DNA from: an uncultured Polaribacter sp.
GTDB lineage: Bacteria > Bacteroidota > Bacteroidia > Flavobacteriales > Flavobacteriaceae
DNA: 64,000 bases
Direction of reading: 5' to 3'
Assembly (NCBI GenBank): GCA_943846585.1
Contig: OX044349.1
Location: 1,028,008-1,092,007, forward strand
Shown: positions 1 to 64,000 of the stretch, piece after piece
How the letters are laid out: each line of letters opens with the position of its first letter
How positions within the stretch are numbered: the stretch's first letter is position 1
Notes under the pieces: generated by a model
The model's database searches: none
Told to the model about the DNA's origin: nothing
The model's input: the letters and a program-made list of their open reading frames with translations, nothing else
Made by a program: the position numbers and the translations under genes

Positions 1-1
1 T

Positions 2-271
2 CATGAACTTTCTGGTGGAGAACAACAACGTGTTGCTATTGCGCGCGCTTTATTAAATGACCCAGAATTGATTTTGGCAGATGAACCTACCGGGAATTTA
101 GATCCAAAAACATCTTTAGAGGTTATGGAATTACTCAATCAGATACATCAAAGCGGAAAAACTATTTTAATGGCCACCCATGATTATCAGTTGATCGTTA
201 AATTTAAACAGAAAACAATTAAATGTGAAGGAGGTCAATTGTTTGAAGTTGCACAACAAGTTATTGTATAA
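2..271 (+). CDS. ftsE: Cell division ABC-type ATPase FtsE, 3' part (gene starts before the window)
   Basis: Frame open from base 2: [35 protein letters not shown] (ABC signature, Walker B, D-loop) and ATHD switch; no permease; short C-tail typical of flavobacterial FtsE. Confidence 0.8.
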
Positions 272-1149
272 TGCTATCCGTACTTATTCCAACATATAAC
301 TACAATGCTTTTGAGCTCGTAAATGAGCTTCATAAACAATTGCTGATATCGGAGGTGCTGTTTGAAATTATTTGCATTGATGACGGATCAAAGTCCACTT
401 TAAATCAACAAAACGAAAAAATAAACGACCTACCAAATGCACGATTTAATGCGTTAAAAAACAATATTGGGAGGAGCGCAATTCGAAATTATTTATCAGA
501 AGAAGCGACTTATAGCTGGTTGTTGTTTTTAGATAGTGATGTTTTACCAGCAAGCCCGTTGTTTATTCCTAATTATTTAAATCAGATTCAACATAAAACA
601 GGAGCTGTTTTTTGCGGGGGAATTCGCTATTTAGCATCCGATGAAAATAAAAAACTATTGCGGTATAAATACGGTATTAAGTTTGAAGAAATTAACTTGG
701 ACAAGCGAAAAAAACGACCGTATAAGTTTTTTTTTACCGCTAATTTTTTAATTGATAAAGCGCTCTTTCATAAGATTCGATTTGAAGAGAAGCTTGTAAA
801 ATATGGACGAGAAGATTTGTTGTTTTCACTGACATTAAAAGCAGAGAATTTTCCCATTATTCATCTCGAAAATGAAGTATATCACCTCGGTATAGATGCC
901 GATGCCGCATTTGTATCTAAAACCAAACAAGCAATGGAAAATATTGCTTTTTTAGCAGATACTAATCTGATTTTACCCAAAGAAGGGAATTTATTAAAGA
1001 CGGTGTATTATTTGTCTCTGTTTGGTATTTCTTATACAGTCGGGAAACTAAGCCATTTCTTTGAGAAAAAGGCAATAAAAAACGCCTCAATTTTTTATTT
1101 AAATTGTTTCAAAGTCTGTTATTTATGTTCTTTAAAAAAAGCGTTATAA
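271..1149 (+). CDS. Glycosyltransferase family 2
   Basis: N-terminal LSVLIPTYN, IDDGS, GRSAIRN and LLFLDSD (DxD) motifs; TAATG overlap with ftsE. Confidence 0.9.
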   Translation: MLSVLIPTYNYNAFELVNELHKQLLISEVLFEIICIDDGSKSTLNQQNEKINDLPNARFNALKNNIGRSAIRNYLSEEATYSWLLFLDSDVLPASPLFIPNYLNQIQHKTGAVFCGGIRYLASDENKKLLRYKYGIKFEEINLDKRKKRPYKFFFTANFLIDKALFHKIRFEEKLVKYGREDLLFSLTLKAENFPIIHLENEVYHLGIDADAAFVSKTKQAMENIAFLADTNLILPKEGNLLKTVYYLSLFGISYTVGKLSHFFEKKAIKNASIFYLNCFKVCYLCSLKKAL

Positions 1150-1962
1150 ATGAAAAGAGCAGCAATCTCAAAATTGATTTATCAAAATATAAAAGACCAT
1201 CAATTGCAGTTGAAGAAGCAATTCTTGGCCAGTAAAAATAAAATAGGGTTTTTTTATTTAGATGCGCTTTTGCCCGAAGAAATTGCTTTAGAAATATATA
1301 ATAAGTTTCCTGATTTAGAACGAACTGTAGCGCGAAAGAGTTTGAGAGAACGAAAGTTTACAGCTTATCAAATGAATACTTATGATTCCCTTTTAGAAGA
1401 AGTGGTATTTGCCTTTCAAGATAAAAAAGTAGTGCAACTCGTTTCAGAAATTTGCGGAATTAAAGAGTTGCTTCCCGATCCGAATTTATATGCTGGAGGC
1501 GTTTCGTTAATGACAAAAGACAGTTTTTTAAGTCCACATTTAGACAATTCTCATGATAAAAATCGAGAAAATTGGCGGGTTTTAAACCTTCTTTATTACG
1601 TAACACCAGATTGGGAGCTTGCAAATGGCGGAAACTTAGAAATATGGCCCAAAGGATTGCAACAAGCGCAAATTACAATAGAAAGTAGATTCAATCGATT
1701 GGTGGTCATGGCAACACATCAAAATTCGTGGCACTCTGTGAGTAAAATTGTTGAAAACAAAGTAAGGTGTTGCGTGTCCAATTATTATTTTTCTAAAGAA
1801 CCTTTGTTACCAACAGATACTTTTCATGTGACCACTTTTAGAGGTTGGCCAAAAGAAAAATTAAAAGACGTTCTTTTACAAATTGATAATAAAATTCGAT
1901 CCAGTGTGCGTTTTTTATTCAAAAAAGGCGTTCGAGAAAATCCCCACCAATACAAAAAATAG
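1150..1962 (+). CDS. 2OG-Fe(II) oxygenase (prolyl-4-hydroxylase-like family)
   Basis: HxD (SPHLDNSH), distal His (SWHSV), 2OG-binding Arg (RCCVSNYY), LNLLYYVTPDW and GGNLEIW motifs; starts immediately after the GT2 stop. Confidence 0.85.
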   Translation: MKRAAISKLIYQNIKDHQLQLKKQFLASKNKIGFFYLDALLPEEIALEIYNKFPDLERTVARKSLRERKFTAYQMNTYDSLLEEVVFAFQDKKVVQLVSEICGIKELLPDPNLYAGGVSLMTKDSFLSPHLDNSHDKNRENWRVLNLLYYVTPDWELANGGNLEIWPKGLQQAQITIESRFNRLVVMATHQNSWHSVSKIVENKVRCCVSNYYFSKEPLLPTDTFHVTTFRGWPKEKLKDVLLQIDNKIRSSVRFLFKKGVRENPHQYKK

Positions 1963-3051
1963 TTAGTGTAGCTTTTCAAAAATAGCAAGTAAGTCTTGCT
2001 CTTGATGCTCCCAAATTAAATCATTTTTGGCCGCTTTTAACGCAACAGAGAAATTTTTATCTAGGAGTTTTTCAATCTGTTTTGCTAACATTTTTGGAGT
2101 ATTATCGGCAACTATTTCACCCACTTTATAGGCGGTTACAATTTTCTTCATTTCTGGCAAGTCAGCAACTAAAACTGGTATTTCAGCCTGTATATAATCA
2201 AATATTTTATTGGGCAAGGCATATCGGTAATTTAATCCAAGATCTTCTTCTAAACTGATTCCAAGATCCGCCAATGGGGTTATTGAATGCAATTTTTGAG
2301 GTGAAACCTGTCCCAATAGCTTTATTTTATTTGCTAAGTTTTTCTTTAGAATCAAGGTTTCTAATTCATTGAATATGTCTCCTGTTCCGATAATCACGAA
2401 GATGCAATTAGGAAGAAACGCCATGCTGTCAATCATTAGTTCCAACCCCCTCCCTATGTTTACTGCACCCTGATAGAGGATGACTTTTTTCCCCGAAGTA
2501 TCAAATAAGAACTCGCCGATATGATTACTGTTTTTATATACTGGAAGATTGCGGATTACATTAAATTTCGTGGTATATTTTTTTGCATAATGCACTGCAA
2601 TACTATCGCAAACAGTGTAGGCGTTTTTTAAATTGGGAACGATCCAGTTTTCCAAAAGCGTCCATATTTTCTTCACAAAAGGACGATGTACCAATTCAGG
2701 AATTTCCGAAAATAATTCATGACTGTCAAAGACCACTTTTTTTCTTTGCAGTTTTCCAACCAAATAATTGGGCATTAGCGTATCTAAATCATTGGCCAAT
2801 AAAATTGTTTTCTTGGAGAGTAAGAGGAAAAAAAACAAACGAAGATTGAATTCAGCATAAAATAAAACCCCGTTTTGAAAAAGTAGTTTGATTCTTTTTG
2901 TTGTGTAATTACGGTGAAATGGTTTGCTGTTTTTGGTTCTTTTTCCAATCAATAAAACCTCATAGCCTCCATTGTAAAGCGTGTTGCATACCTTGTCTAC
3001 ACGTTGGTCTGTAGTGAGGTCGTTGGTTACAGAAACTATAATTTTTTTCAA
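1963..3051 (-). CDS. Glycosyltransferase family 4 (GT-B)
   Basis: VTNDLTTDQRV N-terminus, FDSHELFSE, ALPNKIFDYIQAEIPV (ExxxxG-like GT4 region). Likely TTG start at 3051; ORF track extends to 3081. Confidence 0.88.
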   Translation of the reverse strand: MKKIIVSVTNDLTTDQRVDKVCNTLYNGGYEVLLIGKRTKNSKPFHRNYTTKRIKLLFQNGVLFYAEFNLRLFFFLLLSKKTILLANDLDTLMPNYLVGKLQRKKVVFDSHELFSEIPELVHRPFVKKIWTLLENWIVPNLKNAYTVCDSIAVHYAKKYTTKFNVIRNLPVYKNSNHIGEFLFDTSGKKVILYQGAVNIGRGLELMIDSMAFLPNCIFVIIGTGDIFNELETLILKKNLANKIKLLGQVSPQKLHSITPLADLGISLEEDLGLNYRYALPNKIFDYIQAEIPVLVADLPEMKKIVTAYKVGEIVADNTPKMLAKQIEKLLDKNFSVALKAAKNDLIWEHQEQDLLAIFEKLH

Positions 3052-3217
3052 TATGGGTTGTTTCCTGCAATATAAAGACAATAAATCATTTTAGGAAAAA
3101 AATTAAAAAAGTTATCGTATTTTTAACGTGTTGAAAGTCTTTAAATTTTTCTGTTCTCTATTCAAAAATGAACAAGTGTTTTCAAAAAAAAACGCAAAGA
3201 ATCCGATACTATAAAAA

Positions 3218-4726
3218 ATGAAGAAAATACTTTTTTTGATCTCGTTACTATTGTTCTCCTGTTCAGAGGAACCAGAATTGCTTTTTACTACTCCTGGAGA
3301 ATTGACAACCTTCGCCTTTAAAAAATCGATTAACCCAAATTTAACATCCGATTTGGTGTTGAATTTTGACGGTGTGGATACCTTCACAGGATCCTTGAAT
3401 TACCGAACAGCCATCGAAAATTTAGTAGCTACTTTTGAAACTGTAGGAGGAACGGTGACCGTTCAAAACGTTCCGCAAATAAGTGGAGAAACCGAAAACG
3501 ACTTCAATCAAGTTGTTACTTACACCGTTTTAAATTCTGACGGCACCAACCCAAGGAATTATTATATAGACATTACCTACTTTACGGGATTGCCGGTCAT
3601 TTCAATTCAAACCAATGGAGTTTCAATCGATTCCAAAGAGAATTATGTAGTAGGAACGGTAAGCATACAAGGGGCTCGAGAATTTGAAAACCTTGAAGAA
3701 CAAGCAATGAGTATCCGAGGAAGAGGAAATTCTACTTGGTTTGGTCCGCCTAAAAAACCCTATCAATTAAAATTTAGTGATAAAACAGCCATTTTAGGCA
3801 TGCCCAAAGATAAAAGATGGGTTTTCTTAGCGGAGTATTCAGACAAGTCGCTTTTAAGAAATAAAATTTCTTTGGAATTGGGCGCTATGAGTGTGCTTGA
3901 ATATACACCAAAGGGTGAATTTTCTGAAGTATTCATAAACGACGAATACAACGGAACCTATCTCGTTGTCCAAAAAGTAGAAGTGAAGAGCAATCGCCTC
4001 GATTTGCCCGACAATGGATATTTAGTGGAGATCGATCAATACTATCGCTTAGGAGCTGACGATGTGTTTTTTCAACCGACAATTTTTACACAAAATTATT
4101 CAGAAAACGTTTTTGCAGTAAAAGCACCCGCTTTAGATTTTGGCAGTCCAGAACTTGCTTTGATTGAGGAACACATCAATGTTTTTGAGGCCGTCTTGTT
4201 TGGAGACGATTTTAAAAACCCAACAACAGGCTATCGAGCATACATTGATTTGCCTAGTTTTGTAGACTGGTACCTCATCCAAGAAATCGCAAAAAGTGTA
4301 GATGCCAAATGGTATTCTAGCATCTATTTTAACTATCTGCCCGGCGAAAAAATTAAAATGGGTCCATTGTGGGATTTTGATCTTTCATATGGCAATGTAG
4401 ATTATGCAGACTCTAGGTATTCCGAAGGTTTTTGGATCAAAGACAATCCTTGGTATGCACGTTTATTTCAAGACCCATATTTCGAAAACTTGGTCAAAGA
4501 ACGCTTTCTGTATTTTTATAACAATACTGATCTTCTTTTAAGCAACCTAGACAGTCATGAAAATTATCTGGTCTTAGCCCAAGAAAAAAACTATCAAAAA
4601 TGGCAAACTCTTGGCACCTATGTTTGGCCAAACCCTGTTTTTTTCGATACCCATGCTGAGGAGGTTACCCACTTGAAATCGTGGATTTCCAATCGGATGA
4701 GTTGGCTGTATGGTCAGTTTAATTAG
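3218..4726 (+). CDS. CotH-family atypical kinase, lipoprotein with N-terminal Ig-like (DUF5018-like) domain
   Basis: Lipobox LLFSC; CotH motifs IRGRGNSTW, KKPYQLKF, RWVFLAEYSDKSLLRN, MGPLWDFDLSYG. Confidence 0.85.
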   Translation: MKKILFLISLLLFSCSEEPELLFTTPGELTTFAFKKSINPNLTSDLVLNFDGVDTFTGSLNYRTAIENLVATFETVGGTVTVQNVPQISGETENDFNQVVTYTVLNSDGTNPRNYYIDITYFTGLPVISIQTNGVSIDSKENYVVGTVSIQGAREFENLEEQAMSIRGRGNSTWFGPPKKPYQLKFSDKTAILGMPKDKRWVFLAEYSDKSLLRNKISLELGAMSVLEYTPKGEFSEVFINDEYNGTYLVVQKVEVKSNRLDLPDNGYLVEIDQYYRLGADDVFFQPTIFTQNYSENVFAVKAPALDFGSPELALIEEHINVFEAVLFGDDFKNPTTGYRAYIDLPSFVDWYLIQEIAKSVDAKWYSSIYFNYLPGEKIKMGPLWDFDLSYGNVDYADSRYSEGFWIKDNPWYARLFQDPYFENLVKERFLYFYNNTDLLLSNLDSHENYLVLAQEKNYQKWQTLGTYVWPNPVFFDTHAEEVTHLKSWISNRMSWLYGQFN

Positions 4727-4819
4727 ACCTTCCTACGTGAATTTAAAACCAAACTTCAACCCAACAAATACGTTCTGCTTTTTAAACTTGAAGCAAAGAC
4801 AATATCATAAAACTACTCG

Positions 4820-6877
4820 ATGAAAAAAATAATCTTATTGCTTTTAATTTTAGGTGTCAATTTTAAAAGTCATGCCCAAATAAACCCAGACAATATTGAA
4901 ATTATAAGAGATGCCTATGGCGTTCCTCATATCTATGCAGCAACCGACGTTGAGGTTGCTTATGGTTTTGCATGGGCGCAGGCAGAAGATCATTTTAAAC
5001 TGCTACAAGAAGCCTATATTGCCGGCAATGGAATGTTAAGCAAACACATTGGTTTAAAAGGAGCAGGCGCCGATTTCTTAGTACAGCTTATCCAAGCAGA
5101 AAAAACGGTTGACGATCAATACCATTCCCTCGATAAAAAATTCATTGCTTTGCTAGAAGGGTTTACCCAAGGACTCAATGCCTTTGCCAACAAACACCCA
5201 AAAGAAGTCCTTCAAAAAGCACTTTTTCCCCTCACACCTAAAAAGCTTTTACGCTATACCCAATTGCAATTATTCATTTCCAATGGTGCAGATAAATTGG
5301 TAAAAGGGATTGTAAATAATGAATTGTCATGGCCTTATGAGATTGAGCAAGATACCAAAGGATCCAATTTATTGGCCATTAGTAGGAGCAGAACCCAATC
5401 CAACGAAACCTTTTTAGCTATCAACACGCACCAACCTTTAGAAGGCCCTACCTCTTGGTATGAAGCCCATTTAGTCAGTGAAGAGGGAACCAATATTATT
5501 GGAGCTACCTTTCCAGGATCCCCGTGTGTTTTAACAGGCGCCAATGCGTTTTTAGGTTGGACACACACCGTTAATTATCCTGATAAAGCAGACGTGTATG
5601 CTTTGGAAATGCATCCCAGTAAAAAAGACGTGTATTTGGTAGATGCCGAAGAACATCGTTTAGAAAAGTACAAAGCAAGGGTACATTTTAAATTTTTGGG
5701 AATGCGAATTCCGGTGAAGAAAACCTTTTATAAAAGTATCTACGGACCTACATTGAAAAACAAAACAGGTGTCTATGCAGTGCGAACTCCAAGTACAACC
5801 AACATCAATGCCATTGAGCAATGGTGGAAAATGAACAAGGCGAAAAATTTCACTGAGTTTTATAAGGCATTAGAAATGAAAGCACTCCCGGGCTATAATA
5901 TTGGGTATGCCGACAGAAACGATACCATTTTTTATATTTCGAATGGTAAAATTCCGATTCGAGCTGAAGGATATGATTGGACGGATGTTGTTCCTGGAAA
6001 CACACGCGCTACGCTTTGGGATACCTATTACGATATTAAAGATTTGCCACAAGTGGTACGGCCAAAATCTGGATTTGTTTACAATGCCAATCATACTCCA
6101 TTTAAATCCTCAGGAAAAGCTGACAATCCGAAGCCAGAAAATTTTGCAAAAGCAATGAATTTTGAAACCTACGACAACAATCGTTCTACACGCCTGTTGC
6201 AATTGCTCGAAGCAGAAGAACATATCGATTATGAGCGTTTCAAACGCATTAAATACGACCATCAATTGCCCACTCCGTTGCAGTACAATTATATGGATTT
6301 GAATCCCTTGTTTACTATGAAACCGGAAGATTATCTAGCAGTAAGTGTGTTGTTGTCAGATATTAAAAATTGGGATAGAATTACCAATCCAACATCTTAT
6401 GGAGCAGGCGCCTATGCGGTTTTGTATTACCAACTCAGACCTTTTTACGATGCTTTGGGTGCAGATAGCACCTTTACCCATGCCGCATTGTTCAGCGCAT
6501 TGAAAAAAACAAAGGCCTATCTCAAAAAACATTTTAAGAAAGAACGCATTCAATTAGGGGAATTTCAGCAATTGGTAAGAGGCGATAAGGCCCTCCCTAT
6601 TTTTGGTTTGCCAGATGTGGTGACTGCCATGCGAGGCGTCCCATATAAAGACGGACGTATGAAAATAACCCACGGAGAATCCTATATCGGAATGGTGCGT
6701 TTTACGCCTAACAAAACCTACTACGAATCGGTAATTTCTTTCGGAAATAGTCGCAGACCTGAAAGCCCAAATTATACCGATCAGATGGATTTGTATGCCA
6801 AGTTTAAAACAAAAACCATGTCGTTTGAGCGTGCCGAAGTTGTAAAAACTGCCATTAAAACCTATGCGCCAAAATAG
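4820..6877 (+). CDS. Penicillin acylase-family Ntn hydrolase (secreted)
   Basis: Signal peptide; IIRDAYGVPHIYA, YGFAWAQAEDH, beta-subunit nucleophile GSN, NTHQP, WYEAHL, NANHTPF. Confidence 0.9.
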   Translation: MKKIILLLLILGVNFKSHAQINPDNIEIIRDAYGVPHIYAATDVEVAYGFAWAQAEDHFKLLQEAYIAGNGMLSKHIGLKGAGADFLVQLIQAEKTVDDQYHSLDKKFIALLEGFTQGLNAFANKHPKEVLQKALFPLTPKKLLRYTQLQLFISNGADKLVKGIVNNELSWPYEIEQDTKGSNLLAISRSRTQSNETFLAINTHQPLEGPTSWYEAHLVSEEGTNIIGATFPGSPCVLTGANAFLGWTHTVNYPDKADVYALEMHPSKKDVYLVDAEEHRLEKYKARVHFKFLGMRIPVKKTFYKSIYGPTLKNKTGVYAVRTPSTTNINAIEQWWKMNKAKNFTEFYKALEMKALPGYNIGYADRNDTIFYISNGKIPIRAEGYDWTDVVPGNTRATLWDTYYDIKDLPQVVRPKSGFVYNANHTPFKSSGKADNPKPENFAKAMNFETYDNNRSTRLLQLLEAEEHIDYERFKRIKYDHQLPTPLQYNYMDLNPLFTMKPEDYLAVSVLLSDIKNWDRITNPTSYGAGAYAVLYYQLRPFYDALGADSTFTHAALFSALKKTKAYLKKHFKKERIQLGEFQQLVRGDKALPIFGLPDVVTAMRGVPYKDGRMKITHGESYIGMVRFTPNKTYYESVISFGNSRRPESPNYTDQMDLYAKFKTKTMSFERAEVVKTAIKTYAPK

Positions 6878-6930
6878 CACCTGTTACAATTTACACACCT
6901 TCAATACCTATTTAAAAAGAATAATTATTT

Positions 6931-8151
6931 ATGAAACACATTGCTGCTCCTTTTACATTGCCCAACGGATCCGTCTTAAAAAATAGAATTGCAAAGTCTG
7001 CAATGAGTGAAAATTTTGGAACCCGAAAACACGCTCCTAGTAAGGGGTTGATACATGCATATCGGGTTTGGGCAAAAGGAAACCCAGGCTTGCTTATTAC
7101 TGGAAATATAATGGTAGATTCCATGGCATTGGGGGAAGCCCGCAATGTGGTTGTAGAAGATTACAAAGATTTTGAGCTGTTAAAACAATGGGCAAAATCT
7201 GTAGAAGGAACCGGAGTACATCTTTGGCCTCAAATAAACCATCCAGGAAGACAGGCCTTTGCAGCCATTAACAGAGAAATCGTAGCACCTTCTGCTGTAC
7301 CCCTTAAAATGGGCGGTGCTTCTAAAATGTTTAAAATGCCTACAGCTTTGACGGAAGAAGCGATTTGGGACATTATCAAACGTTTTGGAACCACGGCAAG
7401 AATCATGAAAGAAGCGGGGTTTACAGGCTGTCAAATTCATGGTGCTCATGGGTATTTGGTCAGTCAATTTTTATCACCCAACAGCAACATCCGAACTGAT
7501 CAATGGGGAGGATCTTTGGCCAACAGAGCGCGCTTTGTTTTAGAAATTTACCGAGAAATTCGCCGTCAAGTAGGCGCTGCCTATCCCATAGGCATTAAGA
7601 TTAATTCTGCAGATTTTCAGCGAGGAGGTTTTACCGAAGAAGCATCGATGGAAGTCGTTCGTATTCTCGGAAATGAAGGCATTGATCTGATTGAAATTTC
7701 TGGAGGCACCTATGAAAAACCTGCCATGATTACTGGAGATCGAAAGAAAAGCACCGTTGAACGCGAAGCGTATTTTTTAAGCTATATTGAGAAAGCACGA
7801 AAGCTTACAAAAACGCCTTTGCTCTTAACAGGAGGATTTCGTTCGGTTGCTATTATGGACAAAGCTTTGGAGGAAGGAAATCTTGATGTGGTTGGTTTGG
7901 CCAGACCCTTTTGTTTGTACCCTAATTTGGCAAATCAAATTTTTGATGGGTCTGTAAAACGTTTCGAAGCACCAATTCCGAGCATTGGAATCAAATTTCT
8001 CGACCAATTGGGGGGCGTAGAACTTCCTTGGTACGAGCTTCAAATTCAACGTCTTGGAAAAGGAAAATCGCCCAAAAAAAACCTGCCGGGCATCTTGGCC
8101 TTTTGGTTCAGTTTGAAGAGTTTGTTTTTTAAATCTTTTTGGAAGAATTAA
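6931..8151 (+). CDS. NADH:flavin oxidoreductase / Old Yellow Enzyme family
   Basis: NRIAKSAMSE, QINHPGRQ, QIHGAHGYLVSQFLSP, NIRTDQWGGS, GLARP motifs. Confidence 0.9.
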   Translation: MKHIAAPFTLPNGSVLKNRIAKSAMSENFGTRKHAPSKGLIHAYRVWAKGNPGLLITGNIMVDSMALGEARNVVVEDYKDFELLKQWAKSVEGTGVHLWPQINHPGRQAFAAINREIVAPSAVPLKMGGASKMFKMPTALTEEAIWDIIKRFGTTARIMKEAGFTGCQIHGAHGYLVSQFLSPNSNIRTDQWGGSLANRARFVLEIYREIRRQVGAAYPIGIKINSADFQRGGFTEEASMEVVRILGNEGIDLIEISGGTYEKPAMITGDRKKSTVEREAYFLSYIEKARKLTKTPLLLTGGFRSVAIMDKALEEGNLDVVGLARPFCLYPNLANQIFDGSVKRFEAPIPSIGIKFLDQLGGVELPWYELQIQRLGKGKSPKKNLPGILAFWFSLKSLFFKSFWKN

Positions 8152-8193
8152 CGACTCACTTATTTTTTAGGTACTCACGATATTTAAAGACGC

Positions 8194-8224
8194 AAAAACC
8201 CACAGCCTTAAAAAGTTGTGGGTT
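8194..8224 (-). terminator. Intrinsic terminator-like hairpin beyond the displaced ssrA 3' fragment
   Basis: AACCCACA(GCCTTAAAAAGT)TGTGGGTT stem with an A5 run giving a U-tract on the minus strand; same stem as the hairpin at 12521-12551; could also terminate the convergent OYE gene. Confidence 0.7.
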
Positions 8225-8232
8225 ATTACTTT

Positions 8233-8247
8233 GTGGAGACGCCGAGA
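8233..8247. repeat. Direct repeat of the ssrA 3' end (att-like site, distal copy)
   Basis: GTGGAGACGCCGAGA at 8233-8247 is identical to 12557-12571; 19/21 identity when extended to 8253. Confidence 0.9.
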
Positions 8248-8340
8248 CTTGAAGAGCTCTTTTAGGGTGTGCTTAAAACCCTTTAAAATTAGTAATTCCT
8301 CAATATTTTCGATCTATAAGCTATTTTTAAAAGGTTTTTA

Positions 8341-8377
8341 GAAGATGAATAGGATAGCATGAAGATGAATAAGATAG
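8341..8377. repeat. Imperfect 17-bp direct repeat pair, 20-bp period
   Basis: GAAGATGAATAGGATAG (8341-8357) and GAAGATGAATAAGATAG (8361-8377). Confidence 0.85.
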
Positions 8378-8382
8378 AGATA

Positions 8383-8404
8383 ATGTTGACTAGATGTTGA
8401 CTAG
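8383..8404. repeat. Perfect 11-bp tandem repeat, candidate integrase arm-type sites
   Basis: ATGTTGACTAG x2 (8383-8393, 8394-8404), about 135-155 bp inside the distal att repeat; function inferred. Confidence 0.7.
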
Positions 8405-8444
8405 AATTTCACTACTAATTTTTATTAAATCTAATTTCTCAGCT

Positions 8445-9764
8445 TTATAAAATATTACCATACTCCGATTTATTAATTGATATAACTTTATACCTTTTAT
8501 CAAAAGTAGATTTTGATACAATTAGAAAATCGTTTCTATTTTTTGTAATTATTTTTAATTTTAGATTTATTTGCGTTATCATTTGGTTTCTAATTCGTTC
8601 GTTTTGAATTTTACTCAAATGATCTTGACTTACAATATCCATTACCTCGGAAAAATTCGTATCTTTTTTACTTATAATCTTAATTAATGAAATCGACAGA
8701 CTGTCTAGTTCTATAAATTCATTTTTAAACTGAATTCCATTTTCTAACAGTTGTATTTTTTTATTTTTCTGAAATCGTCTATAATAATAGAGTAAGGTAG
8801 ACAATCCCATAATGATTATTAATGTTATTATAAATATCAGAACAGAATAGTCCTTGGAATAAAAGTCATCTTTGTTATAAATGTCTTTAGTGATATCTTT
8901 AAGTTGTATTTTAGAGACCATCCTTCTTTTATTTATGTAGTAAACGAAATCATCGTAAAATATAGGATTTATATTTTCAAAATCATATAATTTTGGTGTT
9001 CTGATATAACTCGTTATTTTGTTATTATAAATAGTTATTTTATATAATTGTTTAGTTTCATCTAAAATATATAAGTCACCTTTATCATTAAAACTTCCGA
9101 AAATTTGATTCAAATTTTCTTCTTCATAGCTTCCTAGTAAAGACCATTTCTTGTTAACGAAATTAAAATTCCAGACATCTCTATTTACTCTGTTTTTTAT
9201 TCTTGATCCATTTTCTGTTAAAGATGTTCCTCCAAAGAAAGAATAATTACTACCCCAATTGATTCCAATATGTGAGTCTGTTGATCTAGGAATTTCTGAC
9301 TCACTAGAAATTGTGTAAATTTCCCATTCCTTTGTTAATTCATCATAATAAGTTATGAAATTAGACTGACTCCAATAACCATAACCACCATGTTTGAAAA
9401 GAGTATCGTTTTTTATAAAATTAACATTGTCAAGAAAAAAATTATGAATATTAGAATTATCAATTTTTACTAAGCTATCTTTTGTATTTAGTTTCAAAAT
9501 ATCTCCTCCTTTCTTATCTAAAAATAAAAGTTTTCTTTTCTTTATAAAGACTTTAAATTTTAAATCTTTAGCTCTTTTTATCTTCTTTTTATTGAGGATT
9601 TTCAAACTCTTAGAATCAACAAAGTATAAGGATTTATTTGTGAGATAAATGATCTCTTTATTTATAGAATCTAATGCGATATTAATTGGAATTTCATATG
9701 AATCCTTTTCCTGCGAAATAGTGAATATTGGAAGTAGAAAAATGATTTTTAAGAATGATTTCAT
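8445..9764 (-). CDS. Predicted single-pass membrane one-component regulator: kelch-like periplasmic domain, TM helix, C-terminal OmpR/PhoB-like winged helix
   Basis: N-terminal signal-like segment; kelch-like GGYGYW...YYDELTKEWE and FFGG...VWNFNFVNKKWS; TM aa ~307-328 followed by RRFQKNKK; C-terminal pattern strand-strand-LD-helix-helix-RIRNQMITQINLKL-hairpin. Confidence 0.6.
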   Translation of the reverse strand: MKSFLKIIFLLPIFTISQEKDSYEIPINIALDSINKEIIYLTNKSLYFVDSKSLKILNKKKIKRAKDLKFKVFIKKRKLLFLDKKGGDILKLNTKDSLVKIDNSNIHNFFLDNVNFIKNDTLFKHGGYGYWSQSNFITYYDELTKEWEIYTISSESEIPRSTDSHIGINWGSNYSFFGGTSLTENGSRIKNRVNRDVWNFNFVNKKWSLLGSYEEENLNQIFGSFNDKGDLYILDETKQLYKITIYNNKITSYIRTPKLYDFENINPIFYDDFVYYINKRRMVSKIQLKDITKDIYNKDDFYSKDYSVLIFIITLIIIMGLSTLLYYYRRFQKNKKIQLLENGIQFKNEFIELDSLSISLIKIISKKDTNFSEVMDIVSQDHLSKIQNERIRNQMITQINLKLKIITKNRNDFLIVSKSTFDKRYKVISINKSEYGNIL

Positions 9765-9922
9765 TTATATGATGTTAGTTAAAGTTAATTACAATCGACT
9801 ATAAATTTATAGAAACTAGAAATTATATTTTTTATATACTTTGTGTATTTTATAGCATCAATATAATGATGTTATTTAAATCAGGCAAATTTGCTTTTAT
9901 TTGTTATTATAAATAACATTCC

Positions 9923-12505
9923 ATGGCTAAATCATTTTTATTTCTACTACTCTCAATTTTTTTTTCAAATACTCTAAATTCTCAAACTTTTATTATTAAT
10001 TCTGGTAATACTCTTGATGCTGATGATCCTATAAATATTGTATTTCAATTAGATTCCATTATACAAAATAATATTTTTCCAATAGAAGAATTAAACTCTG
10101 ACCCAATAACAGTCAAATTTGAACATGTAGAAACACTCGTATACCAACCCAATGAAAATAATGTTGAAAATCCTTACAGGTATGAAACAAAAGAGTATGA
10201 TTTTGAAGATAAAATTATTACCCTATCAAATGTAGAAGGTACTTTTAAATATTCATTTGAATCCGAGGATAATTTTTTAGAATATTTTGATATTCCAATC
10301 GGTGAAAAGATGACATCTATTAGTATGTGGGTTGAATTCCCTAATTCTAATTTTTTTAATAATGACTTTTATGACACTAACTCAGAACAATATATTGGAG
10401 TTGTTGGTCCATATGGTCCACAATTTGAAGTTTTTTTTAAAGAGGGAATTGACAAAACCTTGTATTCAAATGTTTTTACAGTCTCAAACAATGTAGTTAA
10501 CTCTAACCTCAATAGTCTAATAATTTCGGCTACGGATGATATTAATATTGTGGTAAGAGATGATTGTGGTTCCGATAATTGTGAGAGATGGTTAGATAAT
10601 GCAAAAAAAAACTTGGCACATCCAATTTTTTCCGATTTTACTGGTGATGGTGTTAATGATTTAGTTGCTCGTGTATACAGTCTCGGTCTTGGAGACATTG
10701 ATTGGGAGTTAACAGATGAAGAGAAGGCTTTATATTTTTCGAGGTGGGTTTTGTTTAAAGGTGAGTCGTTCGGTGAAAACGAAGTTCAATACTCTTTTCA
10801 TTCTAGTTATGATCAAATAAATGAGGCTATCATACTTTATTCAAAAGATTTAGATGGTGATGGAGATTTAGATATTTATACAGTACCAGATGTATATCAC
10901 GGACTTGAATCCAATATGCCAGATGATTGGTCTGGGGAAGTAATTCTTTATTTGAATGACGGAAGTGGAACTTTTACTAGATTAGATGAAGATGTTGTCT
11001 TTCCTCCAAAAAGTATAATTGGACAACTAGATACAGATTCAGATATCGAATCAATTGGTTCACTTGCAAATAAATATGATTCAAGATACCTTTGGTTAGG
11101 TGAGAATTCTTCAGTGATTCAATTTTTCGACAAAGTAAATGGATCATACACTGAAACCAGATCTCCAGAAATATTTATCGAGCCAAAAGATGGAAACGAA
11201 ATTTTCTATAGAAAAGTAGTAGATTTGAAATTATATGACTTTAATAATGACGGTAACGATGATATTCTTTTTTGGTTGAGCCAACAAGAAATGTTAGAAA
11301 TTTATTTCGACGATGAGGGTAATTTTATAGGAGATACAGATACAATGTCACTTGAAGAATTAGGATTCATTTCTGAAAATTATTTTATAATCATACATGG
11401 TTCTGATACTGGATTTGATTTATCAAATACTGATTTTTCTAATGATATCCTATATACGTATTCCTCAAATTCATATGACGAGCATTATTCCTTTGATATC
11501 GTTCAACTGAGTGAAGGAAAAGATGTTGTATTCTTTATGGACATATTTTCTTCAGGACAATATGAAGATCTTTTCGATGATATTTATAACGGACCAATGT
11601 CAACGTTGTATGCTCTAGATATAGCTGGGGAGAACCTAACAGATATAACCAGTTCATTTTTTCAAAATGAGTCGAATATAAATTACATCTCATCTTCAAA
11701 TGCACCTGAATTTATGGATTTCAATAATGATGGATTACTTGATATCTATTTTTGGGGAGGTTGGGCCACATCAGCTACTGCTGCCAAATCACTATTCTTG
11801 ATCAATAAGACAACTCATTTTGAGAATGCTGTCGTTCCATTTCCAGATGTTAATGAATTTTTGTTGGGTGATTTTAATAATGACGGATATGTAAACTCAT
11901 TTCAACTGGTTGATAACGATTTAAAGTGGGCAACAAATATTCAGGTTTTTATAGAAAACGGTAGGAAAACTATAGATTATGAAAATAATACTCCTGTAAT
12001 TTTAAAACTACTTTTAGATACCACAATCCCAGTAATCACCCTAGTAGGAGATACAACCGTGACAATTGAAGTAGGAACTACCTACTCAGATGCAGGGGCC
12101 ACAGCATCTGATAACTATGATGGTGATATAACATCAAGTATTGTAGCTGTGAACCCAGTGGATGTTGGAGTTGTTGGTCAGTACACCGTAACTTACGATG
12201 TAACTGATGCTAATGGTAATCCAGCAAGTACTGTTACAAGAACAGTCATTGTGGAGTCAAGTCTTTCAGTTGAAGAGAATGATGAAAATGAGTTCAAAAT
12301 ATATCCAAACCCAACACTAAGTTCTTGGAAAATTAATTCCTCAAAAATTATAAAATCTCTTGAAATATTTGACTTAATTGGTAGGAAAGTATTGTTTAAA
12401 AAGCCAATGGCTAAAGATTTTGAAATTGACGCTAGTTTTTTACCAACAGGAATATATGTTATGGTCTTAAATAATAATATTATATCTAGATTAATTAAGA
12501 GTTAA
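9923..12505 (+). CDS. T9SS-secreted FG-GAP/VCBS-repeat protein with DUF5011 Ig-like domain and type A C-terminal sorting domain
   Basis: Signal peptide; DFTGDGVNDL, DLDGDGDLDI, DFNNDGNDDI, DFNNDGLLDI, DFNNDGYVN repeats; DTTIPVITLVGD...GATASDNYDGD...YTVTYDVTDANGN (DUF5011); FKIYPNPT...IFDLIGR...LPTGIYVM CTD. Confidence 0.88.
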   Translation: MAKSFLFLLLSIFFSNTLNSQTFIINSGNTLDADDPINIVFQLDSIIQNNIFPIEELNSDPITVKFEHVETLVYQPNENNVENPYRYETKEYDFEDKIITLSNVEGTFKYSFESEDNFLEYFDIPIGEKMTSISMWVEFPNSNFFNNDFYDTNSEQYIGVVGPYGPQFEVFFKEGIDKTLYSNVFTVSNNVVNSNLNSLIISATDDINIVVRDDCGSDNCERWLDNAKKNLAHPIFSDFTGDGVNDLVARVYSLGLGDIDWELTDEEKALYFSRWVLFKGESFGENEVQYSFHSSYDQINEAIILYSKDLDGDGDLDIYTVPDVYHGLESNMPDDWSGEVILYLNDGSGTFTRLDEDVVFPPKSIIGQLDTDSDIESIGSLANKYDSRYLWLGENSSVIQFFDKVNGSYTETRSPEIFIEPKDGNEIFYRKVVDLKLYDFNNDGNDDILFWLSQQEMLEIYFDDEGNFIGDTDTMSLEELGFISENYFIIIHGSDTGFDLSNTDFSNDILYTYSSNSYDEHYSFDIVQLSEGKDVVFFMDIFSSGQYEDLFDDIYNGPMSTLYALDIAGENLTDITSSFFQNESNINYISSSNAPEFMDFNNDGLLDIYFWGGWATSATAAKSLFLINKTTHFENAVVPFPDVNEFLLGDFNNDGYVNSFQLVDNDLKWATNIQVFIENGRKTIDYENNTPVILKLLLDTTIPVITLVGDTTVTIEVGTTYSDAGATASDNYDGDITSSIVAVNPVDVGVVGQYTVTYDVTDANGNPASTVTRTVIVESSLSVEENDENEFKIYPNPTLSSWKINSSKIIKSLEIFDLIGRKVLFKKPMAKDFEIDASFLPTGIYVMVLNNNIISRLIKS

Positions 12506-12520
12506 TTATATAAGAATAAT

Positions 12521-12551
12521 AAAACCCACATCTTCAAAGGTGTGGGTTTTT
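12521..12551 (-). terminator. ssrA intrinsic terminator (probably bidirectional)
   Basis: AAAACCCACA(TCTTCAAAGG)TGTGGGTTTT; A and T runs on both sides; lies between the convergent T9SS gene and ssrA. Confidence 0.8.
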
Positions 12552-12556
12552 ATTAA

Positions 12557-12571
12557 GTGGAGACGCCGAGA
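12557..12571. repeat. att-like repeat, proximal copy within the ssrA 3' end
   Basis: GTGGAGACGCCGAGA, identical to 8233-8247. Confidence 0.9.
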
Positions 12572-12824
12572 ATCGAACTCGGGTCCAAACAAGCAGCAAA
12601 AAAGCTTTCTACATATATAGTTCTTACTTGGTTGTCGGCCTAAAACTGATTAAGAACAATCCATTTTAAACGTATCTTTTTCAATTTCAAAAACTTGCCA
12701 AAGCATCAAGTTTCCTATGTTTACTTTTTCGATGCCCAAAAGTGAAACGCCGTAAACCAAGGCTTTTCGTGGACATAAAGCTTTCCCGCCTTGCGGGACT
12801 AGGCCAATCCTACTATGATTCGGA

Positions 12825-12854
12825 TTAAGCAGCTAAAGCGTAGTTATCTTCGCC
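12825..12854 (-). other. tmRNA-encoded proteolysis tag (A)GEDNYALAA*
   Basis: GGC GAA GAT AAC TAC GCT TTA GCT GCT TAA read on the minus strand; matches the Bacteroidota GExNYALAA tag type. Confidence 0.92.
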
Positions 12855-12967
12855 GGTTAAATAGTTGAAATGAGTTTTACAAGAATGATTTCAGTCCTTG
12901 ATATGCTTACAAATTTACAGAACTTGCTGTCAAAACCAGTCGTCCCCAGTTTTTTTTAATTCATTTA

Positions 12968-12975
12968 CAAAAGTA
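12968..12975 (-). promoter_or_regulatory. Bacteroidota sigma-A -7 element for ssrA
   Basis: TACTTTTG (TAnnTTTG) on the minus strand 21 nt upstream of the mature tmRNA 5' end. Confidence 0.65.
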
Positions 12976-13040
12976 TAAAAAATCTAGTTGCCCATCTTTA
13001 TAAAATCCAATATCTTCGAACAAATATTACAGCACAGAAA

Positions 13041-14249
13041 ATGACAAAGTTTGGAATTATTAAAGAACGTAAAAACCCGCCAGATAGGAGGGTTGTATTC
13101 TCACCAGAAAAGCTATCCCAATTCAAAAAGAAGTTTACAGGTGCTTCAATAAAAGTAGAAGCTTCGCCCATTAGAGTTTTTACAGACGCAGCTTATCAAA
13201 AAGAAGGTATTGAAGTGTCTCCCAATATGTCGGACTGTGATGTACTTATTGGGGTAAAAGAAGTGCCAATAGAAGCCTTACTTCCCAATAAAAAATATTT
13301 TTTCTTTAGTCATACTATTAAAAAACAACCCTATAATAGAAAATTATTACAGGCTGTTATCGATAAAAACATCACACTCTACGACCACGAAGTAATTGTA
13401 AAAGAAAACGGAATGCGTTTAATTGGGTTTGGACGGTATGCAGGCATCGTAGGCGCATACAACGGTTTTAGAGCGATTGGCTTAAAAAAAGACACCTTTC
13501 TGTTGCCCAAGGCAGCAACCTTAGGCAGTCAGCAAGAATTGATTGATCAGCTAAAGAACATTCAACTACCAAATATTAAAATAGCGCTTACTGGAAATGG
13601 AAAAGTAGCCAGAGGCGCCAAAGAAATGTTAGATGCAATGCAAATTGAACAAGTAGCTGTTACAGCCTATTTGACCCAAACATTTACAAAGCCAGTGTAT
13701 TGCATGATTGATGTGTTGGATTACAACAAACGCACCGATGGGCAAGTACTTAATAATAGCGACTTTTACAACCATCCAGAAAAATACGAAGCCAATTTTA
13801 TGCGCTTTGCAAAAGTAACCGACTATTTTATTGCGGGGCATTTCTTCGGAGAGGGTTCGCCTTATTTATTTACAAGAGAAGATGCAAAAAAACAAGACTT
13901 TAAGATTCAATACATAGCAGACATTTCATGTGATATAGACGGTCCAGTAGCCGCTACGATAAGACCTTCTACCATTGCAGATCCAATCTATGGATACGAC
14001 CCAAGTACCGAAAAAGAAGTAGATTTTAAAGCTGACAATGCCATTGTGGTCATGGCGGTAGACAATTTGCCTTGTGAGTTGCCAAAAGACGCCAGCGAAG
14101 GGTTTGGAGAATTGTTTTTAGAACACGTGATTCCTGCTTTCTTTAACAACGATAAAGAAGGCGTTTTGGCGCGTGCAAAAATGACAGAAAATGGAAAATT
14201 AACACCTCGATTTTCTTATTTACAAGATTATCTTGACGGAAAAGAATAA
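13041..14249 (+). CDS. Saccharopine dehydrogenase / lysine-ketoglutarate reductase-like NAD(P)-dependent oxidoreductase (AlaDh/PNT fold)
   Basis: KERKNPPDRRVVFSP, GVKEVP, FFSHTIKKQPYN, GRYAGIVGAYNG, IADISCDIDG, AVDNLPCELPKDASEGFG. Confidence 0.8.
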   Translation: MTKFGIIKERKNPPDRRVVFSPEKLSQFKKKFTGASIKVEASPIRVFTDAAYQKEGIEVSPNMSDCDVLIGVKEVPIEALLPNKKYFFFSHTIKKQPYNRKLLQAVIDKNITLYDHEVIVKENGMRLIGFGRYAGIVGAYNGFRAIGLKKDTFLLPKAATLGSQQELIDQLKNIQLPNIKIALTGNGKVARGAKEMLDAMQIEQVAVTAYLTQTFTKPVYCMIDVLDYNKRTDGQVLNNSDFYNHPEKYEANFMRFAKVTDYFIAGHFFGEGSPYLFTREDAKKQDFKIQYIADISCDIDGPVAATIRPSTIADPIYGYDPSTEKEVDFKADNAIVVMAVDNLPCELPKDASEGFGELFLEHVIPAFFNNDKEGVLARAKMTENGKLTPRFSYLQDYLDGKE

Positions 14250-14471
14250 ATGATTCAAGACCTACAATTTCTCATCGATTTGGCAAAAATGAAAATGCCT
14301 TTTGGAAAATACAAAGGGACTTTTCTCATTGATTTGCCAGAGCATTATATCGTTTGGTATAGGACTAAGGGGTTTCCTGCAGGTAAATTGGGCAAGCAAA
14401 TGGGCTTGGTGTACGAGCTGCAATTGAATGGACTCGAAAACTTAGTAAAAGAAATTCAGCGGAGGTATTAG
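14250..14471 (+). CDS. DUF3820-family small protein
   Basis: MPFGKYKG...LIDLPEHYIVW...NGLE pattern; abuts the upstream stop. Confidence 0.75.
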   Translation: MIQDLQFLIDLAKMKMPFGKYKGTFLIDLPEHYIVWYRTKGFPAGKLGKQMGLVYELQLNGLENLVKEIQRRY

Positions 14472-15043
14472 TTAATTGTCGAAATGCCATAGGCCATATG
14501 TGCAATTCCTAAAATTGAAATCGCAGAAGACCAATAGCCTGGAATAAAATAGCACAAGCCTCCCAGAGCAATCGCCAATCCAGAAAGAATGAATCGCTTC
14601 TTTCGATAATGATCTCTTAAAAGATAGAGGAGAAGGCCATAGGTAACTAAAAAAGCAGGCGTTATCAAATCAATCAGCCCAGCATTCATCAAAAAAATAA
14701 GCATAGCTGCTAAGAAAGCAATCAGAAACAAATATCTAAAAGCCATTTTTTTTGTTTTGGCATTCCACAATTTAAATTGATGTCTTTTGGCAACGCGTCT
14801 TCCTGCAAAAACAAGTGCAAGAGAACTGAATACAAATACTAAAAACAAGATTCCTAGCACAGTAAATTCAATAATTTCTGCCGAAAACATGCCAGTAAGG
14901 TGGTTGTCAATTAAAAACCCATCTAAAATACTTTTGATGAGGTAAGCACCACAAAAAAGATAAAAACCAATAAGAATACTCGTAACCCCTTTTAAAATAT
15001 GGTTTACTTCGTGATTGTCGTGTAAATAAGTGTTTTTAGGCAT
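14468..15043 (-). CDS. Hypothetical multi-pass membrane protein
   Basis: 191 aa with about 6 hydrophobic segments; no recognised motif. Confidence 0.7.
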   Translation of the reverse strand: MPKNTYLHDNHEVNHILKGVTSILIGFYLFCGAYLIKSILDGFLIDNHLTGMFSAEIIEFTVLGILFLVFVFSSLALVFAGRRVAKRHQFKLWNAKTKKMAFRYLFLIAFLAAMLIFLMNAGLIDLITPAFLVTYGLLLYLLRDHYRKKRFILSGLAIALGGLCYFIPGYWSSAISILGIAHMAYGISTIN

Positions 15044-15117
15044 GGGGATTGTTAATACGTGCTAAGATACAAAATTTAAGCACTTTATTTCATGTCCTAA
15101 AATAGCAAAAAAAAACC

Positions 15118-15936
15118 TTAAAAATTGTTAATGGTTTTTCGAATGGCCACTAAGTTGGTTAAGAGTCCCTCTAAGTTGTCTAAGTGCAACATGTTGGCAC
15201 CGTCACTTTTTGCATTTGCAGGGTCGAAATGTGTTTCAATAAATAAGCCGTCAACATTATTTACAATTCCCGCTCGAGCAATTGTTTCAATCATTTCTGG
15301 TCGTCCACCCGTAACACCTGCCGCTTGATTGGGTTGTTGTAAAGAATGGGTAACATCTAGGATGGTAGGGGCAAATGCACGCATTTCTGGAATGCCTCTA
15401 AAATCAACAATCATATCTTGATAGCCAAACATAGTTCCTCTGTCTGTAATCCAAGCTTTGTCAGAACCCGCATCTTTTACCTTTTGAACGGCATGCTTCA
15501 TGGCATCTGGACTCATAAATTGCCCTTTTTTTAAGTTGACAACTTTTCCTGTTTTTGCAGCCGCAACCACTAAGTCTGTTTGACGAACTAAAAAGGCAGG
15601 AATTTGTAAAACATCTACATACTGAGCCGCTTTTGCAGCATCCGATGCTTCGTGAATATCCGTTACTGTTGGTACGTTGAAAGTTTCAGAAACTTTGCGT
15701 AAAATTTTTAACGCTTTTTCATCACCAATTCCAGTAAAACTATCAATTCTACTTCGGTTGGCTTTTTTAAAACTCCCTTTAAAAATATATGGGATCTTTA
15801 ATTTATCTGTAATTGCCACTACTTTTTCAGCAATTCTTAATGCCATTTCTTCACTCTCAATAGCACAAGGGCCAGACAGTAAAAAGAAATTATTTGCGTC
15901 TGTATGTTTAATATTTGGAATTTCAGATAAAATCAT
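15118..15936 (-). CDS. kdsA: 3-deoxy-8-phosphooctulonate (KDO8P) synthase
   Basis: GPCAIES, KGSFKKANRSR, QIPAFLVRQTDL, NLKKGQF, DVTHSLQQPN, ETHFDPANAKSDG. Confidence 0.96.
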   Translation of the reverse strand: MILSEIPNIKHTDANNFFLLSGPCAIESEEMALRIAEKVVAITDKLKIPYIFKGSFKKANRSRIDSFTGIGDEKALKILRKVSETFNVPTVTDIHEASDAAKAAQYVDVLQIPAFLVRQTDLVVAAAKTGKVVNLKKGQFMSPDAMKHAVQKVKDAGSDKAWITDRGTMFGYQDMIVDFRGIPEMRAFAPTILDVTHSLQQPNQAAGVTGGRPEMIETIARAGIVNNVDGLFIETHFDPANAKSDGANMLHLDNLEGLLTNLVAIRKTINNF

Positions 15937-15952
15937 TTGTCGATATTTTGTG

Positions 15953-15960
15953 CAAAAATA
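15953..15960 (-). promoter_or_regulatory. Sigma-A -7 element for kdsA
   Basis: TATTTTTG on the minus strand 17 nt upstream of the ATG. Confidence 0.55.
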
Positions 15961-16004
15961 CGAAATTAAATTAGCTATATTTATCCTTTTAAAATCAAAT
16001 ATAA

Positions 16005-17018
16005 ATGAAAAATATATCCCCTATTATTTTAGTATTACTGTTTGCAATATCATGTAAGAAACATCCAACAACGATTAAAAATGAAACTGCTTTAAAGGTT
16101 TTTGAGATAGATTCAAATACCGTCAGGAAACACTTGTATACCTTGGCTTCAGACGAGATGGAAGGGAGAGGTACAGGAACTCGTGGAATTGAAAAAGCAG
16201 CGGTATATATCGAAAATGAATTCAAACGAATCGGCCTTGCTACCTTTCAAGATTTAGAAACCTACAGGCAAACTTTTACTTTTGAGAATCGAAGGACTCA
16301 AAAAAAGATTACCGCAAGTAATATTATTGGTGTTTTAGAAGGAAAAAGCAAGAAGGACGAATTTGTGGTGGTATCGGCACATTTTGACCATTTAGGCATT
16401 CGGAAAACAACTGGGCAATTAGATTCTATCTACAATGGTGCCAATGACAATGCTTCTGGGGTGACTGGAGTTTTAACCTTGGCCGAATATTTTAAAAACA
16501 AAGGGACCAATGAGCGAACCATCGTTTTTGTGGCCTTTACAGGAGAAGAAATGGGATTGAAAGGATCTACACATTTTGGAAAAGGAATCGTGGCCAGCAA
16601 GTTTGTGGCAGGAATCAATTTAGAAATGATTGGAAAAACGCCGAGTTTTGGACCCAATACCGCTTGGTTAACCGGTTTTGAACGTTCTGACTTCGGGAAA
16701 ATTATTCAACAAAACTTGGAAGGAACCGGCTATCAGTTATTTCCAGATCCCTACAAAAAGTTTAATTTATTTTTTAGATCTGACAATGCTTCGTTGGCAA
16801 GATTGGGAGTGCCGTCCCATACGTTTTCAACAACACCTATCGATGTAGATAAAGATTATCATCAAGCATCCGACGAAGCAGCAACTTTAAACATGACCGT
16901 AATTACCCAAACAATACAAGCAGTTGCAAAGGGAACAGAAAGTATAATTAATGGTTCAGACACGCCAACAAGAGTTGTTCTAGAAGAAAATAAATCCACA
17001 AAAATGCGCGCTAACTAA
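16005..17018 (+). CDS. M28-family metallopeptidase, lipoprotein
   Basis: Lipobox AISC; SAHFDHLG, GANDNASG, FTGEE, NLEMIG, RSDN, DYH zinc-site motifs. Confidence 0.9.
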   Translation: MKNISPIILVLLFAISCKKHPTTIKNETALKVFEIDSNTVRKHLYTLASDEMEGRGTGTRGIEKAAVYIENEFKRIGLATFQDLETYRQTFTFENRRTQKKITASNIIGVLEGKSKKDEFVVVSAHFDHLGIRKTTGQLDSIYNGANDNASGVTGVLTLAEYFKNKGTNERTIVFVAFTGEEMGLKGSTHFGKGIVASKFVAGINLEMIGKTPSFGPNTAWLTGFERSDFGKIIQQNLEGTGYQLFPDPYKKFNLFFRSDNASLARLGVPSHTFSTTPIDVDKDYHQASDEAATLNMTVITQTIQAVAKGTESIINGSDTPTRVVLEENKSTKMRAN

Positions 17019-17125
17019 ATTTCTAGAAACGAAAAAGAATACCGCTATTTTTTTAGAGTTTCCTATTAAAGTCAAACCATATTGTACAAAGCTTTTGTAT
17101 TTTTACCTTTTTAAAAATATTGTTC

Positions 17126-18481
17126 ATGAACCTACATTTTATTGCTATTGGCGGAAGCGCAATGCACAACCTCGCTATTGCACTGCACTTAAAAGGAGAT
17201 CAAATTTCTGGAAGTGATGATGCAATTCATGATCCATCCAAATCTCGCTTAGCTAAATACGGTTTATTGCCCGAAGCATTTGGTTGGTTTCCAGAAAAAA
17301 TACATACAGGTATTGATGCAATCATTTTAGGAATGCATGCTAAAAAAGACAATTTAGAATTGTTAAAAGCACAAGAATTAGGATTGAAGATCTATTCCTA
17401 TCCAGAGTTTTTATACGAACAATCTAAAAATAAAACCCGAGTAGTTATTGGAGGTTCCCATGGAAAAACAACCATTACTTCGATGATTTTACATGTCTTA
17501 AATTATCATGAAAGAGCAGTCGATTATATGGTGGGGGCACAACTAGATGGCTTTGAAACCATGGTGCACTTAACAGCAGAAAATGATTTCATTGTTTTAG
17601 AAGGCGATGAGTACTTGAGCTCACCCATCGATAGACGCCCAAAATTTCATTTATACAAACCGAATATTGCTTTGTTAAGTGGAATTGCCTGGGATCATAT
17701 CAATGTTTTTCCAACTTTTGAAAACTATGTGTCCCAGTTTAAAATATTTACAGACGCTATGGTACACGGTGGTATTATGGTTTATAACGAAGAAGATGCT
17801 ACCGTAAAAGAGGTTGTGGAATCTTCCGAAAATCATATTCAAAAATATCCCTATCAAACCCCCAAGCACTTTATCGATAATGGTGTTACCTATTTAGAAA
17901 CCTCTGAAGGAGATTTGCCTTTAGAAGTGTTTGGTACCCACAATTTACAGAACTTGGCAGGAGCAAAATGGATTTGCCAACACATGGGCATTGATGAAGA
18001 TGATTTTTATGAAGCAATTGCAAGTTTTTCTGGGGCAAGCAAACGTTTAGAGAAAATTGCAGAAAACGATACGAGCGTAATTTTTAAAGATTTTGCACAC
18101 TCACCCTCTAAAGTAGCAGCAACCACCAAGGCTGTTAAAAAACAATACGAGAACAGCAATGTGTTAGCCTGCCTAGAATTGCATACCTATTCGAGTTTAA
18201 ATGCTGTTTTTTTGGAAGAATATAAAGGAGCTTTGGACGCAGCAGATAAAGCGGTTGTTTTTTATTCACCGGATGCCGTAAAAATAAAGCAATTAGAAGC
18301 AGTAACTTCAGCACAAATTGCAAAAGCATTTCAACGAGAGGATTTGATTATTTATACAAATCCGCAAGAATTTAAAGCGTTTTTATTTGCTGAAAACCTA
18401 AAAAATACAGCACTTGTATTCATGAGTTCGGGCAATTATGGTGGACTAAATTTGGAAGAAGTTAAACACCTGGTTTCGTAG
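17126..18481 (+). CDS. mpl: UDP-MurNAc:L-Ala-gamma-D-Glu-mDAP ligase (murein peptide ligase, MurC-like)
   Basis: HFIAIGGSAMHNLA, GGSHGKTTIT, LEGDEY, WDHINVF, DFAHSPSKV, MSSGNYGG. ATG at 17126 (track starts at TTG 17120). Confidence 0.85.
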   Translation: MNLHFIAIGGSAMHNLAIALHLKGDQISGSDDAIHDPSKSRLAKYGLLPEAFGWFPEKIHTGIDAIILGMHAKKDNLELLKAQELGLKIYSYPEFLYEQSKNKTRVVIGGSHGKTTITSMILHVLNYHERAVDYMVGAQLDGFETMVHLTAENDFIVLEGDEYLSSPIDRRPKFHLYKPNIALLSGIAWDHINVFPTFENYVSQFKIFTDAMVHGGIMVYNEEDATVKEVVESSENHIQKYPYQTPKHFIDNGVTYLETSEGDLPLEVFGTHNLQNLAGAKWICQHMGIDEDDFYEAIASFSGASKRLEKIAENDTSVIFKDFAHSPSKVAATTKAVKKQYENSNVLACLELHTYSSLNAVFLEEYKGALDAADKAVVFYSPDAVKIKQLEAVTSAQIAKAFQREDLIIYTNPQEFKAFLFAENLKNTALVFMSSGNYGGLNLEEVKHLVS

Positions 18482-18564
18482 GTAATCTTTCAAAAATACA
18501 ACGCTAAAATATTTTTTATCCAAAGTAGATACTGAAAAAATTTTCTACAAAAAACAAGTTCTCT

Positions 18565-18729
18565 TTATCCGTCATTATTGAAGACTTTAGAAACTGTTTT
18601 AATCATTTCATCATTCTTAGAATAGGTCAATTGGTAGCATTTTAAAGAAGCAAACCAATCTAAGAATACCTGTGTATTTTATTCTTTTGGTGAAATCCAA
18701 GAATCTGGAATCAACTGAGAAAAAGCTTT
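18565..18729 (-). pseudogene. Remnant C-terminus of a lost conserved flavobacterial hypothetical gene
   Basis: Minus frame reads KAFSQLIPDSWISPKE*NTQVFLDWFASLKCYQLTYSKNDEMIKTVSKVFNNDG* (one internal stop at 18679-18681); protein-like and, from recall, similar to a Flavobacteriaceae C-terminal motif; may extend with frameshifts to ~18845. Confidence 0.55.
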
Positions 18730-18849
18730 TATATAACTTTATTTTTCTGAACGAATTTCCAACTTTCATTTTCTGTTTGGATATTTTGAGCACCAAAAGA
18801 AAGTATTTGCTGTTAAAAGAACTCCTTGAGGCTGTCAATGGTTTGAGAA

Positions 18850-20349
18850 TTAGTTTTTTCTCCAAAAAAATGGAGTAAATAAAATCAATACCGTAAACAA
18901 TTCTAAACGACCAATCAACATTAAAAAGGAGCAAAACCATTTTGCTGCACTCGATAAATGTGTAAAATTATCTACTGGGCTTACAGAGCCAATTGCTGGG
19001 CCAATATTCCCTAATGAGGAGGCCGCTGCACCCAATGCAGATGTAAAATCCAAGCCTAGAAGAGTTAATGTTACAGAGGCCATTATAAAGATGAGCATAT
19101 AGATGATAAAGAATGAAATAATATTAAATACAATTGTATGGCTAACGGCTCTACCGTCATATCTTACCGGAATAATTGCATTGGGATGAAGTGCTTTTTT
19201 AAATTCTAGAAAACTATTTTTGAGCATTACAATATGTCGCATCACCTTAATTCCTCCACTCGTAGAACCAGCAGATCCACCAGAGAAAAACAATGCAAAA
19301 AAGATTCCTGTGGCAAAGAAACTCCACATGGTAAAATCTGCAGAGACAAAACCAGTTGTAGTTACTATAGAGGTTACTTGAAAAAGCGCATGTCTTATGG
19401 CACTTTCATTTTCTCCAAATATAGCTGGATGTTGAATTGTTGTTTGTAAGTTTGGATCTTGAAAAAACAGAATTATTATTGCAATAGTTGCAGAAATTCC
19501 AATAATACCAAATAAGTAATATTTAAACTCTTCACTTTGAAATACTTTTTGAATTTTTCCTTTCAAGGCAAAATAGGTTAGTACAAAATTTGTACCTGCA
19601 ACTAGCATGAAAAAGATGACAATATATTGTACAAATGGCAAATGATTATAGTATGCCATACTGTTGTTTTTAGTGGAAAAACCACCCGTGCTAACAGTAG
19701 ACATGGCATGGTTTATTGCGTCAAACCAAGTCATTCCTGCAACCTTAAGCAATAAGAACTCAACAAAAGTTAACAGCACATAAATGAAGTACAATCGTTT
19801 TGCAGTATCTGTAATTCGTGGATGTAATTTATCTGCTGATGGTCCTGGCGCTTCCGCCATAAACAATTGCATCCCTCCAATTCCTAGGAGTGGTAAAATG
19901 GCAATAGTTAAAACAATAATCCCCATTCCTCCAATCCAATGAGTTGCACTTCTCCAGAATAAAATTCCTTTTGGCATGGATTCAATATCTGTTAAGATTG
20001 AAGATCCGGTGGTAGAATATCCAGAGATGGTTTCAAAAAAGGCATTGGTAATATTGGGGATGGCCCCAGATAAAAGATAGGGTAGCATTCCTGTGATGGA
20101 GAGCGTTAGCCAACCCAAAGTAACAATTAAGTAGCCTTCCTTTTTTTGAATGGTGGTATTTTTTGGTTTGTTAGTGAAGTAGAGTAAGCCACCCAGTATC
20201 ACCGTAATAATTCCAGAATTCAAAATTCCCCACATTTCAGCTTCGCCTTGAAAGTAACTAAAAGGAAAAGCAATAAACATAAACAACCCATTTAAAACAG
20301 CAGTAATGCCTAGAAAACGGTAAATTATTTTTGTGTTTATATTTTTCAT
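18850..20349 (-). CDS. trkH: Trk potassium uptake membrane protein
   Basis: FFETISGYSTTGSS, HWIGGMGIIV, STGGFS, TTTGF, GSTSGGIK, SSLGNIGP, MLIGRLE pore-loop motifs. Confidence 0.95.
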   Translation of the reverse strand: MKNINTKIIYRFLGITAVLNGLFMFIAFPFSYFQGEAEMWGILNSGIITVILGGLLYFTNKPKNTTIQKKEGYLIVTLGWLTLSITGMLPYLLSGAIPNITNAFFETISGYSTTGSSILTDIESMPKGILFWRSATHWIGGMGIIVLTIAILPLLGIGGMQLFMAEAPGPSADKLHPRITDTAKRLYFIYVLLTFVEFLLLKVAGMTWFDAINHAMSTVSTGGFSTKNNSMAYYNHLPFVQYIVIFFMLVAGTNFVLTYFALKGKIQKVFQSEEFKYYLFGIIGISATIAIIILFFQDPNLQTTIQHPAIFGENESAIRHALFQVTSIVTTTGFVSADFTMWSFFATGIFFALFFSGGSAGSTSGGIKVMRHIVMLKNSFLEFKKALHPNAIIPVRYDGRAVSHTIVFNIISFFIIYMLIFIMASVTLTLLGLDFTSALGAAASSLGNIGPAIGSVSPVDNFTHLSSAAKWFCSFLMLIGRLELFTVLILFTPFFWRKN

Positions 20350-20350
20350 C

Positions 20351-21697
20351 TTAATTAAAAAGACCTTCTACGGTGCTAATGGCTTCGGGTAAACAGAAGA
20401 CGATTACTTTGTCTCCATCTTGAATTTGCATGTCTCCAAAAGACATCATTGCGTTTCCGTCTCTAATAATTCCTCCAAAGACAGCTTCTCTTGGAAAGCG
20501 TAAATCTTTAATAGGCGCTTTTGTTATTTTTGCATTGGGTTGTACTTCAAATTCAAAAACTTCGGCGTCAATATTGTGTAAATTAGCCAATGCCAAGATT
20601 TCTCCTTTTCGAATGTGTCTAAAAATATTGCTCGCTGCGATTAGTTTTTTATTGATGAGAGATTCAATTCCAATAGTTTGAGAGATGTCTATATAATCCA
20701 TGTTCTCTACTAAAGCAATTGTTTTTTTAACTCCCTTCGATTTTGCAACTAAACAAGACATGATGTTGGTTTCTGAATTGCCTGTAACAGCAATAAAGGC
20801 ATCCATTTCTCGAATGTTTTCTTCTTCTAAAAGTTCTAAATCTCTACCATCCCCATTAATAACTAATGTATTGCCTAATTCTTCTGCTAAAGCGGCTGCT
20901 TTCTCTCTATTTTTTTCAACCAACGTTACTTTAAAGTTGTCTTCACAAAGGTTTCTAGCAGTTTTTTCACCAATACTACTACCGCCTAAAATCATCACAT
21001 TTTTTATGTTCAAATGTTTTTTTCCAATAATTGGATATAATTTTTTGATGCTATAGTTTGGTACAGAAAAATAAACTTGATCGTCTACCTCATACTTCGT
21101 ATCTCCACGTGGAATGATCGTTTGAGAAACCCCCTCTCTTTTAATGGCAATCGTAATAAAATCGACATCAGAGAATTTCTTTTTTGCTTCTTTTACGGTT
21201 AAATCAACAATCGGCGATTTGAAAGTAAGGGTCGTACCCATTACATTAAATAACCCATTTTCAAAAGCAACAGTTTCGTTAAAGGAAGATTGATTTAGTT
21301 GCATCTTAATTTCGTCTGCAGCCAATTCTTGCGGAGAGATCATGAAATCCACTCCAAAGTCTTTGAAATTAATTTCAGTGGTATTTAAAAACTCAGTACT
21401 ATCTATTCGTGCAATTGTTTTTTGAACACCTAAAGATTTTCCAATCACACAAATCGTAAAATTTGTGTTGGGGCTATCTGTGACTGCAATTAGTAAATCT
21501 GCAGAATCAATGCCAATCTCTTTTAATAATTGAATAGAAGTGGCATCACCCTTTTTGGTAATCACGTCTAAATGATTATTCAAGTAGTTTAACTTCTCGG
21601 AGTCAAAATCTATAATATACGTATCCTGAGATTCGTAGGAAAGGAGTTTAGCTAAGTGAAAACCTACATCTCCGGCACCAGCTATAATAATTTTCAT
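20351..21697 (-). CDS. trkA: Trk potassium uptake NAD-binding regulator
   Basis: Two RCK domains: MKIIIAGAGDVG and VMILGGSSIG; INGDGRD, DAFIAVT. Confidence 0.95.
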   Translation of the reverse strand: MKIIIAGAGDVGFHLAKLLSYESQDTYIIDFDSEKLNYLNNHLDVITKKGDATSIQLLKEIGIDSADLLIAVTDSPNTNFTICVIGKSLGVQKTIARIDSTEFLNTTEINFKDFGVDFMISPQELAADEIKMQLNQSSFNETVAFENGLFNVMGTTLTFKSPIVDLTVKEAKKKFSDVDFITIAIKREGVSQTIIPRGDTKYEVDDQVYFSVPNYSIKKLYPIIGKKHLNIKNVMILGGSSIGEKTARNLCEDNFKVTLVEKNREKAAALAEELGNTLVINGDGRDLELLEEENIREMDAFIAVTGNSETNIMSCLVAKSKGVKKTIALVENMDYIDISQTIGIESLINKKLIAASNIFRHIRKGEILALANLHNIDAEVFEFEVQPNAKITKAPIKDLRFPREAVFGGIIRDGNAMMSFGDMQIQDGDKVIVFCLPEAISTVEGLFN

Positions 21698-21820
21698 ATT
21701 TAAAATATAGAAATAGACCGCTAATATAAAAAAGAGTTCGCCAGAAAACGTAAAAAAAACTGTTTTTAAGTGTTTTTAGCTATTTTTTGTACTTTTAGTT
21801 AAAAATTGTGCACGAAAAAA

Positions 21821-22231
21821 ATGACCATAAAAGGACGGGCTTTAGATTATAGACCCCGAAAGAAATTAGTATTAAAGTGAAAAAAATCGCTTTCAGATGC
21901 GGAACTAATAGCCATTTTAATTGGATCAGGAAGTAGAAACGAAAGTGCTGTTTCTTTAGCTAAAAAAATATTAATTTCCGCCAACAATAACCTGAACGAG
22001 TTGGCAAAACTATCTGTTGAAGAATTAATCAAATTCCACGGAATTGGAACTGCAAAAGCTATTGCCACTATTACAGCCTTATAACTAGTGAAATTAACTC
22101 CGAGTGCTGCAGAAAAGGAAGTCACTCAAAAAATTAAAGATGCGGGGAGTACTTTAGATATAAAATTGCTCAATCATTTAATTATTACCGAAAAATCGTA
22201 TTTTAGCTTTGCTGATGATGCAATTTTGTAA
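21821..22231 (+). pseudogene. radC: radC (UPF0758/JAB) pseudogene with two nonsense codons and an in-frame internal deletion
   Basis: 137 codons: MTIKGRALDYRPRKKLVLK*KKSLSDAELIAILIGSGSRNESAVSLAKKIL...FHGIGTAKAIATITAL*LV|KLTPSAAEKEVTQKIKDAGSTLDIKLLNHLIITEKSYFSFADDAIL*. Stops at 21878 and 22082; the EEF...HNHPSG JAB core is missing. Confidence 0.9.
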
Positions 22232-22266
22232 ATTTACCATTCTTAACACTCATTCAATCCTTTTAT

Positions 22267-23571
22267 TTGATACTCGTTTACACACATAAGATTACTCCAA
22301 GAATACGATATGTTTTCAAACATATTTTTACGAGGACTTTGTTAATTACAGTCGACTTTACTTCAAAAATTGAAGATTTTGTTGCTCACAATGGACCTAA
22401 AATGTCCTATACCAAGAATCCATTAGGAAGCGAGTTTTTTGTTCGAAGTAGTGATCTTATGTTCGAACAAGGTGTTAACGATATGGAGATAAATGTTTCC
22501 AAATGGGATGCTGTTCCTTGCTTTTTTAATGCAGGTTCAAAATCATCCATTCCTTATGACATTTTTGCTGCTAGTTTCTATTTAATTTCACGTTATGAAG
22601 AGTACTTACCCCACGTAAAAGATATACATGGCCGATTTACCGCTGAACAAAGCATCGCCTATGAACATCAATTTTTAGAAAAACCAGTAATCGATATTTG
22701 GGCATATAAATTTTTATCAATTTTTAAAGAAAAGTTTCCAACTTATACCTATCCTAAAAGAAAATATAAATTCATTTCTACCATAGATGTAGACAATGCA
22801 TTTGCCTATAAGTATAAAAGTTTACTCCGATCTGTTGGTGGGTTTTTAAACGACATTTATACACTAAAATTTTTAAATGTTATCAATCGATTTGCAGTTC
22901 TATTTAATCTTAAGAAAGACCCATTCAACACTTTTGATAAAATTTTAGCCTACAAGAACAAATATAAAGTAACAACACTCTTCTTTTTTTTAATTGCCGA
23001 TTATACCACCTTCGACACCAATGTGTCAAACGCAAAACCTAAATTTAGATTGTTGATTAAGTCCATTGTCGATTATGCTAAAGTTGGCTTACATCCTTCT
23101 TATTTTACGATGCAAAACAGCACGCTTTTAAAGAAAGAAAAAGAACGGTTGGAAGACATTACCAATATGCCAACAAAAAGATCGCGACAACATTATCTGC
23201 GTTTTAGTCTTCCAGAAACCTATCAAAATCTAATAGATTTAGAAATCGAAGAAGATTATTCGATGGGCTATGCCAGCAATGTAGGTTTTAGAGCAGGAAC
23301 TTGTACTCCTTTTTATTTCTATGACTTGGATTTTGAAATACAAACTCCTTTAAAAGTATTTCCATTTGCTTTAATGGATACAACTTTAAATGACTATATG
23401 AAGTTAACACCAAAGCAGTCTTTGGGGAGAATAAGAGACTTAAAAAATCAAGTAAAAGCAGTAGATGGACTCTTTATTACCTTATTCCATAACGAAAGTT
23501 TGAGCAATTATTTGCGTTGGAAAGGTTGGATAAGACTTTATGAATCCATGCTAAAAATCGCTACTTCATAA
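22267..23571 (+). CDS. Polysaccharide deacetylase-family protein (DUF7033-type N-terminus)
   Basis: DIFAASFYLISRYEEY, STIDVDNAF, VGLHPSY, RQHYLRF, DYSMGYA, GFRAGTCTPF, LFHNESL; TTG start. Confidence 0.85.
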   Translation: MILVYTHKITPRIRYVFKHIFTRTLLITVDFTSKIEDFVAHNGPKMSYTKNPLGSEFFVRSSDLMFEQGVNDMEINVSKWDAVPCFFNAGSKSSIPYDIFAASFYLISRYEEYLPHVKDIHGRFTAEQSIAYEHQFLEKPVIDIWAYKFLSIFKEKFPTYTYPKRKYKFISTIDVDNAFAYKYKSLLRSVGGFLNDIYTLKFLNVINRFAVLFNLKKDPFNTFDKILAYKNKYKVTTLFFFLIADYTTFDTNVSNAKPKFRLLIKSIVDYAKVGLHPSYFTMQNSTLLKKEKERLEDITNMPTKRSRQHYLRFSLPETYQNLIDLEIEEDYSMGYASNVGFRAGTCTPFYFYDLDFEIQTPLKVFPFALMDTTLNDYMKLTPKQSLGRIRDLKNQVKAVDGLFITLFHNESLSNYLRWKGWIRLYESMLKIATS

Positions 23572-23573
23572 AG

Positions 23574-24437
23574 ATGATATATTGCATTAAAAGAAAGGAT
23601 TTAGATGTTGAGAAATATGATGCTTGTATTGCCGCTTCTGTGCAATTCAGAATCTATGCATTTTCATGGTATTTAGACGCTGTGTCCAAGAATTGGGAGG
23701 TCCTAATTTTGAATGATTACGAAGCTGTGATGCCGCTTCCCTGGAAACAAAAATATTTTTTAAAATACATTACACAACCTTTTTTTTGTCAGCAATTAGG
23801 AATCTTTTCCCTAGTACCTATTACTATTGGAATTCAGGAAAACATGATTCGTAGGATTCCTAACAAGTTCATTAGAACTTCAATAAACTTCAATTCTGAT
23901 AATTTTTTGAATTCTAACATGAAGTTGAAAAAAAATGCGCTTTTAACAATAGAAAATGCGTATGAAAACATTTATAAGAAATTTAATAAAAACAGAAAAA
24001 GAGCCTTAAAAAAAGCAAGTTCATTGGGATTTACTTTTGAAGAAAACATCGCTCCAAATGAGTTTTACGATTTTTATGTATTGAATGATAAAAATCATCT
24101 TACCCACATTTCAATGAAAAAAGTACTTCAAAATATTTTAAATTTAAAGACGCGTGCTGTTCAATGTTATGGGGTCAAAAGTAATACAGTTTTAATTGCT
24201 GGAGTGTTGCTTTTAATAGATAGCAAAAGAATTACCTATTTAATACCTGTTGCTAGTGCGTTTGGGAAAAAGAATGGTGCGGCAACCTTACTTGTGGATC
24301 AAATTATTAAAAAGTATCGGCATAGCCATCAAATTTTAGATTTTGAAGGTTCTATGATTTCTGGAGTTGCTAAATTCTATGAAAGTTTCGGGGCAGTGTA
24401 TGAAGACTATCCTACTTTTTCGAAAAATTTTATTTAG
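23574..24437 (+). CDS. GNAT/FemAB-like acyltransferase of surface-glycan loci
   Basis: YAFSWYLDAV, VMPLPW, QPFFCQQLGIF, RKRALKKA, LDFEGSMISGVAKFYESFGA. Confidence 0.65.
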   Translation: MIYCIKRKDLDVEKYDACIAASVQFRIYAFSWYLDAVSKNWEVLILNDYEAVMPLPWKQKYFLKYITQPFFCQQLGIFSLVPITIGIQENMIRRIPNKFIRTSINFNSDNFLNSNMKLKKNALLTIENAYENIYKKFNKNRKRALKKASSLGFTFEENIAPNEFYDFYVLNDKNHLTHISMKKVLQNILNLKTRAVQCYGVKSNTVLIAGVLLLIDSKRITYLIPVASAFGKKNGAATLLVDQIIKKYRHSHQILDFEGSMISGVAKFYESFGAVYEDYPTFSKNFI

Positions 24438-25026
24438 GAATTTTTCTGTGAAATTTCATCTCAGCGAGCGTTTCTTCATAAGGCTTATTTTCTTTCATTA
24501 CTTTGCAAGGGTTGCCAACGGCAATAGAATTAGACGGAATCTCTTTACAAACAACAGACCCAGCGCCAATAATTACATTGTTCCCAATACGTACTCCCGG
24601 AAGTACAATACTATTTGCACCAATAAAAACATTGTCACCAATAATAATTGGAGCTGTTTTAGTATGTTCCGAATGTCTTGTGTGCGCATGATTTGCAGAG
24701 ATGATTTTTGAGCCCGTTCCAAAACCTACATTATTCCCAATAATCAATCCGTTATTAGCTTGTACATATACATTTGGATTGTCTCCCGGATCGCATAAGA
24801 TCCCTTTTTTAATATTTTCAGGAGCCAATACCTTAGAAGTAAAATGAACCGGCCAACTTACTTTTGGGTTGAGTCGGAATAGTTTTTGGGGTATCCAATA
24901 ATGAAAAAAAAGGATGTAATACTTTTGATACCCATACTTTTGACGAAAGTATGTTGGATATAAAAAATGAATCAAATGCCCAAAGATTAAAAAATCTAGC
25001 CTTTCAAATAAAGTCGGTTTTATCAT
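24430..25026 (-). CDS. Hexapeptide-repeat O-acetyltransferase
   Basis: IIGNNVGFG, ISANH, IIIGDNVFIGANSIVLPGVRIGNNVIIGAGSVV, AVGNPCKV. Confidence 0.88.
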   Translation of the reverse strand: MIKPTLFERLDFLIFGHLIHFLYPTYFRQKYGYQKYYILFFHYWIPQKLFRLNPKVSWPVHFTSKVLAPENIKKGILCDPGDNPNVYVQANNGLIIGNNVGFGTGSKIISANHAHTRHSEHTKTAPIIIGDNVFIGANSIVLPGVRIGNNVIIGAGSVVCKEIPSNSIAVGNPCKVMKENKPYEETLAEMKFHRKIPK

Positions 25027-26279
25027 GAGTAGGATTGTTTTTTTATAATTTTCAAAAAATAAATAGTTAATACCAAATAAGCAATACCTCCCAAAAAAGA
25101 TAGTATGTATATTGTATGGGTTAGGTCATGCATTATAAAGCCAATATAAAAAGCAAAACAATTAATAATTAAAAGAATTGCATTGAAGAGCAAACTTATA
25201 TTGTTTTTATCTAAAACAACAATGATATTGCTAATTGGACTAAATGAGGATCTGCTTAAAACAAGAAAAGAAAGAAGAAGTAAATACAGTCTTAAATTGA
25301 CCCAATTGTCTGTTAAAAACATTTCTAATAAGTAAATACCTATGGTATTTATCAGTACTAAAAATAAAAACATGGTTCCAACATTAAATCGAATGATTTT
25401 TTTTGTGGTTTTTAAAAGCTCTTTTTTTGAGGTGTTCACAAGGCTAGATGCCTTTTCAAAGTATACAGTTGAAATGGAAGAGGAAATTATAAAGAGCGGC
25501 ATTGTTAAAATCTTTTGACTGAAAAAATAAACGCCCGCATCCTCAAGACTAAAAAAAGCAAAGATGAATAATGGAATCGACTGTGATGCTAAATTGCTTA
25601 TAAACCTAGAGGGAAGTAAGAAGGACATTACAGAGGTATTGACACTCAGATTTTTTTTAATAATCTTAAAATCGATTGCATTGAAGTGTTTTTTATTTTT
25701 AAAACTAAAATATAAAGTGACAATTAGCAATGAAATAAACGAGCTGTAAACCAATCCATAAACGCTAAATTTTACATAAAAGGCAAATTGAAAAAAAACA
25801 TTGATGAAAACTAAAAGTACTTTCGCAAATGAAATGGGAGAAAAATCTTTGTGACTGGTTAAGTAAAATTCATGCGTTTTATTGTAACTTAGAAGAATGG
25901 CACTCAAAACAGCGAGTATCAAAACATTGATTTCTATTCCTTTGTCAAAAAAAATAACATAAAACGGAAGGAATACTAAGGTGCCAACAATAGTCATTAT
26001 TGGAATGAGCATGAATAGAAAATTAAACCAATGATGTCGCGTTAATTTATCTTTGCATGTTACAATATAATTATCTAATTGTAGCGAGTTAAAAACAGAT
26101 ATTATTGAAGAGAAACCAATAAAAACACTTAAAATGCCATAGGCTTCACTACCGTATATTTTTGCAATAAAAAGAGCACTAATAACTGCAATAATTTGTG
26201 CAATTAAAGTACCTTTAAACATTATAAGAATATTCTTGTAAAAAGTAGATAAATGGTTTTTGTTTACTTTTGGAGTCAA
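25023..26279 (-). CDS. Wzx-type oligosaccharide flippase
   Basis: KGTLIAQII, YGSEAYG, about 12 TM segments, F+..+G.Y region (FFSLEDAGVYFF); 4-bp overlap with the acetyltransferase. Confidence 0.8.
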   Translation of the reverse strand: MTPKVNKNHLSTFYKNILIMFKGTLIAQIIAVISALFIAKIYGSEAYGILSVFIGFSSIISVFNSLQLDNYIVTCKDKLTRHHWFNFLFMLIPIMTIVGTLVFLPFYVIFFDKGIEINVLILAVLSAILLSYNKTHEFYLTSHKDFSPISFAKVLLVFINVFFQFAFYVKFSVYGLVYSSFISLLIVTLYFSFKNKKHFNAIDFKIIKKNLSVNTSVMSFLLPSRFISNLASQSIPLFIFAFFSLEDAGVYFFSQKILTMPLFIISSSISTVYFEKASSLVNTSKKELLKTTKKIIRFNVGTMFLFLVLINTIGIYLLEMFLTDNWVNLRLYLLLLSFLVLSRSSFSPISNIIVVLDKNNISLLFNAILLIINCFAFYIGFIMHDLTHTIYILSFLGGIAYLVLTIYFLKIIKKQSYS

Positions 26280-26307
26280 AAAATAATTTTTATCAAATAT
26301 AAAACAA

Positions 26308-27000
26308 TTGACACGTATTAAACACGTCTTTTTTGATTTAGATCATACGCTTTGGGATTTTGAAAAAAATTCAGATCTTACTTTTCAAAAATTATTTAAG
26401 GAGTATCAAATTGATCTTGATATTGCTGTTTTTTTAGATGTTTACAAGCCCATTAATTTTAAGTATTGGCGTTGGTATCGACAAGAAAAAGTGAGTAAAG
26501 AACAACTGCGTTATCAAAGATTGAAAGAAGCATTTGATACTGTTCATTTTTCTATTTCCGATGAATTAATAGATACATTGGCCATTCAGTATATAGAATT
26601 AATGCCAAACTTCAATCATCTTTTTGAAGGAGCTATCGATATTTTAAACTATTTGAAAGACAAATATCAATTACATATTATTACCAATGGATTTCAAGAA
26701 GTGCAAGACAAGAAAATGAAAAGTTCAAAGATTCAGCATTATTTCGATCAAGTAATTACCTCGGAGTCTGTTGGAGTTAAAAAACCAAATCCATTAATTT
26801 TCGAACATGCTTTGAGTGTTTCAAAAGCCACAAAAGAAAATTCAATTATGATTGGAGATAGCTTAGAAGCCGATATAGAAGGAGCGATCAACTTTGGGAT
26901 GAAGGCAATTTATTTTAACTCAGAAAATAATATAAATAATAGCAAAAACAACTTGTTTTTAACTGTAAGATCACTCCCAGAGATTAAGCAATACTTATAG
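26308..27000 (+). CDS. yjjG: YjjG-family HAD pyrimidine nucleotidase
   Basis: FFDLDHTLWDF, ITNGF, GVKKPNP, MIGDSLEADI; TTG start. Confidence 0.9.
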   Translation: MTRIKHVFFDLDHTLWDFEKNSDLTFQKLFKEYQIDLDIAVFLDVYKPINFKYWRWYRQEKVSKEQLRYQRLKEAFDTVHFSISDELIDTLAIQYIELMPNFNHLFEGAIDILNYLKDKYQLHIITNGFQEVQDKKMKSSKIQHYFDQVITSESVGVKKPNPLIFEHALSVSKATKENSIMIGDSLEADIEGAINFGMKAIYFNSENNINNSKNNLFLTVRSLPEIKQYL

Positions 27001-27027
27001 TTTTTTCAAATAAAAAATTTAATAATT

Positions 27028-27573
27028 ATGAAACATTTAAAAATAGTGATATTTTTTTTGTTTATTGTATTAGCTGCATGTTCAGAAAAGCTAGATTTTA
27101 ACCAAGCAGAAGATTTTAATCATAGCCCAGTCTTTAAAATATCACTTGTCTACTTTACTTTATTTCCGAATGATTTTATGGACCCAGTAACGGGTACTGA
27201 AATCGTAAACGGAATATCAGATATCTCAGATTTCCGTATTTTAGAGAATTCGTATCTTCGATATAATTTACAGAAAATTATTATTGACATTGAAGTTAAG
27301 AATGAAATAACTAGGGATTTTACTGCAGTTATAGAATTTTTAGATGACAATGGAACTATTATATACACACTAAGCACTTTAAATATTCCAGCTCAAAATT
27401 TAGCATTTACCTATCAAGAAATAATTGACGTTGGTTTAAATCCAATTATTCTTAACACCAGGAAAACAAGAACTTCGGTATTTATTTCTGGATCTTCAAC
27501 ACCACTTATTGAAAACGATCCAAGAGAGTTTGAATTGAAATCATCAGGAACCTATTTTATAGAAACCGAATAA
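27028..27573 (+). CDS. Hypothetical lipoprotein
   Basis: Lipobox LAAC at aa 15-18; beta-rich; 2 nt upstream of the DUF5723 gene. Confidence 0.75.
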   Translation: MKHLKIVIFFLFIVLAACSEKLDFNQAEDFNHSPVFKISLVYFTLFPNDFMDPVTGTEIVNGISDISDFRILENSYLRYNLQKIIIDIEVKNEITRDFTAVIEFLDDNGTIIYTLSTLNIPAQNLAFTYQEIIDVGLNPIILNTRKTRTSVFISGSSTPLIENDPREFELKSSGTYFIETE

Positions 27574-27575
27574 CT

Positions 27576-28949
27576 ATGAGGAGATTCTTTTTTCTGTTGA
27601 TACTCTTTGTGTCTTTAAATACATTGACCCAAAACAAACAAGTTTTATACGGTTTTGCAGAGAACCCTCAAACCCTCTTATTAAACCCAGGGGCAGAAAC
27701 AAATTATAAGTTTCATATAGGAATTCCTTTACTCTCAGGTTTGTCAGGTGATATTGCATTGAAAAACTTTAAACTAACCGATCTATTTTCCGAAGACGGC
27801 ATCGATTTTAATACAAAAATTTTTCACCTTTTAAATAAGTTGGATGCAGAAGACCACTTAAAATTGAACCTGCAAATGGATGTTTTAAATGTTGGCTTTA
27901 GAGTTGACGCTAAAACTTACATTAGCTTTGGCTTTTTCCAAGAATTAGATGTCATTGGCTACTGGCCCAAAGATGTAATTACTTTTCTAAATGAAGGGAA
28001 TGCTTATTATCTCAATAAGAGCTTTGATTTGTCACAACTCGTTTATAAAGCAGATTTTGTAGGTGCGTTGCATGTTGGGGTTTCAAGAAAAATAAATTCA
28101 AAACTTACGTTAGGAGGTAGGTTTAAAATATATTCTTCCACATTAAATCTCGAAACCCAGAATAATTCAGGAACCCTTTCGACACAACGCGGATCGAATA
28201 ATATATACACACATTATTTGAACACGATTGATTTGAATTTTTTGACTTCAGGTTTTGTAGAAGACGATGAATATCTTGAAAATCCGCTGGAACTCATTAC
28301 CAAATCTTTTTTAGGTGGTAGCTTGGGTATTGGACTCGATTTTGGAATGACCTATCACATTTCACCAAAATTAGAACTTACGGGAAGTATTATTGATTTT
28401 GGGTATATTAATTATTCAGAAAGAGTCCAGAACACTACTGTAAAGGGGGACTATACTTTTGAAGGTGTAAACTTTTTGTTTGACCCTTCCAATCCAACAA
28501 ATTATTGGGCAGTTTTAAACGCAGACTTTGAAGAGAAAGTGCCAAGAGGGAATAATACAAATTCATATACTTCTTGGAGACCAGCAAAAGTAAATGCTGC
28601 TTTAAAATACAGTTTTGGTGATGAAAGAAGAAGTAAGTATTGCTATGACAATACATTCAAAGAATTTTATACAGATGCTTTTGGTCTTCAAATTCATACC
28701 ATTATTAGGCCTTTAGGTCCACAATATGCCGTTACTGGTTTCTATGAGAGGACATTTATAGAAAAACTACACGCAAAAGTAACCTATACGTTAGACGATT
28801 ATTCTTTTCATAATGTAGGTGCTGGAATTTCTACACAAATAGGGAATGTTTCACTTTTTGGAATGGTAGATAACCTTTTCGCTCTCAATAATCTGGCAAA
28901 TTCTAGTAGTGTTTCCTTTCAAATGGGTCTCAACTTAATTTTTGATTAG
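27576..28949 (+). CDS. DUF5723-family outer-membrane beta-barrel protein
   Basis: Signal peptide, LLLNPG, HIGIPLLSG, GIGLDFG, terminal FQMGLNLIF beta-strand. Confidence 0.75.
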   Translation: MRRFFFLLILFVSLNTLTQNKQVLYGFAENPQTLLLNPGAETNYKFHIGIPLLSGLSGDIALKNFKLTDLFSEDGIDFNTKIFHLLNKLDAEDHLKLNLQMDVLNVGFRVDAKTYISFGFFQELDVIGYWPKDVITFLNEGNAYYLNKSFDLSQLVYKADFVGALHVGVSRKINSKLTLGGRFKIYSSTLNLETQNNSGTLSTQRGSNNIYTHYLNTIDLNFLTSGFVEDDEYLENPLELITKSFLGGSLGIGLDFGMTYHISPKLELTGSIIDFGYINYSERVQNTTVKGDYTFEGVNFLFDPSNPTNYWAVLNADFEEKVPRGNNTNSYTSWRPAKVNAALKYSFGDERRSKYCYDNTFKEFYTDAFGLQIHTIIRPLGPQYAVTGFYERTFIEKLHAKVTYTLDDYSFHNVGAGISTQIGNVSLFGMVDNLFALNNLANSSSVSFQMGLNLIFD

Positions 28950-28956
28950 TTCAAAA

Positions 28957-30228
28957 TTAATATCCATATTTAGCTTTCCACCTTTGTCTTAAAAGATCTC
29001 TAAATTGATTTTCGCGTGGATTATTTCCTGGGTCATATAGCTTTTTGCCTGAAATTTCTTGAGGTAAAAATTCCTGACTCACAAAGTTTTCTGGGTAATT
29101 ATGAGCATATGCATACTCTTTGCCATAGCCGATATCCTTCATCAACTTTGTAGGGGCATTTCGTAAGTGAAGCGGTACCGAAAGATCCCCTGTTTGTTTC
29201 ACTAAATTCTGAGCCTCATTAATCGCCATGTACGAAGCATTACTTTTTGCAGAATTCGCAAGGTACACTGCACATTGACTCAAAATAATACGAGATTCTG
29301 GATGTCCAACCACAGCCACTGCCTGAAAGGTGTTATTTGCCAATATAAATGCTGTTGGATTTGCATTCCCAATATCTTCTGAAGCCAATATAAGCATCCT
29401 TCTTGCAATAAACTTTACATTTTCACCACCTTCTATCATTCTTGCTAAATAATATACAGCAGCATTTGGATCACTCCCTCGTATCGATTTAATAAAAGCA
29501 GAAATAATATCATAGTGCTGTTCACCAGTTTTGTCATACCGAGCCGTATTCTTTTGCACCTTAGACAAGACCAATTCGTTTGTAATTTCAATACTTTCTT
29601 CAGCGCCAACAATCAGCTCAAAAATATTGAGTAATTTGCGAGCATCCCCTCCTGAAACTTGCAATAAAGCTGAGATTTCTGTGAGTTGAATGTCTTTTTT
29701 AGAGATCAATTCATCCTTTTTAATCGCTCTTTTTAACAAGTTGATGAGGTCGTCCTTGTCAAACGAATTCAAAATATATACTTGGCAACGAGAGAGTAGG
29801 GCAGGGATGACCTCAAAACTTGGGTTTTCTGTAGTCGCACCAATAAGCGTCACCCATCCTTTTTCTACGGCGCCTAATAAAGAGTCTTGTTGAGATTTAC
29901 TAAACCGATGAATCTCATCAATAAATAAAATGGGGTTTTTTGCAGTAAATAGTCCGCCACTTTTTTTGGCTTTCTCAATAACCTCTCGTACATCTTTTAC
30001 TCCAGAACTAATAGCACTCAGTGTATAAAAGGGTCTTTTTGATTCCGTAGCAATAATATTTGCGAGGGTGGTTTTCCCAATTCCAGGAGGTCCCCAAAGA
30101 ATTAATGAGGGAATGATACCTTGCTTGATGTGATTTGTTAAAATACCGTTTTCGCCAACCAAATGTTGCTGGCTAATATAATCTTCTAGATGTTTCGGAC
30201 GGATTCTTTCTGCCAAAGGTTCATTCAT
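28957..30228 (-). CDS. rarA: Replication-associated recombination protein A (MgsA/RarA AAA+ ATPase)
   Basis: [61 protein letters not shown]. Confidence 0.95.
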
Positions 30229-30304
30229 AAGGTAAAAATAGCAAAGTTTTCTGACAGAATCTGCAAGAATCTATTTTGGTTCATTTTTTGTTACTTTTAG
30301 GCTA

Positions 30305-31009
30305 ATGAATAACAACAATCAACTTTACTTTTCAAAATCCATGCTTATAATACCAATCTTGTATATTTTGGTTATCTGGATGCTCTACTTTATTGAAATT
30401 AAGTTTGGATATAATTTTAATAAGTACGGTGTGTATCCTAGAGAATTTAAGGGGCTTAGAGGTGTTTTCTTTAGTCATTTCATCCATAGCAACACAAAAC
30501 ATCTATTTAATAATTCGATCCCTTTATTTGTGCTCCTTTTAAGTGTTTTTATGTTTTATAAAGAAGTTGCGCTAAAAGTGTTAGTTTATGGTGCGCTCCT
30601 AACAGGTTTTCTTACCTGGATTATTGCAAGAGAATCCTATCATATTGGTGCAAGTGGTGTTGTGTACCTTTTATTTAGTTTTGTCTTCTTCAGTGGTATT
30701 CTTAAAAAGCATTTTAGATTGGTTGCTCTATCACTAATTGTTATTTTCTTATATGGAAGTATGATTTGGTATGTTTTACCTATTAAAGATGGCATGTCCT
30801 GGGAAGGTCATTTGTCTGGTTTTGTAATTGGTCTTGTATTAGCCTTTCTATATAAGAATAAAGGCATCAAAAAAACAGAACCTTATTTCGAAGAAACAGC
30901 ATTCGATTTATTATTTGATGAAAATGGTAATTATGCACCTCCTAATAGTGCAGAGGATCTTAATGTCGATGTAAAATCCCAATTACTAACAAAGAGGTGT
31001 GAATCCTAG
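30305..31009 (+). CDS. Rhomboid-family intramembrane serine protease
   Basis: HFIHSNTKHLFNN, IGASG (catalytic Ser), SWEGHLSG (catalytic His). Confidence 0.92.
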   Translation: MNNNNQLYFSKSMLIIPILYILVIWMLYFIEIKFGYNFNKYGVYPREFKGLRGVFFSHFIHSNTKHLFNNSIPLFVLLLSVFMFYKEVALKVLVYGALLTGFLTWIIARESYHIGASGVVYLLFSFVFFSGILKKHFRLVALSLIVIFLYGSMIWYVLPIKDGMSWEGHLSGFVIGLVLAFLYKNKGIKKTEPYFEETAFDLLFDENGNYAPPNSAEDLNVDVKSQLLTKRCES

Positions 31010-31010
31010 T

Positions 31011-31775
31011 TTATGAATTGTCATTTACAGTTCTTTGTCGGATGGTTTCATAAAGAAAAGCACCACAAGCAACAGATACATTCAAAGATTCAATCTCTCC
31101 CAATAAAGGCAATTTCGCTTTAAAATCGACCATTTTTAAGATGGAAGGATTTACACCACGATGCTCAGATCCCATAATGATTGCGATGGGTTGGTTGAGT
31201 GCCACTTCGTAAATAGATATTTCTGTTTTTTCGGTTGCTGCCACTGTTTTTATGTCAGAAGCTTGTAGCATATAGATTGCATCTTTAATATGGTCTACTT
31301 TACAAATCGGAATTTTAAAAGCTGCACCAGCAGAAGTTTTTATGGTTTCTGCATTTACTGGAGCACTTCCGTTTTTTTGAACAATAACAGCGTCTACACC
31401 TGTACATTCTGCAGTTCTTAAAATAGCTCCAAAATTACGCACATCAGATAGTTGATCTAATAATAAGAAAATAGGTGCCTTCTTATCCTCAAGTACTTTT
31501 TCTATTAAGGGTTCTAAATCGTGAAATGCTACTGGAGAAATCTGTGCAACTGCTCCTTGGTGATTACTGTATTTTGAAAGTCGGTCTAATTTTTCTACAG
31601 GTACCACGCTGGTGGTAATTCCTTTTTCTTTGATCAAAAGATTCAACTCAAAAAATAAGCTCCCTCTTAATCCTTTTTGAAGGTAAATCTTGTTCATCGT
31701 AGAACCACTATTTATGGCTTCAATAATAGCTCTAATTCCAAATATATTTGTTGATGCTGTTGTTTCTGTTGTCAT
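31011..31775 (-). CDS. rlmB: 23S rRNA (G2251-2'-O)-methyltransferase
   Basis: IFGIRAIIEA, NHQGAVA, DVRNFGAILRTAE, IMGSEHRG, SLNVSVA. ATG at 31775 preferred over 31814. Confidence 0.92.
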   Translation of the reverse strand: MTTETTASTNIFGIRAIIEAINSGSTMNKIYLQKGLRGSLFFELNLLIKEKGITTSVVPVEKLDRLSKYSNHQGAVAQISPVAFHDLEPLIEKVLEDKKAPIFLLLDQLSDVRNFGAILRTAECTGVDAVIVQKNGSAPVNAETIKTSAGAAFKIPICKVDHIKDAIYMLQASDIKTVAATEKTEISIYEVALNQPIAIIMGSEHRGVNPSILKMVDFKAKLPLLGEIESLNVSVACGAFLYETIRQRTVNDNS

Positions 31776-31802
31776 GTTGCAAAGGTATGTTAAATTAAGC
31801 GC

Positions 31803-31836
31803 AAAAAAAACCATCTCTTGTAAGAGATGGTTTTTT
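31803..31836 (-). terminator. Intrinsic terminator of the susC-susD-lipoprotein operon
   Basis: A8-CCATCTCT(TGTA)AGAGATGG-T6 hairpin. Confidence 0.8.
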
Positions 31837-31854
31837 AAAATATGTTTTTATTCT

Positions 31855-32595
31855 TTAGATACTAAAGTTTACAGCTGTACTACCTCCGTAGGAAGATGCA
31901 CTTACATTTGCTACTTGAACACCGTCAGCAGTTACTACATAAGATGTACCACCGTCACCGTATCCATCATAGATTTGTAATTGGTAATCTCCTGAAGCAA
32001 CACATTCTTGGATGGTAACACCACCTGTCATTCCAGCATAAGCACCGTATCCTGGTGTTGCTTGACTTGCCAATACAATTACTCCTGCATTCACATCAAC
32101 CAATCTCCAGTATACTTCTTCTGGCCAGCTATCAAAACCTAAGACCATCTTTACTTTAATTCCATTGTTTGGACATCTTAGTCCCACATTAATAGTTAAG
32201 TCTTCACCTGTATAAATTTCAGGTGCGTTCGTTAAAGAAACTACTAAAGTTTGAGACGCAAATGGTGACATATTTACATCCGTTAAGTCGATGTTTAAAA
32301 TTGCTACATTAGATCCGGCTGCAAAAGTTACAGTTGTTGGTACAACATAGGCTGCTGCATCAACATCCGTTGAAGCTCCAACAACAGCAATTCCTACTGT
32401 TCTTTCTTGATCAGAAGTGTTTGCTGCATACACTTTAACTTCCTGGCTTACAGATCCACCTTGGTCAAAAGTAATATCCATACTAGAAGTCTCAAACGTA
32501 ATGTATGGAGTGTCTTGTGGGTCTACTTCGTCGGTACAACTGTTTAATGTAAAAACAGCTATACACATGTATAAAAGTATTCTTAATTTGTTCAT
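31855..32595 (-). CDS. SusE-like surface lipoprotein of the SusCD locus, unknown function
   Basis: Lipobox LNSC followed by acidic TDEVD; Ig/Calx-like N-domain; C-domain with FDSWPEEVYW and YDGYGDG. Confidence 0.7.
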   Translation of the reverse strand: MNKLRILLYMCIAVFTLNSCTDEVDPQDTPYITFETSSMDITFDQGGSVSQEVKVYAANTSDQERTVGIAVVGASTDVDAAAYVVPTTVTFAAGSNVAILNIDLTDVNMSPFASQTLVVSLTNAPEIYTGEDLTINVGLRCPNNGIKVKMVLGFDSWPEEVYWRLVDVNAGVIVLASQATPGYGAYAGMTGGVTIQECVASGDYQLQIYDGYGDGGTSYVVTADGVQVANVSASSYGGSTAVNFSI

Positions 32596-32613
32596 TTTTA
32601 TGAGTTTTAATAA

Positions 32614-32645
32614 TTAGCGATCCCTTTGTAAAAAGCGATCGCTAA
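32614..32645 (-). other. Intergenic stem-loop between susD and the downstream lipoprotein
   Basis: TTAGCGATC (32614-32622) / GATCGCTAA (32637-32645) 9-bp inverted repeat without a long U-tract. Confidence 0.6.
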
Positions 32646-32651
32646 AGGTTA

Positions 32652-34142
32652 TTATTGGTTTTGTGTGCTAATGAAAGGGTTGAATTGAATTTCTCCTTCT
32701 GGAATTTCAAAAGTCATTCTTTCATCGTTATAAGGAATCGCTTCACCTACAAATGAAAGGTGATTTGCACCTCTTGTAGTTGTAGCTTGATTACGCTTCA
32801 TTGCTAAGTAACTTTTACCTTCACCCCATAATTCAATACGAGTCTGTAAGTAAATTTCATCCTTCAATGCTTGTCCAGATAATCCATCAATGTAAGATGC
32901 GTCAGGAACTCTTGTACTTACTAAGTTTTTCAGGTGCACTCTTGATGCTCCGTCATTTCCAGCAAATGCAGCCATTTCAGCAGCCAATAAGTGCATTTCT
33001 GCAACTCTCATGTATACATAATCAGCTTTTACAATAGAAGAAGTACCCGTGTGTACTCTATCTGAATCATAAAACTTAAATAAAGGCATTAAGTGTTGTG
33101 CAAAAGAAGTATTGTTTAAGAACTGTCCTTTTCTAATATCATTAGCAGGAATTTGTGCGAATAAAGAAGCGTCAATCGCTTTTAAATCTCCATAAGCTGG
33201 ATAACTATAGCTATAGTAATCCATTTGTCCCCACCAAGAGACTAAACCTAAACCAATATCTTGATTTAAATCAACACCCCACATCCATCCTGGAGTATTA
33301 ACATTGTTAAATCCACCAGTAACTTCAGCACCAACCATTACTGGGTAACTACTGATAGCCTGAACAGCCATGTTGTATGCTTTTGTATAATCCGTACCTC
33401 TAGCACCTAATACATAAGCATATAATGCTTTTGCTACATCTTGATTGATTTCCGTTTTGTTATTTCTAGAAAAACCTTCTAATAAAGATACCGCATCAGT
33501 TAAATCAGATTCCATTAGGTCATAGATTTCACTTGCAGGTACTTTAGGACCATTTTGATCCGCTGCAGATCTATAGATAGGTAATATTGGCTCACTAGCA
33601 TTATATTCTTTCTGGTAGAAATTTGCTAAGTAAAAATAAGAATGCGCTCTTAAAGCTTTCGCTTGACCCATTGTATATTTGTTTGCCTGGCTTTCTGGAA
33701 CTGCATCCATTCCACCTAACCCATCAATCACAGAGTTACAACCTCTAATGATTCTGTAATAATATCTCCAAACTTGTCTGTTATCACCAAAAGTAAAATC
33801 TTGAGGTGCACCAAATTCAGTAATAGATGCTCTGTACCATCCGTATACACTTTGACTTAAAGCGACATCTCCTGATAACATATCAGAAAATACATCATAT
33901 GATTTCATTCCAAAATCATCATGTCCACCTGTACCGCCTGTACCAGTTGTAAATGTCAATGCATATACACCTGACATTAAACCAGTAGGTAACGAAGGAT
34001 CTAAAGCAGCTGCTTCTTCAAACTGCACAGAAGTTAATGTCCCTGTGTTGGTTAATACTGGATCTGCTAAGAAATCCGGCTCACAGCTTAAGCTTAATAA
34101 AGCTACTGCTGATAATAATCCGTAATTAAATAATTTATTCAT
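32652..34142 (-). CDS. susD: SusD/RagB-family nutrient-binding lipoprotein
   Basis: Lipobox LSLSC; WRYYYRIIRGCN, GQAKALRAHSYFYL, YMRVAEMHL, RIELWGEG. Confidence 0.93.
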   Translation of the reverse strand: MNKLFNYGLLSAVALLSLSCEPDFLADPVLTNTGTLTSVQFEEAAALDPSLPTGLMSGVYALTFTTGTGGTGGHDDFGMKSYDVFSDMLSGDVALSQSVYGWYRASITEFGAPQDFTFGDNRQVWRYYYRIIRGCNSVIDGLGGMDAVPESQANKYTMGQAKALRAHSYFYLANFYQKEYNASEPILPIYRSAADQNGPKVPASEIYDLMESDLTDAVSLLEGFSRNNKTEINQDVAKALYAYVLGARGTDYTKAYNMAVQAISSYPVMVGAEVTGGFNNVNTPGWMWGVDLNQDIGLGLVSWWGQMDYYSYSYPAYGDLKAIDASLFAQIPANDIRKGQFLNNTSFAQHLMPLFKFYDSDRVHTGTSSIVKADYVYMRVAEMHLLAAEMAAFAGNDGASRVHLKNLVSTRVPDASYIDGLSGQALKDEIYLQTRIELWGEGKSYLAMKRNQATTTRGANHLSFVGEAIPYNDERMTFEIPEGEIQFNPFISTQNQ

Positions 34143-34161
34143 TTTCTTGTTTTTTTTTAAA

Positions 34162-37100
34162 TTAAAATTTTAATCTAACACCTAAAGTTATTGTAGTCAT
34201 TGGTGCGTATAATCTACGTCCTGAACTTCCACTTTCACTTGTAGTTGGTAAGAATCCTCTTCTAGCAGTATTCATAAACAAGTTATCAGCAGACATCCAT
34301 AAGTTGAATGTATCTAATCCTTTACCTTCTAAATATTTGCTAGGAACATTATAACTTACATTCACATTGTTTAATGCTAAATGGTCAGTTGATGTAATGA
34401 ATCTTGAAGAGTAAGATGTTGCATTTTGATCTGCACCATCCGCTAAACGAGGAACATCTGTAATTTGACCAGGTGTTGTCCATCTGTTAGCAATATCTCT
34501 ACTGAAGTTGTTTCCAACTGCACCAAAACGATCTGACATTAATTCACCATATTGTCCATCATATGCATATCCTCCTAAACTATAAGTAAACTGAGTAGAA
34601 AAAGTAAAGTCTTTTACTCTACCTGTTAATCTGAAAGCTCCTCTAATATCAGCGATACCAGATTTGTTTAAATATACTTCTGATGCTTCAGAATAAGATT
34701 TAGTAACTCTTTTCTTAATATTTGCTCCAGGAACAACTTGTTGATATTCAACAATAGAACCAGATGCATTTGTTACGTCAGCATCTGCAGGAATCCAAGA
34801 GTTGGCACCTGAAGTTGGTTCGTCAGCGTCAAAAACACCGTTGTTGTTAACATCATCGTAATACTGGTACCACATTGGTGCTCCATCAGATGGATCTACA
34901 CCAGCCCATTCACGTGCATAGAAATCAAAGATAGATCTACCTACAGATAACACACCGTTAAGAACTTGTTGGTTTCCTGTAGCAGGATCCAATGGCATTT
35001 CAGTAATTCTATTTTCAATGATTTCACCATTCACATTCAAGTCTAATGAGAAATCTTTCTTGTTGATTAAGTGACCTGTTAAGTCAAATTCATAACCTAC
35101 GTTTTCAAGTTCACCATCATTCACTAAAATAGAAGAGATTCCTTGAGAAGGTCCTACATTTCTATTAAAGAATTGATTTTTTGTTTTCTTGCTGTAGTAA
35201 TCTATAGATCCTTCAACAACACCTAAATCAAATTCAACACCTGTTTGTAACATTTCAGACTCTTCCCAAGTAAGATCTGGATTTCCATTACCACCTGGTG
35301 CAATTGAAATGTTTCCAGCTAAGTTACCAACATTAAATGTATCATAACCTGATGTTAATCCAACACCTGCTTGATCACCCGCTACACCCCATGAAGTTTT
35401 AACTTTTAAAAACTCTATAAAGTCGATGTTCTGGATGAAGCTTTCTTCAGACATTACCCATGAAGCTCCAACAGAACCAAATGTTCCCCACTTTTCGTTC
35501 GCAAATCTTGAAGAACCATCATGTCTTAAAGAACCTGTTAAGTAGTACTTTCCATCATAGTTATAATCAAACTTACTGAAATAAGACTCAATCGTATATC
35601 CTCCTGAGTATCCAGATGCTTGACCTAAACTTTCTTGGAAGTTATCTAAATCTAATAAGAATGCACTTACTTGTAATGCTTTACCAGCAGAACCACCAGC
35701 ATCCGTAGAAGCTTGGCTTTCGTGAGCAGCTAATACATCTAAAGAATGCGCTCCCCATGTATTGCTATATCGGATTATTTGTTGAATGTTTTCACTTAAA
35801 CGTGAGAAATCAGTTACATAAATACTTCCCTGTGTTGTTTGTCCAGTTCCATAAAATTTGTTAGTATAATCTCTATTCTTTTGGTTTAAGTATTGAACAC
35901 CATAGCTAATCTCAGCAGTTACATTTTTAATCAAATCAATGTTCGCTCTAAAGTTTCCATTAAATTCGTGACGATCCGTTCCGTTAAAATCATATTTAGC
36001 AGATCCGATAGGGTTCAATCCATTTGCATTTGGTCTGTCTCTAAATCCTGATGTAGAACCATAATCGTATTGGTATCCACCATAAAAAGTGTCTGGTACT
36101 AATTCACCGTTGTCATCTCTTAAGAATACAGGGAAAATTGGTGCCATTTTATCAGCAAATTCTGTAATGTTTTCAGAACCGGCGGTTTGACCGTTTGCTA
36201 TAGACTCAGAGTATGCATAGTTGATGTTTGAATTCAACTTTAACCAAGGCTTCACTTTGGTATTCAAGTTCAAACGAGTAGTATATCTCTTATATCCAGT
36301 GTTAATAGAATATCCATTATCCTCTAAATATCCAAAAGATGCGAAGTATCTTGTGTCTCCAGCTCCTCCACTCATTCTTAAGTTTGCTTCAGTTCTGATC
36401 GCAGCGTTAAATGATAAGTCAGCGAATCTCTGAGGAGTATACTTTCTTGTAATTCCTGGTCTAACCATTCCTGTAGCAGGATCAATTAATTCAGAACCAT
36501 TTGATACATTCCACATGTTGTAACCTGTAGCTACGTAGTTGTTTGTGAATAAGTTTGCATTTGCAAAACCAATTGGATCAGGTCTCCCGTCAACAACAGC
36601 TTTATTTTTAATTCCTTCCCAAACATATCCGATATATTCTTCTGGACTTGTTACAACATTGTATCTTGGAATCAATTGATCATTGATACTTGTCTTTACA
36701 TCAACTTCAATATATGACTTTGAAGTAGAACCAGTCTTCGTAGTAATTACTACTACTCCGTTCGCACCTCTAGAACCATAAATTGCAGTTGCAGTTGCAT
36801 CTTTCAAAATAGTTGTACTAGCAATATCCGAAGGGTTAATAGAGTTGATGCTTCCTGTGTAAGGAACACCATCTACTACATATAGTGGACTTCTGTTACC
36901 GTTTACAGAACCATACCCTCTAATTCTAATTGTTCCAACAGAACCTGGCTGACCAGAACTGTTAATTACAGTAACACCCGCTACCTCACCAATAAGAGCA
37001 CCTGTTACGTTAGAAAAAGATTTTGCTTCTAGATTTTCTTGACTCACAGTAGATGCTGTACCAGCAAATGCTTTTTTCGTGGTTGTACCGTATCCAATAA

Positions 37101-37419
37101 CGATAACTTCTTCTAGAACATTGTCTTCATCAACAGACAACGTTACGTTTATAGTGTTCGAGGCACCGACTGTTTTTTCTACAGCACTATACCCTAAATA
37201 TCTAAAGACTAAAACGGCACCGTTATTAACTTTGATAGAATATTTTCCATCAAAATCAGTTTCTGTTCCTTTATTTGTTCCTTTGATAACAACACTAACT
37301 CCTGGTAATGTTCCCGAACTTTCGGAAACAGTTCCTGAAATAGTTTTTTCTTGTGCAAAGGTAATTTGCACTACAAACGCCAGTAATAGCGTTAAAATTC
37401 CATTAAACTTTGTCTTCAT
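34162..37419 (-). CDS. susC: SusC/RagA-family TonB-dependent transporter
   Basis: Start MKTKFNGILTLL at 37419 (track's 37530 start is an upstream extension); ETDFDGKYSI, LEEVIV, GQPG, IRIRG, INPSDIASTTILKDATATAIYGSRGANGVVVITTK signature; ends GVRLKF. Confidence 0.96.
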   Translation of the reverse strand: MKTKFNGILTLLLAFVVQITFAQEKTISGTVSESSGTLPGVSVVIKGTNKGTETDFDGKYSIKVNNGAVLVFRYLGYSAVEKTVGASNTINVTLSVDEDNVLEEVIVIGYGTTTKKAFAGTASTVSQENLEAKSFSNVTGALIGEVAGVTVINSSGQPGSVGTIRIRGYGSVNGNRSPLYVVDGVPYTGSINSINPSDIASTTILKDATATAIYGSRGANGVVVITTKTGSTSKSYIEVDVKTSINDQLIPRYNVVTSPEEYIGYVWEGIKNKAVVDGRPDPIGFANANLFTNNYVATGYNMWNVSNGSELIDPATGMVRPGITRKYTPQRFADLSFNAAIRTEANLRMSGGAGDTRYFASFGYLEDNGYSINTGYKRYTTRLNLNTKVKPWLKLNSNINYAYSESIANGQTAGSENITEFADKMAPIFPVFLRDDNGELVPDTFYGGYQYDYGSTSGFRDRPNANGLNPIGSAKYDFNGTDRHEFNGNFRANIDLIKNVTAEISYGVQYLNQKNRDYTNKFYGTGQTTQGSIYVTDFSRLSENIQQIIRYSNTWGAHSLDVLAAHESQASTDAGGSAGKALQVSAFLLDLDNFQESLGQASGYSGGYTIESYFSKFDYNYDGKYYLTGSLRHDGSSRFANEKWGTFGSVGASWVMSEESFIQNIDFIEFLKVKTSWGVAGDQAGVGLTSGYDTFNVGNLAGNISIAPGGNGNPDLTWEESEMLQTGVEFDLGVVEGSIDYYSKKTKNQFFNRNVGPSQGISSILVNDGELENVGYEFDLTGHLINKKDFSLDLNVNGEIIENRITEMPLDPATGNQQVLNGVLSVGRSIFDFYAREWAGVDPSDGAPMWYQYYDDVNNNGVFDADEPTSGANSWIPADADVTNASGSIVEYQQVVPGANIKKRVTKSYSEASEVYLNKSGIADIRGAFRLTGRVKDFTFSTQFTYSLGGYAYDGQYGELMSDRFGAVGNNFSRDIANRWTTPGQITDVPRLADGADQNATSYSSRFITSTDHLALNNVNVSYNVPSKYLEGKGLDTFNLWMSADNLFMNTARRGFLPTTSESGSSGRRLYAPMTTITLGVRLKF

Positions 37420-37629
37420 TTTATAATTGTTTGAATTATTTAACCCCAAAAGTCTTAAAATTATCTTAAAAAAACAATTATTTAACACTAATTCGTTAAA
37501 AATAAATCTAAAATGGATTAATATTAACATAAAAAATTTGTAATTCCCTGTTAGTCTTTTGTTTATTAGTATTTATTAATTTATAGTTTTTAAAAAAAAT
37601 AACATTTAAACTTTAGAAGTGTTGGTTGT

Positions 37630-38321
37630 CATATGCTTTTGAGTTATTTAAACAACAACTAAATAATATTTAATTTATATTCTTTCATTGCACTCAATGC
37701 AGCACCCTTTAATATTTTAAAATTTTAATGTTTTTCGTATTTAAATTATTTATATTAAAATTACTCTCTAAAATTACAACTAATCAATAACTAACGGTGC
37801 CTAATTACTTAACATAGAAGTTGCCCCCACGATTAGTTTCCAAGGAGATTAACCCAGTATACCATAAGATTTAACTAAAGTTACATTTGCTACTTTCCCT
37901 TGAATTATAATAACAGCTTAGGTTGTACGAATTTTTTCTAAAGTTTAGAGTCTACAGTTGCAGCTGAGATTACTAATTCATTTTTGAAGTAGGACCATCA
38001 ACACCAGTGCCAATAGTTTCATCTAAATCTTTAAAATCCTCCTTCATAGTTAAATTTATAGTATAAAATGGTTTATGCTGTTTTTATTGCAACTTTATAC
38101 CCTAGATCCCCAAATTTAATAAGTTTTTCTGTGATCCCTCTTATCGAATATTTTCTACCAAAATCAGTTTCTTTAACTCAAGTAATGCTTTTTGAATACT
38201 ATTACGCCAGGAATCACTAGATGCATCGCTAACAGTTTCTTAAATTGTTTTATTTGTGCAAACGAAATTTGAACAATCAACGCAAAGATTATCTTTAAAA
38301 TTCCATTAATTTCATTTTCAT
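37630..38321 (-). pseudogene. susC: Heavily decayed 5' fragment of a second susC paralogue
   Basis: With frameshifts reads MKMK-NGILKIIFALIVQISFAQ, IPGV, KETDFGRKYSI, LGYK, TINLTMKED..LDETIG, SAATVDSK, IQGKVANV, N*APLVI, LKGAA, VVV*ITQK, collinear with the intact SusC N-terminus; many stops; ends after the plug domain. Confidence 0.85.
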
Positions 38322-38433
38322 TTATTTTGAAATATTTCCTAATAAAATTAATTACTCTGCACCATCAAAAAAGTTTAAACATGCTAAATTTAAGTCAAGT
38401 TTTTTTCAAGAAACTTCTAGTTTACTTAATTAA

Positions 38434-40101
38434 TTAAAAATAGGTAACGAAGTTAATGTTAAGTGTAGATTTTTTGTAATCAAAGGATTGGTTGTTTATC
38501 CTCCCTATGGCATAATTTAAATTCACCTGTGAATTGTTTGTTAAAAATTGATAACCAGCGCCAATACTAACTGCTTTTTTTGAAGTATTTAGGTTTCTAA
38601 ATTGACCAAAATCAGTAATCGTATAAATGAAGGATTTTTTAGATGCTAAAAAACGATAAGAAACATTGAAAAAGGAGTATTTAGTAGCAAACAAACTTTG
38701 AGCATTAAATCCTCTGATCGATTTTTCGCCGCCAATTCGATACATTTCATTCTGTAAAAAAGAAGCTGAATTTAGATACCCCGAATTGTTGGCAACGGAC
38801 AAACTGTTTCTTTCGTTGAATTCAAAAATATAAGAAGCCAATAGCGCTATTTTTAATTGATTTTCAGTTTGTGAATTGGAGGTTCTTTGACCTATCTTAG
38901 GATTGAAAAGTAGTTGTGCTTTTTGGCTTGAAAACACATCTTTGAGCGGGACTTTGTATTGGAAGGAAACGCCAATAAACTGACTGTTAAAAGCGGTTGT
39001 TGTCTCTGTATCTAATGCTGCTGTTATTATTTTCGATGAAATGTAATCGTAATTTATAGCCAGTTGAGTGCTCTTATTTAGAAAGAGGCTGAAATCGGTC
39101 TTAAATGCAGTATTCAAAAAAGTACTATCTTGTTTATATAATGAGAATTCGAATCGACTACTTAATGGGGAGTTGTAAAGAAACGGAATGTACGTTTTCA
39201 AGTTCAATTCCTGTCTTTCTTGGTCAAAGCGATTCCATAAGAGTGTTAATTCCTCTCCGCGGTTAAAAACATTCTGTAACTTTATATCGAGATATCCATT
39301 TAATTGGAGCGCACCAGAGGCATCGGAGTTGAAATTTACCAATCCGTCAAAACTGCTATTTTGCTTCTTTTTTAGATAAAGATATACGAGTGTTGAATCT
39401 TTTTTGAATAAGGTTTCAATGGGTTTGGTTTGTGTTACAAAAGAAACAGCTTCCAGTCGTTTTGTAATCTCTTTCAATTTTGATTTTGTAAATACGGTTT
39501 GTGCATCTATTTTTAAAAAATGGGTCACAAACGATTTTGGAAATTTTTCAAAGCCTTTCACAATCACCGAATTGATCGTTCTTTTATTGGAACTTATAAT
39601 CTGAAGGTCGGCAAATAAAACAGTTTCTTTAACGAAGGTGTTTTTTAAAGAAGTTTCTGCAAATGAAAATCCTTTTGCATCTAGTTGCTGGGTGATTTCT
39701 TCTAAAGTGGTCTCTAAATTGGCTGCAGCAACTTCGAGTACCCCATTTTTTATGTTGAATTTTTTGAGTAATTGATAATGAAGGGAGTCAACAGATAGGA
39801 GGGCGGTTTCAATTTTTTCACCAAGACTATAAGTAACCTTTGTAGTGTCTTTTACAGTCAGAAATTTTTGAATTCGAACACTAAAATATCCAGCAGATTT
39901 TAATTGTTTTTCAATGCGTGATGTTTCCTTATATAAGGAGGTAATATCTAAATGTTTTTTTTGATATTGAATTGCAGAAAGTTCCGTCTTGTTTTTTTCT
40001 TGTTCAGTGAAGATTTTTAAGTTCAATTTCTGTCCCTGTACTTCCTTTGTAAAAAAGAAGCAACAAATACTAAGGAGGTAAAAAGTTGTTTTTGTATTCA
40101 A
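38434..40101 (-). CDS. Omp85/TamA-like outer-membrane protein (POTRA-like domains plus beta-barrel)
   Basis: Signal peptide; LKSAGYF and LDAKGFSFA POTRA-like helices; NVFNRGEEL; YRIGGEKSIRGF lid motif; ends VTYF. TTG start. Confidence 0.75.
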   Translation of the reverse strand: MNTKTTFYLLSICCFFFTKEVQGQKLNLKIFTEQEKNKTELSAIQYQKKHLDITSLYKETSRIEKQLKSAGYFSVRIQKFLTVKDTTKVTYSLGEKIETALLSVDSLHYQLLKKFNIKNGVLEVAAANLETTLEEITQQLDAKGFSFAETSLKNTFVKETVLFADLQIISSNKRTINSVIVKGFEKFPKSFVTHFLKIDAQTVFTKSKLKEITKRLEAVSFVTQTKPIETLFKKDSTLVYLYLKKKQNSSFDGLVNFNSDASGALQLNGYLDIKLQNVFNRGEELTLLWNRFDQERQELNLKTYIPFLYNSPLSSRFEFSLYKQDSTFLNTAFKTDFSLFLNKSTQLAINYDYISSKIITAALDTETTTAFNSQFIGVSFQYKVPLKDVFSSQKAQLLFNPKIGQRTSNSQTENQLKIALLASYIFEFNERNSLSVANNSGYLNSASFLQNEMYRIGGEKSIRGFNAQSLFATKYSFFNVSYRFLASKKSFIYTITDFGQFRNLNTSKKAVSIGAGYQFLTNNSQVNLNYAIGRINNQSFDYKKSTLNINFVTYF

Positions 40102-40190
40102 AATAAGATGAAATTAATGATTCAAAAGTAAAATAAAAAGAAGGAAAAGCATTCTAAAAGGGTCATTTTTAAAAAAATAACTCGCTCCTA

Positions 40191-40221
40191 TTTGTATACC
40201 TAGAAATTAGTCGTACATTTG
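40191..40221 (+). promoter_or_regulatory. Sigma-A promoter of the str operon
   Basis: TTTG (40191-40194), 19-nt spacer, TACATTTG (40214-40221): full Bacteroidota -33/-7 consensus. Confidence 0.85.
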
Positions 40222-40278
40222 CGCACTCTTAGAAAATAAGAGAAGGTTTAATATAAACGAAAACAAGAATTATTTAGT

Positions 40279-40653
40279 ATGCCAACTATTCAACAATTAG
40301 TTCGTAAAGGAAGAACCAAAATAACTAAGAAGAGTAAATCGGCTGCTTTGTCGTCTTGTCCTCAAAGACGTGGAGTTTGTACACGTGTTTATACTACAAC
40401 ACCAAAGAAACCTAATTCAGCAATGCGTAAAGTTGCAAGAGTTAGATTGACCAATGGTAATGAGATAAACGCATACATTCCAGGTGAAGGACATAATCTA
40501 CAGGAGCATTCGATAGTATTAGTTAGAGGTGGAAGGGTAAAGGATTTGCCAGGAGTTAAGTATCACGTAGTACGTGGTGCATTAGATACAGCGGGAGTTG
40601 AGGGGAGAACCCAAAGACGATCAAAGTACGGAGCAAAACGCCCAAAGAAGTAA
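40279..40653 (+). CDS. rpsL: 30S ribosomal protein S12
   Basis: [18 protein letters not shown]. Confidence 0.99.
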
Positions 40654-40680
40654 TTATTTTAACTTTTTTAATGTAAAGAC

Positions 40681-41160
40681 ATGAGAAAAAGAAGAGCGAA
40701 AAAAAGAGTCCTATTACCGGACCCAAAGTTTAACGATCAGTTAGCAACACGTTTTGTGAACAACTTAATGTGGGCAGGTAAGAAGTCTGTAGCGTTCAAA
40801 GTATTTTATGATGCACTAGACATCGTAGAACAGAAAAAAGGAGAAGATGAAGAGAAATCATCTTTAGAATTGTGGAAAGAAGGATTGTCACATGTAATGC
40901 CTCACGTAGAAGTAAGATCTCGTCGTGTTGGTGGAGCAACATTCCAAATTCCAATGCAAATTAGACCAGATCGTAAAGTATCTATGGCGATTAAATGGAT
41001 GATTCTTTATGCTAGAAAGCGTAATGAAAAAACCATGGCTCAAAGATTAGCTGCTGAAATTTTAGCTGCTGCTAAAGAAGAAGGTGCTGCTGTTAAAAAG
41101 CGTACTGATACTCACAAAATGGCAGAAGCGAACAAGGCATTCTCTCACTTTAGATTTTAA
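40681..41160 (+). CDS. rpsG: 30S ribosomal protein S7
   Basis: [24 protein letters not shown]. Confidence 0.99.
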
Positions 41161-41165
41161 TAGAA

Positions 41166-43283
41166 ATGGCTAGAGATTTAAAATTCACAAGAAATATTGG
41201 TATTGCAGCGCACATTGATGCGGGTAAGACTACAACAACAGAACGTGTATTGTACTACACAGGAGTTTCTCACAAGATTGGAGAAGTTCATGATGGTGCA
41301 GCTACAATGGACTGGATGGAGCAAGAGCAAGAAAGAGGTATTACAATTACTTCTGCTGCTACAACTTGTACATGGGACTTTCCAATAGAAAACGGAGAAA
41401 AAACCCCAGATACAAAAGGGTATCACTTTAATATTATTGATACACCAGGTCACGTAGATTTTACTGTAGAAGTAAATAGATCTTTACGTGTTTTGGATGG
41501 TTTAGTTTTCTTATTTTCTGCTGTTGATGGTGTTGAGCCTCAATCAGAAACAAACTGGAGATTAGCCGACAACTATAAAGTACCAAGAATTGGTTTCGTT
41601 AATAAAATGGACCGTCAGGGATCTGACTTTTTAGGAGTTTGTCAACAAGTAAAAGATATGTTAAAATCAAACGCGGTGCCAATCGTTTTAAACATTGGTG
41701 ACGAAGATGAATTTAAAGGTATCATTGATTTAGTTAAGAATCGTGCTATTGTATGGCATGATGCAACTCAGGGAGCAACATTCGATGTGATCGAAATTCC
41801 TGAAGATATGAAAGAAGAAGCTCGTAAGTACCGTGCACTTTTAATTGAAGAAGTAGCAAGTTATGATGAGAATCTTTTAGAAAAATTCATGGAAGATGAA
41901 GATTCTATTACAGAAGAAGAAGTGCACAATGCATTAAGAGCTGCTGTAATGGACATGGCCATCATTCCAATGATTTGTGGATCTGCATTTAAAAACAAAG
42001 GAGTACAGTTTCTTTTAGACGCTGTATGTCGTTACTTGCCTTCTCCAATGGATAAGGAAGGTATTGTAGGTACAAATCCTGATACTGAGCAAGAAGAAAT
42101 ACGTAAGCCAAGTGTTGACGAGCCTTTTGCTGCATTGGCATTTAAGATTGCTACGGATCCTTTTGTAGGACGTTTGGCTTTCTTTAGAGCATATTCGGGT
42201 CGTTTAGATGCGGGTTCTTATGTGTTAAACAACCGTTCAGGTAAAAAAGAGCGTATCTCTCGTATTTATCAAATGCATGCAAATAAGCAAAATGCAATTG
42301 ACTATATTGAGGCTGGGGATATTGGTGCTGCTGTTGGATTTAAATCCATCAAAACAGGAGACACATTATCTGCTGAGAAATTTCCAATCGTATTAGAATC
42401 GATGGACTTCCCAGATCCAGTAATTGGTATTGCTGTAGAACCAAAAACGAAAGCAGATGTTGATAAGTTAGGAATTGGACTTGGTAAATTAGCCGAAGAA
42501 GATCCCACATTCACTGTGCGTTCAGACGAAGCTTCAGGACAAACGATTATTTCTGGAATGGGAGAATTACATTTAGATGTAATTGTAGACCGTCTAAAAC
42601 GTGAGTTTAAAGTTGAAGTAAACCAAGGACAACCTCAAGTTGAGTATAAGGAAGCAATTACTGCTGCTGCAGACCATAGAGAAGTTTATAAGAAACAATC
42701 TGGTGGACGTGGTAAGTTTGCAGATATTGTATTTACAATAGAGCCTGCAGATGAAGGTGTACAAGGTTTACAGTTTGAGTCAGTAATTAAAGGTGGTAAC
42801 GTTCCTCGTGAATTTGTTCCTTCTGTAGAGAAAGGATTTAGAGAAGCAATGAAGAACGGTCCTTTAGCAGGATACGAAATGGATTCAATGAAAGTTACTT
42901 TAAAAGACGGTTCTTTCCACGCAGTGGATTCGGATGCTTTGTCTTTTGAATTGGCAGCAAAAATGGGATATAAAGCTTCTGCTAAGTCAGCAAAAGCAAA
43001 AATCATGGAGCCATTGATGAAATTGGAAGTATTAACTCCTGAAGAAAACATGGGAGATATCGTAGGAGATTTAAACAGAAGAAGAGGTCAAGTAAATGAC
43101 ATGAGTGATCGTAATGGATCTAAAGTTGTAAAAGCATTAGTACCCTTATCAGAAATGTTCGGTTATGTAACTGCTTTAAGAACAATGTCTTCTGGTAGAG
43201 CTACTTCTACAATGGAATTTTCACACTATACTGAAACGCCTTCAAATGTATCTGAAGATGTTATCGCAAAAGCTAAAGGTTAA
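41166..43283 (+). CDS. fusA: Elongation factor G
   Basis: [30 protein letters not shown]. Confidence 0.99.
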
Positions 43284-43301
43284 TCTACAAATAGAATTAA
43301 G

Positions 43302-43607
43302 ATGAGTCAAAAAATTAGAATTAAATTAAAGTCTTATGATTATAACTTAGTAGATAAATCTGCTGAAAAAATCGTAAAGACGGTAAAAAGTACAGGTGCT
43401 GTTGTAAACGGACCAATACCATTACCAACACATAAAAAGATTTTTACTGTTTTACGTTCTCCACACGTTAACAAAAAATCAAGAGAGCAATTTCAATTAT
43501 CTGCTTACAAAAGATTATTAGACATTTATAGTTCTTCTTCAAAAACTATTGATGCTTTAATGAAACTTGAGTTACCAAGTGGTGTTGAAGTTGAGATCAA
43601 AGTATAA
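43302..43607 (+). CDS. rpsJ: 30S ribosomal protein S10
   Basis: [30 protein letters not shown]. Confidence 0.99.
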
Positions 43608-43628
43608 TTATATATTACATATAATTTT

Positions 43629-43661
43629 AAAAAAAATAGGCTATTAAGCCTATTTTTTTTT
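43629..43661 (+). terminator. Intrinsic terminator after rpsJ
   Basis: A8-TAGGC(TATTAA)GCCTA-T9. Confidence 0.88.
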
Positions 43662-43841
43662 GCTTTACATTTTACGAAAAACAGGATTATAATTTGCAAA
43701 TAAAATAATTATCAATTTTATTTTTTCTTTAGAGCATCTACATCCTCTCTATTTTATATGCAGTATTTTACTTTTTTCGTAATTTTTTTGTTTTCAACTT
43801 TTTTTTATCAGATAGCAGGATAGATTTTTTTTATCTTACTA

Positions 43842-43872
43842 CTTGAAAATCAGAATAAATTTAGTACATTTG
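43842..43872 (+). promoter_or_regulatory. Sigma-A promoter for rplC operon
   Basis: CTTG (43842-43845), 19-nt spacer, TACATTTG (43865-43872). Confidence 0.8.
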
Positions 43873-43879
43873 CAACCTG

Positions 43880-44114
43880 TTAATGGGAAATTTATGTCTT
43901 TTTTAGTCATTTCTCCAGTATTAATAGGGATTAAACACATGTCCAGCGCGTTTCGCAAAGGAAAGACGGAAAAACAAAATCAGCGTTGAATTTGTTTTGC
44001 GCTTTTTTTTATGTTGATTTTCAAAAGGCATGAATACCGAAACAGTAGTTTCAAACAAGTAATTATTAATAGAGACGCGCTGGATAAATATCTATCGTCT
44101 AAAATTTTAACTAA
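43880..44114 (+). promoter_or_regulatory. Structured 5' leader of rplC, candidate attenuator or r-protein leader
   Basis: 15-bp helix 43940-43954/44072-44086 (two G:U pairs), competing hairpins, U8 at 44003-44010, uORF 43939-43989. Confidence 0.6.
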
Positions 44115-44732
44115 ATGTCTGGGTTAATAGGAAGAAAAATTGGGATGACCAGCTTATTCGACGAAAACGGGAAGAACATTCCTTGTACAGTAATCGAAGC
44201 AGGTCCTTGTGTTGTCACCCAAGTCAGAACCGAAGCGGTTGACGGATACAATGCGTTACAACTTGGTTTCGATGACAAAAAAGCAAAAAGCTCAAATAAA
44301 GCTTTAGATGGCCACTTTAAAAAAGCGGGAGCCACTGCGAAAAGAAAAGTCATTGAATTTCAAGGATTTGAAGAAGAGTATAAATTAGGAGATGCGATTT
44401 CAGTATCACTTTTTGAGGAAGGTGAATTTGTTGATGTATCGGGTACTTCTAAAGGTAAAGGATTCCAAGGGGTTGTAAAACGTCATGGATTTGCCGGAGT
44501 TGGTCAAGCAACACACGGACAACATAACCGTCTAAGAGCGCCAGGATCAATTGGAGCAGCATCTTACCCTGCAAGAGTATTCAAAGGAATGCGTATGGGA
44601 GGTAGAATGGGTGGAGACACCGTTAAAGTACAAAATCTAAAAGTATTAAAAGTAGTTGCTGAAAAGAACTTACTTGTTGTTAAAGGAGCAGTTCCTGGAC
44701 ACAAAAATGCTTACGTAACTATTCAGAAATAA
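44115..44732 (+). CDS. rplC: 50S ribosomal protein L3
   Basis: [26 protein letters not shown]. Confidence 0.99.
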
Positions 44733-45361
44733 TGAAAGTAGCAGTTTTAGATATTACAGGAAAAGATACAGGTAGGAAAGTAGAACTTTCTAGCGATGTA
44801 TTCGAAATAGAGCCAAACAATCATGCAATTTACTTAGATGTAAAGCAACATTTGGCAAACAAAAGACAGGGAACTCACAAATCGAAAGAAAGAGCTGAGA
44901 TTACTGGAAGTACAAGAAAAATCAAAAAACAAAAAGGAACTGGTACTGCAAGAGCAGGATCTATCAAGTCTGGTGTTTTTAGAGGTGGAGGACGTATGTT
45001 CGGACCAAGACCTAGAGATTATTCTTTCAAACTAAACAAAAACTTAAAACGTTTAGCCCGTAAATCGGCTTTAAGTACACAAGCAAAAGAAAACAACTTA
45101 GTCGTTGTTGAAAACTTTGATTTTGATACACCAAAAACAAAGAATTTTGTAACGGTATTGAAAGCATTAGGGTTAGAAGACAAGAAGTCTTTGTTTGTGT
45201 TGTCTGGAGCAAATAACAATGTGTATTTGTCATCAAGAAATTTAACAAGAACTCAGGTTATAAATGGGTCTGACATTAGTACTTACGGTGTTTTAAACGC
45301 TGGTAAAGTAGTATTTACGGAAGGTTCTTTAGAGGTAATTGAGTCAAACTTTAGCAAATAA
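44732..45361 (+). CDS. rplD: 50S ribosomal protein L4
   Basis: [24 protein letters not shown]. Confidence 0.99.
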
Positions 45362-45366
45362 TAGAT

Positions 45367-45657
45367 ATGAGTATTTTAATAAAACCTATTATTACGGAAA
45401 AAGCGACAAAAGATAGCGAGGTATTCAATCGTTATACATTTGTTGTAGATAAAAAAGCTAACAAAATAGAAATTAAAGGAGCTGTTGAAGCAGCCTACGG
45501 AGTTTCTATTTCAAGCGTTAAAACTTTAAATTATCCAATTCAAAGAAATACCAAGTTTACTAAAAAAGGTTTAGTAACAGGTGTCAAGAGTGGGTACAAA
45601 AAAGCAATAGTGCAGTTAGCAGAAGGGGATAGTATTGATTTTTATAGCAATATTTAA
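45367..45657 (+). CDS. rplW: 50S ribosomal protein L23
   Basis: IKPIITEKA, ANKIEIK, YKKAIV. Confidence 0.98.
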   Translation: MSILIKPIITEKATKDSEVFNRYTFVVDKKANKIEIKGAVEAAYGVSISSVKTLNYPIQRNTKFTKKGLVTGVKSGYKKAIVQLAEGDSIDFYSNI

Positions 45658-45669
45658 GAAAAGACAAAA

Positions 45670-46494
45670 ATGTCAGTTAGAAAATTAAAACCAATAACAC
45701 CAGGTCAGCGTTTTAGAGTTGTAAATGGGTTCGACGCCATAACAACTGATAAGCCGGAGAAAAGTTTACTTGCTCCGAAAAAAAGATCTGGAGGTCGAAA
45801 CAATCAGGGAAGAATGACAACTCGTAATATCGGAGGTGGTCATAAACAAAAGTATCGTATTATCGATTTCAAAAGAGATAAACACAATATCCCTGCAACA
45901 GTAAAAACAATAGAATACGATCCAAATCGTACTGCATTTATTGCACTATTAAGTTATGCTGATGGAGAAAAACGTTATGTAATTGCACAAAACGGTTTAG
46001 AAGTAGGTCAAACAGTAGTATCAGGAAGCAAGGTTGCTCCAGAAGTTGGAAACACCATGTTACTGAGTGAAATTCCATTAGGAACTACAATTTCATGTAT
46101 TGAATTACATCCAGGTCAAGGAGCTGTTATGGCGCGTTCTGCAGGTTCTTTTGCACAGTTAATGGCAAGAGACGGTAAGTATGCAACCATTAAGTTGCCT
46201 TCAGGAGAAACAAGACTTGTTTTATTGACTTGTAATGCTACAATTGGAGTTGTATCTAATTCAGATCACCAATTACTTGTATCAGGGAAAGCCGGTAGAA
46301 GAAGATGGTTAGGTAGAAGACCAAGAGTGAACGCTGTAAGAATGAACCCTGTCGATCACCCAATGGGAGGTGGAGAAGGTAGAGCTTCTGGTGGACATCC
46401 AAGATCTAGAAATGGAATACCTGCCAAAGGATTCAAGACAAGATCTAAGAAGAAAGCAAGTAATAAATACATTATAGAACGTAGAAAGAAATAA
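45670..46494 (+). CDS. rplB: 50S ribosomal protein L2
   Basis: [26 protein letters not shown]. Confidence 0.99.
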
Positions 46495-46497
46495 ATT

Positions 46498-46776
46498 ATG
46501 GCAAGATCATTAAAAAAAGGACCTTTCGTTCACTATAAATTAGAGAAAAAAGTGTTAGCCAATGTGGAAGCAGGAAACAAATCAGTAATTAAAACTTGGT
46601 CTAGAGCAAGTATGATTACTCCTGATTTCGTTGGACAGACAATTGCAGTTCATAATGGACGTCAGTTTGTACCTGTATATGTTACAGAAAACATGGTAGG
46701 TCATAAGTTAGGCGAATTTTCACCAACACGTTCGTTTAGAGGACATGCAGGTGCAAAAAATAAAGGTAAAAAATAG
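46498..46776 (+). CDS. rpsS: 30S ribosomal protein S19
   Basis: [25 protein letters not shown]. Confidence 0.99.
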
Positions 46777-46781
46777 CAGCT

Positions 46782-47186
46782 ATGGGAGTTCGTAAAAAAA
46801 ATATGGCAGATCAGTTAAAAGAAGCTAGAAAGCAAAGAGCTTTCGCAAAGCTTACTAACTGCCCTACATCACCAAGGAAAATGCGTTTAGTAGCTAATCA
46901 AGTAAGAGGCGTTGAAGTTGAAAAAGCTTTACAAATTTTAAAATTTAGCCCGAAAGAAGCATCTATAAATTTAGAGAAATTGTTATTGTCTGCAATCGCA
47001 AACTGGCAAGCTAAAAATGCAGAAGCTAGTATCGAAGAAGCAGGATTGTTTGTAAAAACAATTTGTGTAGACAGCGCAGGAATGTTAAAAAGGTTAAGAC
47101 CAGCTCCACAGGGGCGTGCTCATAGAATTCGTAAGCGTTCTAATCACGTTACTTTAGAGTTAGGTAGTAAAAATAAAAGTAATTAA
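46782..47186 (+). CDS. rplV: 50S ribosomal protein L22
   Basis: [24 protein letters not shown]. Confidence 0.98.
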
Positions 47187-47197
47187 TCAAAGTAGAA

Positions 47198-47923
47198 ATG
47201 GGACAAAAAACGAATCCAATAGGAAATCGATTAGGAATCATCAGAGGTTGGGAATCTAACTGGTACGGTGGAAATGACTACGGAGATAAGATTGCTGAAG
47301 ATGACAAAATAAGAAAGTATGTAAATGCTCGATTATTTAAGGCAAGTGTATCAAGAGTAATTATTGAGCGTACGCTTAAACTTGTAACCGTTACTATCAC
47401 CACTGCACGTCCAGGTATCATTATTGGTAAAGGAGGTCAAGAGGTAGACAAGTTAAAAGAAGAGCTTAAGAAAATTACAGGGAAAGAAGTTCAAATTAAT
47501 ATTTTCGAAATTAAACGTCCAGAATTAGATGCTAAATTAGTAGCTGCTAGTGTTGCACGTCAAATAGAAAATAGAATTTCTTACAAGAGAGCTATTAAAA
47601 TGGCAATCCAAGCAACCATGCGTATGAATGCTGAAGGAATCAAAATTCAGATTTCAGGGCGTTTAAATGGAGCTGAGATGGCACGTTCAGAGCACTTTAA
47701 AGAAGGTAGAATTCCGTTGTCTACTTTTAGAGCAGATATCGATTATGCACTTGTAGAATCTCATACTACCTATGGAAGATTAGGAGTAAAGGTATGGATT
47801 ATGAAAGGTGAGGTATATGGGAAGAGAGAATTATCTCCATTGGTAGGATTGTCTAAGAAACAATCAGGACCTAAAGGTGGTGACAGATCGAAACGTCAAC
47901 AACCTCGTAGTAGAAGAAAATAA
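47198..47923 (+). CDS. rpsC: 30S ribosomal protein S3
   Basis: [29 protein letters not shown]. Confidence 0.99.
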
Positions 47924-47945
47924 TTTTTAAAATTAGAAATTAAAA

Positions 47946-48377
47946 ATGTTACAGCCAAAAAGAGTAAAATACCGTAAGGTTCAGAAGGCGAAAGGAAATA
48001 TGAATGGTAATTCTATGAGAGGGAATCAACTTTCTAATGGAATGTTTGGAATTAAATCCATAGACCAGAACTTATTGACTTCACGTCAGATAGAGGCAGC
48101 TCGTATTGCGGCAACTCGTCACATGAAGAGAGAGGGTCAGTTATGGATTAAAGTTTTTCCAGACAAGCCGATTACTGCAAAACCTTTAGAAGTACGTATG
48201 GGTAAGGGAAAAGGAGCTCCTTCTCATTTCGTAGCAGTGATAAAGCCAGGAAGAATCTTGTTTGAAATTGGTGGTGTGCCAATGAATGTAGCCAAAGAGG
48301 CGTTACGTTTAGCAGCACAAAAGCTTCCGGTAAGAACGAAGTTTGTAATCGCAAGAGATTTTGATATTAACGCATAA
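47946..48377 (+). CDS. rplP: 50S ribosomal protein L16
   Basis: [21 protein letters not shown]. Confidence 0.99.
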
Positions 48378-48388
48378 TTCTAAAACAT

Positions 48389-48580
48389 ATGAAACAATCA
48401 GAAATTAAAGAATTAGCTACAGTAGCTCTTAACGAGAAGCTTGCAGCGTTTCAAAAGAATTATACCGATCTTAAGATGGCACATGCCATAACGCCAATGG
48501 AGAACCCATTACAGTTAAGAGGCTTAAGAAGAACTGTCGCAAGAATTGCAACAGAATTAACAAAAAGAGAATTACAATAA
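48389..48580 (+). CDS. rpmC: 50S ribosomal protein L29
   Basis: 63 aa, ENP..LR.LRRTVARIAT; operon position. Confidence 0.97.
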   Translation: MKQSEIKELATVALNEKLAAFQKNYTDLKMAHAITPMENPLQLRGLRRTVARIATELTKRELQ

Positions 48581-48600
48581 TTCTATAGTCAGTTTTAAAG

Positions 48601-48858
48601 ATGGAAAAAAGAAATCTTAGAAAAGAGAGAATTGGTGTTGTTTCTAGCAGCAAAATGGAGAAATCTATTGTTGTCGCTGAAGTGAAAAGAGTAAAGCACC
48701 CGATGTACGGAAAGTTCGTATTAAAGACTAAGAAGTACGTTGCGCACGACGAAAAGAACGATTGCAACGAAGGAGATACTGTTAGGATCATGGAAACAAA
48801 GCCTATGAGTAAATCAAAACGTTGGAGATTAGTAGAAATCCTAGAAAGAGCTAAATAA
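48601..48858 (+). CDS. rpsQ: 30S ribosomal protein S17
   Basis: [26 protein letters not shown]. Confidence 0.99.
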
Positions 48859-48859
48859 T

Positions 48860-49228
48860 ATGTTACAGACAGAATCAAGATTAAAAGTCGCAGATAATAC
48901 TGGAGCAAAAGAAGTTTTAGTAATTAGAGTTTTGGGAGGTACAAGAAAACGGTATGCAAGTATTGGAGACAAGATTGTTGTAACCGTTAAATCTGCAACT
49001 CCAAACGGAGCTGTTAAGAAGGGTCAAGTATCCAGAGCAGTTGTTGTAAGAACAAAGAAAGAAGTAAGACGTAAAGACGGATCATACATTCGATTTGATG
49101 ATAACGCTTGTGTACTTTTAAATCCTACAGAGGAGATGAGAGGAACTCGTGTATTCGGTCCTGTTGCCCGTGAACTTCGTGAGAAACAATTCATGAAAAT
49201 AGTATCATTAGCACCTGAAGTGCTTTAA
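48860..49228 (+). CDS. rplN: 50S ribosomal protein L14
   Basis: [31 protein letters not shown]. Confidence 0.99.
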
Positions 49229-49240
49229 ACCAGAAACAAG

Positions 49241-49543
49241 ATGAAGAAGTTTAAAATAAAATCAGGAGATACTGTAAGAGTAATTGCAGGAGACCACAAA
49301 GGTTCGGAAGGGAAAGTTTTACAAATTGTAAAAGATAAAGATAGAGTTCTTGTAGAGGGTGTTAACTTAGTATCTAAGCATACAAAGCCAAGCGCACAAA
49401 GTCCACAAGGAGGTATCGTAAAAAAAGAAGCATCATTACACATCTCTAATGTTTTATTAGTAGAAGATGGAGTTGCTGTAAGAGTTGGCTTTAAGGTTGA
49501 TGGAGATACGAAAACAAGAATCTCTAAAAAAACTAAAAAATAA
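49241..49543 (+). CDS. rplX: 50S ribosomal protein L24
   Basis: IKSGDTV.VIAG.HKG, VEGVN, LHISNV. Confidence 0.98.
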
Positions 49544-49548
49544 TAATC

Positions 49549-50100
49549 ATGAGTTACGTACCAAGATTAAAAGCAGAATATAAGAGTAAAATAGTAAGTG
49601 CTCTTAAAGAAGAATTTAGCTACAGCAATATAATGCAAGTGCCTAAATTACAGAAGATTGTTGTTTCTAAAGGTGTCGGTGCTGCAATTGCAGACAAGAA
49701 ACTAATAGACTACGCAATTGAAGAAGTAACTAAAATTACTGGTCAAAAAGCAGTTTCAACATTATCTAAAAAGGATGTTGCCGCATTTAAATTACGTAAG
49801 GGTATGCCAATTGGTGTAAAAGTTACTTTACGTGGAGATAAAATGTATGAATTCTTAGATCGATTAGTTACTGCCTCATTACCACGTGTAAGAGACTTTA
49901 ACGGTATCAAAGCAAATGGTTTTGACGGTAGAGGAAATTACAATTTAGGGATTGTAGAGCAAATCATTTATCCAGAAATTAATATTGATCAAGTTAAAAA
50001 AATCAATGGAATGGATATTACATTTGTAACATCTGCAAATACTGATAAGGAAGCAAAATCATTATTAACCGAATTAGGTTTACCTTTTAAAAAGAACTAA
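49549..50100 (+). CDS. rplE: 50S ribosomal protein L5
   Basis: [32 protein letters not shown]. Confidence 0.99.
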
Positions 50101-50101
50101 G

Positions 50102-50371
50102 ATGGCTAAAGAATCAATGAAAGCGCGTGAGCGCAAAAGAGCTGCAACCGTAGCAAAATATGCTGAGAAAAGAAAAGCTTTAAAAGCAGCTGGAGATTTC
50201 GAAGGATTGCAAAAATTACCAAAGAATGCTTCACCAATAAGAATGCACAACAGATGTAAACTTACTGGTAGACCAAAAGGGTATATGCGTCAATTTGGAC
50301 TTTCACGTGTTACTTTCCGTGAAATGGCCAATCAAGGCTTAATACCAGGAGTTCGTAAAGCAAGTTGGTAA
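50102..50371 (+). CDS. rpsN: 30S ribosomal protein S14 (89-aa, zinc-independent C- form)
   Basis: [19 protein letters not shown]; single Cys. Confidence 0.98.
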
Positions 50372-50410
50372 GATTAAAAAAATAAATCTTAATCTAAAAA
50401 ATAGAATGTG

Positions 50411-50418
50411 TATATTTG
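50411..50418 (+). promoter_or_regulatory. Internal sigma-A -7 element upstream of rpsH
   Basis: TATATTTG followed by CA; no clear -33 element seen. Confidence 0.6.
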
Positions 50419-50454
50419 CACGCTCTATTTTTTTGAGTAAAACTAATTTTAACT

Positions 50455-50519
50455 GATTATAGGTTCATTTGTCACAGAGAAATCTGTAGCAACAATAGAG
50501 GCAAGTGAAAACCGGAATC
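50455..50519 (+). promoter_or_regulatory. Structured 5' leader of rpsH, candidate r-protein leader
   Basis: Nested helices GATT/AATC, GGTT/AACC, CATTTGTC/GGCAAGTG and ACAGA-GAAA-TCTGT (GNRA-capped). Confidence 0.55.
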
Positions 50520-50535
50520 GCAATTTTAAATAAAT

Positions 50536-50934
50536 ATGTATACAGATCCAATCGCGGATTTTCTAACCAGAGTTAGAAATGCAATCGCAGCAGGACACAG
50601 AGTAGTAGAAATTCCTGCTTCGAACTTGAAGAAGGAAATGACTAAAATTTTGTTTGATCAAGGGTATATTTTAAGCTACCAGTTCAATGACGATAAAGTC
50701 CAAGGAACTATCAAAATCGCTTTAAAATATAGCAAAGACACAAAAGAGTCAGTAATCAGAAAAATCCAAAGAATCAGTACCCCTGGTTTGCGTAAATACG
50801 TTGGCTCTGCAGAGATGCCAAGAGTATTAAACGGTCTTGGTATTGCTATTGTTTCAACATCGAAAGGTGTAATGACAAACAAAAAAGCACGTCAAGAAAA
50901 TGTTGGAGGAGAAGTTTTATGTTACGTTTATTAA
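50536..50934 (+). CDS. rpsH: 30S ribosomal protein S8
   Basis: [30 protein letters not shown]. Confidence 0.99.
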
Positions 50935-50944
50935 ACCTTAAGAG

Positions 50945-51490
50945 ATGAGTAGAATAGGAAAAAATCCCGTTAGCATTCCACAAGGTGTAGATGTAAACAT
51001 AAACGACAATATTGTAACTGTAAAAGGAAAGTTAGGAGAATTATCTCAAAGCATTTCAAGCGGAATTACAATCAAGATAGAAGATTCATTAATCGTACTA
51101 GATAGAGATTCAGAATCTAAAGATCATAAAGCACAACATGGCTTAATGAGAGCATTGATCAATAACATGATTATTGGTGTTAGTAAAGGATGGACCAAAG
51201 ACTTACAATTGGTAGGTGTTGGTTACAGAGCTTCTAACCAAGGTCAGAAATTAGATCTTGCATTAGGTTTTTCACACAATATTGTTTTAGATGTAGCTCC
51301 AGAAGTTAAAGTTGAAACAATATCAGAGAAAGGAAAAGATCCAATTATTAAATTATCTTCTTTTGATAAGCAATTAGTAGGGCAAGTAGCTGCAAAGATT
51401 CGTTCTTTTAGAGCACCAGAGCCTTATAAAGGAAAAGGAGTTAAGTTTGTAGGAGAAATATTAAGAAGAAAAGCAGGTAAATCTGCATAA
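50945..51490 (+). CDS. rplF: 50S ribosomal protein L6
   Basis: [20 protein letters not shown]. Confidence 0.99.
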
Positions 51491-51501
51491 TTATATATAT
51501 T

Positions 51502-51852
51502 ATGGCATTATCAAAGCTTGAAAGAAGAACTAGAATTAAGCATAGAATCAGAAAAATAATTTCTGGAACTGCAACCAAACCAAGATTATCTGTGTTTAGA
51601 AGCAATAAAGAAATATATGCTCAATTAGTAGACGATGTAAACGGAGTGACAATCGCTGGCGTTTCATCAAGAGATAAAGACATTAAAGCAACCTCTAAAA
51701 CTGAAGCATCTGCTGCAGTTGGTAAGGCGATTGCTGAATTAGCAACCAAAGCAGGGTTAGACACTGTTGCTTTCGATAGAAACGGATATTTATATCACGG
51801 TAGAGTTAAAGTATTAGCAGATGCCGCTAGAGAAGCTGGTTTAAAATTTTAA
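51502..51852 (+). CDS. rplR: 50S ribosomal protein L18
   Basis: [29 protein letters not shown]. Confidence 0.99.
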
Positions 51853-51858
51853 GAAATT

Positions 51859-52380
51859 ATGCAAGGTTATAAAAACGTAGAAAGAGTGAAGCCTAGTGGG
51901 TTGGAGCTTGTAGATAAGTTAGTAGGAGTACAGCGTGTTACCAAAGTAACAAAAGGGGGTAGAGCATTTGGTTTCTCTGCAATCGTTGTTGTTGGTGATG
52001 GTAACGGTGTTGTTGGTCACGGTTTAGGAAAATCTAAAGATGTTGCTTCAGCAATTGCAAAAGCAATTGAAGACGCAAAGAAAAATTTAGTAAGAATACC
52101 TATTTTACAAGGTACGCTTCCTCATGAGCAAAAAGGAAAGTTTGGTGGTGCGAAAGTATTTATCAAGCCTGCTTCTCCTGGTACAGGAGTTATTGCTGGT
52201 GGTGCAGTACGTGCGGTATTAGAATCAGTTGGAGTTCATGATGTATTATCAAAATCTCAAGGTTCTTCAAATCCTCACAATGCAGTAAAAGCAACTTTCA
52301 ATGCATTATTACAATTACGTAGTGCAGGACAAATTGCAAAGCAAAGAGGGGTATCTTTAGAAACAGTATTTAACGGATAA
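51859..52380 (+). CDS. rpsE: 30S ribosomal protein S5
   Basis: [22 protein letters not shown]. Confidence 0.99.
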
Positions 52381-52391
52381 ATCTAAGAACG

Positions 52392-52574
52392 ATGGCAAGA
52401 ATAAAAGTTACACAAGTAAAAAGTCAAATCGGGCGTCTTCAGAGTCAAAAGAGAACTTTAGAAGCTTTAGGTTTACGTAAAATGAACCAAACAGTAGAAC
52501 ATGAGGCAACTCCTTCTATTGTAGGTATGGTAAATACAGTTAAACACTTAGTTTCTTTCGAAGAAATTAAATAA
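52392..52574 (+). CDS. rpmD: 50S ribosomal protein L30
   Basis: IKVTQVKS.IG, TLEALGLRK, VKHLV. Confidence 0.98.
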   Translation: MARIKVTQVKSQIGRLQSQKRTLEALGLRKMNQTVEHEATPSIVGMVNTVKHLVSFEEIK

Positions 52575-52588
52575 AGACATATATACAA

Positions 52589-53038
52589 ATGAATTTACAT
52601 AATTTAACACCCGCAGAAGGTTCCGTAAAAAAAGGAAAAAGAATTGCAAGAGGTGAAGGATCTGGAAAAGGTGGTACTGCAACAAGAGGTCATAATGGAC
52701 AGAAATCTCGTTCAGGTTACTCAAGAAAGATTGGTTTTGAAGGAGGGCAAATGCCACTTCAAAGACGTGTTCCTAAGTTTGGTTTTACAAACATCAACCG
52801 TAAAGAATACCAAGGGATCAACATAGAGACTTTACAGGCACTAGTTGATAGTGGAAAAATTACTGATACAGTTACTTTAGATATTTTAATTGCTAATAGA
52901 TTAGCAGGTAAAAACGACCTAGTAAAAATACTAGGAAACGGAGAATTAAAAGCTAAATTAAGTATAACAGTACACAAGTTTACTGCAACTGCAAAAGCGG
53001 CTATTGAAGCTGCTGGAGGAGAAGCAGTAACTTTATAA
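52589..53038 (+). CDS. rplO: 50S ribosomal protein L15
   Basis: RGEGSGKG, GQKSRSG, FEGGQMPL, AIEAAGG. Confidence 0.99.
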   Translation: MNLHNLTPAEGSVKKGKRIARGEGSGKGGTATRGHNGQKSRSGYSRKIGFEGGQMPLQRRVPKFGFTNINRKEYQGINIETLQALVDSGKITDTVTLDILIANRLAGKNDLVKILGNGELKAKLSITVHKFTATAKAAIEAAGGEAVTL

Positions 53039-53051
53039 GAAAAGCGAAAAG

Positions 53052-54380
53052 ATGAGTTTCATAAAGACGTTAAAAGACATTTTCAGTATTGAAGAATTAA
53101 AGAATAAGATTCTTCTTACGATTGGTTTAATCGCTGTGTATCGATTTATGGCAGCTGTTCCATTACCTGGAATAGATCCATTACAATTGACAGCATTAAA
53201 AGACAACGCTTCTGGAGGTGGTCTATTAACATTATTAGACGCATTTACTGGAGGAGCATTTGCACGAGCATCCGTAATGGCGCTTGGAATTATGCCTTAT
53301 ATTTCTGCTTCTATTGTAGTACAGTTAATGGGAATTGCGATTCCTTATTTACAAAAACTACAAAAAGATGGAGAAAGTGGACGTAAAAAGATTACGCAAA
53401 TCACAAGATGGTTAACCATTGGAATTACGTTGGTTCAAGCACCTACCTATATTGGTTTTATTCAAAACCAAATGGATTTACCTGCTGAAGCCTTTTTAAT
53501 TACAGGTCCTGTATTTTGGGTATCTTCGATTGTTATTTTAACTGCAGGAACAATTTTTGCAATGTGGTTAGGAGAGCGTATTACAGACAAAGGAGTTGGT
53601 AATGGTATTTCATTATTAATTACAGTCGGTATTATCGCTAACTTTCCAGCTGCCTTTTTACAAGAATTTGTTGCTAAAACAACAAATGCAGGAGCAGGTG
53701 GATTGATGATGATCTTAATTGAAATCATAGTTTGGTTTGTTGTAATTTTATTAACTGTTTTATTGGTGACTGCTGTTCGTAAAATTGCAGTTCAGTATGC
53801 AAGAAGAACAGTCGCAGGAAGTACACAAAATGTTGCAGGTTCAAGAGATTACATTCCTTTGAAATTAAATGCAGCAGGAGTAATGCCAATTATTTTTGCA
53901 CAAGCAATTATGTTTTTACCAGTTGCACTTGCACAAAAGTATCCAGCAATCGCAGGATTGCAAGATAATTTTGGTTGGGAATACAATTTAATATTTGCAT
54001 TATTAATCATCATCTTTAGTTATTTCTATACTGCCATTACAGTGCGTACAGATGAAATGGCGCAAGGCCTGAAAAGAAGTGGTGGTTTTATCCCAGGGAT
54101 CAGACCTGGTAAAGACACAGCAGACAAGTTAGACAGTGTTTTGTCTCGAATTACGTTCCCAGGATCGTTATTCTTAGCAGCATTATCGATACTTCCAGCA
54201 GTTGTAGTTCAGTTTGGAGTACAGCAAAGTTGGGCGATGTTTTATGGAGGTACTTCATTAATCATTATGGTAGGTGTAGCAATTGACACATTACAACAAA
54301 TAAACTCGTACTTATTAAACCGTCATTATGATGGCTTAATGAAAGCAGGAAATACTAACAGAAAATCTTTAAACGATTAA
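53052..54380 (+). CDS. secY: Preprotein translocase subunit SecY
   Basis: ALGIMPYISASI, WLGERIT.KGVGNGIS, LKLNAAGVMPIIF, FIPGIRPG, GGTSLII. Confidence 0.99.
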   Translation: MSFIKTLKDIFSIEELKNKILLTIGLIAVYRFMAAVPLPGIDPLQLTALKDNASGGGLLTLLDAFTGGAFARASVMALGIMPYISASIVVQLMGIAIPYLQKLQKDGESGRKKITQITRWLTIGITLVQAPTYIGFIQNQMDLPAEAFLITGPVFWVSSIVILTAGTIFAMWLGERITDKGVGNGISLLITVGIIANFPAAFLQEFVAKTTNAGAGGLMMILIEIIVWFVVILLTVLLVTAVRKIAVQYARRTVAGSTQNVAGSRDYIPLKLNAAGVMPIIFAQAIMFLPVALAQKYPAIAGLQDNFGWEYNLIFALLIIIFSYFYTAITVRTDEMAQGLKRSGGFIPGIRPGKDTADKLDSVLSRITFPGSLFLAALSILPAVVVQFGVQQSWAMFYGGTSLIIMVGVAIDTLQQINSYLLNRHYDGLMKAGNTNRKSLND

Positions 54381-54596
54381 ATGGCTAAGCAATCAGCAAT
54401 TCAACAAGATGGAACGATTACAGAAGCATTGTCAAATGCAATGTTCCGTGTAGAATTAGAAAACGGACACGTTGTAACTGCACATATCTCAGGTAAAATG
54501 CGCATGCATTATATTAAATTACTACCAGGAGATAAAGTAAAGTTAGAAATGAGTCCTTATGATTTGACAAAGGCAAGAATTACTTATAGATATTAA
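54381..54596 (+). CDS. infA: Translation initiation factor IF-1
   Basis: [25 protein letters not shown]. Confidence 0.99.
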
Positions 54597-54610
54597 TAAA
54601 AACTAGACTA

Positions 54611-54727
54611 ATGAAAGTTAGAGCATCAGTAAAAAAGAGAAGTGCCGACTGCAAGATTGTTCGCAGAAAAGGTAGATTATATGTGATTAATAAACAAAAT
54701 CCTAGATTTAAACAAAGACAAGGGTAA
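54611..54727 (+). CDS. rpmJ: 50S ribosomal protein L36 (38 aa, C- form; not in the ORF track)
   Basis: [38 protein letters not shown]; TAATG overlap with rpsM. Confidence 0.98.
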
Positions 54728-55092
54728 TGGCAAGAATAGCAGGTATTGATATTCCAAAAAACAAAAGAGGGGTTATTGCTTTAACTTACATCTTCGGTAT
54801 TGGAAGCAGCAGAGCTCAAAAAGTTTTAGCAAATGCAAAGGTTGACGAAAGCATCAAAGTTCAAGATTGGACGGATGATCAAATCGCAGCAATTAGAGAA
54901 CAAGTTGGATCTTTCACGATTGAGGGTGAATTGCGCTCAGAAGTTCAGTTAAACATCAAACGTTTGATGGATATTGGATGTCAGAGAGGAATTCGTCACA
55001 GACTCGGTCTTCCTTTAAGAGGACAGAGAACGAAGAACAACTCTAGAACTCGAAAAGGTAAGAGAAAAACTGTAGCTAACAAGAAAAAATAA
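54727..55092 (+). CDS. rpsM: 30S ribosomal protein S13
   Basis: [27 protein letters not shown]. Confidence 0.99.
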
Positions 55093-55113
55093 AGTTAGAT
55101 AAAGTAATCAAGA

Positions 55114-55144
55114 TCTAAGTTTGATTAAAACAATCAAACTTAGA
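55114..55144. repeat. Perfect 13-bp inverted repeat between rpsM and rpsK
   Basis: TCTAAGTTTGATT(AAAAC)AATCAAACTTAGA. Confidence 0.8.
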
Positions 55145-55172
55145 AAACTAAATTACTAAAACTTAAACAATT

Positions 55173-55556
55173 ATGGCAAAAGCAAGTTCAAAAAAACGTA
55201 AAGTAGTAGTAGAATCTGTTGGAGAAGCGCACGTAACTGCCTCTTTCAACAATATCATTATTTCTTTAACAAACAAAAAAGGAGATGTAATCTCTTGGTC
55301 ATCTGCAGGTAAAATGGGTTTCAGAGGTTCTAAAAAGAATACTCCTTACGCAGCTCAGTTAGCAGCAGAAGATTGTTCAGTAGTAGCAAAAGAAGCAGGT
55401 TTACGTAAAGTAAAAGTGTATGTTAAAGGACCAGGTAACGGTAGAGAGTCTGCAATCAGATCATTACACAATGCAGGTATCGAAGTAACAGAAATTATTG
55501 ATGTTACACCAATGCCGCACAACGGTTGTCGTCCACCAAAGAGAAGAAGAGTTTAA
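55173..55556 (+). CDS. rpsK: 30S ribosomal protein S11
   Basis: [32 protein letters not shown]. Confidence 0.99.
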
Positions 55557-55630
55557 TCAGAATTTTTCTGATTAAATGCTGAATTTATTTCAGCAACAAA
55601 AAAAGAATATCAATTATTATATTTTAACTA

Positions 55631-55680
55631 AGTAGGAATTCGATTATCGAAGGAGATAGCCTTAATTCATAATCCCTGCT
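55631..55680 (+). promoter_or_regulatory. Structured element 5' of rpsD, probable S4 autoregulatory leader
   Basis: AGTAGG/CCTGCT, GATTAT/ATAATC and AAGG/CCTT nested helices ending 14 nt before the rpsD ATG. Confidence 0.55.
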
Positions 55681-55694
55681 TTAATAACAACGAA

Positions 55695-56300
55695 ATGGCA
55701 AGATATACAGGACCTAAAACTAAAATTGCTCGTAAGTTTGGCGAAGCAATTTTCGGAGATGATAAAAACTTCGAAAAAAGAAATTACCCTCCAGGACAGC
55801 ATGGAAATGCAAAAAGAAGAGGAAAAAAATCTGAATATGCTACCCAGTTAATGGAAAAGCAAAAAGCAAAATATACTTATGGTATTTTAGAGCGTCAATT
55901 CAGTAACTTATTCAAAAAAGCATCAGCTTCTCAAGGAATTACCGGTGAAATTTTATTACAATTATGTGAGTCTCGTTTAGACAACGTTGTGTATAGAATG
56001 GGGATTTCTAAATCTAGAAGTGGAGCACGTCAATTAGTTTCTCACAGACACATTACTGTGAATGGAGAACTTGTTAACATTCCATCATATAGTTTACAAG
56101 AAGGAGATGTGGTTGCAGTAAGAGAAAAATCAAAATCATTAATCGCTATTGAAGATGCTTTAGCTTCTTCAAGTACTGTTTTTGAATGGTTGACTTGGAA
56201 TGCAGATAAGAAAGAAGGAACTTTTGTAAAGGCTCCGGAAAGATTACAAATTCCTGAAAATATCAAGGAACAATTGATCGTAGAATTATATTCTAAATAA
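55695..56300 (+). CDS. rpsD: 30S ribosomal protein S4
   Basis: [30 protein letters not shown]. Confidence 0.99.
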
Positions 56301-56395
56301 TAAATTAATCATATTGGTATTTAGCCAAAGGATGTATTTGTACTTCTTCAAACGACTACATCGCGCAACTAAATAACAATTCAAACGAAGAAACA

Positions 56396-57388
56396 ATGGC
56401 AATATTAAATTTTCAAAAGCCTGATAAAGTGATCATGATTGAATCTACAGATTTTTCTGGAAGATTTGAATTCAGACCTTTAGAGCCAGGTTTTGGTCTT
56501 ACAGTAGGAAATGCATTAAGAAGAGTTCTTTTATCTTCATTAGAAGGTTTTGCAATTACTTCATTAAGATTAGATGGTGTAGAGCATGAGTTTTCTACCA
56601 TTACAGGAATTGTAGAAGATGTTACAGAAATTATCTTAAACTTAAAACAAGTACGTTTTAAAAAGCAGATTGATGAAACGGACAGAGAAACTGTATCAGT
56701 TGCAGTATCAGGTCAGGATCAATTAACTGCAGGAGATTTACAAAAATTTATTTCAGGTTTTCAAGTATTGAACCCAGATTTAGTGATTTGTAACATGGAC
56801 AAATCTGTGAAGTTAAATGCTGAAATCACGATCGAAAAAGGGAGAGGATTTGTACCAGCAGAAGAAAACAAAAAATCAGGTGCTCCAATAGGAACTATAT
56901 TCACAGATTCTATTTACACTCCAATAAAGAATGTAAAATATGCGATTGAAAACTTTCGTGTTGAGCAAAAAACGGATTATGAAAAATTAGTTTTCGATAT
57001 CGATACTGATGGATCAATTAGTCCTAAAGATGCATTGACTGAAGCTGCAAAAATATTAATCCACCACTTTATGTTATTCTCTGATGAGCGTATCACTTTA
57101 GAGGCAGATGAAATTGCACAAACAGAAACGTATGATGAAGAATCATTACACATGCGTCAGTTATTAAAAACAAGATTGATCGACATGGATCTTTCTGTAA
57201 GAGCTTTAAATTGTTTAAAAGCAGCAGAAGTAGATACATTAGGAGATTTAGTTTCTTTTAACAAAAGTGACTTAATGAAGTTCCGTAACTTCGGTAAAAA
57301 ATCATTAACAGAACTAGAAGAACTAGTAATTGTGAAAGGTTTGAATTTCGGAATGGACTTAAGCAAATACAAATTAGATAAAGATTAA
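56396..57388 (+). CDS. rpoA: RNA polymerase alpha subunit
   Basis: [44 protein letters not shown]. Confidence 0.99.
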
Positions 57389-57447
57389 TCTTTCATAGTT
57401 TGCTCCTCAAAAAGGGTTGAGCAAGATGAAAGTATAAAACACACGTC

Positions 57448-57921
57448 ATGAGACACGGAAAGAAATTTAACCATTTAGGAAGAAAAACAGCGCACAGAAA
57501 GGCAATGTTAGCAAATATGACTTGTTCATTAATTGAGCACAAGCGTATTAACACCACTGTAGCAAAAGCAAAAGCATTGCGTTTATTCGCTGAGCCTTTG
57601 ATCACAAAATCAAAATCAGATACAACACATAACAGACGTATCGTTTTTAGTAATTTACGTGACAAATTTGCGGTTACAGAATTATTTAAAGAAATCTCTG
57701 TAAAAGTAGCTGACAGACCAGGAGGATATTTACGTATCATCAAATTAGGAAATCGTCAAGGAGATAATGCTCCTATGGCAATGGTAGAATTCGTTGATTA
57801 CAACGAAATCTATAACCCTAAAGGAACAAAAGCTAAGAAAACTACTCGTAGAGGAAGAAGCAAAAAAGCCGAAGCTCCTCAAGTAGATGCGCCAGCAACG
57901 GAAGAAAAATCTGAAGAATAA
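57448..57921 (+). CDS. rplQ: 50S ribosomal protein L17
   Basis: [23 protein letters not shown]; Bacteroidota-type C-terminal tail. Confidence 0.99.
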
Positions 57922-57949
57922 AAAATGAAAATTTTTTTAAATCATATTC

Positions 57950-57982
57950 AAGGGATAAACATCAATGTTTATCCCTTTTTTT
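57950..57982 (+). terminator. Intrinsic terminator after rplQ
   Basis: AAGGGATAAACA(TCAA)TGTTTATCCCTT followed by T run. Confidence 0.88.
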
Positions 57983-57983
57983 A

Positions 57984-57991
57984 TATTTTTG
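57984..57991 (+). promoter_or_regulatory. Sigma-A -7 element for carA
   Basis: TATTTTTG directly after the rplQ terminator, 22 nt before the carA ATG. Confidence 0.55.
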
Positions 57992-58013
57992 TAACAACAA
58001 ACAACATTACTAA

Positions 58014-59132
58014 ATGAAATATCAATCAAGAAAAAAAGCATTAGTCTTACTTGCTGACGGAACTATCTTTTATGGAAAATCTGTTGGTATTGAAGGTACT
58101 TCCACTGGAGAAATCTGTTTCAATACAGGAATGACTGGTTATCAAGAAATCTTCACAGACCCTTCTTATTTTGGTCAACTTATGGTTACCACCAATGCAC
58201 ATATTGGGAATTATGGAGTGAATGAAGATGAAGTTGAGTCTGACAGTATTAAAATTTCAGGTTTAATTTGTAGAAACTTTAGCTTTACACATTCCCGAGT
58301 TGATTCGGATGGAAATTTAGAAGATTGGTTTACAAAACACAATTTAGTAGCTATTTCAGATGTAGACACCAGAGCATTGGTTGCTTACATTAGAGACAAT
58401 GGCGCTATGAATGCGATTATTTCTACTGATGTTGATAATATTGATGCTTTAAAGAAACAATTACAAGCAACTCCAAATATGGAAGGCCTTGAATTGGCTT
58501 CAAAAGTATCTACACAAGCACCTTATTATGTAGGCGATGAAAACGCACCCATTAAAATTGCTGCGATAGATATTGGTATCAAGAAAAATATATTAAGAAA
58601 CTTTGTTAAAAGAGGTGCTTATATTAAAGTGTTTCCATACAATGCAACCTTTGAAGAGTTGGCTTCTTTCAATCCAGATGGATATTTTATTTCTAACGGA
58701 CCTGGAGATCCAGCACCCTTAGTTGCAGCTCAAGAAGCGGCGAAACAAATCATACAAAGAGATTTACCATTGTTTGGTATTTGTTTAGGTCATCAAGTCA
58801 TTGCTCTGGCAAATGGAATTTCTACCTATAAAATGCACAACGGACACAGAGGAATTAACCATCCCGTTAAAAATCTTTTAACAGGTAAAGGAGAAATTAC
58901 TTCACAAAATCATGGTTTTGCAATTGACAGAGCAGAAGCCGAAGCGCATGCCGATGTCCAAATTACCCATGTACACTTAAATGACAATACTGTAGCAGGA
59001 ATTCAAATGAAAAATAAAAATGTATTTTCTGTTCAATACCATCCAGAGGCAAGTCCAGGGCCTCACGACGCAGAATACCTTTTTTATCAATTTATAGCAA
59101 ATATAAAAAAGCATAAAATAGTCGTTTCATAA
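58014..59132 (+). CDS. carA: Carbamoyl-phosphate synthase small (glutaminase) subunit
   Basis: GEICFNTGMTGYQE, SNGPGDP, GICLGHQ, SQNHGF, QYHPEASPGP. Confidence 0.97.
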   Translation: MKYQSRKKALVLLADGTIFYGKSVGIEGTSTGEICFNTGMTGYQEIFTDPSYFGQLMVTTNAHIGNYGVNEDEVESDSIKISGLICRNFSFTHSRVDSDGNLEDWFTKHNLVAISDVDTRALVAYIRDNGAMNAIISTDVDNIDALKKQLQATPNMEGLELASKVSTQAPYYVGDENAPIKIAAIDIGIKKNILRNFVKRGAYIKVFPYNATFEELASFNPDGYFISNGPGDPAPLVAAQEAAKQIIQRDLPLFGICLGHQVIALANGISTYKMHNGHRGINHPVKNLLTGKGEITSQNHGFAIDRAEAEAHADVQITHVHLNDNTVAGIQMKNKNVFSVQYHPEASPGPHDAEYLFYQFIANIKKHKIVVS

Positions 59133-59145
59133 CGACTATTTTTTA
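59115..59145 (+). terminator. Intrinsic terminator overlapping the carA stop codon
   Basis: AAAATAGTCGTT(TCAT)AACGACTATTTTTT. Confidence 0.7.
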
Positions 59146-59250
59146 TTCCAGTTTACTGAAATCGTTTTCGTAAGAAACTCATCCAAAGCCTTATAAGAAA
59201 GGTGGTTTTTAGTAAATTGCGACATAAAATAATTAGAACATAATTAATAA

Positions 59251-60549
<1,299 letters not shown>

Positions 60550-60568
60550 GATTTATATTTTCATAATT

Positions 60569-60603
60569 AAAAGCCTCAAAATTGTTATTTTGAGGCTTTT
60601 TTT
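60569..60603 (+). terminator. Intrinsic terminator after eno
   Basis: AAAAGCCTCAAAAT(TGTT)ATTTTGAGGCTTTT plus T run. Confidence 0.85.
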
Positions 60604-60685
60604 ATGGATTTAAATAAATGCATAATATTATCTTAAAATTTAATAAATCGATTGCGTTGGCCTTTTAAAATCCTTTAAAAATTGG

Positions 60686-60693
60686 TACATTTG
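60686..60693 (+). promoter_or_regulatory. Sigma-A -7 element for gltA
   Basis: TACATTTG 33 nt upstream of the ATG. Confidence 0.6.
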
Positions 60694-60726
60694 TGTGAGA
60701 TTTAAAAATTTTAAAATTACACGAAG

Positions 60727-62013
60727 ATGCCAGATATAGCTAAGTTACAAATAGGGGACAATTCATATGAGTTTCCACTTGTAAAAGGTACAGAAAATGA
60801 AGTTGCCATTGATATTAAAACATTAAGAGGGGCGACAAATGGAGTGATTACGATAGATCCAGGTTATAAAAATACAGGCTCTTGTAAAAGTGCAATTACT
60901 TTTTTAGACGGTGAAAAAGGAATTCTTCGTTACCGAGGATATTCGATCGAAGATTTGGCTGAAAAGGCAGATTTTTTAGAAGTTGCTTATGCCTTGATTT
61001 TTGGGGATTTACCAACCAAAGAACAATTAGAAAAATTTCATGCAGATATCAAATCGAAATCAATTGTAGATGAAGATGTAAAGAAAATTATGGATGCGTT
61101 TCCACGAAATGCACATCCTATGGGTGTTTTGTCTTCTTTGACAAGTGCATTGGTTGCTTTCAACCCATCTTCTGTCAATGTAGATTCTGAAGAAGAAATG
61201 TACAACGCGATTGTGAAAATAATGGGGAAATTTCCTGTTTTAGTAGCTTGGGCGATGCGTAAAAAACAAGGTTTACCCTTAAATTATGGTTCAAAATCTT
61301 TAGGATATGTAGAGAATATTATGAAAATGATGTTTGAACAACCGAATGAAGAATATGTTGCCAATCCAATAATTAAAGATGCTTTAGACAAACTATTAAT
61401 CTTACATGCAGATCACGAACAAAACTGTTCTACTTCTACTGTTCGAATTGTAGGTTCATCGCATGCAGGTTTATTTGCTTCATTATCTGCAGGGATTTCT
61501 GCATTATGGGGGCCTTTACATGGTGGTGCCAATCAAGCCGTATTAGAAATGTTAGAAGCAATCAAAGAAGATGGCGGAGATACGAAGAAATACATGGCGA
61601 AGGCAAAAGACAAAAATGATCCATTCCGTCTCATGGGATTTGGACATCGTGTTTATAAAAATTTTGATCCAAGAGCAACGATTATCAAAGTAGCAGCCGA
61701 CGAAGTATTGAAAGATTTAGGAATTGAAGATCCAATTTTAGACATTGCTAGAGGATTGGAGCAAGAAGCGTTAAATGATCCTTATTTCGTAGATCGTAAA
61801 TTGTATCCAAATGTAGACTTCTACTCTGGAATTATTTATAGAGCTATGGGAATCCCTGTTGAAATGTTTACAGTAATGTTTGCTTTAGGACGTTTACCAG
61901 GATGGATTGCACAATGGAAAGAAATGCGTGAGAACAAAGAACCAATTGGTCGTCCACGTCAAATTTATACCGGAGAAAATTTAAGAGATTTTGTGACTGC
62001 TGAAAATAGGTAA
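60727..62013 (+). CDS. gltA: Citrate synthase (type II)
   Basis: LHADHEQNCST, LHGGAN, MGFGHRVYK, YPNVDFYSG, RPRQIY. Confidence 0.98.
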   Translation: MPDIAKLQIGDNSYEFPLVKGTENEVAIDIKTLRGATNGVITIDPGYKNTGSCKSAITFLDGEKGILRYRGYSIEDLAEKADFLEVAYALIFGDLPTKEQLEKFHADIKSKSIVDEDVKKIMDAFPRNAHPMGVLSSLTSALVAFNPSSVNVDSEEEMYNAIVKIMGKFPVLVAWAMRKKQGLPLNYGSKSLGYVENIMKMMFEQPNEEYVANPIIKDALDKLLILHADHEQNCSTSTVRIVGSSHAGLFASLSAGISALWGPLHGGANQAVLEMLEAIKEDGGDTKKYMAKAKDKNDPFRLMGFGHRVYKNFDPRATIIKVAADEVLKDLGIEDPILDIARGLEQEALNDPYFVDRKLYPNVDFYSGIIYRAMGIPVEMFTVMFALGRLPGWIAQWKEMRENKEPIGRPRQIYTGENLRDFVTAENR

Positions 62014-62034
62014 GCATTCACTCTATTATTTCAC

Positions 62035-62064
62035 AAAAGCTTCCTGTTTTCAGGAAGCTTTTTT
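62035..62064 (+). terminator. Intrinsic terminator after gltA
   Basis: AAAAGCTTCCTG(TTTT)CAGGAAGCTTTTTT. Confidence 0.88.
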
Positions 62065-62076
62065 AGCCTTATATCT

Positions 62077-62991
62077 ATGATTAAAATCAATGTTCAAGAC
62101 GAAGTGTCTCGATTAAGAGCGGTTCTTTTAGGAACTGCAAAAAGCAATGGACCAACGCCGAAAGCCGCGGACTGTTATGATCCAAAAAGTAAATTACATG
62201 TACTTGCTGGTACCTACCCTAAAGAAGCGGATATGGTGCTTGAAATGGAAGCGGTAGCTGCTGTTTTTAAAAAGTATGAGATAACCGTTTATAGACCCGA
62301 GGTCCTTGAAAACTACAATCAGATTTTCTCTAGAGACATTGCTTTTTGTATTGATGATAAACTGATCAAAGCAAATATTTTACCCGACAGAGAAAAAGAA
62401 TTCGAAGCAATTGGGCATGTGCTTACACAAATCGATCCCGAAAAAATCCTAGAACTTCCAGAAGAATGCCATGTAGAAGGTGGCGATGTAATGCCTTGGG
62501 GCGATTATATTTTTGTGGGTACCTATTCGGGTGTAGATTATCCCGACTACATTACGGCTAGAACCAACACAGATGCCGTAATTGCTTTGCAAGAATTGTT
62601 TCCTGAGAAAATTGTCAAGTCTTTCGAACTTCGGAAAGACAATCTACAACCCAAAGAAAATGCTTTGCATTTGGATTGTTGCTTCCAACCGCTTGGGCAA
62701 GGAAAAGCAATCTTACATAAAAATGGGTTTTTAGTAGCCGCAGAGTACAATTGGTTGGTCGATTTCTTTGGCAAAGAAAACATCTTTGAAATTACCAAAG
62801 AGGAAATGTACAACATGAACAGCAACGTGTTTTCAATTGCCGAAGATGTGGTCATTTCTGAAACCAATTTCACTCGATTGAACACCTGGTTGCGTGCAAA
62901 TGGTTTTACTGTTGAGGAAGTGCCGTATGCAGAAATTGCCAAACAGGAGGGCTTATTACGCTGTTCTACCATGCCCTTAATACGCGATTAG
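62077..62991 (+). CDS. Amidinotransferase-superfamily hydrolase (arginine deiminase / DDAH-like)
   Basis: IFSRD, HVEGGD, LHLDCCF and terminal LLRCSTMPL catalytic Cys. Confidence 0.85.
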   Translation: MIKINVQDEVSRLRAVLLGTAKSNGPTPKAADCYDPKSKLHVLAGTYPKEADMVLEMEAVAAVFKKYEITVYRPEVLENYNQIFSRDIAFCIDDKLIKANILPDREKEFEAIGHVLTQIDPEKILELPEECHVEGGDVMPWGDYIFVGTYSGVDYPDYITARTNTDAVIALQELFPEKIVKSFELRKDNLQPKENALHLDCCFQPLGQGKAILHKNGFLVAAEYNWLVDFFGKENIFEITKEEMYNMNSNVFSIAEDVVISETNFTRLNTWLRANGFTVEEVPYAEIAKQEGLLRCSTMPLIRD

Positions 62992-63250
62992 GTTTTTTAT
63001 TGAACACGCTTTGCAATCGCCCTTAGCGGGGGCTTGTTTGCAAAGATTATATAACCTACATGGAAGTTATATCGTTCATCTCAGCGAGCTAGTTGTTTTA
63101 TCTATAAAAATCAAAAATAAATAAACTAATGTTTGTTTAAACACACTTTCAATACAACAAATAGGAAGTTTTAAACCGTTCAAAAACTTTTAAGATTTGC
63201 CCTGAGTTTTCTGTTAAAATTGTATAATTTTGCGACATATAAAAAATCAA

Positions 63251-64000
63251 ATGCAACAGACCACCAATACCATTTTAATGGTTCGTCCGATTAACTTTCG
63301 AATGAACGAACAAACTGCAGTCAATAACTATTATCAAAAAGTACTCGATACTTTATTGCCAGCAACGGTAAATGCAAAAGCACAAACAGAATTTGATGCT
63401 TACGTAGACAAATTACGTAGTGTTGGTGTGCACGTTGTGGTAGTTTCCGATACCGATGAATTTGATACCCCAGATGCGCTATTTCCAAACAACTGGATTT
63501 CTTTTCATCAAGATGGAACGGTGGCATTGTATCCAATGTTTGCAAAAAACAGACGCATGGAGCGCCGTGAAGACATTTTAGACCAATTAGAAGCCAAAGG
63601 ATTCCGCATTGATTCGGTTGTCGATTATACTTCTGCAGAGCAATCTGGGTTTTACTTAGAAGGCACTGGAAGTTTATTGTTAGATCGCTTGAACAACAAA
63701 GCCTATTGTGCTTTGTCTCCTAGAGCCGATGAAGATTTATTCATAGAGTTTTGTGAAGATTTTGAGTACACCCCTGTGATTTTTACCGCCAATCAAACCG
63801 TAGATGGAGAACGCAAAGAAATCTACCACACCAATGTAATGATGTGTTTGGCAGAAACCTTTGCAGTAATTTGTTTGGACAGTATAGACGATAAAAAAGA
63901 ACGCAAAAATCTTTTAAAGAATTTAAAAGAAGATGGTAAGCAAGTCATCAATATCAGCGAAGAACAAGTACATAATTTTGCAGGAAACATGTTGCAAGTT
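63251..64000 (+). CDS. ctlX: Citrulline-utilisation hydrolase CtlX-like amidinotransferase, 5' part (runs off the window; not in the ORF track)
   Basis: Open from ATG 63251: MQQTTNTILMVRPINFRMNEQTAVNNYYQ...TPDALFPNNWISFH...YPMFAKNRRMERR...LEGTGSLLLDR...IYHTNVMM...FAGNMLQV. Confidence 0.85.
   Translation, partial: MQQTTNTILMVRPINFRMNEQTAVNNYYQKVLDTLLPATVNAKAQTEFDAYVDKLRSVGVHVVVVSDTDEFDTPDALFPNNWISFHQDGTVALYPMFAKNRRMERREDILDQLEAKGFRIDSVVDYTSAEQSGFYLEGTGSLLLDRLNNKAYCALSPRADEDLFIEFCEDFEYTPVIFTANQTVDGERKEIYHTNVMMCLAETFAVICLDSIDDKKERKNLLKNLKEDGKQVINISEEQVHNFAGNMLQV

Follow-up and report, generated by a model that had tools for sequence, protein, structure and literature searches.

An integrase-less 4,324-bp islet at the ssrA 3' end of an uncultured Polaribacter, probably a CIME-type element that hitch-hikes with integrase-bearing neighbours

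In a 64-kb stretch of DNA from an uncultured Polaribacter sp. (64,000 nt, hereafter the window), an islet of 4,309 bp (8248-12556) lies between the native terminator next to the OYE gene and the 3' end of ssrA, the tmRNA gene; counted together with one copy of the 15-bp direct repeat that bounds it, the unit is 4,324 bp long. The features of the locus are as follows:

8195-8232, no strand assigned: native hairpin terminator (AAAACCCACAGCC..GTTGTGGGTT) that separates ssrA from the OYE gene and forms the B flank of attB
8233-8247, minus strand: left direct repeat, the displaced last 15 nt of ssrA and core of the distal att site (exact match to 12557-12571)
8248-8409, plus strand: integrase-proximal attachment arm (P-arm homologue), integrase gene missing (homology to the arms of L016 and L106)
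8341-8377, plus strand: two 17-bp direct repeats GAAGATGAATA(G/A)GATAG, 20 bp apart, candidate protein-binding sites (the window's only two matches; kept by most arms of the family)
8384-8404, plus strand: TGTTGACTAG twice, with a spacing of 11 bp; both copies are candidates for arm-type integrase binding (fixed GTTGACTA offsets)
8445-9764, minus strand: cargo gene 1, for a membrane protein of 439 aa that has a signal peptide, a single TM helix and, besides a Kelch-like beta-propeller, a C-terminal domain of ~110 aa (weak Pfam Kelch/beta-propeller hits, translation, AlphaFold)
9923-12505, plus strand: cargo gene 2, for a protein of 860 aa, secreted or at the surface, that combines FG-GAP repeats and an Ig-like domain with a T9SS sorting domain at the C-terminus (Pfam, TIGR04183, translation)
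12517-12551, minus strand: islet-borne hairpin terminator in place of the native ssrA terminator, whose CCCACA/TGTGGG stem it shares (fold and 42-nt likeness)
12557-12571, minus strand: right direct repeat, 3' end of the intact ssrA and core of the proximal att site (ARAGORN, Rfam, repeat search)
12557-12947, minus strand: ssrA (tmRNA gene), the integration target (ARAGORN; Rfam RF00023)

The tmRNA placed by ARAGORN carries the tag GEDNYALAA and matched its Rfam model over the full length at 139.5 bits (gathering score 47), and the reverse complement of the 15-mer GTGGAGACGCCGAGA gives the final 15 nt of the gene, namely the 3' strand of the T-stem plus the acceptor (CCA is not encoded). The initial annotation had reported this 15-mer at 8233 and 12557, on either side of 4309 bp in which it saw only two AT-rich genes and no recombinase, and the repeat search, ORFs, GC content and Pfam all agreed. 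Exactly two copies are present in the window, at these two places on the plus strand, with no third copy even when 2 mismatches were allowed and 0 hits in 100 shuffles; within the window, then, the repeat is not one of many dispersed copies, the circumstance that would have spoken against an insertion. The likeness around the two repeats goes beyond the 15-mer, to 42 nt at 83% (8212-8253 versus the hairpin region on the ssrA side). The native hairpin, called as terminator-like, folds at -16.5 kcal/mol and has a U-run after it when read on the strand of ssrA. The GC content of the islet is 28.4% versus 34.9% in the remaining window, and its GC3 is 21% versus 27-37% for neighbouring genes.

No tyrosine integrase gene was identified in the islet by Pfam and NCBIfam searches of both ORFs or by window-wide tblastn and HMM searches, and none was found in the whole 64-kb window by Pfam or tblastn; an HMM of 7 Flavobacteriaceae ssrA integrases run against the 196 window ORFs gave a best E-value of 0.14 and no integrase. 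Two other kinds of element were considered and rejected. A transposon, IS or MITE is at odds with the lack of a transposase, with ends that are direct rather than inverted repeats and with a repeat that is the ssrA 3' end, present in two window copies. A prophage or phage satellite is at odds with a content of just two non-phage genes and with the absence of the arm and the junction from IMG/VR.

The two cargo genes are the only ORFs of the islet and are transcribed divergently. Cargo gene 2 was matched by PF13517, PF16403 and PF18962 as well as by TIGR04183, and a signal peptide can be read from the N-terminus of its translation. For the Kelch-like protein the AlphaFold model had a pLDDT of 68, Foldseek with the whole model returned generic propellers (TM ~0.3), and a PDB profile search returned only Kelch propellers and domains. 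Its C-terminal domain had no Pfam match up to an E-value of 10; that it is a winged helix is our guess from the predicted topology. The pair, a membrane beta-propeller plus a T9SS surface protein, looks regulated. In metatranscriptome contigs the islet is covered less deeply than its flanks, by which expression is suggested and no more, since contig depth measures it poorly and DNA carry-over is possible. We speculate that the cargo, which is strain-variable within abundant marine polysaccharide degraders, may affect the cell surface, phage susceptibility or particle attachment.

Two loci of the same species with flanks 99.8-100% identical (L007 and L008) have an empty site, each being the window minus exactly 4,324 bp, namely one repeat plus the 4,309 bp. 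They read ...TTATTACTTT-GTGGAGACGCCGAGA-ATCGAACTCGG, with one repeat copy only, and in them the native terminator directly abuts the ssrA 3' end, which is the OYE-terminator-ssrA arrangement that the initial annotation had suggested looking for in related genomes. Between the empty L007 and the occupied L005 there were 0 differences in 5,191 bp on the left and 4 in 11,693 bp on the right, a divergence no greater than that among occupied strains, and empty and occupied haplotypes are interleaved. Judged from these flanks, the gain or loss of the islet is apparently recent. Cargo at the site also varies among strains, as a comparison suggested at the outset made clear. Five states at ssrA coexist in the population, as found in sequences that are mostly metagenome assemblies, and possibly chimeric: empty, islet, 13-kb island, islet and 13-kb island in tandem, and islet and a second integrase island in tandem. 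The islet alone is the commonest state, and in all states ssrA remains intact and acquires a terminator hairpin. In natural sample X11 the flanks had a depth of ~350-460 versus 263 for the islet, in X13 the values were ~260-300 versus 43, and unitigs in natural samples break at the repeats. One locus (L014) has an odd ssrA allele amid otherwise identical flanks.

The 13-kb island (L016/L002) encodes an arm-binding integrase with Arm-DNA-bind_5, SAM_5 and Phage_integrase domains (assigned in L016); its other genes are for a Xis-like protein of the HTH_17 type, for a VapE-like primase and for cargo. In L016 the order is islet, core, 13-kb island, and the islet there differs from that of the window at the right-end hairpin as well; in L019 it is islet, core, second integrase island. 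The 13-kb island lies directly at the OYE terminator in L106, where the islet is missing, and L002 holds its other end, at ssrA. The general expectation that ssrA 3' ends are targets of tyrosine integrases is thus realized in this very species, in which the same 15-bp core is used by L016, L106 and L019. The module formed by the integrase, next to the P arm, and HTH_17 is present in L016, L118 and L119 and is lacking beside the islet arm.

Over its left ~160 bp the islet is 92-96% identical to the integrase-proximal arm of the 13-kb island of the same species, with which it shares the 15-bp core. Window positions 8231-8409 align with L016:4350-4529 at 92.8% identity over 180 bp, core included, and the L106 arm is 96% identical. 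Homology to the L016 arm stops ~40 bp ahead of the integrase ATG, about where the integrase gene begins, and at this expected integrase start the islet arm runs directly into the 3' end of the Kelch-like gene. Relative to the core, GTTGACTA is found in the islet at +152/+163, in the left arm only, and at +142/+153/+164 in relatives retrieved by integrase homology; its background frequency is 0.008 per kb per strand. The independent loci for this motif are L118-L121 and L002, found through integrase or AlaDH homology, since L101-L106 were retrieved by searching with the GTTGACTAG repeat as pattern. Conservation of the block among L101-L106 is therefore ascertained and no evidence of selection, and we dropped an argument for selection on the arm that had been based on it. 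The arm repeats TGTTGACTAG and GAAGATGAATAnGATAG are candidate binding sites, to which the integrase may bind.

A chance repeat or local duplication without any insertion has to be weighed at this point, as pairs of identical 15-mers anywhere in 64 kb are not rare (~2 expected by our own arithmetic). A second copy of this particular 15-mer, however, has a chance expectation of ~1e-4, and the repeat is the exact ssrA 3' end in direct orientation. The foreign composition of the islet also speaks against chance, and the exact empty site and an arm homologous to that of integrase elements already refute it, so we give this explanation practically no credence.

The ssrA-side end of the islet is of a different kind. 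It consists of 51 bp only, containing a hairpin (-14.7 kcal/mol, then a U-run) with no GTTGACTA upstream of it. All integrase-bearing relatives that were checked have GTTGACTA additionally at -66/-55 ahead of the ssrA-side core, and the elements of the family have a CCTCAAC hairpin preceded by this motif, unlike the islet. The islet right end does not match that of the 13-kb island; it has in common with native ssrA terminators (window 8195-8232, L103) the CCCACA/TGTGGG stem, and in L101 and L125, which represent one allele of a second species, the native terminator loop is matched too. Since the canonical P' arm of the family is not what the islet has on its right, a single internal deletion of a 13-kb-type element is insufficient to explain it, and this candidate was rejected for its mismatched right end and missing P' motifs.

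These ends could also reflect an aberrant excision, similar to capture in specialised transduction. The gene pair and hairpin would then be chromosomal DNA of a Polaribacter donor with low GC, taken from just past its ssrA 3' end, and illegitimate excision of an adjacent integrase element would have given a circle with core and P arm and no integrase, which later integrated elsewhere. The native-type stem and, in L101 and L125, loop of the hairpin are consistent with such an origin, as are the hairpin of a different type in family elements, the junction of P arm and cargo where the integrase gene should begin and the occurrence of the Kelch/FG-GAP pair as a conserved module outside islands (L114, L115). 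Yet no genome was found with the pair natively beside ssrA, and a circle with one arm would have to integrate by a non-standard reaction. One locus (L107) holds a 94% copy that has lost the left arm and the repeat and lies amid chromosomal sugar genes beside decayed cores; it was rejected as the native home of the pair, which is compositionally foreign there too (28.8% versus 34.0% GC). On balance we regard an origin by aberrant excision as distinctly unlikely.

The same integrase-less unit occurs at 95-99% identity in a second Polaribacter species. In L101 homology to the window begins exactly at the left core, where identity rises from 40% to 86-99% (99% across 10183-11982), and the arm-to-cargo breakpoint is identical in both species. 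Past the right core, the ssrA of L101 is only 88.5% identical, a level found between species whose AlaDH proteins are 75-78% identical, and the left neighbour is unrelated. Sharing of the unit at such identity, starting exactly at the core, indicates its recent transfer between species. In the second species the islet adjoins ssrA with no recognisable helper beside it; the end of its left neighbour has no GTTGACTA at -66/-55, and no intact helper was seen. Further integrase-less variants bearing the arm are L102 and L103, and an Aquimarina locus (L085) has a Fic/HipBA islet.

One may ask whether the islet is an inert remnant, decayed after a single integration, fixed as cargo and no longer engaged in site-specific recombination, its presence or absence being due to ancestral polymorphism with homologous recombination or to rare deletion between the 15-bp repeats. 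The integrase, the Xis-like gene and the P' arm motifs are all missing, the L107 copy is an example of decay, and the islets of the first species are near-identical (0-3 mismatches over ~4.3 kb relative to the window in most loci) and always in the same place. Nor were excised circles, composite circles or attP junctions detected: there was no back-joint of the islet ends in Logan contigs from three DNA runs, no terminal overlap in islet-sized contigs (4.2-4.5 kb), which were not circular, and neither the arm repeat nor the core-arm junction in IMG/VR. Against an inert remnant stand the base-precise empty site, the interleaved empty and occupied haplotypes and the second species, where the unit sits at 95-99% identity beside an 88.5% identical ssrA and an unrelated left neighbour. 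Inter-species sharing that starts from the exact core would hardly arise unless recombination had taken place there, and we consider an inert remnant unlikely.

A further possibility is that the two att sites of the islet suffice for an integrase from elsewhere in the cell (an island, a plasmid or an incoming element) to move the 4.3-kb unit on its own. Both cores are intact, the left arm has all the family repeats at the family spacing, the islet alone is the commonest state, and the islet of the second species stands beside ssrA without a recognisable helper. However, arm-dependent (lambda-type) tyrosine integrases normally require sites on both arms, and the 51-bp end lacks the GTTGACTA motifs that every checked integrase-bearing relative has at -66/-55. 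As the window also contains no integrase, movement of the islet alone in trans strikes us as improbable, slightly more so than aberrant excision. The initial annotation had offered an island reduced to its useful cargo or a cassette mobilised by an integrase elsewhere. Both notions gain support, from the retained arm and from the inter-species unit, and they are not exclusive; what fared less well is simple trans action, because the missing second-arm motifs make mobilisation in cis with a tandem neighbour likelier.

Our preferred reading, which we think is probably correct, is that the 4,324-bp unit is a non-autonomous, CIME-type integrative islet that hitch-hikes with integrase-bearing neighbours. 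The reading brings together the insertion with its exact borders, the empty site, the arm homology, the shared core, the tandems, the polymorphism and the sharing between species. Against it count the lack of circles and attP junctions in the contigs and IMG/VR, the non-canonical right end and the second species, where no intact helper was seen. Retained in the islet are both copies of the core and, with its repeats, the ~160-bp integrase-proximal arm; it lacks the integrase, the Xis-like gene and the ssrA-proximal arm motifs, as judged by Pfam, HMM and motif searches. [quoted passage not shown] Having moved between species as an integrase-less unit, it was presumably mobilised, although it probably cannot move alone. 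As the most likely route we infer excision and transfer of a composite, for which the sharing between species within the limits of the cores is indirect support. With a tandem helper between islet and ssrA, the arrangement of L016, the left att site of the islet would provide the P arm and the right att site of the helper the P' arm, and because the two form a complete pair, the composite could leave the chromosome, be transferred and integrate again; if the helper afterwards excised without the islet, the islet-only state of the window would remain.

If cis-mobilisation is true, a helper circle reading ...GTTGAGGTGTTTTTTG-core-CTTGAATAGC... and a composite circle reading ...GTTGAGGTGTTTTTTG-core-CTTGAAGAGC... 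should be present, and an islet-only circle reading ...GGGTTTTTATTAA-core-CTTGAAGAGC... should be absent or far rarer. The testable rule is that one retained arm plus the other arm of a neighbour would permit cis-mobilisation. A broader conjecture, to which we attach little weight, is that marine Flavobacteriaceae exchange ssrA cargo in a cassette-like manner, with one-armed integrase-less units (core, P arm, cargo and terminator) shuttled between species by helpers of a single large integrase clade that lend only the P' arm and the enzymes. Such units would include the Polaribacter islet, L102, L103 and the Aquimarina islet, and would possibly be generated by aberrant excisions capturing DNA beside ssrA. 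The kind of element, a non-autonomous genomic islet, is already known; the locus is a well-documented case, and the states found side by side in a single wild population of Polaribacter illustrate with unusual completeness how islands at a tmRNA gene are built up and dismantled in nature.

CIMEs are known from the ICESt1/ICESt3 family of Streptococcus thermophilus, and accretions of CIMEs with IMEs or ICEs occur in streptococci. By the definitions of CIME and accretion in PMC5704250, such elements have attL and attR of an ICE or IME family on their flanks and no integration or transfer genes; they occur singly or share their site with an integrase-bearing element in tandem, and composite movement has been proposed or shown. 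The islet likewise has no integration or transfer genes (Pfam, NCBIfam, HMM) and stands in tandem with integrase-bearing elements at its site in L016 and L019. At its two putative att sites the 15-bp cores are intact and the left arm is 92-96% identical to that of the family, with the motifs at family spacing; the right side is without the -66/-55 GTTGACTA. In contrast to streptococcal CIMEs, which target fda or a tRNA gene, it targets ssrA in a host of the Bacteroidota, has family arm motifs on one arm only and is known from sequence alone, and its helpers resemble, as a family, not so much ICEs as small elements of the integrative or mobilizable kind. The ssrA islands of Dehalococcoides (PMC3146451) are similar in their tandem arrangement downstream of ssrA and in having direct repeats of the ssrA 3' end as limits; some lack an integration module, and the authors suggested that these are possibly cis-mobilizable. 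They differ in using the serine recombinase DsiB, a 20-bp repeat and reductive dehalogenase cargo, whereas the family of the islet uses arm-binding tyrosine integrases and a 15-bp repeat.

As in the tDNA and tmRNA islands of Islander (PMC4383910), where the gene is restored by the island, an intact tmRNA gene and a displaced 3'-end fragment in direct orientation bound the islet, and the uninterrupted site (L007, L008) equals the occupied one minus the island and one repeat. The crossover segment extends from the T-stem region to the 3' end, which fits the sublocation scheme of Williams 2002 as it is cited in PMC4383910. Islander demands an integrase gene inside the island, so the islet would be filtered out, and integrase-requiring finders of this type would overlook elements like it. 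The tycheposons of Prochlorococcus (bioRxiv 10.1101/2020.12.28.424599), too, are cargo elements of marine hosts at tRNA and tmRNA genes, with successive integrations that shift older elements outward, partial tRNA copies, degenerate remnants and heterogeneity of excision within populations. What defines a tycheposon is a recombinase and replication genes of its own, whereas the islet carries neither and the integrases related to it belong to a different clade, that of the Flavobacteriaceae.

The 15-mer GTGGAGACGCCGAGA was found by exact search at two positions in the window, starting at 8233 and 12557, with no further copy there even when two mismatches were allowed and none in 100 shuffles; across 64 kb, chance alone would produce some identical pair of 15-mers, but not a second copy of this one. 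ARAGORN and Rfam identified a full-length tmRNA gene (ssrA, tag GEDNYALAA), with an Rfam score of 139.5 bits versus a gathering score of 47, and because of its placement the 15-mer, read in reverse complement, is the final 15 nt of ssrA, so that the copy at 8233 is a displaced ssrA 3' fragment in direct orientation. Degenerate similarity around the repeats reaches 42 nt at 83%. The 4,309-bp interval between the two copies, here called the islet, contains two ORFs and is arranged with its flanks as follows:

Left flank: penicillin amidase gene and OYE-family oxidoreductase gene
8445-9764, minus strand: Kelch-like gene (439 aa; signal peptide, weakly Kelch-like beta-propeller, one TM helix and a C-terminal domain of ~110 aa)
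9923-12505, plus strand: FG-GAP gene (860 aa; signal peptide, FG-GAP repeats, bacterial Ig-like domain and T9SS type A sorting domain)
12557-12947, minus strand: ssrA, opening the right flank
Remainder of right flank: AlaDH-like gene and DAHP synthase gene

The islet has a GC content of 28.4% versus 34.9% in the remaining window and a GC3 of 21% versus 27-37% for neighbouring genes, and resemblance to a recombinase was absent from both its ORFs and from every ORF of the 64-kb window. The initial annotation, which had described a 15-mer repeat bracketing 4309 bp with two AT-rich genes and no recombinase, was therefore correct on each of these points. The best genome match of the AlaDH-like gene product (81%) is in Polaribacter sp. 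HL-MS24, followed only by other Polaribacter and Flavobacteriaceae, and the region occurs in sequencing runs from marine or seawater metagenomes. Together with the T9SS sorting domain of the cargo and the tmRNA tag, the AlaDH-like matches indicate an uncultured marine Polaribacter.

Loci of the same species were retrieved from public assemblies, mostly of metagenomes, by exact matches to the AlaDH-like protein and the 860-aa cargo protein, yielding 20 loci with flank identities of 99.8-100%. The empty site that the initial annotation had proposed to look for was identified in contigs L007 and L008, in which the OYE terminator directly adjoins ssrA (...TTATTACTTT|GTGGAGACGCCGAGA|ATCGAACTCGG) and the sequence equals the window minus exactly 4,324 bp, with one repeat copy remaining. 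We conclude that the islet entered the 3' end of ssrA and that its insertion duplicated 15 bp. The empty contig L007 and the occupied contig L005 show no differences in 5,191 bp of left flank and four in 11,693 bp of right flank, a divergence no greater than that between occupied strains, and empty haplotypes are interspersed among occupied ones. Logan contigs from natural samples resolve the islet as a separate unitig at lower depth than its flanks (~263 versus 350-460 in run X11; 43 versus 260-300 in X13), and therefore occupied and empty forms coexist in the sea. In the comparison of cargo at this site that the initial annotation had also proposed, content varies among strains, and this one species shows five states: an empty site, the islet alone, a 13-kb island alone, and the islet in tandem with either the 13-kb island or a second island. 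One occupied contig, L014, matches the window in its islet (100%) and right flank (99.95%), but its ssrA allele (L014:4471-4860) shares only about 92-95% identity with the window's; either the metagenome assembly is chimeric or ssrA has recombined internally in connection with island traffic.

In contig L016 the islet is followed by a third core copy (the 15-bp repeat) and then by the 13-kb island, whose other end adjoins ssrA in L002 (overlap 99%). This island carries the following:

430-aa tyrosine integrase (weak Arm-DNA-bind_5 match, SAM_5 and catalytic domains)
HTH_17 protein
VapE-like primase
Respiratory and metabolic cargo
IS240-family transposase

The left arm of the islet (8248-8409, 160 bp) is 92.8% identical to the core-to-integrase stretch of the L016 island and 96% identical to the corresponding arm in L106, where the 13-kb island lies directly at the OYE terminator without the islet. 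The homology ends just past the last arm repeat, ~40 bp ahead of the L016 integrase start codon, and the islet continues instead into the 3' end of the Kelch-like gene. A chance repeat was excluded by this arm homology to integrase elements and the exact empty site. The recognition of the ssrA 3' end as a tyrosine integrase target thus held, in that the L016-type island uses the shared 15-bp core; L019 has another integrase island at the identical position, with a 413-aa integrase 32% identical to that of the 13-kb island. The L016 integrase has more than 3,000 relatives (E <= 1e-30), distributed over Polaribacter, Tenacibaculum, Winogradskyella and further genera. Those of L118 (Polaribacter glomeratus) and L119-L121 are 77-78% identical to it, and the elements that encode them share the identical 15-bp core. 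L118 (9784-21329) is itself a tandem at the shared core, with a first element of 4.7 kb (integrase 77% identical) and a second encoding its own integrase, a DUF3987 primase-like protein, a NikA-like protein and a relaxase. The second is therefore an integrative mobilizable element and, judging from its gene content, a possible vehicle for cell-to-cell transfer.

The islet arm holds two copies of GAAGATGAATA(G/A)GATAG and two copies of TGTTGACTAG, 11 bp apart. In L118-L121, which were found by integrase homology, the integrase side has GTTGACTA at +142/+153/+164 relative to the core, and the motif lies in L118, L119 and L002 also at -66 and/or -55 ahead of the ssrA-side core, against a background of 0.008 per kb per strand; these repeats are candidate arm-type integrase sites. 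The islet has GTTGACTA at +152/+163 on the left and none near its right core, and is therefore one-armed. Pure mobilisation of the islet alone by an integrase acting in trans would account for the frequency of the islet-only state, but is very unlikely given the missing motifs of the ssrA-side (P') arm.

At the right end of the islet, the 51 bp from the cargo stop codon to the repeat form a hairpin. The islet, native and 13-kb island hairpins each have a predicted stem and U-run directly after ssrA, and thus ssrA gets a terminator in every state. The islet stem sequence equals that of the native hairpin, and the integrase-bearing family has a different, CCTCAAC-type hairpin. Aberrant excision that captured DNA beside ssrA would explain both the native-like hairpin and the one-armed structure; we consider this origin quite unlikely, as no native donor arrangement was found and the gene pair is compositionally foreign at every place seen. 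In the L016 tandem (4320-4366) the islet right hairpin is replaced by ...CCCACATTGGGTAAATT ahead of the core, and an X1 contig with a loose end at window 12557 has ...TTTGTGGGTAAATT joined to the ssrA core; the 10-25 bp that immediately precede the core therefore vary, or have recombined, between elements. A second Polaribacter species likewise has two hairpin alleles (L122/L124 versus L101/L125).

A metagenome scan with the arm repeat as query found six more loci, and L101, with L105 and L122-L127, represents the integrase-less unit in that second species. The L101 unit is 94.7% identical to the islet overall with an unchanged arm-to-cargo breakpoint, and its identity climbs from ~40% left of the core to 86% within the arm and 99% across 10183-11982. 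Past the right core, the ssrA segment is 88.5% identical by BLAST (74% in 150-bp bins of a global alignment), a value also measured for Polaribacter species with AlaDH identities to the window of only 75-78%, and the left neighbour is the end of another island with a YdjC gene rather than OYE. Given the core-bounded identity, diverged ssrA and different left neighbour, the integrase-less unit must have moved between species recently. This sharing speaks against the islet being an inert remnant, an unlikely reading to which the missing arm and the lack of observed circles would otherwise lend weight: no circle or attP junction was seen in Logan contigs, islet-sized contigs or IMG/VR. The islet is also a mosaic between the species (9923-12505 versus L101:6933-9539), with ~1.8 kb of the FG-GAP gene at 99% but the arm and the Ig-like region (around 11983-12282) at 84-89%. 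Nonsynonymous codon differences exceed synonymous ones (FG-GAP, 44 versus 34; Kelch, 37 versus 25), and this pattern suggests that islet alleles have recombined and that selection on the surface proteins is relaxed or diversifying.

Core and arm are common to the islet and the integrase family, and tandem accretion, population polymorphism and inter-species sharing are all seen at this site. Lacking an enzyme and P' sites, the islet would probably be unable to recombine alone. The outer pair in L016 (islet core and integrase-proximal P arm; P' arm and core of the integrase-bearing helper) would make up a complete att pair, through which the composite could excise and reintegrate, and excision of the helper through its own sites would leave the islet-only state of the window. 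For some family relatives, tandem residence with a relaxase-bearing mobilizable element, as in L118, may provide a route between cells.

Other integrase-less variants were also identified. L107, an islet copy of 94% identity from which the left arm and repeat have been lost, lies among sugar-metabolism genes adjoining decayed cores and shows the decay end of the islet spectrum. In two further lineages, L102 (2835-3964) and L103 (reverse strand, 1200-1510), an islet-type arm (81-85% identical) is followed by non-integrase DNA, and therefore integrase loss beside a retained arm is recurrent, although both loci were retrieved with the arm motif itself. The L102 arm lies beside DNA related to the 13-kb island's IS240-family region. 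Two unrelated contigs (L102:2745-2835; L107, reverse complement, last 250 bp) share a conserved module of ~90 bp (..GGGAGTGAAGTCGAnCTATTTTGG..AGGATTTA..), which precedes a native-like hairpin, is enclosed by decayed core copies and looks like a miniature remnant persisting in arrays. Among 61 loci from Flavobacteriaceae species that extend 3 kb or more past the ssrA 3' end, an integrase adjoins ssrA in five and repeat copies occur without an integrase in two. One of the latter, in Aquimarina sp. (L085:5618-9503), is an integrase-less islet of ~3.9 kb bounded by a 15-mer copy with two mismatches, with a Fic-domain protein and a HipA(N/C)-HTH toxin-antitoxin-like (HipBA-like) module as cargo.

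The divergent Kelch-like/FG-GAP pair is conserved in other contigs (Kelch-like protein identity 53-62%), and many marine Flavobacteriaceae have a homologue of just the Kelch-like gene (~50% identity), set in a chromosomal neighbourhood that is unrelated and itself conserved. In the Kelch-like protein, the signal peptide and beta-propeller precede the single TM helix (about residues 307-335) and the C-terminal domain. The AlphaFold model builds this domain from three strands, then three helices, then a beta-hairpin, an order with which an OmpR-type winged helix would be consistent. On the basis of this modelled topology and the conserved divergent arrangement (9765-9922), the protein could act on the FG-GAP gene as a one-component membrane sensor-regulator; no sequence or fold match backing either idea was found. 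Metatranscriptome contigs of X5 and X14 (7600-13200) cover the whole islet at ~1/3 to 1/6 of the OYE-flank depth, with ssrA far deeper, which suggests that the cargo is transcribed in situ.

The islet has the features of a tDNA island other than the integrase gene that Islander requires within an island (PMC4383910). The proposed islet-helper movement corresponds to the scheme of cis-mobilizable elements (CIMEs) and accretion described for streptococcal elements (PMC5704250), and a CIME scheme has been suggested for integrase-less ssrA islands of Dehalococcoides (PMC3146451). From its sequence, the islet would fit the CIME definition (PMC5704250), with a putative right att site and putative mobilisation. 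A marine parallel is offered by the tycheposon arrays of Prochlorococcus. There are precedents for att-flanked islets that lack an integrase, for tandem accretion and for ssrA as a hot spot; new are the lineage (Polaribacter and a Flavobacteriaceae integrase clade), the one-armed structure with fixed motif offsets and the complete population states.

Follow-up and report, generated by a model that had tools for sequence, protein, structure and literature searches.

A putative transmembrane one-component regulator with a kelch sensor, encoded divergently from a type IX secretion cargo gene in Polaribacter

Regulators that read DNA from the membrane

ToxR, TcpP, CadC, VtrA and PsaE each unite in one polypeptide a periplasmic sensor, a single transmembrane (TM) segment and a cytoplasmic OmpR-like winged helix, and dispense with a phosphorelay. 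Receptors of this kind work as dimers held in the membrane, at AT-rich sites close to the gene under their control, and CadC is a membrane-anchored dimer whose site is quasi-palindromic and AT-rich (PMC5430869). Transmembrane transcription regulators (TTRs), membrane-integrated proteins with a DNA-binding domain of their own, are widespread and are enriched in Bacteroidota (PMC10269533). Hybrid TTR/two-component systems of that phylum have a periplasmic N-terminal sensor and a C-terminal DNA-binding domain. Regulation tied to type IX secretion (T9SS) involves PorX/PorY/SigP in Porphyromonas gingivalis (PMC5005315), a two-component system and ECF sigma factor that act on machinery genes, with PorX binding PorL and not promoters.

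The 439-aa protein considered here is encoded in a stretch of 64,000 nucleotides from an uncultured Polaribacter sp., hereafter the window. It is probably a transmembrane one-component transcription regulator of its own gene and of the adjacent T9SS cargo gene, acting via a palindrome between them, and on the best reading it belongs to an unclassified family whose topology is reversed with respect to ToxR and CadC. With the ToxR/CadC-like receptors it has in common the single polypeptide and TM helix and the lack of a phosphorelay; a cytoplasmic winged helix, possibly OmpR-like, and a periplasmic sensor are predicted, and action as a membrane dimer near the regulated gene is proposed for it likewise. 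The domain order and the orientation in the membrane are reversed, since a cleavable signal and an N-terminal sensor precede a C-terminal DNA-binding domain, whereas ToxR and CadC carry theirs at the N-terminus. Further differences are that Pfam Trans_reg_C does not recognize its DNA-binding domain, that a kelch propeller serves as sensor, that the putative site forms a perfect 22-bp palindrome, and that the protein belongs to Bacteroidota, with T9SS cargo as its target class. Like TTRs it would combine membrane integration with its own DNA-binding domain, and it has the sensor-first order of the hybrid systems, but HisKA, HATPase and receiver are lacking and a winged helix takes the place of an AraC-type HTH as output. 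A hybrid two-component (HTCS) or SusR-like identity was rejected, as there is no HisKA, HATPase_c, receiver, AraC-type HTH or SusR architecture. Unlike PorX/PorY/SigP, it is a single membrane protein linked to individual cargo genes.

The features of the gene pair are as follows.

8445..9764, minus strand: kelch-TM-winged-helix gene, putative transmembrane one-component regulator, 439 aa (ORF list and homologues)
9714..9764, minus strand: regulator signal peptide, aa 1-17, predicted cleavage before Q18 (inferred from alignment A1 and the Q-rule)
8850..9713, minus strand: periplasmic kelch-type beta-propeller, aa 18-305 (family kelch matches and Foldseek of the full-length model)
8781..8846, minus strand: single transmembrane helix, aa 307-328 (hydropathy; AF2 helix at aa 307-335)
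8448..8768, minus strand: divergent winged-helix domain, aa 333-439, predicted cytoplasmic (AF2 and Foldseek)
9765-9922: divergent spacer shared by regulator and cargo, 158 bp
9923..12505, plus strand: acidic T9SS cargo gene with FG-GAP, Ig-like and type A C-terminal sorting domains, 860 aa (Pfam/NCBIfam above cut-off)
12299-12502, plus strand: cargo sorting domain, aa 793-860 (Pfam/NCBIfam)

Architecture of the regulator

The homologue search recovered 247 regulator homologues, each of about 440 aa. In the 439-aa protein the signal peptide comes first, then the kelch sensor and the TM helix, and the winged helix closes the chain. At the N-terminus Q18 is invariant and S17 nearly so among 27 homologues (alignment A1), and it is the fit of this invariant glutamine to the Q-rule for Bacteroidetes signal peptidase I (SPI) substrates (PMC5837995) that predicts cleavage before Q18. 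The kelch match of the 439-aa protein by itself is 28 bits against a Pfam cut-off of 50, and kelch models match 73 of 74 family members. Foldseek likens the full-length model to the kelch propellers of KLHDC2, KLHDC3, LZTR1 and KBTBD4 (E about 1e-5), in a model that is poor at aa 104-159 and from which the blade count is not readable. The one strong hydrophobic segment, with a Kyte-Doolittle peak of 2.7 at aa 307, is followed by YYYRRFQKNKK with its basic stretch RRFQKNKK, and the positive-inside rule together with the cleavable signal would place the C-terminal domain in the cytoplasm. A DNA-binding domain and a TM helix are predicted in one polypeptide, from the winged-helix model and from hydropathy respectively. 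Searches with Pfam and NCBIfam found no kinase, receiver or further domain in the regulator; HisKA, HATPase and Response_reg were all unmatched.

The last 107 aa are without a Pfam or NCBIfam match and no sequence model recognizes the domain; Trans_reg_C is matched by one of 74 relatives (E 0.0024). The domain occurs in 133 representative clusters (50% identity), nearly always C-terminally, in proteins of 435-490 aa. Its AF2 model (pLDDT 91.4, pTM 0.82; alignment A4, 49 sequences) has the topology b-b-b-a1-(b)-a2-a3-b-b, and the top 50 Foldseek matches in the PDB are winged-helix DNA-binding domains without exception (50/50). The best full-domain match is the DNA-binding domain of E. coli CadC (5ju7, TM score 0.58 over 93 columns), and those of SaeR score 0.50-0.56. 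A profile search of the PDB gave sub-threshold matches throughout, five of the 12 being DNA-binding domains of the OmpR family that align in the correct register, and hhalign against OmpR, PhoB, KdpE, CadC and ToxR aligned 80 columns collinearly with a local P of 3e-4. Conservation along the whole protein is highest in helix 3, basic and invariant, and in the wing, with an invariant recognition-helix motif HLSKIQNER and a wing motif KSxFD(K/A)RYK; the pI of the cytoplasmic domain is 9.9.

Counting against the best explanation, Foldseek gives marginal E-values (0.03-0.3) and ranks MarR-type domains no lower than OmpR-type ones, the MarR repressors PefR, ZitR/AdcR and HpaR being the top matches by E-value. 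MarR dimers bind 16-22-bp palindromes, often in divergent spacers and with autoregulation, and direct repeats rather than perfect palindromes are the usual targets of OmpR/PhoB-type proteins, which also counts against the best explanation. MarR proteins are soluble, however, and dimerize through N- and C-terminal helices that this domain does not have; it opens with a three-stranded sheet, as do OmpR and PhoB, and reaches lower TM scores with MarR chains (0.40-0.52). A MarR identity was rejected on the grounds that a TM helix and the three-stranded sheet precede the domain, that flanking helices are absent and that there is no Pfam MarR match.

The preliminary description of this locus, made from the letters and their ORFs, is confirmed in what it observed: both ORFs and the spacer are as it gave them, and the signal-like N-terminus, the kelch repeats, the single TM helix with its basic stretch and the absence of kinase and receiver domains are all borne out. 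Its winged helix now stands as a high-confidence fold prediction, probably of the OmpR/CadC kind, and the positive-inside rule and the cleavable signal speak for a location outside the periplasm.

The palindrome in the shared spacer

Not part of the preliminary description is an operator-like palindrome in the spacer, whose conservation lends independent support to the regulator reading. The sites are listed here; none is assigned a strand.

9853..9874: operator-like 22-bp palindrome TAGCATCAATATAATGATGTTA, one mismatch to the core ATCATTNNAATGAT
9756..9777: possible second, half-degenerate site with its TAACATCAT half on the minus strand; weak, overlapping the regulator start codon
9886..9893: candidate Bacteroidetes -7 box CAAATTTG, itself palindromic (pattern search, 7/8 matches to TAnnTTTG)

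The 22-bp palindrome TAnnATCATTnnAATGATnnTA is found upstream of regulator homologues or of nearby T9SS cargo genes. The window copy precedes the cargo ATG by 48 bp and the regulator ATG by 88 bp, and other clades have the same palindrome at the same distances. The core ATCATTNNAATGAT, with 12 core bases, has 62 exact sites in the 1.10 Mb made up of the window and the homologous loci, where about 0.5 would be expected from base composition, though many of these loci are closely related and so the 62 are not independent. All but one of them (61/62) are intergenic, with a family gene 33-92 bp downstream, a T9SS cargo gene 32-56 bp downstream, or both. Unbiased enumeration of 6-N(0-6)-6 palindromes upstream of family genes ranks this one first, with 5 of 13 clades as against at most two for any other. 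Additional copies precede second cargo genes (L026:7381 and L029:3803), and in the clade of L072, L090 and L101 the palindrome stands between the regulator gene and the cargo gene that follows it. The kelch-TM-winged-helix gene is the sole gene common to all palindrome contexts. Two observations count against the best explanation. The window palindrome is mismatched and its right half-site is degraded in relatives that are 92% identical, and in the window alone a search allowing up to two mismatches yields 11 palindrome matches where 11.1 are expected, which is chance level. The weak second site has 3 mismatches in 16 positions and is conserved in L005, L023 and L024. The Bacteroidetes -7 promoter consensus is TAnnTTTG, and since the palindrome coincides in part with where the -33 region of the cargo promoter is expected, repression is as possible as activation.

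The recognition helix is identical in clades D, E and F, yet their loci contain no palindrome; either their targets are distant or the palindrome belongs to another factor. The latter, an unlikely reading, would make it the operator of a soluble regulator, for instance a global metal- or nutrient-responsive repressor, of which the kelch-TM-winged-helix and cargo genes are mere targets, with the C-terminal winged helix making protein contacts or having some other role. Beyond those three clades, it can draw on the fold evidence for DNA binding being predictive and on the hexamers of the palindrome, AATGAT/ATCATT, which are those of the classical Fur box in the opposite arrangement. It has to contend with an exact site that in 1.1 Mb occurs solely beside family genes or adjoining cargo genes, in at least six unrelated genomic contexts that have no other regulator gene in common, and with the basic charge of the cytoplasmic domain and the exceptional conservation of helix 3 and wing.

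Cargo, neighborhoods and the tmRNA-linked islet

The acidic T9SS cargo that had been described, with its FG-GAP repeats, is confirmed. Pfam finds FG-GAP_3 in five stretches, Bact_surface_Ig-like at aa 705-777 and Por_Secre_tail at aa 793-853. The sorting domain scores 35 bits with PF18962 (cut-off 27) and 32.3 bits with TIGR04183 (cut-off 23), both at aa 793-858, and the N-terminus MAKSFLFLLLSIFFSNTLNS/Q resembles a signal peptide. Acidic residues outnumber basic ones by 145 to 47 (pI 4.05), and there are four DxDxDG-type motifs. In L005, L009, L023 and L025 the regulator and a cargo orthologue likewise diverge.

When regulator homologues are grouped into 13 clades at 70% identity, a Por_Secre_tail gene is immediately adjacent in five, and the adjacent cargo passengers are of four non-homologous types: FG-GAP, DUF285, sortilin/BNR and sulfatase/GH59. 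PorP/SprF is within three genes in three clades, one of them already among those with adjacent cargo, and in one further clade a cargo gene is two positions off, so that some T9SS gene (cargo or PorP/SprF) is close by in 8 of the 13. The background is 11 of 473 ORFs (2.3%) in the rest of the loci and 1 of 62 in the window; four independent associations with non-homologous cargo in 12 units at a background of 4.6% have a binomial P of about 0.002. Distant family members (20-27% identity) have no T9SS neighbors, which counts against the best explanation. The proposed linkage of homologues to secreted-protein genes holds as a recurrent one with unrelated passengers, and fails in several clades and in the distant members. 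In clade C a true hybrid kinase-AraC gene merely neighbors the regulator.

The ancestral context of the regulator is probably beside PorP/SprF-murI-ompH-ompH-bamA, and in clade D cargo, kelch gene and PorP/SprF follow one another on one strand in operon-like order. Both arrangements would suit a T9SS-associated envelope factor that is no transcription factor. It might be a chaperone in the periplasm, a sensor for quality control or, for particular cargos, an assembly partner of PorP/SprF, and its cytoplasmic winged helix would dock proteins. This is improbable, as it leaves unexplained why the palindrome keeps fixed distances close to promoters, why the basic helix 3 and the wing are invariant, and why some family members have no T9SS genes nearby.

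Slightly less probable still is that the same regulator works by regulated proteolysis, in which a signal leads to the winged-helix domain being cut from the membrane to become a soluble factor. Activation of CadC has reportedly been proposed to depend on cleavage, and release would ease the reach to distant sites for the paralogues of clades D-F that have no nearby operator. There is, though, no sequence sign of a cleavage site, the linker between TM helix and domain is merely about 5-10 residues in the models, and the targets adjoin the gene, as suits a tethered factor.

The gene pair lies in an islet bounded by repeats and linked to the tmRNA gene.

12555..12947, minus strand: tmRNA gene ssrA, tag peptide GEDNYALAA (ARAGORN; Rfam RF00023, 139.5 bits, E 1.4e-55)
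8195..8253: left islet-bounding direct repeat, hairpin plus tmRNA 3'-end-like GTGGAGACGCCGAGA (repeat families D1 and D14)
8197-8224: terminator-like hairpin in the left repeat
12521..12577: right direct repeat, hairpin plus the true tmRNA gene 3' end (repeat search and alignment)
8341..8405: short tandem repeats between regulator stop codon and left repeat (17-20 nt, two copies, at 8341-8377; TGTTGACTAGA, two copies, at 8384-8405)

The repeats are imperfect, with 83% identity over 42 nt between 8212-8253 and 12536-12577, a stretch that includes GTGGAGACGCCGAGA. Between them, over 4.3 kb directly 3' of ssrA, regulator and cargo are the sole credible genes, as had been noted, and GC is 23-28% over the regulator gene compared with 36-42% in the flanks. 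Like tmRNA (ssrA) genomic islands, the islet is 3' of ssrA, is bounded by direct repeats that copy the ssrA 3' end and is of deviant GC; it differs in being just 4.3 kb, with two genes and no mobility gene. No integrase or other mobility gene is found between the repeats and neither gene has an integrase domain. The islet apparently belongs, as one unit, to an array of such islets. Its tandem repeats recur in the tmRNA-linked copies L023 and L024 and are absent from L005, in which homology starts at 8395. The L005 contig has different flanks, yet att-like repeats are present there too. The idea of a portable module is only partly sustained: the pair sits in a tmRNA-linked array of islets that lacks an integrase, and att-like repeats are still seen in L005. 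That the two genes are unrelated leftovers of a decayed tmRNA-linked island, divergent by chance, is very improbable and already disfavored: T9SS cargo genes are numerous in Flavobacteriaceae and an islet without an integrase has presumably lost other genes too, but the pair is kept in several contigs at 62-92% protein identity, non-homologous cargos lie beside other clades beyond the chance rate given above, and an operator-like site lies between the two.

A proposed mechanism and its place among Bacteroidota regulators

The scheme that we favor builds on what was computed: the architecture and predicted fold of the protein, a recognition helix conserved across the family, the conserved palindrome at fixed distances and the recurrent T9SS neighborhood. 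From these we infer DNA binding by the regulator and the assignment of the palindrome to it. With its signal peptide cleaved the regulator would be a type I membrane protein, its kelch beta-propeller facing the periplasm and its divergent OmpR/CadC-like winged helix the cytoplasm. A membrane-held dimer might then set two winged helices on the two half-sites of TAnnATCATTnnAATGATnnTA in the 158-bp spacer, where the palindrome has its center about 59 bp ahead of the cargo start codon and covers part of the expected -33 region. In this way it would control, in either sense, its own gene and the adjacent gene for a T9SS-secreted, calcium-binding, FG-GAP/Ig adhesin-like protein. The trigger would be something bound by the propeller and, because of the neighboring cargo types, may be a carbohydrate or surface-derived cue. 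The inverted-topology, ToxR-like sensor-regulator of the preliminary description is upheld in its architecture, predicted fold and T9SS neighborhoods, and has to be narrowed in that the T9SS link is not family-wide and that its switching on of the cargo gene is no better supported than repression.

Transmembrane regulators as such are already known as common in Bacteroidota from the TTR survey, which relied on Pfam DNA-binding domains (PMC10269533), and for that reason the present family would have escaped it.

A divergent gene pair with a putative membrane regulator

The regulator and the cargo sit immediately 3′ of the tmRNA gene, in a low-GC islet of 4.3 kb. The features concerned, by position in the window, are:

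8195-8253 and 12521-12577: islet-bounding imperfect direct repeat, comprising a hairpin and the terminal ~21 nt of the tmRNA gene
8341-8405: short tandem repeats, two in number (17-20 nt x2; TGTTGACTAGA x2), in the stretch that separates the left att-like repeat from the regulator stop codon
8445-9764, minus strand: regulator ORF, 439 aa
9853-9874: palindrome copy TAGCATCAATATAATGATGTTA, one core mismatch
9886-9893: candidate near-consensus Bacteroidetes -7 box CAAATTTG
9923-12505, plus strand: cargo ORF, 860 aa
12555-12947, minus strand: tmRNA gene, tag GEDNYALAA

The two divergent ORFs and the 158-bp spacer between them are precisely where the preliminary description had them, and its acidic, Ca-binding-repeat T9SS cargo is borne out by a pI of 4.05, four DxDxDG motifs and a type A T9SS sorting domain with both PF18962 and TIGR04183 above cut-off in Pfam and NCBIfam scans. 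The cargo also has FG-GAP_3 repeats and a bacterial surface Ig-like domain (aa 705-777). Neither a second T9SS CTD nor a regulator paralogue was found in the window by tblastn. A 555-aa ORF at 38434-40101 (minus strand), which tblastn aligns weakly with the kelch region (E 0.012) and which otherwise has only a weak Pfam match to POTRA, is probably unrelated.

The N-terminus of the regulator is signal-like and ends at S17/Q18, and the invariance of Q18 in 27 homologues is expected under the Q-rule of Bacteroidetes signal peptidase I substrates (PMC5837995). A single strong hydrophobic helix (aa 307-328) is followed by RRFQKNKK, and Pfam and NCBIfam scans reveal no kinase or receiver domain, so a hybrid two-component system was rejected as an identity for the protein. 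Taken on its own the 439-aa sequence gives a kelch match below threshold, but kelch models match 73 of 74 family members and the predicted structure resembles the KLHDC2, KLHDC3 and LZTR1 propellers, making the assignment solid for the family and the predicted structure. Homologues are named in the sources only as ‘hypothetical protein’ or, spuriously, ‘FtsL’, and cluster names are uninformative; several JGI records have ‘cell division protein FtsL’, to which domain analysis gives no backing; the single TM helix has probably misled the annotation. At three loci with cargo, kelch and PorP/SprF context (L020:5185-6511, L021:10001-11327 and L102) the gene is broken into two ORFs, e.g. of 157 and 300 aa, probably as a pseudogene or by an assembly frameshift.

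The C-terminal domain is the most conserved region of the protein, with HLSKIQNER at the start of helix 3 and KSxFD(K/A)RYK in the wing invariant in all clades down to 37% overall identity, and it is without a Pfam or NCBIfam match. When profiles were searched exhaustively, the domain turned up in 133 representative clusters (50% identity), nearly always as the final ~105 residues of 435-490 aa proteins of kelch-TM architecture, and no other architecture was found to bear it; a word-indexed homologue search with its profile returned short fragments only and no new architectures. An AlphaFold2 model from a 49-sequence alignment (pLDDT 91.4, pTM 0.82) begins with three strands, followed by helix 1, a short strand, helices 2 and 3 (the latter long) and a beta-hairpin, which is the OmpR/PhoB effector layout. 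The top 50 Foldseek matches in the PDB are exclusively winged-helix DNA-binding domains. MarR-type proteins rank first by E-value (0.03-0.1); the best whole-domain superposition is on the DNA-binding domain of E. coli CadC (5ju7, TM 0.58/0.58, 93 columns), with SaeR domains second (TM 0.50-0.56). The regulator is not a MarR protein.

At the level of sequence, support for OmpR/CadC kinship is weak but consistent. A PDB profile search with the 49-sequence profile gave sub-threshold matches only, five of 12 being OmpR-family DNA-binding domains in register, and one family member matches Trans_reg_C (E 0.0024). An hhalign comparison with five classical OmpR/ToxR-type domains aligned 80 columns collinearly at a local P of 3e-4 and is a lead only. 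A PDB hmmsearch with a 13-sequence profile gave no meaningful match, nor was the family significant with a crude HMM from OmpR, PhoB, KdpE, CadC and ToxR sequences. We conclude from model and sequence that the domain, with a pI of 9.9, is a divergent, hitherto unclassified winged helix of the OmpR/CadC kind, predicted to be cytoplasmic. The architecture initially read from the sequence, namely a signal-like N-terminus, kelch-like repeats, one TM helix with a basic stretch and an OmpR/PhoB-like C-terminus, holds up under hydropathy, domain scans, comparison with relatives and structural modelling.

A 22-bp palindrome upstream of family and cargo genes

Comparison of upstream regions at the loci of homologues, 13 from genomes and about 90 from metagenomes, the latter gathered by a scan with a 21-sequence alignment, revealed a 22-bp palindrome, TAnnATCATTnnAATGATnnTA (consensus written out, TAACATCATTACAATGATGTTA). 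Its 12 specified core bases are matched exactly at 62 sites in the 1.10 Mb of window and loci, against about 0.5 expected from base composition by our own arithmetic, the sites being non-independent as many loci are closely related. Sixty-one are intergenic, situated 85-92 bp upstream of the family gene (33-66 bp in some clades) and, if a T9SS cargo gene adjoins, also 32-56 bp upstream of that gene. The remaining match, which is the sole exact one in the window (41961-41974), is within ORF 41166-43283, is without the TA..TA flanks and is consistent with chance. When every 6-N(0-6)-6 palindrome upstream of a family gene is enumerated without bias, this one comes first, being present in five of 13 clades (groups at 70% identity) with any other in at most two. 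Further copies precede second cargo genes (L026:7381 and L029:3803), and in the clade of L072, L073, L090 and L101 the site is downstream of the regulator gene, 44-53 bp before the next cargo gene.

From the window copy it is 48 bp to the cargo ATG and 88 bp to that of the regulator, which is the geometry seen at other loci; the copy ends 11 bp ahead of the candidate -7 box and so covers the place where the -33 region of the cargo promoter is expected. With two mismatches or fewer allowed, the window by itself has 11 matches, which is chance level (11.1 expected). A scan with a sigma-70 promoter model, which is not applicable to Bacteroidota, was at or below shuffle level. A terminator is disfavoured by the 2-nt loop, the AT-rich arms and the position between divergent starts. 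A Fur box was also rejected; hexamers are common to both, though oppositely arranged, and the resemblance is retained only within the proposal that the palindrome belongs to another regulator, which we hold to be improbable.

In 92%-identical relatives (L005, L023 and L024) the right half-site is degraded, and the loci of clades D, E and F are without the palindrome while their recognition helix is unchanged. Among close clades recognition-helix and wing residues do not co-vary with palindrome presence, as the helix is invariant. Distant members have a different recognition helix (HLHxSQ...), and other long palindromes around TTGT/ACAA, of which TAATTGTTGTATTATAATACAACAATTA is an example, adjoin their genes:

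L103, ~6830-6866
L106, ~8502-8529
L108, ~2920-2945
L110, ~2910-2940

These four distant sites are heterogeneous, and they hint that helix and site may co-vary across the family. A single Polaribacter MAG, Co_bin_745, has two paralogues with identical recognition helices, one (L009) with an FG-GAP cargo and a degenerate palindrome and the other (L019) beside a GH16 gene with no palindrome, and the same operators might serve several sensors.

Gene neighbourhoods and the tmRNA-linked islet

With a T9SS sorting-domain HMM that was built from Pfam-verified examples and agreed with Pfam in all cases checked, a cargo gene is seen directly adjacent to the family gene in five of 13 clades. The adjacent cargos are of four unrelated passenger types:

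FG-GAP/Ig: window clade, L009
DUF285 array: L006, L010, L026
Sortilin/BNR, with or without CBM: L015, L080
FG-GAP+DUF285, sulfatase, GH59-like: L072, L090, L101

PorP/SprF is at most three genes away in three clades, one of which also has an adjacent cargo, and in one further clade a cargo gene is two positions off, giving a T9SS gene close by in eight of 13 clades overall; the background frequency is 11 of 473 ORFs elsewhere in the loci and one of 62 in the window. The ancestral position of the family gene is probably beside PorP/SprF-murI-ompH-ompH-bamA, as in clades C and D. No T9SS neighbours occur in clades E and F or in the distant members at 20-27% identity (L103, L105, L106, L108 and L110), so the expected linkage to secreted-protein genes stands as a recurrent rather than a universal one. 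That the regulator protein is instead an accessory factor of the T9SS appears quite unlikely. In clade C (L001-L004, L011-L013 and many others) a gene for a 958-aa hybrid histidine kinase-receiver-AraC-HTH protein is divergent from the kelch gene and about 200 bp upstream of it, and since the palindrome is in their common spacer, it may be a target or partner of the kelch-TM-wH protein.

GC content over the regulator gene is 23-28%. ORF and domain analysis found no integrase in the islet. Recombinase arm sites may have left the tandem repeats at 8341-8405 as remnants. L023 and L024, both tmRNA-linked, have these repeats, and L005, where homology starts exactly at 8395, does not. L023 and L024 have the tmRNA side and the left repeat in common with the window and diverge past 8233. 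L005 has only 8395-12562 in common (94% identity), with different genes on the regulator side and, by alignment, a second att-like ‘CTCCAC + hairpin’ copy in its cargo-side flank; a tRNA or tmRNA, sought in the L005 flank to explain the differing junction, was not found. The differences between these related contigs suggest that the regulator/cargo pair is one unit of a variable tmRNA-linked islet array. Such an array fits past mobility of the pair; the portable module proposed earlier, in the sense of self-contained movement, goes beyond what the contigs show.

A proposed membrane-held dimer and its implications

From sequence and models, we consider it fairly probable that the regulator is a type I membrane protein whose kelch sensor lies in the periplasm and whose winged helices, in the cytoplasm, would bind the palindrome as a membrane-held dimer of two-fold symmetry, with control of both its own gene and the cargo gene next to it. 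Single-pass proteins that dimerise in parallel place two domains head-to-head and so would suit an inverted repeat, here with half-site centres about 12 bp apart, and a target beside the regulator gene together with a Sec-exported product would suit a membrane-tethered factor. Since the cargos encoded nearby look like lectins or adhesins or are polysaccharide-active, the ligand may reasonably be guessed to be a carbohydrate or a cue from a surface. Release of the winged-helix domain by proteolysis, in place of action from the membrane, is judged very unlikely. Least likely is fortuitous adjacency of regulator and cargo; at a rate of about 4.6% per gene pair, the binomial P for finding four independent associations among 12 units is about 0.002 (own arithmetic). 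The inverted-topology ToxR-like sensor initially envisaged as switching on a divergent secreted adhesin or lectin is thereby supported in part. The operator-like palindrome and the comparison of neighbourhoods strengthen it, it gives ground on portability, and as to the switching on, the sequence is as compatible with repression as with activation.

By analogy, this membrane-held regulator would work like the ToxR/CadC receptors, but its domain order is reversed and its sequence has no Trans_reg_C match, and so it is not one of them. CadC is reported to act on a quasi-palindromic AT-rich site as a dimer anchored in the membrane (PMC5430869), a likeness to the proposed mode. By prediction the regulator is one of the transmembrane transcription regulators, a broad class that is common and enriched in Bacteroidota (PMC10269533); that census was built on Pfam DNA-binding domains and would therefore have missed the kelch-TM-wH family. 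Censuses of this kind overlook whole families. A literature search found no paper tying kelch proteins to T9SS regulation.

The wider proposal, offered tentatively, is of an unrecognised Flavobacteriaceae-wide family of reverse-topology TM transcription factors, with a DNA-binding domain that would be a new, Pfam-invisible branch of the OmpR/CadC winged helix, that may bind perfect palindromes as membrane-held dimers and serve as local switches of individual T9SS cargo genes for periplasmic cues, with subfamilies pairing different helices with different palindromes. The regulator would then be its founding member, and the genes so switched would include those for adhesins, lectins and polysaccharide-degrading enzymes. 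The predicted kelch propeller would join the list of bacterial periplasmic sensor domains. The unit is a simple one, comprising one membrane protein, one 22-bp site and one adjoining cargo gene, and the family is found in abundant uncultured lineages (Polaribacter-like MAGs, SAGs and Tara Oceans metagenome contigs). Regulon prediction straight from metagenomes would become possible with the defined operator, if confirmed, and the compact sensor-promoter pair would be of use for Bacteroidota genetic tools. Marine Flavobacteriaceae are key degraders of algal polysaccharides and particles and have many T9SS adhesins and enzymes to choose among; the family, if the proposal is true, would be the first case in marine bacteria of a transcriptional control logic for type IX secretion that is specific to single cargos.

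Follow-up and report, generated by a model that had tools for sequence, protein, structure and literature searches.

A 75-nt RNA core between rpsJ and rplC of marine Flavobacteriaceae is probably a cis-acting transcription attenuator of the operon that begins with rplC and rplD, and would constitute a previously undescribed RNA family. In the window (the whole stretch of 64,000 nt of DNA analysed), the core occupies positions 43937-44010. We put the probability that it is such an attenuator, with an excess of an operon protein triggering its terminator, at roughly 0.6. From 5' to 3', the core consists of ACAUGU, a hairpin (P1), the strand AAA(A/G)ACGG and a segment that can fold either as an antiterminator hairpin (AT) or as an intrinsic terminator (T) with a U8 tract, the two folds being mutually exclusive (Table 1). 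An earlier note on this DNA had proposed an undescribed, strand-specific RNA switch before rplC. Relatives bear this out, showing both conservation and compensatory changes in P1, T and AT. The functional unit is the 75-nt core, rather than the 235-nt leader or the 15-bp helix that the note had placed at its centre.

Table 1. Features of the rpsJ-rplC region, in window coordinates.
Feature	Position	Strand	Basis or remark
rpsJ (S10), last gene 5' of the leader	43302..43607	+	NCBIfam rpsJ_bact, E = 2.6e-43; ORF
rpsJ intrinsic terminator, A8-UAGGCU-AUUA-AGCCUA-U9, 6-bp GC-containing stem	43629..43661	+	fold -14.5 kcal/mol
Promoter-like site, CTTG (43842-43845), 19 nt, TACATTTG (43865-43872)	43842..43872	+	sequence; predicted start near 43878
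P0, 5'-proximal leader hairpin, ends 8 nt 5' of core	43876..43928	+	minimum-energy fold; sequence variable between species
ACAUGU, single-stranded, nearly invariant	43937..43942	+	37 genome-derived copies
Long-range 15-bp helix, 43940-43954/44072-44086, competes with P1 and P5	43940..44086	+	window sequence
P1 hairpin	43942..43962	+	both-side changes in 6/8 pairs
AAGACGG (consensus AAAACGG), single-stranded, joins strand a directly	43963..43969	+	37 genome-derived copies
AT, antiterminator hairpin, a (43971-43978)/a' (43991-43998) and UCA (43980-43982)/UGA (43987-43989)	43971..43998	+	
T, intrinsic terminator, AGCGU (43982-43986)/GCGCU (43999-44003), U tract to 44010	43982..44010	+	
P4 hairpin, GAAAC-AGUA-GUUUC (44039-44043/44048-44052), window subclade only	44039..44052	+	stem invariant, loop variable in 16/16
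P5 hairpin, AGACG/CGUCU and inner GGAU/AUCU, window subclade only	44073..44100	+	ends 14 nt 5' of AUG
rplC (L3)	44115..44732	+	NCBIfam L3_bact, E = 6.9e-82

The rpsJ-rplC spacer and the distribution of the core

The core sits in a spacer within a ribosomal-protein gene cluster. In the window, an EF-G gene lies upstream of rpsJ, 507 nt separate rpsJ from rplC, and rplD (L4; NCBIfam rplD_bact, E = 4.9e-70) and the L23 gene (E = 3.4e-30) follow 3' of rplC; genes 3' of rplW were named from their translations. The window's L3 is most similar to that of uncultured marine Flavobacteriaceae (97%), followed by Lutibacter, Tenacibaculum and Polaribacter (~89%). The rpsJ-rplC distance is 100-520 nt in most Flavobacteriaceae and 16-45 nt in Bacteroidales and several other lineages. 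All sequence features listed in the earlier note are there. Two of them concern the spacer: rpsJ ends in a strong terminator, an A8-stem-U9 hairpin whose Rfam matches are weak and of terminator type only, and the leader is richer in GC than the spacer upstream of it (0.32-0.36 versus 0.18-0.22).

The leader is transcribed and joined to rplC. The window sequence recurs in seawater metagenomes and metatranscriptomes, and in four metatranscriptome runs contigs span 43536-44123 uninterrupted, linking rpsJ, the leader and rplC. Depth does not drop past T in these assembled contigs, which do not give 5' or 3' ends. At 44018-44019, AA stands in place of TT in all four runs, a strain variant that would disrupt two pairs of an inner pairing of the window leader, 43976-43984/44013-44021.

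Among the genomes surveyed, the core is confined to marine Flavobacteriaceae. We took rplC neighbourhoods from 80 species-representative genomes and compared the upstream regions side by side, which yielded a conserved block present in 36 of the 80. Its parts are, in order, ACAUGU, P1, AAAACGG, an A-rich strand a, UUCA-GGGU-UGAA, a U-rich strand a', the strand b' (the complement of the G-rich segment of the core) and a U tract. A metagenome scan with a pattern made of the invariant strands returned at least 120 stretches. Among the matches listed, 94 lie 103-205 nt 5' of rplC, 4 more end at a contig edge but come after rpsJ, and the remaining 22 were set aside as coding-like chance matches without a terminator. 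Core-bearing metagenome contigs number at least 98, and carriers exceed 100 marine Flavobacteriaceae in total.

A covariance model of P1 plus the terminator delimits the element. It has a single hit in the 64-kb window (43937-44013, 64.3 bits, E = 8e-16) and exactly one strong hit per locus in the 99 loci searched (48.8-89.7 bits, E <= 2.4e-10). The same model finds nothing in 44 non-carrier loci from Flavobacterium, Chryseobacterium, Pedobacter, Bacteroidales, Sphingobacteriales and others. A repeat or mobile element was considered and rejected on the grounds that the arm of the 15-bp helix is found once in the window and the model hits there once.

The core is tied to rplC. Wherever a contig extends far enough, it lies 103-205 nt from rplC, a spread of about 100 nt, whereas its distance from the rpsJ stop codon runs from 9 to 2528 nt (median 37). 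This spacing bears on a plainer reading, in which T terminates partially and without regulation, only fixing the ratio of rpsL-rpsG-fusA-rpsJ to the downstream operon, and the flanks serve RNA processing or stability. Such a terminator would suit the 9-65 nt that separate the core from rpsJ in most species, and the variable hairpin P0 just 5' of the core. Where DNA has been inserted, however, the core stays by rplC and not by rpsJ (gaps of 246-2528 nt), and rpsJ in the window already has its own terminator. The plainer reading would also leave unexplained a second, mutually exclusive covarying helix and 18 nearly invariant unpaired nucleotides, and we regard it as improbable.

Other rplC leaders and insertions were seen along the way. 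Flavobacterium spp. (loci L024, L026, L033, L036 and L040) are without the core motif. About 60-100 nt 5' of their rplC, a TAnnTTTG promoter leads into another kind of short hairpin leader (CCCUGUUUGGAAAUUUCUGUUAUUUUCAAAUUGAAGGG is an example), which may be an independent rplC leader. In Pedobacter (L053, L054, L056 and others), no rpsJ lies within 2 kb upstream of rplC; a promoter-like box of its own and a conserved hairpin, CACCUUGAACGAAGC...GCUUCGAUGGGUG, precede the gene. Among core carriers, REP-like palindromes occur between T and rplC in L022, L023, L048 and L051 (GGACAAGUCGCGAnUUGUCC), and REP-like hairpins of the UUCAGAAUUCUGAAUUCAGAAUU type just 5' of the core in L012, L014, L037 and L048.

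A variable hairpin between invariant strands, and two competing folds

The 5' domain of the core combines variable pairs with nearly invariant single strands. Because the metagenome scan selected its copies by those very strands, their conservation was judged on the 37 genome-derived copies alone. There, the six positions of ACAUGU are fixed except for C2, which is A in three copies, and nearly all positions of the AAAACGG strand are invariant or at least 90% conserved. P1 is closed by U-A and CC/GG pairs; above them follow a 3x3 internal loop, the GCG/CGC top and the UUU loop. The internal loop is a tandem G.A/A.G in most species; in about 12-16 of 102 rows it is replaced by U-A/A-U, G-C/G-C or C-G/A-U, giving Watson-Crick versions such as CCUUAAC/GUUAGGG, CCUCAAC/GUUGGGG, CCUGGAC/GUCCGGG and CCGUAAC/GUUACGG. 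Invariant ACAUGU and AAAACGG around a P1 that varies fit recognition by a factor.

Autogenous ribosomal-protein leaders often, though not always, mimic the rRNA site of their protein. We compared 95 variants of the 5' domain with E. coli 16S, 23S and 5S rRNA. The best local score was 23, no better than for shuffled sequences (mean 18.7, maximum 26). The 10-mer AAGACGGAAA at 43963-43972 of the window matches E. coli 23S 2051-2060 exactly, in the peptidyl-transferase/macrolide-site loop. Such a match is within chance expectation, and most relatives have AAAACGG[A/U]AA in place of AAGACGGAAA.

A small-molecule or ion riboswitch with P1 and its flanks as aptamer would present invariant unpaired nucleotides around a small hairpin, joined to a terminator/antiterminator platform. 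Against it, the 5' domain measures only about 33 nt, with neither a pseudoknot nor a multi-helix pocket in evidence, P1 varies freely in both its loop and its internal loop, and the core occurs only before a ribosomal-protein operon and has no match among Rfam riboswitches. We consider a riboswitch very improbable.

The invariant AUG within ACAUGU has also been weighed as the start of a leader peptide, whose translation would drive attenuation. In the window and in locus L010, its frame stays open as far as the UGA within the conserved UGAA. In many copies, however, the codon after AUG UCC is UGA or UAA, and in others it is sense, so there is no conserved open reading frame; the early stop led us to reject the leader peptide. 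A related idea is that T releases a trans-acting small RNA, which the window's promoter and T would make about 130 nt long. Most species have no promoter before the core, and the core was never seen away from rplC. We give these two ideas next to no weight.

P1 and T covary. In a model-based alignment of 102 rows, 84% of their cells are paired and 13 of 18 pairs show both-side changes; T contributes 7 of its 10 pairs, is 93.9% paired and has a U tract in every copy. The covariation score of P1 plus T is 0.286, against 0.154 for shuffled alignments (0 of 500 as high, a statistic that sequence relatedness inflates) and at most 0.078 with slid partners. U.G and G.U pairs are frequent, which restricts the structure to plus-strand RNA. 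RNAalifold on a MAFFT alignment recovered T and the base of P1 only; P1 and AT were defined by hand, with the covariance model and from per-sequence folds.

AT competes with T for the same nucleotides. In AT, strand a pairs with a' and UUCA with UGAA. Its UUCA, UGAA and U run all belong to the stem or loop of T, and its apical 4-nt loop holds the G-rich 5' half of T. When the truncated leader is folded, AT belongs to the minimum-energy structure of all 100 sequences out of 100, with at least five a:a' pairs in each. Internal-loop sizes vary among copies, making a column-wise count of a:a' pairs impossible, so the pairing was assessed by permutation of duplex energies. Cognate a:a' duplexes average -4.08 kcal/mol, compared with -2.36 for non-cognate, -1.71 for reversed and -1.45 for shuffled strands, and 0 of 20000 permutations was as good as the cognate set, a result likewise inflated by relatedness. 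There are 44 distinct a:a' pairing types, among them UAC:GUA, CAAA:UUUG, CAU:AUG and GAAAA:UUUUC. Column 77, the A of UUCA, is G in six cases; its AT partner is then C in 6/6 and its T partner C or U, a linkage that spans the two folds.

Covariation in each of two helices that exclude one another marks a switch rather than a plain terminator. The core sets an intrinsic terminator 5' of a coding sequence beside a conserved alternative that shares its nucleotides, as attenuators do, and it is a conserved, structured sense-strand RNA in an intercistronic region or 5' UTR, as ribosomal-protein leaders are. The inner pairings listed in the earlier note fared unequally. Those of 43971-43978 with 43991-43998 and of 43982-43986 with 43999-44003, followed by U8, are conserved and covary. 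The window also has that of 43976-43984 with 44013-44021, but relatives do not conserve the 3' arm. Pairing of AAAACGG with the end of T and the U tract is possible in some copies; the strand is invariant while that flank varies, and we did not adopt it.

The two folds suggest how an attenuator of this kind would work. AT would be the first to form during transcription, letting polymerase pass. The 5' domain looks like a sensor, with P1 set between ACAUGU and AAAACGG, and an operon protein in excess would bind P1 and its flanks, which abut strand a. The bound protein would keep a from a', T would form, and transcription would stop before rplC. L4 is a candidate effector because E. coli L4 attenuates the S10 operon within its leader (PMC3616713); L3 or another operon protein is equally open. 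Fold energies qualify this scheme. T averages -12.1 kcal/mol across the family and AT -5.7, so AT alone may not suffice for efficient read-through, and the sign of regulation could be the reverse. In the window lineage the two are nearly equal, with a weak T at -6.3 and AT at -6.9 kcal/mol.

Promoters, read-through and additions in the window subclade

In most species no promoter stands in front of the core. The rpsJ stop-to-core gap is 65 nt or less in 91 of 125 loci, and a -7 box occurs in just 3 of 95 loci with a gap below 80 nt, which makes the core mostly an intercistronic attenuator in an rpsJ-rplC transcript. Where the gap exceeds 130 nt, a TAnnTTTG box stands 41-89 nt 5' of the core in 13 of 13 relatives; in the window and its closest relative, L001, it is 72 nt away. 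The window's site, CTTG and TACATTTG 19 nt apart, fits the Bacteroidetes -33/-7 promoter type. The promoter that the earlier note assigned to rplC is thus present in the window and far from general, and from its sequence it is plausibly a functional but lineage-specific addition.

Every transcript of the operon must pass T. The stretch from T to the rplC AUG (119 distinct segments, median length 47 nt) is free of TAnnTTTG boxes throughout. Together with the short gaps after rpsJ, this means that in most species about ten essential ribosomal-protein genes need read-through of T. The reverse sign would be a positive control, antitermination in place of feedback repression, in which T is the default and a factor on P1 and its flanks stabilises AT or renders polymerase resistant to termination, so that T is passed only with the factor there. 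On average T exceeds AT in stability by about 6 kcal/mol, all operon transcription passes T and would need its efficient suppression, and the invariant single strands beside P1 would fit a bound factor. Yet no known antitermination signal matches the core and none is found in Rfam, known ribosomal-protein leaders repress, as is generally understood (see also PMC3616713), and T and AT are nearly balanced in the window lineage. We judge positive control unlikely, while granting it some weight. A broader version is similarly unlikely: the 5' domain may be a dedicated antitermination or ligand-sensing module, responding to a factor, a small molecule or an alarmone, that overrides a strong T in the middle of the str-S10 cluster. 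If so, it would be a growth-signal checkpoint for about ten ribosomal proteins in marine Flavobacteriaceae.

A hairpin commonly precedes the core. The 50 nt 5' of the core were compared across 126 distinct regions, and in 113 of them a hairpin stops 0-6 nt short of ACAUGU (median z = -1.85). In the window, the 5' hairpin that the earlier note drew at 43884-43891/43909-43917 is one of several near-equivalent pairings, and the minimum-energy fold uses a longer stem instead, P0. P0 may belong to the element itself, or it may mark a boundary or act as a stabiliser.

The 15-bp helix is a feature of the window subclade. It exists as the earlier note described it, with two G:U pairs that work only on the plus strand; the central role given to it is not supported by comparison. 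As the heart of the switch, it would enclose alternative inner pairings, and in the window it is indeed fully paired and prevails in the full-length fold (-54.1 kcal/mol, versus -44.7 with P1 and P5, a gain of about 9 kcal/mol). The 246-nt leader as a whole folds to -60.8 kcal/mol (z = -3.9, 0 of 200 shuffles as good; z = -3.2 for the minus strand). Both arms of the helix are conserved in 16 subclade relatives, but most carriers of the core have no 3' arm, which is restricted to 16 distinct sequences that also have P4 and P5. In these 16 the helix is 82% paired, versus 29-50% with slid partners, because both arms are conserved. It shows no covariation there, since 439 of 500 shuffles reach its score, and substitutions in the 5' arm go uncompensated: pair 11-147 is broken in 13/16 and pair 13-145 in 6/16. 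Moreover, the helix can form only after polymerase has passed T and so cannot decide termination. A switch centred on it is quite improbable.

The window lineage has about 100 extra nucleotides, containing P4 and P5, whose 5' part can pair with the 5' strand of P1 to give the 15-bp helix. P4 and P5 are 94-100% paired across the subclade relatives. The GAAAC/GTTTC hairpin pointed out earlier corresponds to P4, with a stem invariant in all 16; the two helices of P5 are 99% and 94% paired, with a few double changes in the inner one. Speculatively, the P4/P5 extension may bring in a further layer of control, over translation or RNA stability, and the weak T and the favoured long-range conformer may mean that this lineage has shifted some control downstream of T. 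Separately, (A)AAUCU(A/G)AAAUC repeats lie directly 5' of the rplC start in L034, L182, L147, L020, L154 and L097 (in the last 30-60 nt before the AUG), and window positions 44096-44114 carry CGUCUAAAAUUUUAACUAAAUG, of the same type. The repeats could be a translation-initiation or protein-binding element.

Relation to known ribosomal-protein leaders

The core is most likely a new ribosomal-protein leader that works by transcription attenuation. Rfam 15 has no family at E <= 10 in the window leader; in 20 diverse relatives none reaches the gathering score, and one relative scanned at E <= 10 has nothing relevant. The 2020 catalogue of ribosomal leaders (Eckert and Weinberg, PMC7247131) has Flavobacteria entries for S4, S15, S16 and L19 and none for rplC or L4. 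Further full-text literature searches found no description of an rplC leader. Elsewhere in the window, the only Rfam hits at gathering level are an S4-Flavobacteria leader at 55642-55674 on the plus strand (49.5 bits) and a tmRNA at 12555-12947 on the minus strand (139.5 bits).

Firmicutes leaders provide a parallel in architecture. In those of B. subtilis L20 (infC) and L10, a protein-binding domain is followed by a competing antiterminator and terminator, and binding, which is proven there, favours the terminator. The core is laid out in the same way, with a putative protein-binding domain; operon, lineage, sequence and fold all differ. In the E. coli S10 leader, L4 and NusA act on a paused polymerase and no antiterminator is known to take part, whereas the Flavobacteriaceae core has a covarying antiterminator alternative.

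The E. coli leader is nevertheless the functional parallel, a leader RNA that controls an rplC-rplD operon by premature intrinsic termination (PMC3616713). It lies upstream of rpsJ, whereas the core comes after rpsJ and before rplC. It has no similarity to the core in sequence or model and no Rfam match there, and the E. coli type of L4-interacting S10 leader is confined to Gammaproteobacteria (PMC3616713). The L4-Archaeoglobi leader, a candidate defined by comparative genomics, also precedes rplC-rplD (PMC7247131). Its model, like those of the Flavobacteria S4, S15, S16 and L19 leaders, has no hit in the core region. The Firmicutes S10 leader and the 2024 Peptostreptococcaceae rpsJ motif are structured 5' UTRs of the S10 cluster (PMC7247131, PMC11109978), but they lie upstream of rpsJ, in Firmicutes, and their structures are unrelated to the core.

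A good understanding of how ribosomal-protein synthesis is controlled is limited to E. coli and a few members of the Firmicutes. The core would be an independently arisen control of the same gene set, placed elsewhere, between rpsJ and rplC, and built on a different RNA. With well over 100 examples and covariation for both states of the switch, it would offer a clean system for a new RNA-protein recognition pair, and its inclusion would close a gap in Rfam and in genome annotation. Its carriers, the marine Flavobacteriaceae, dominate the breakdown of algal blooms.
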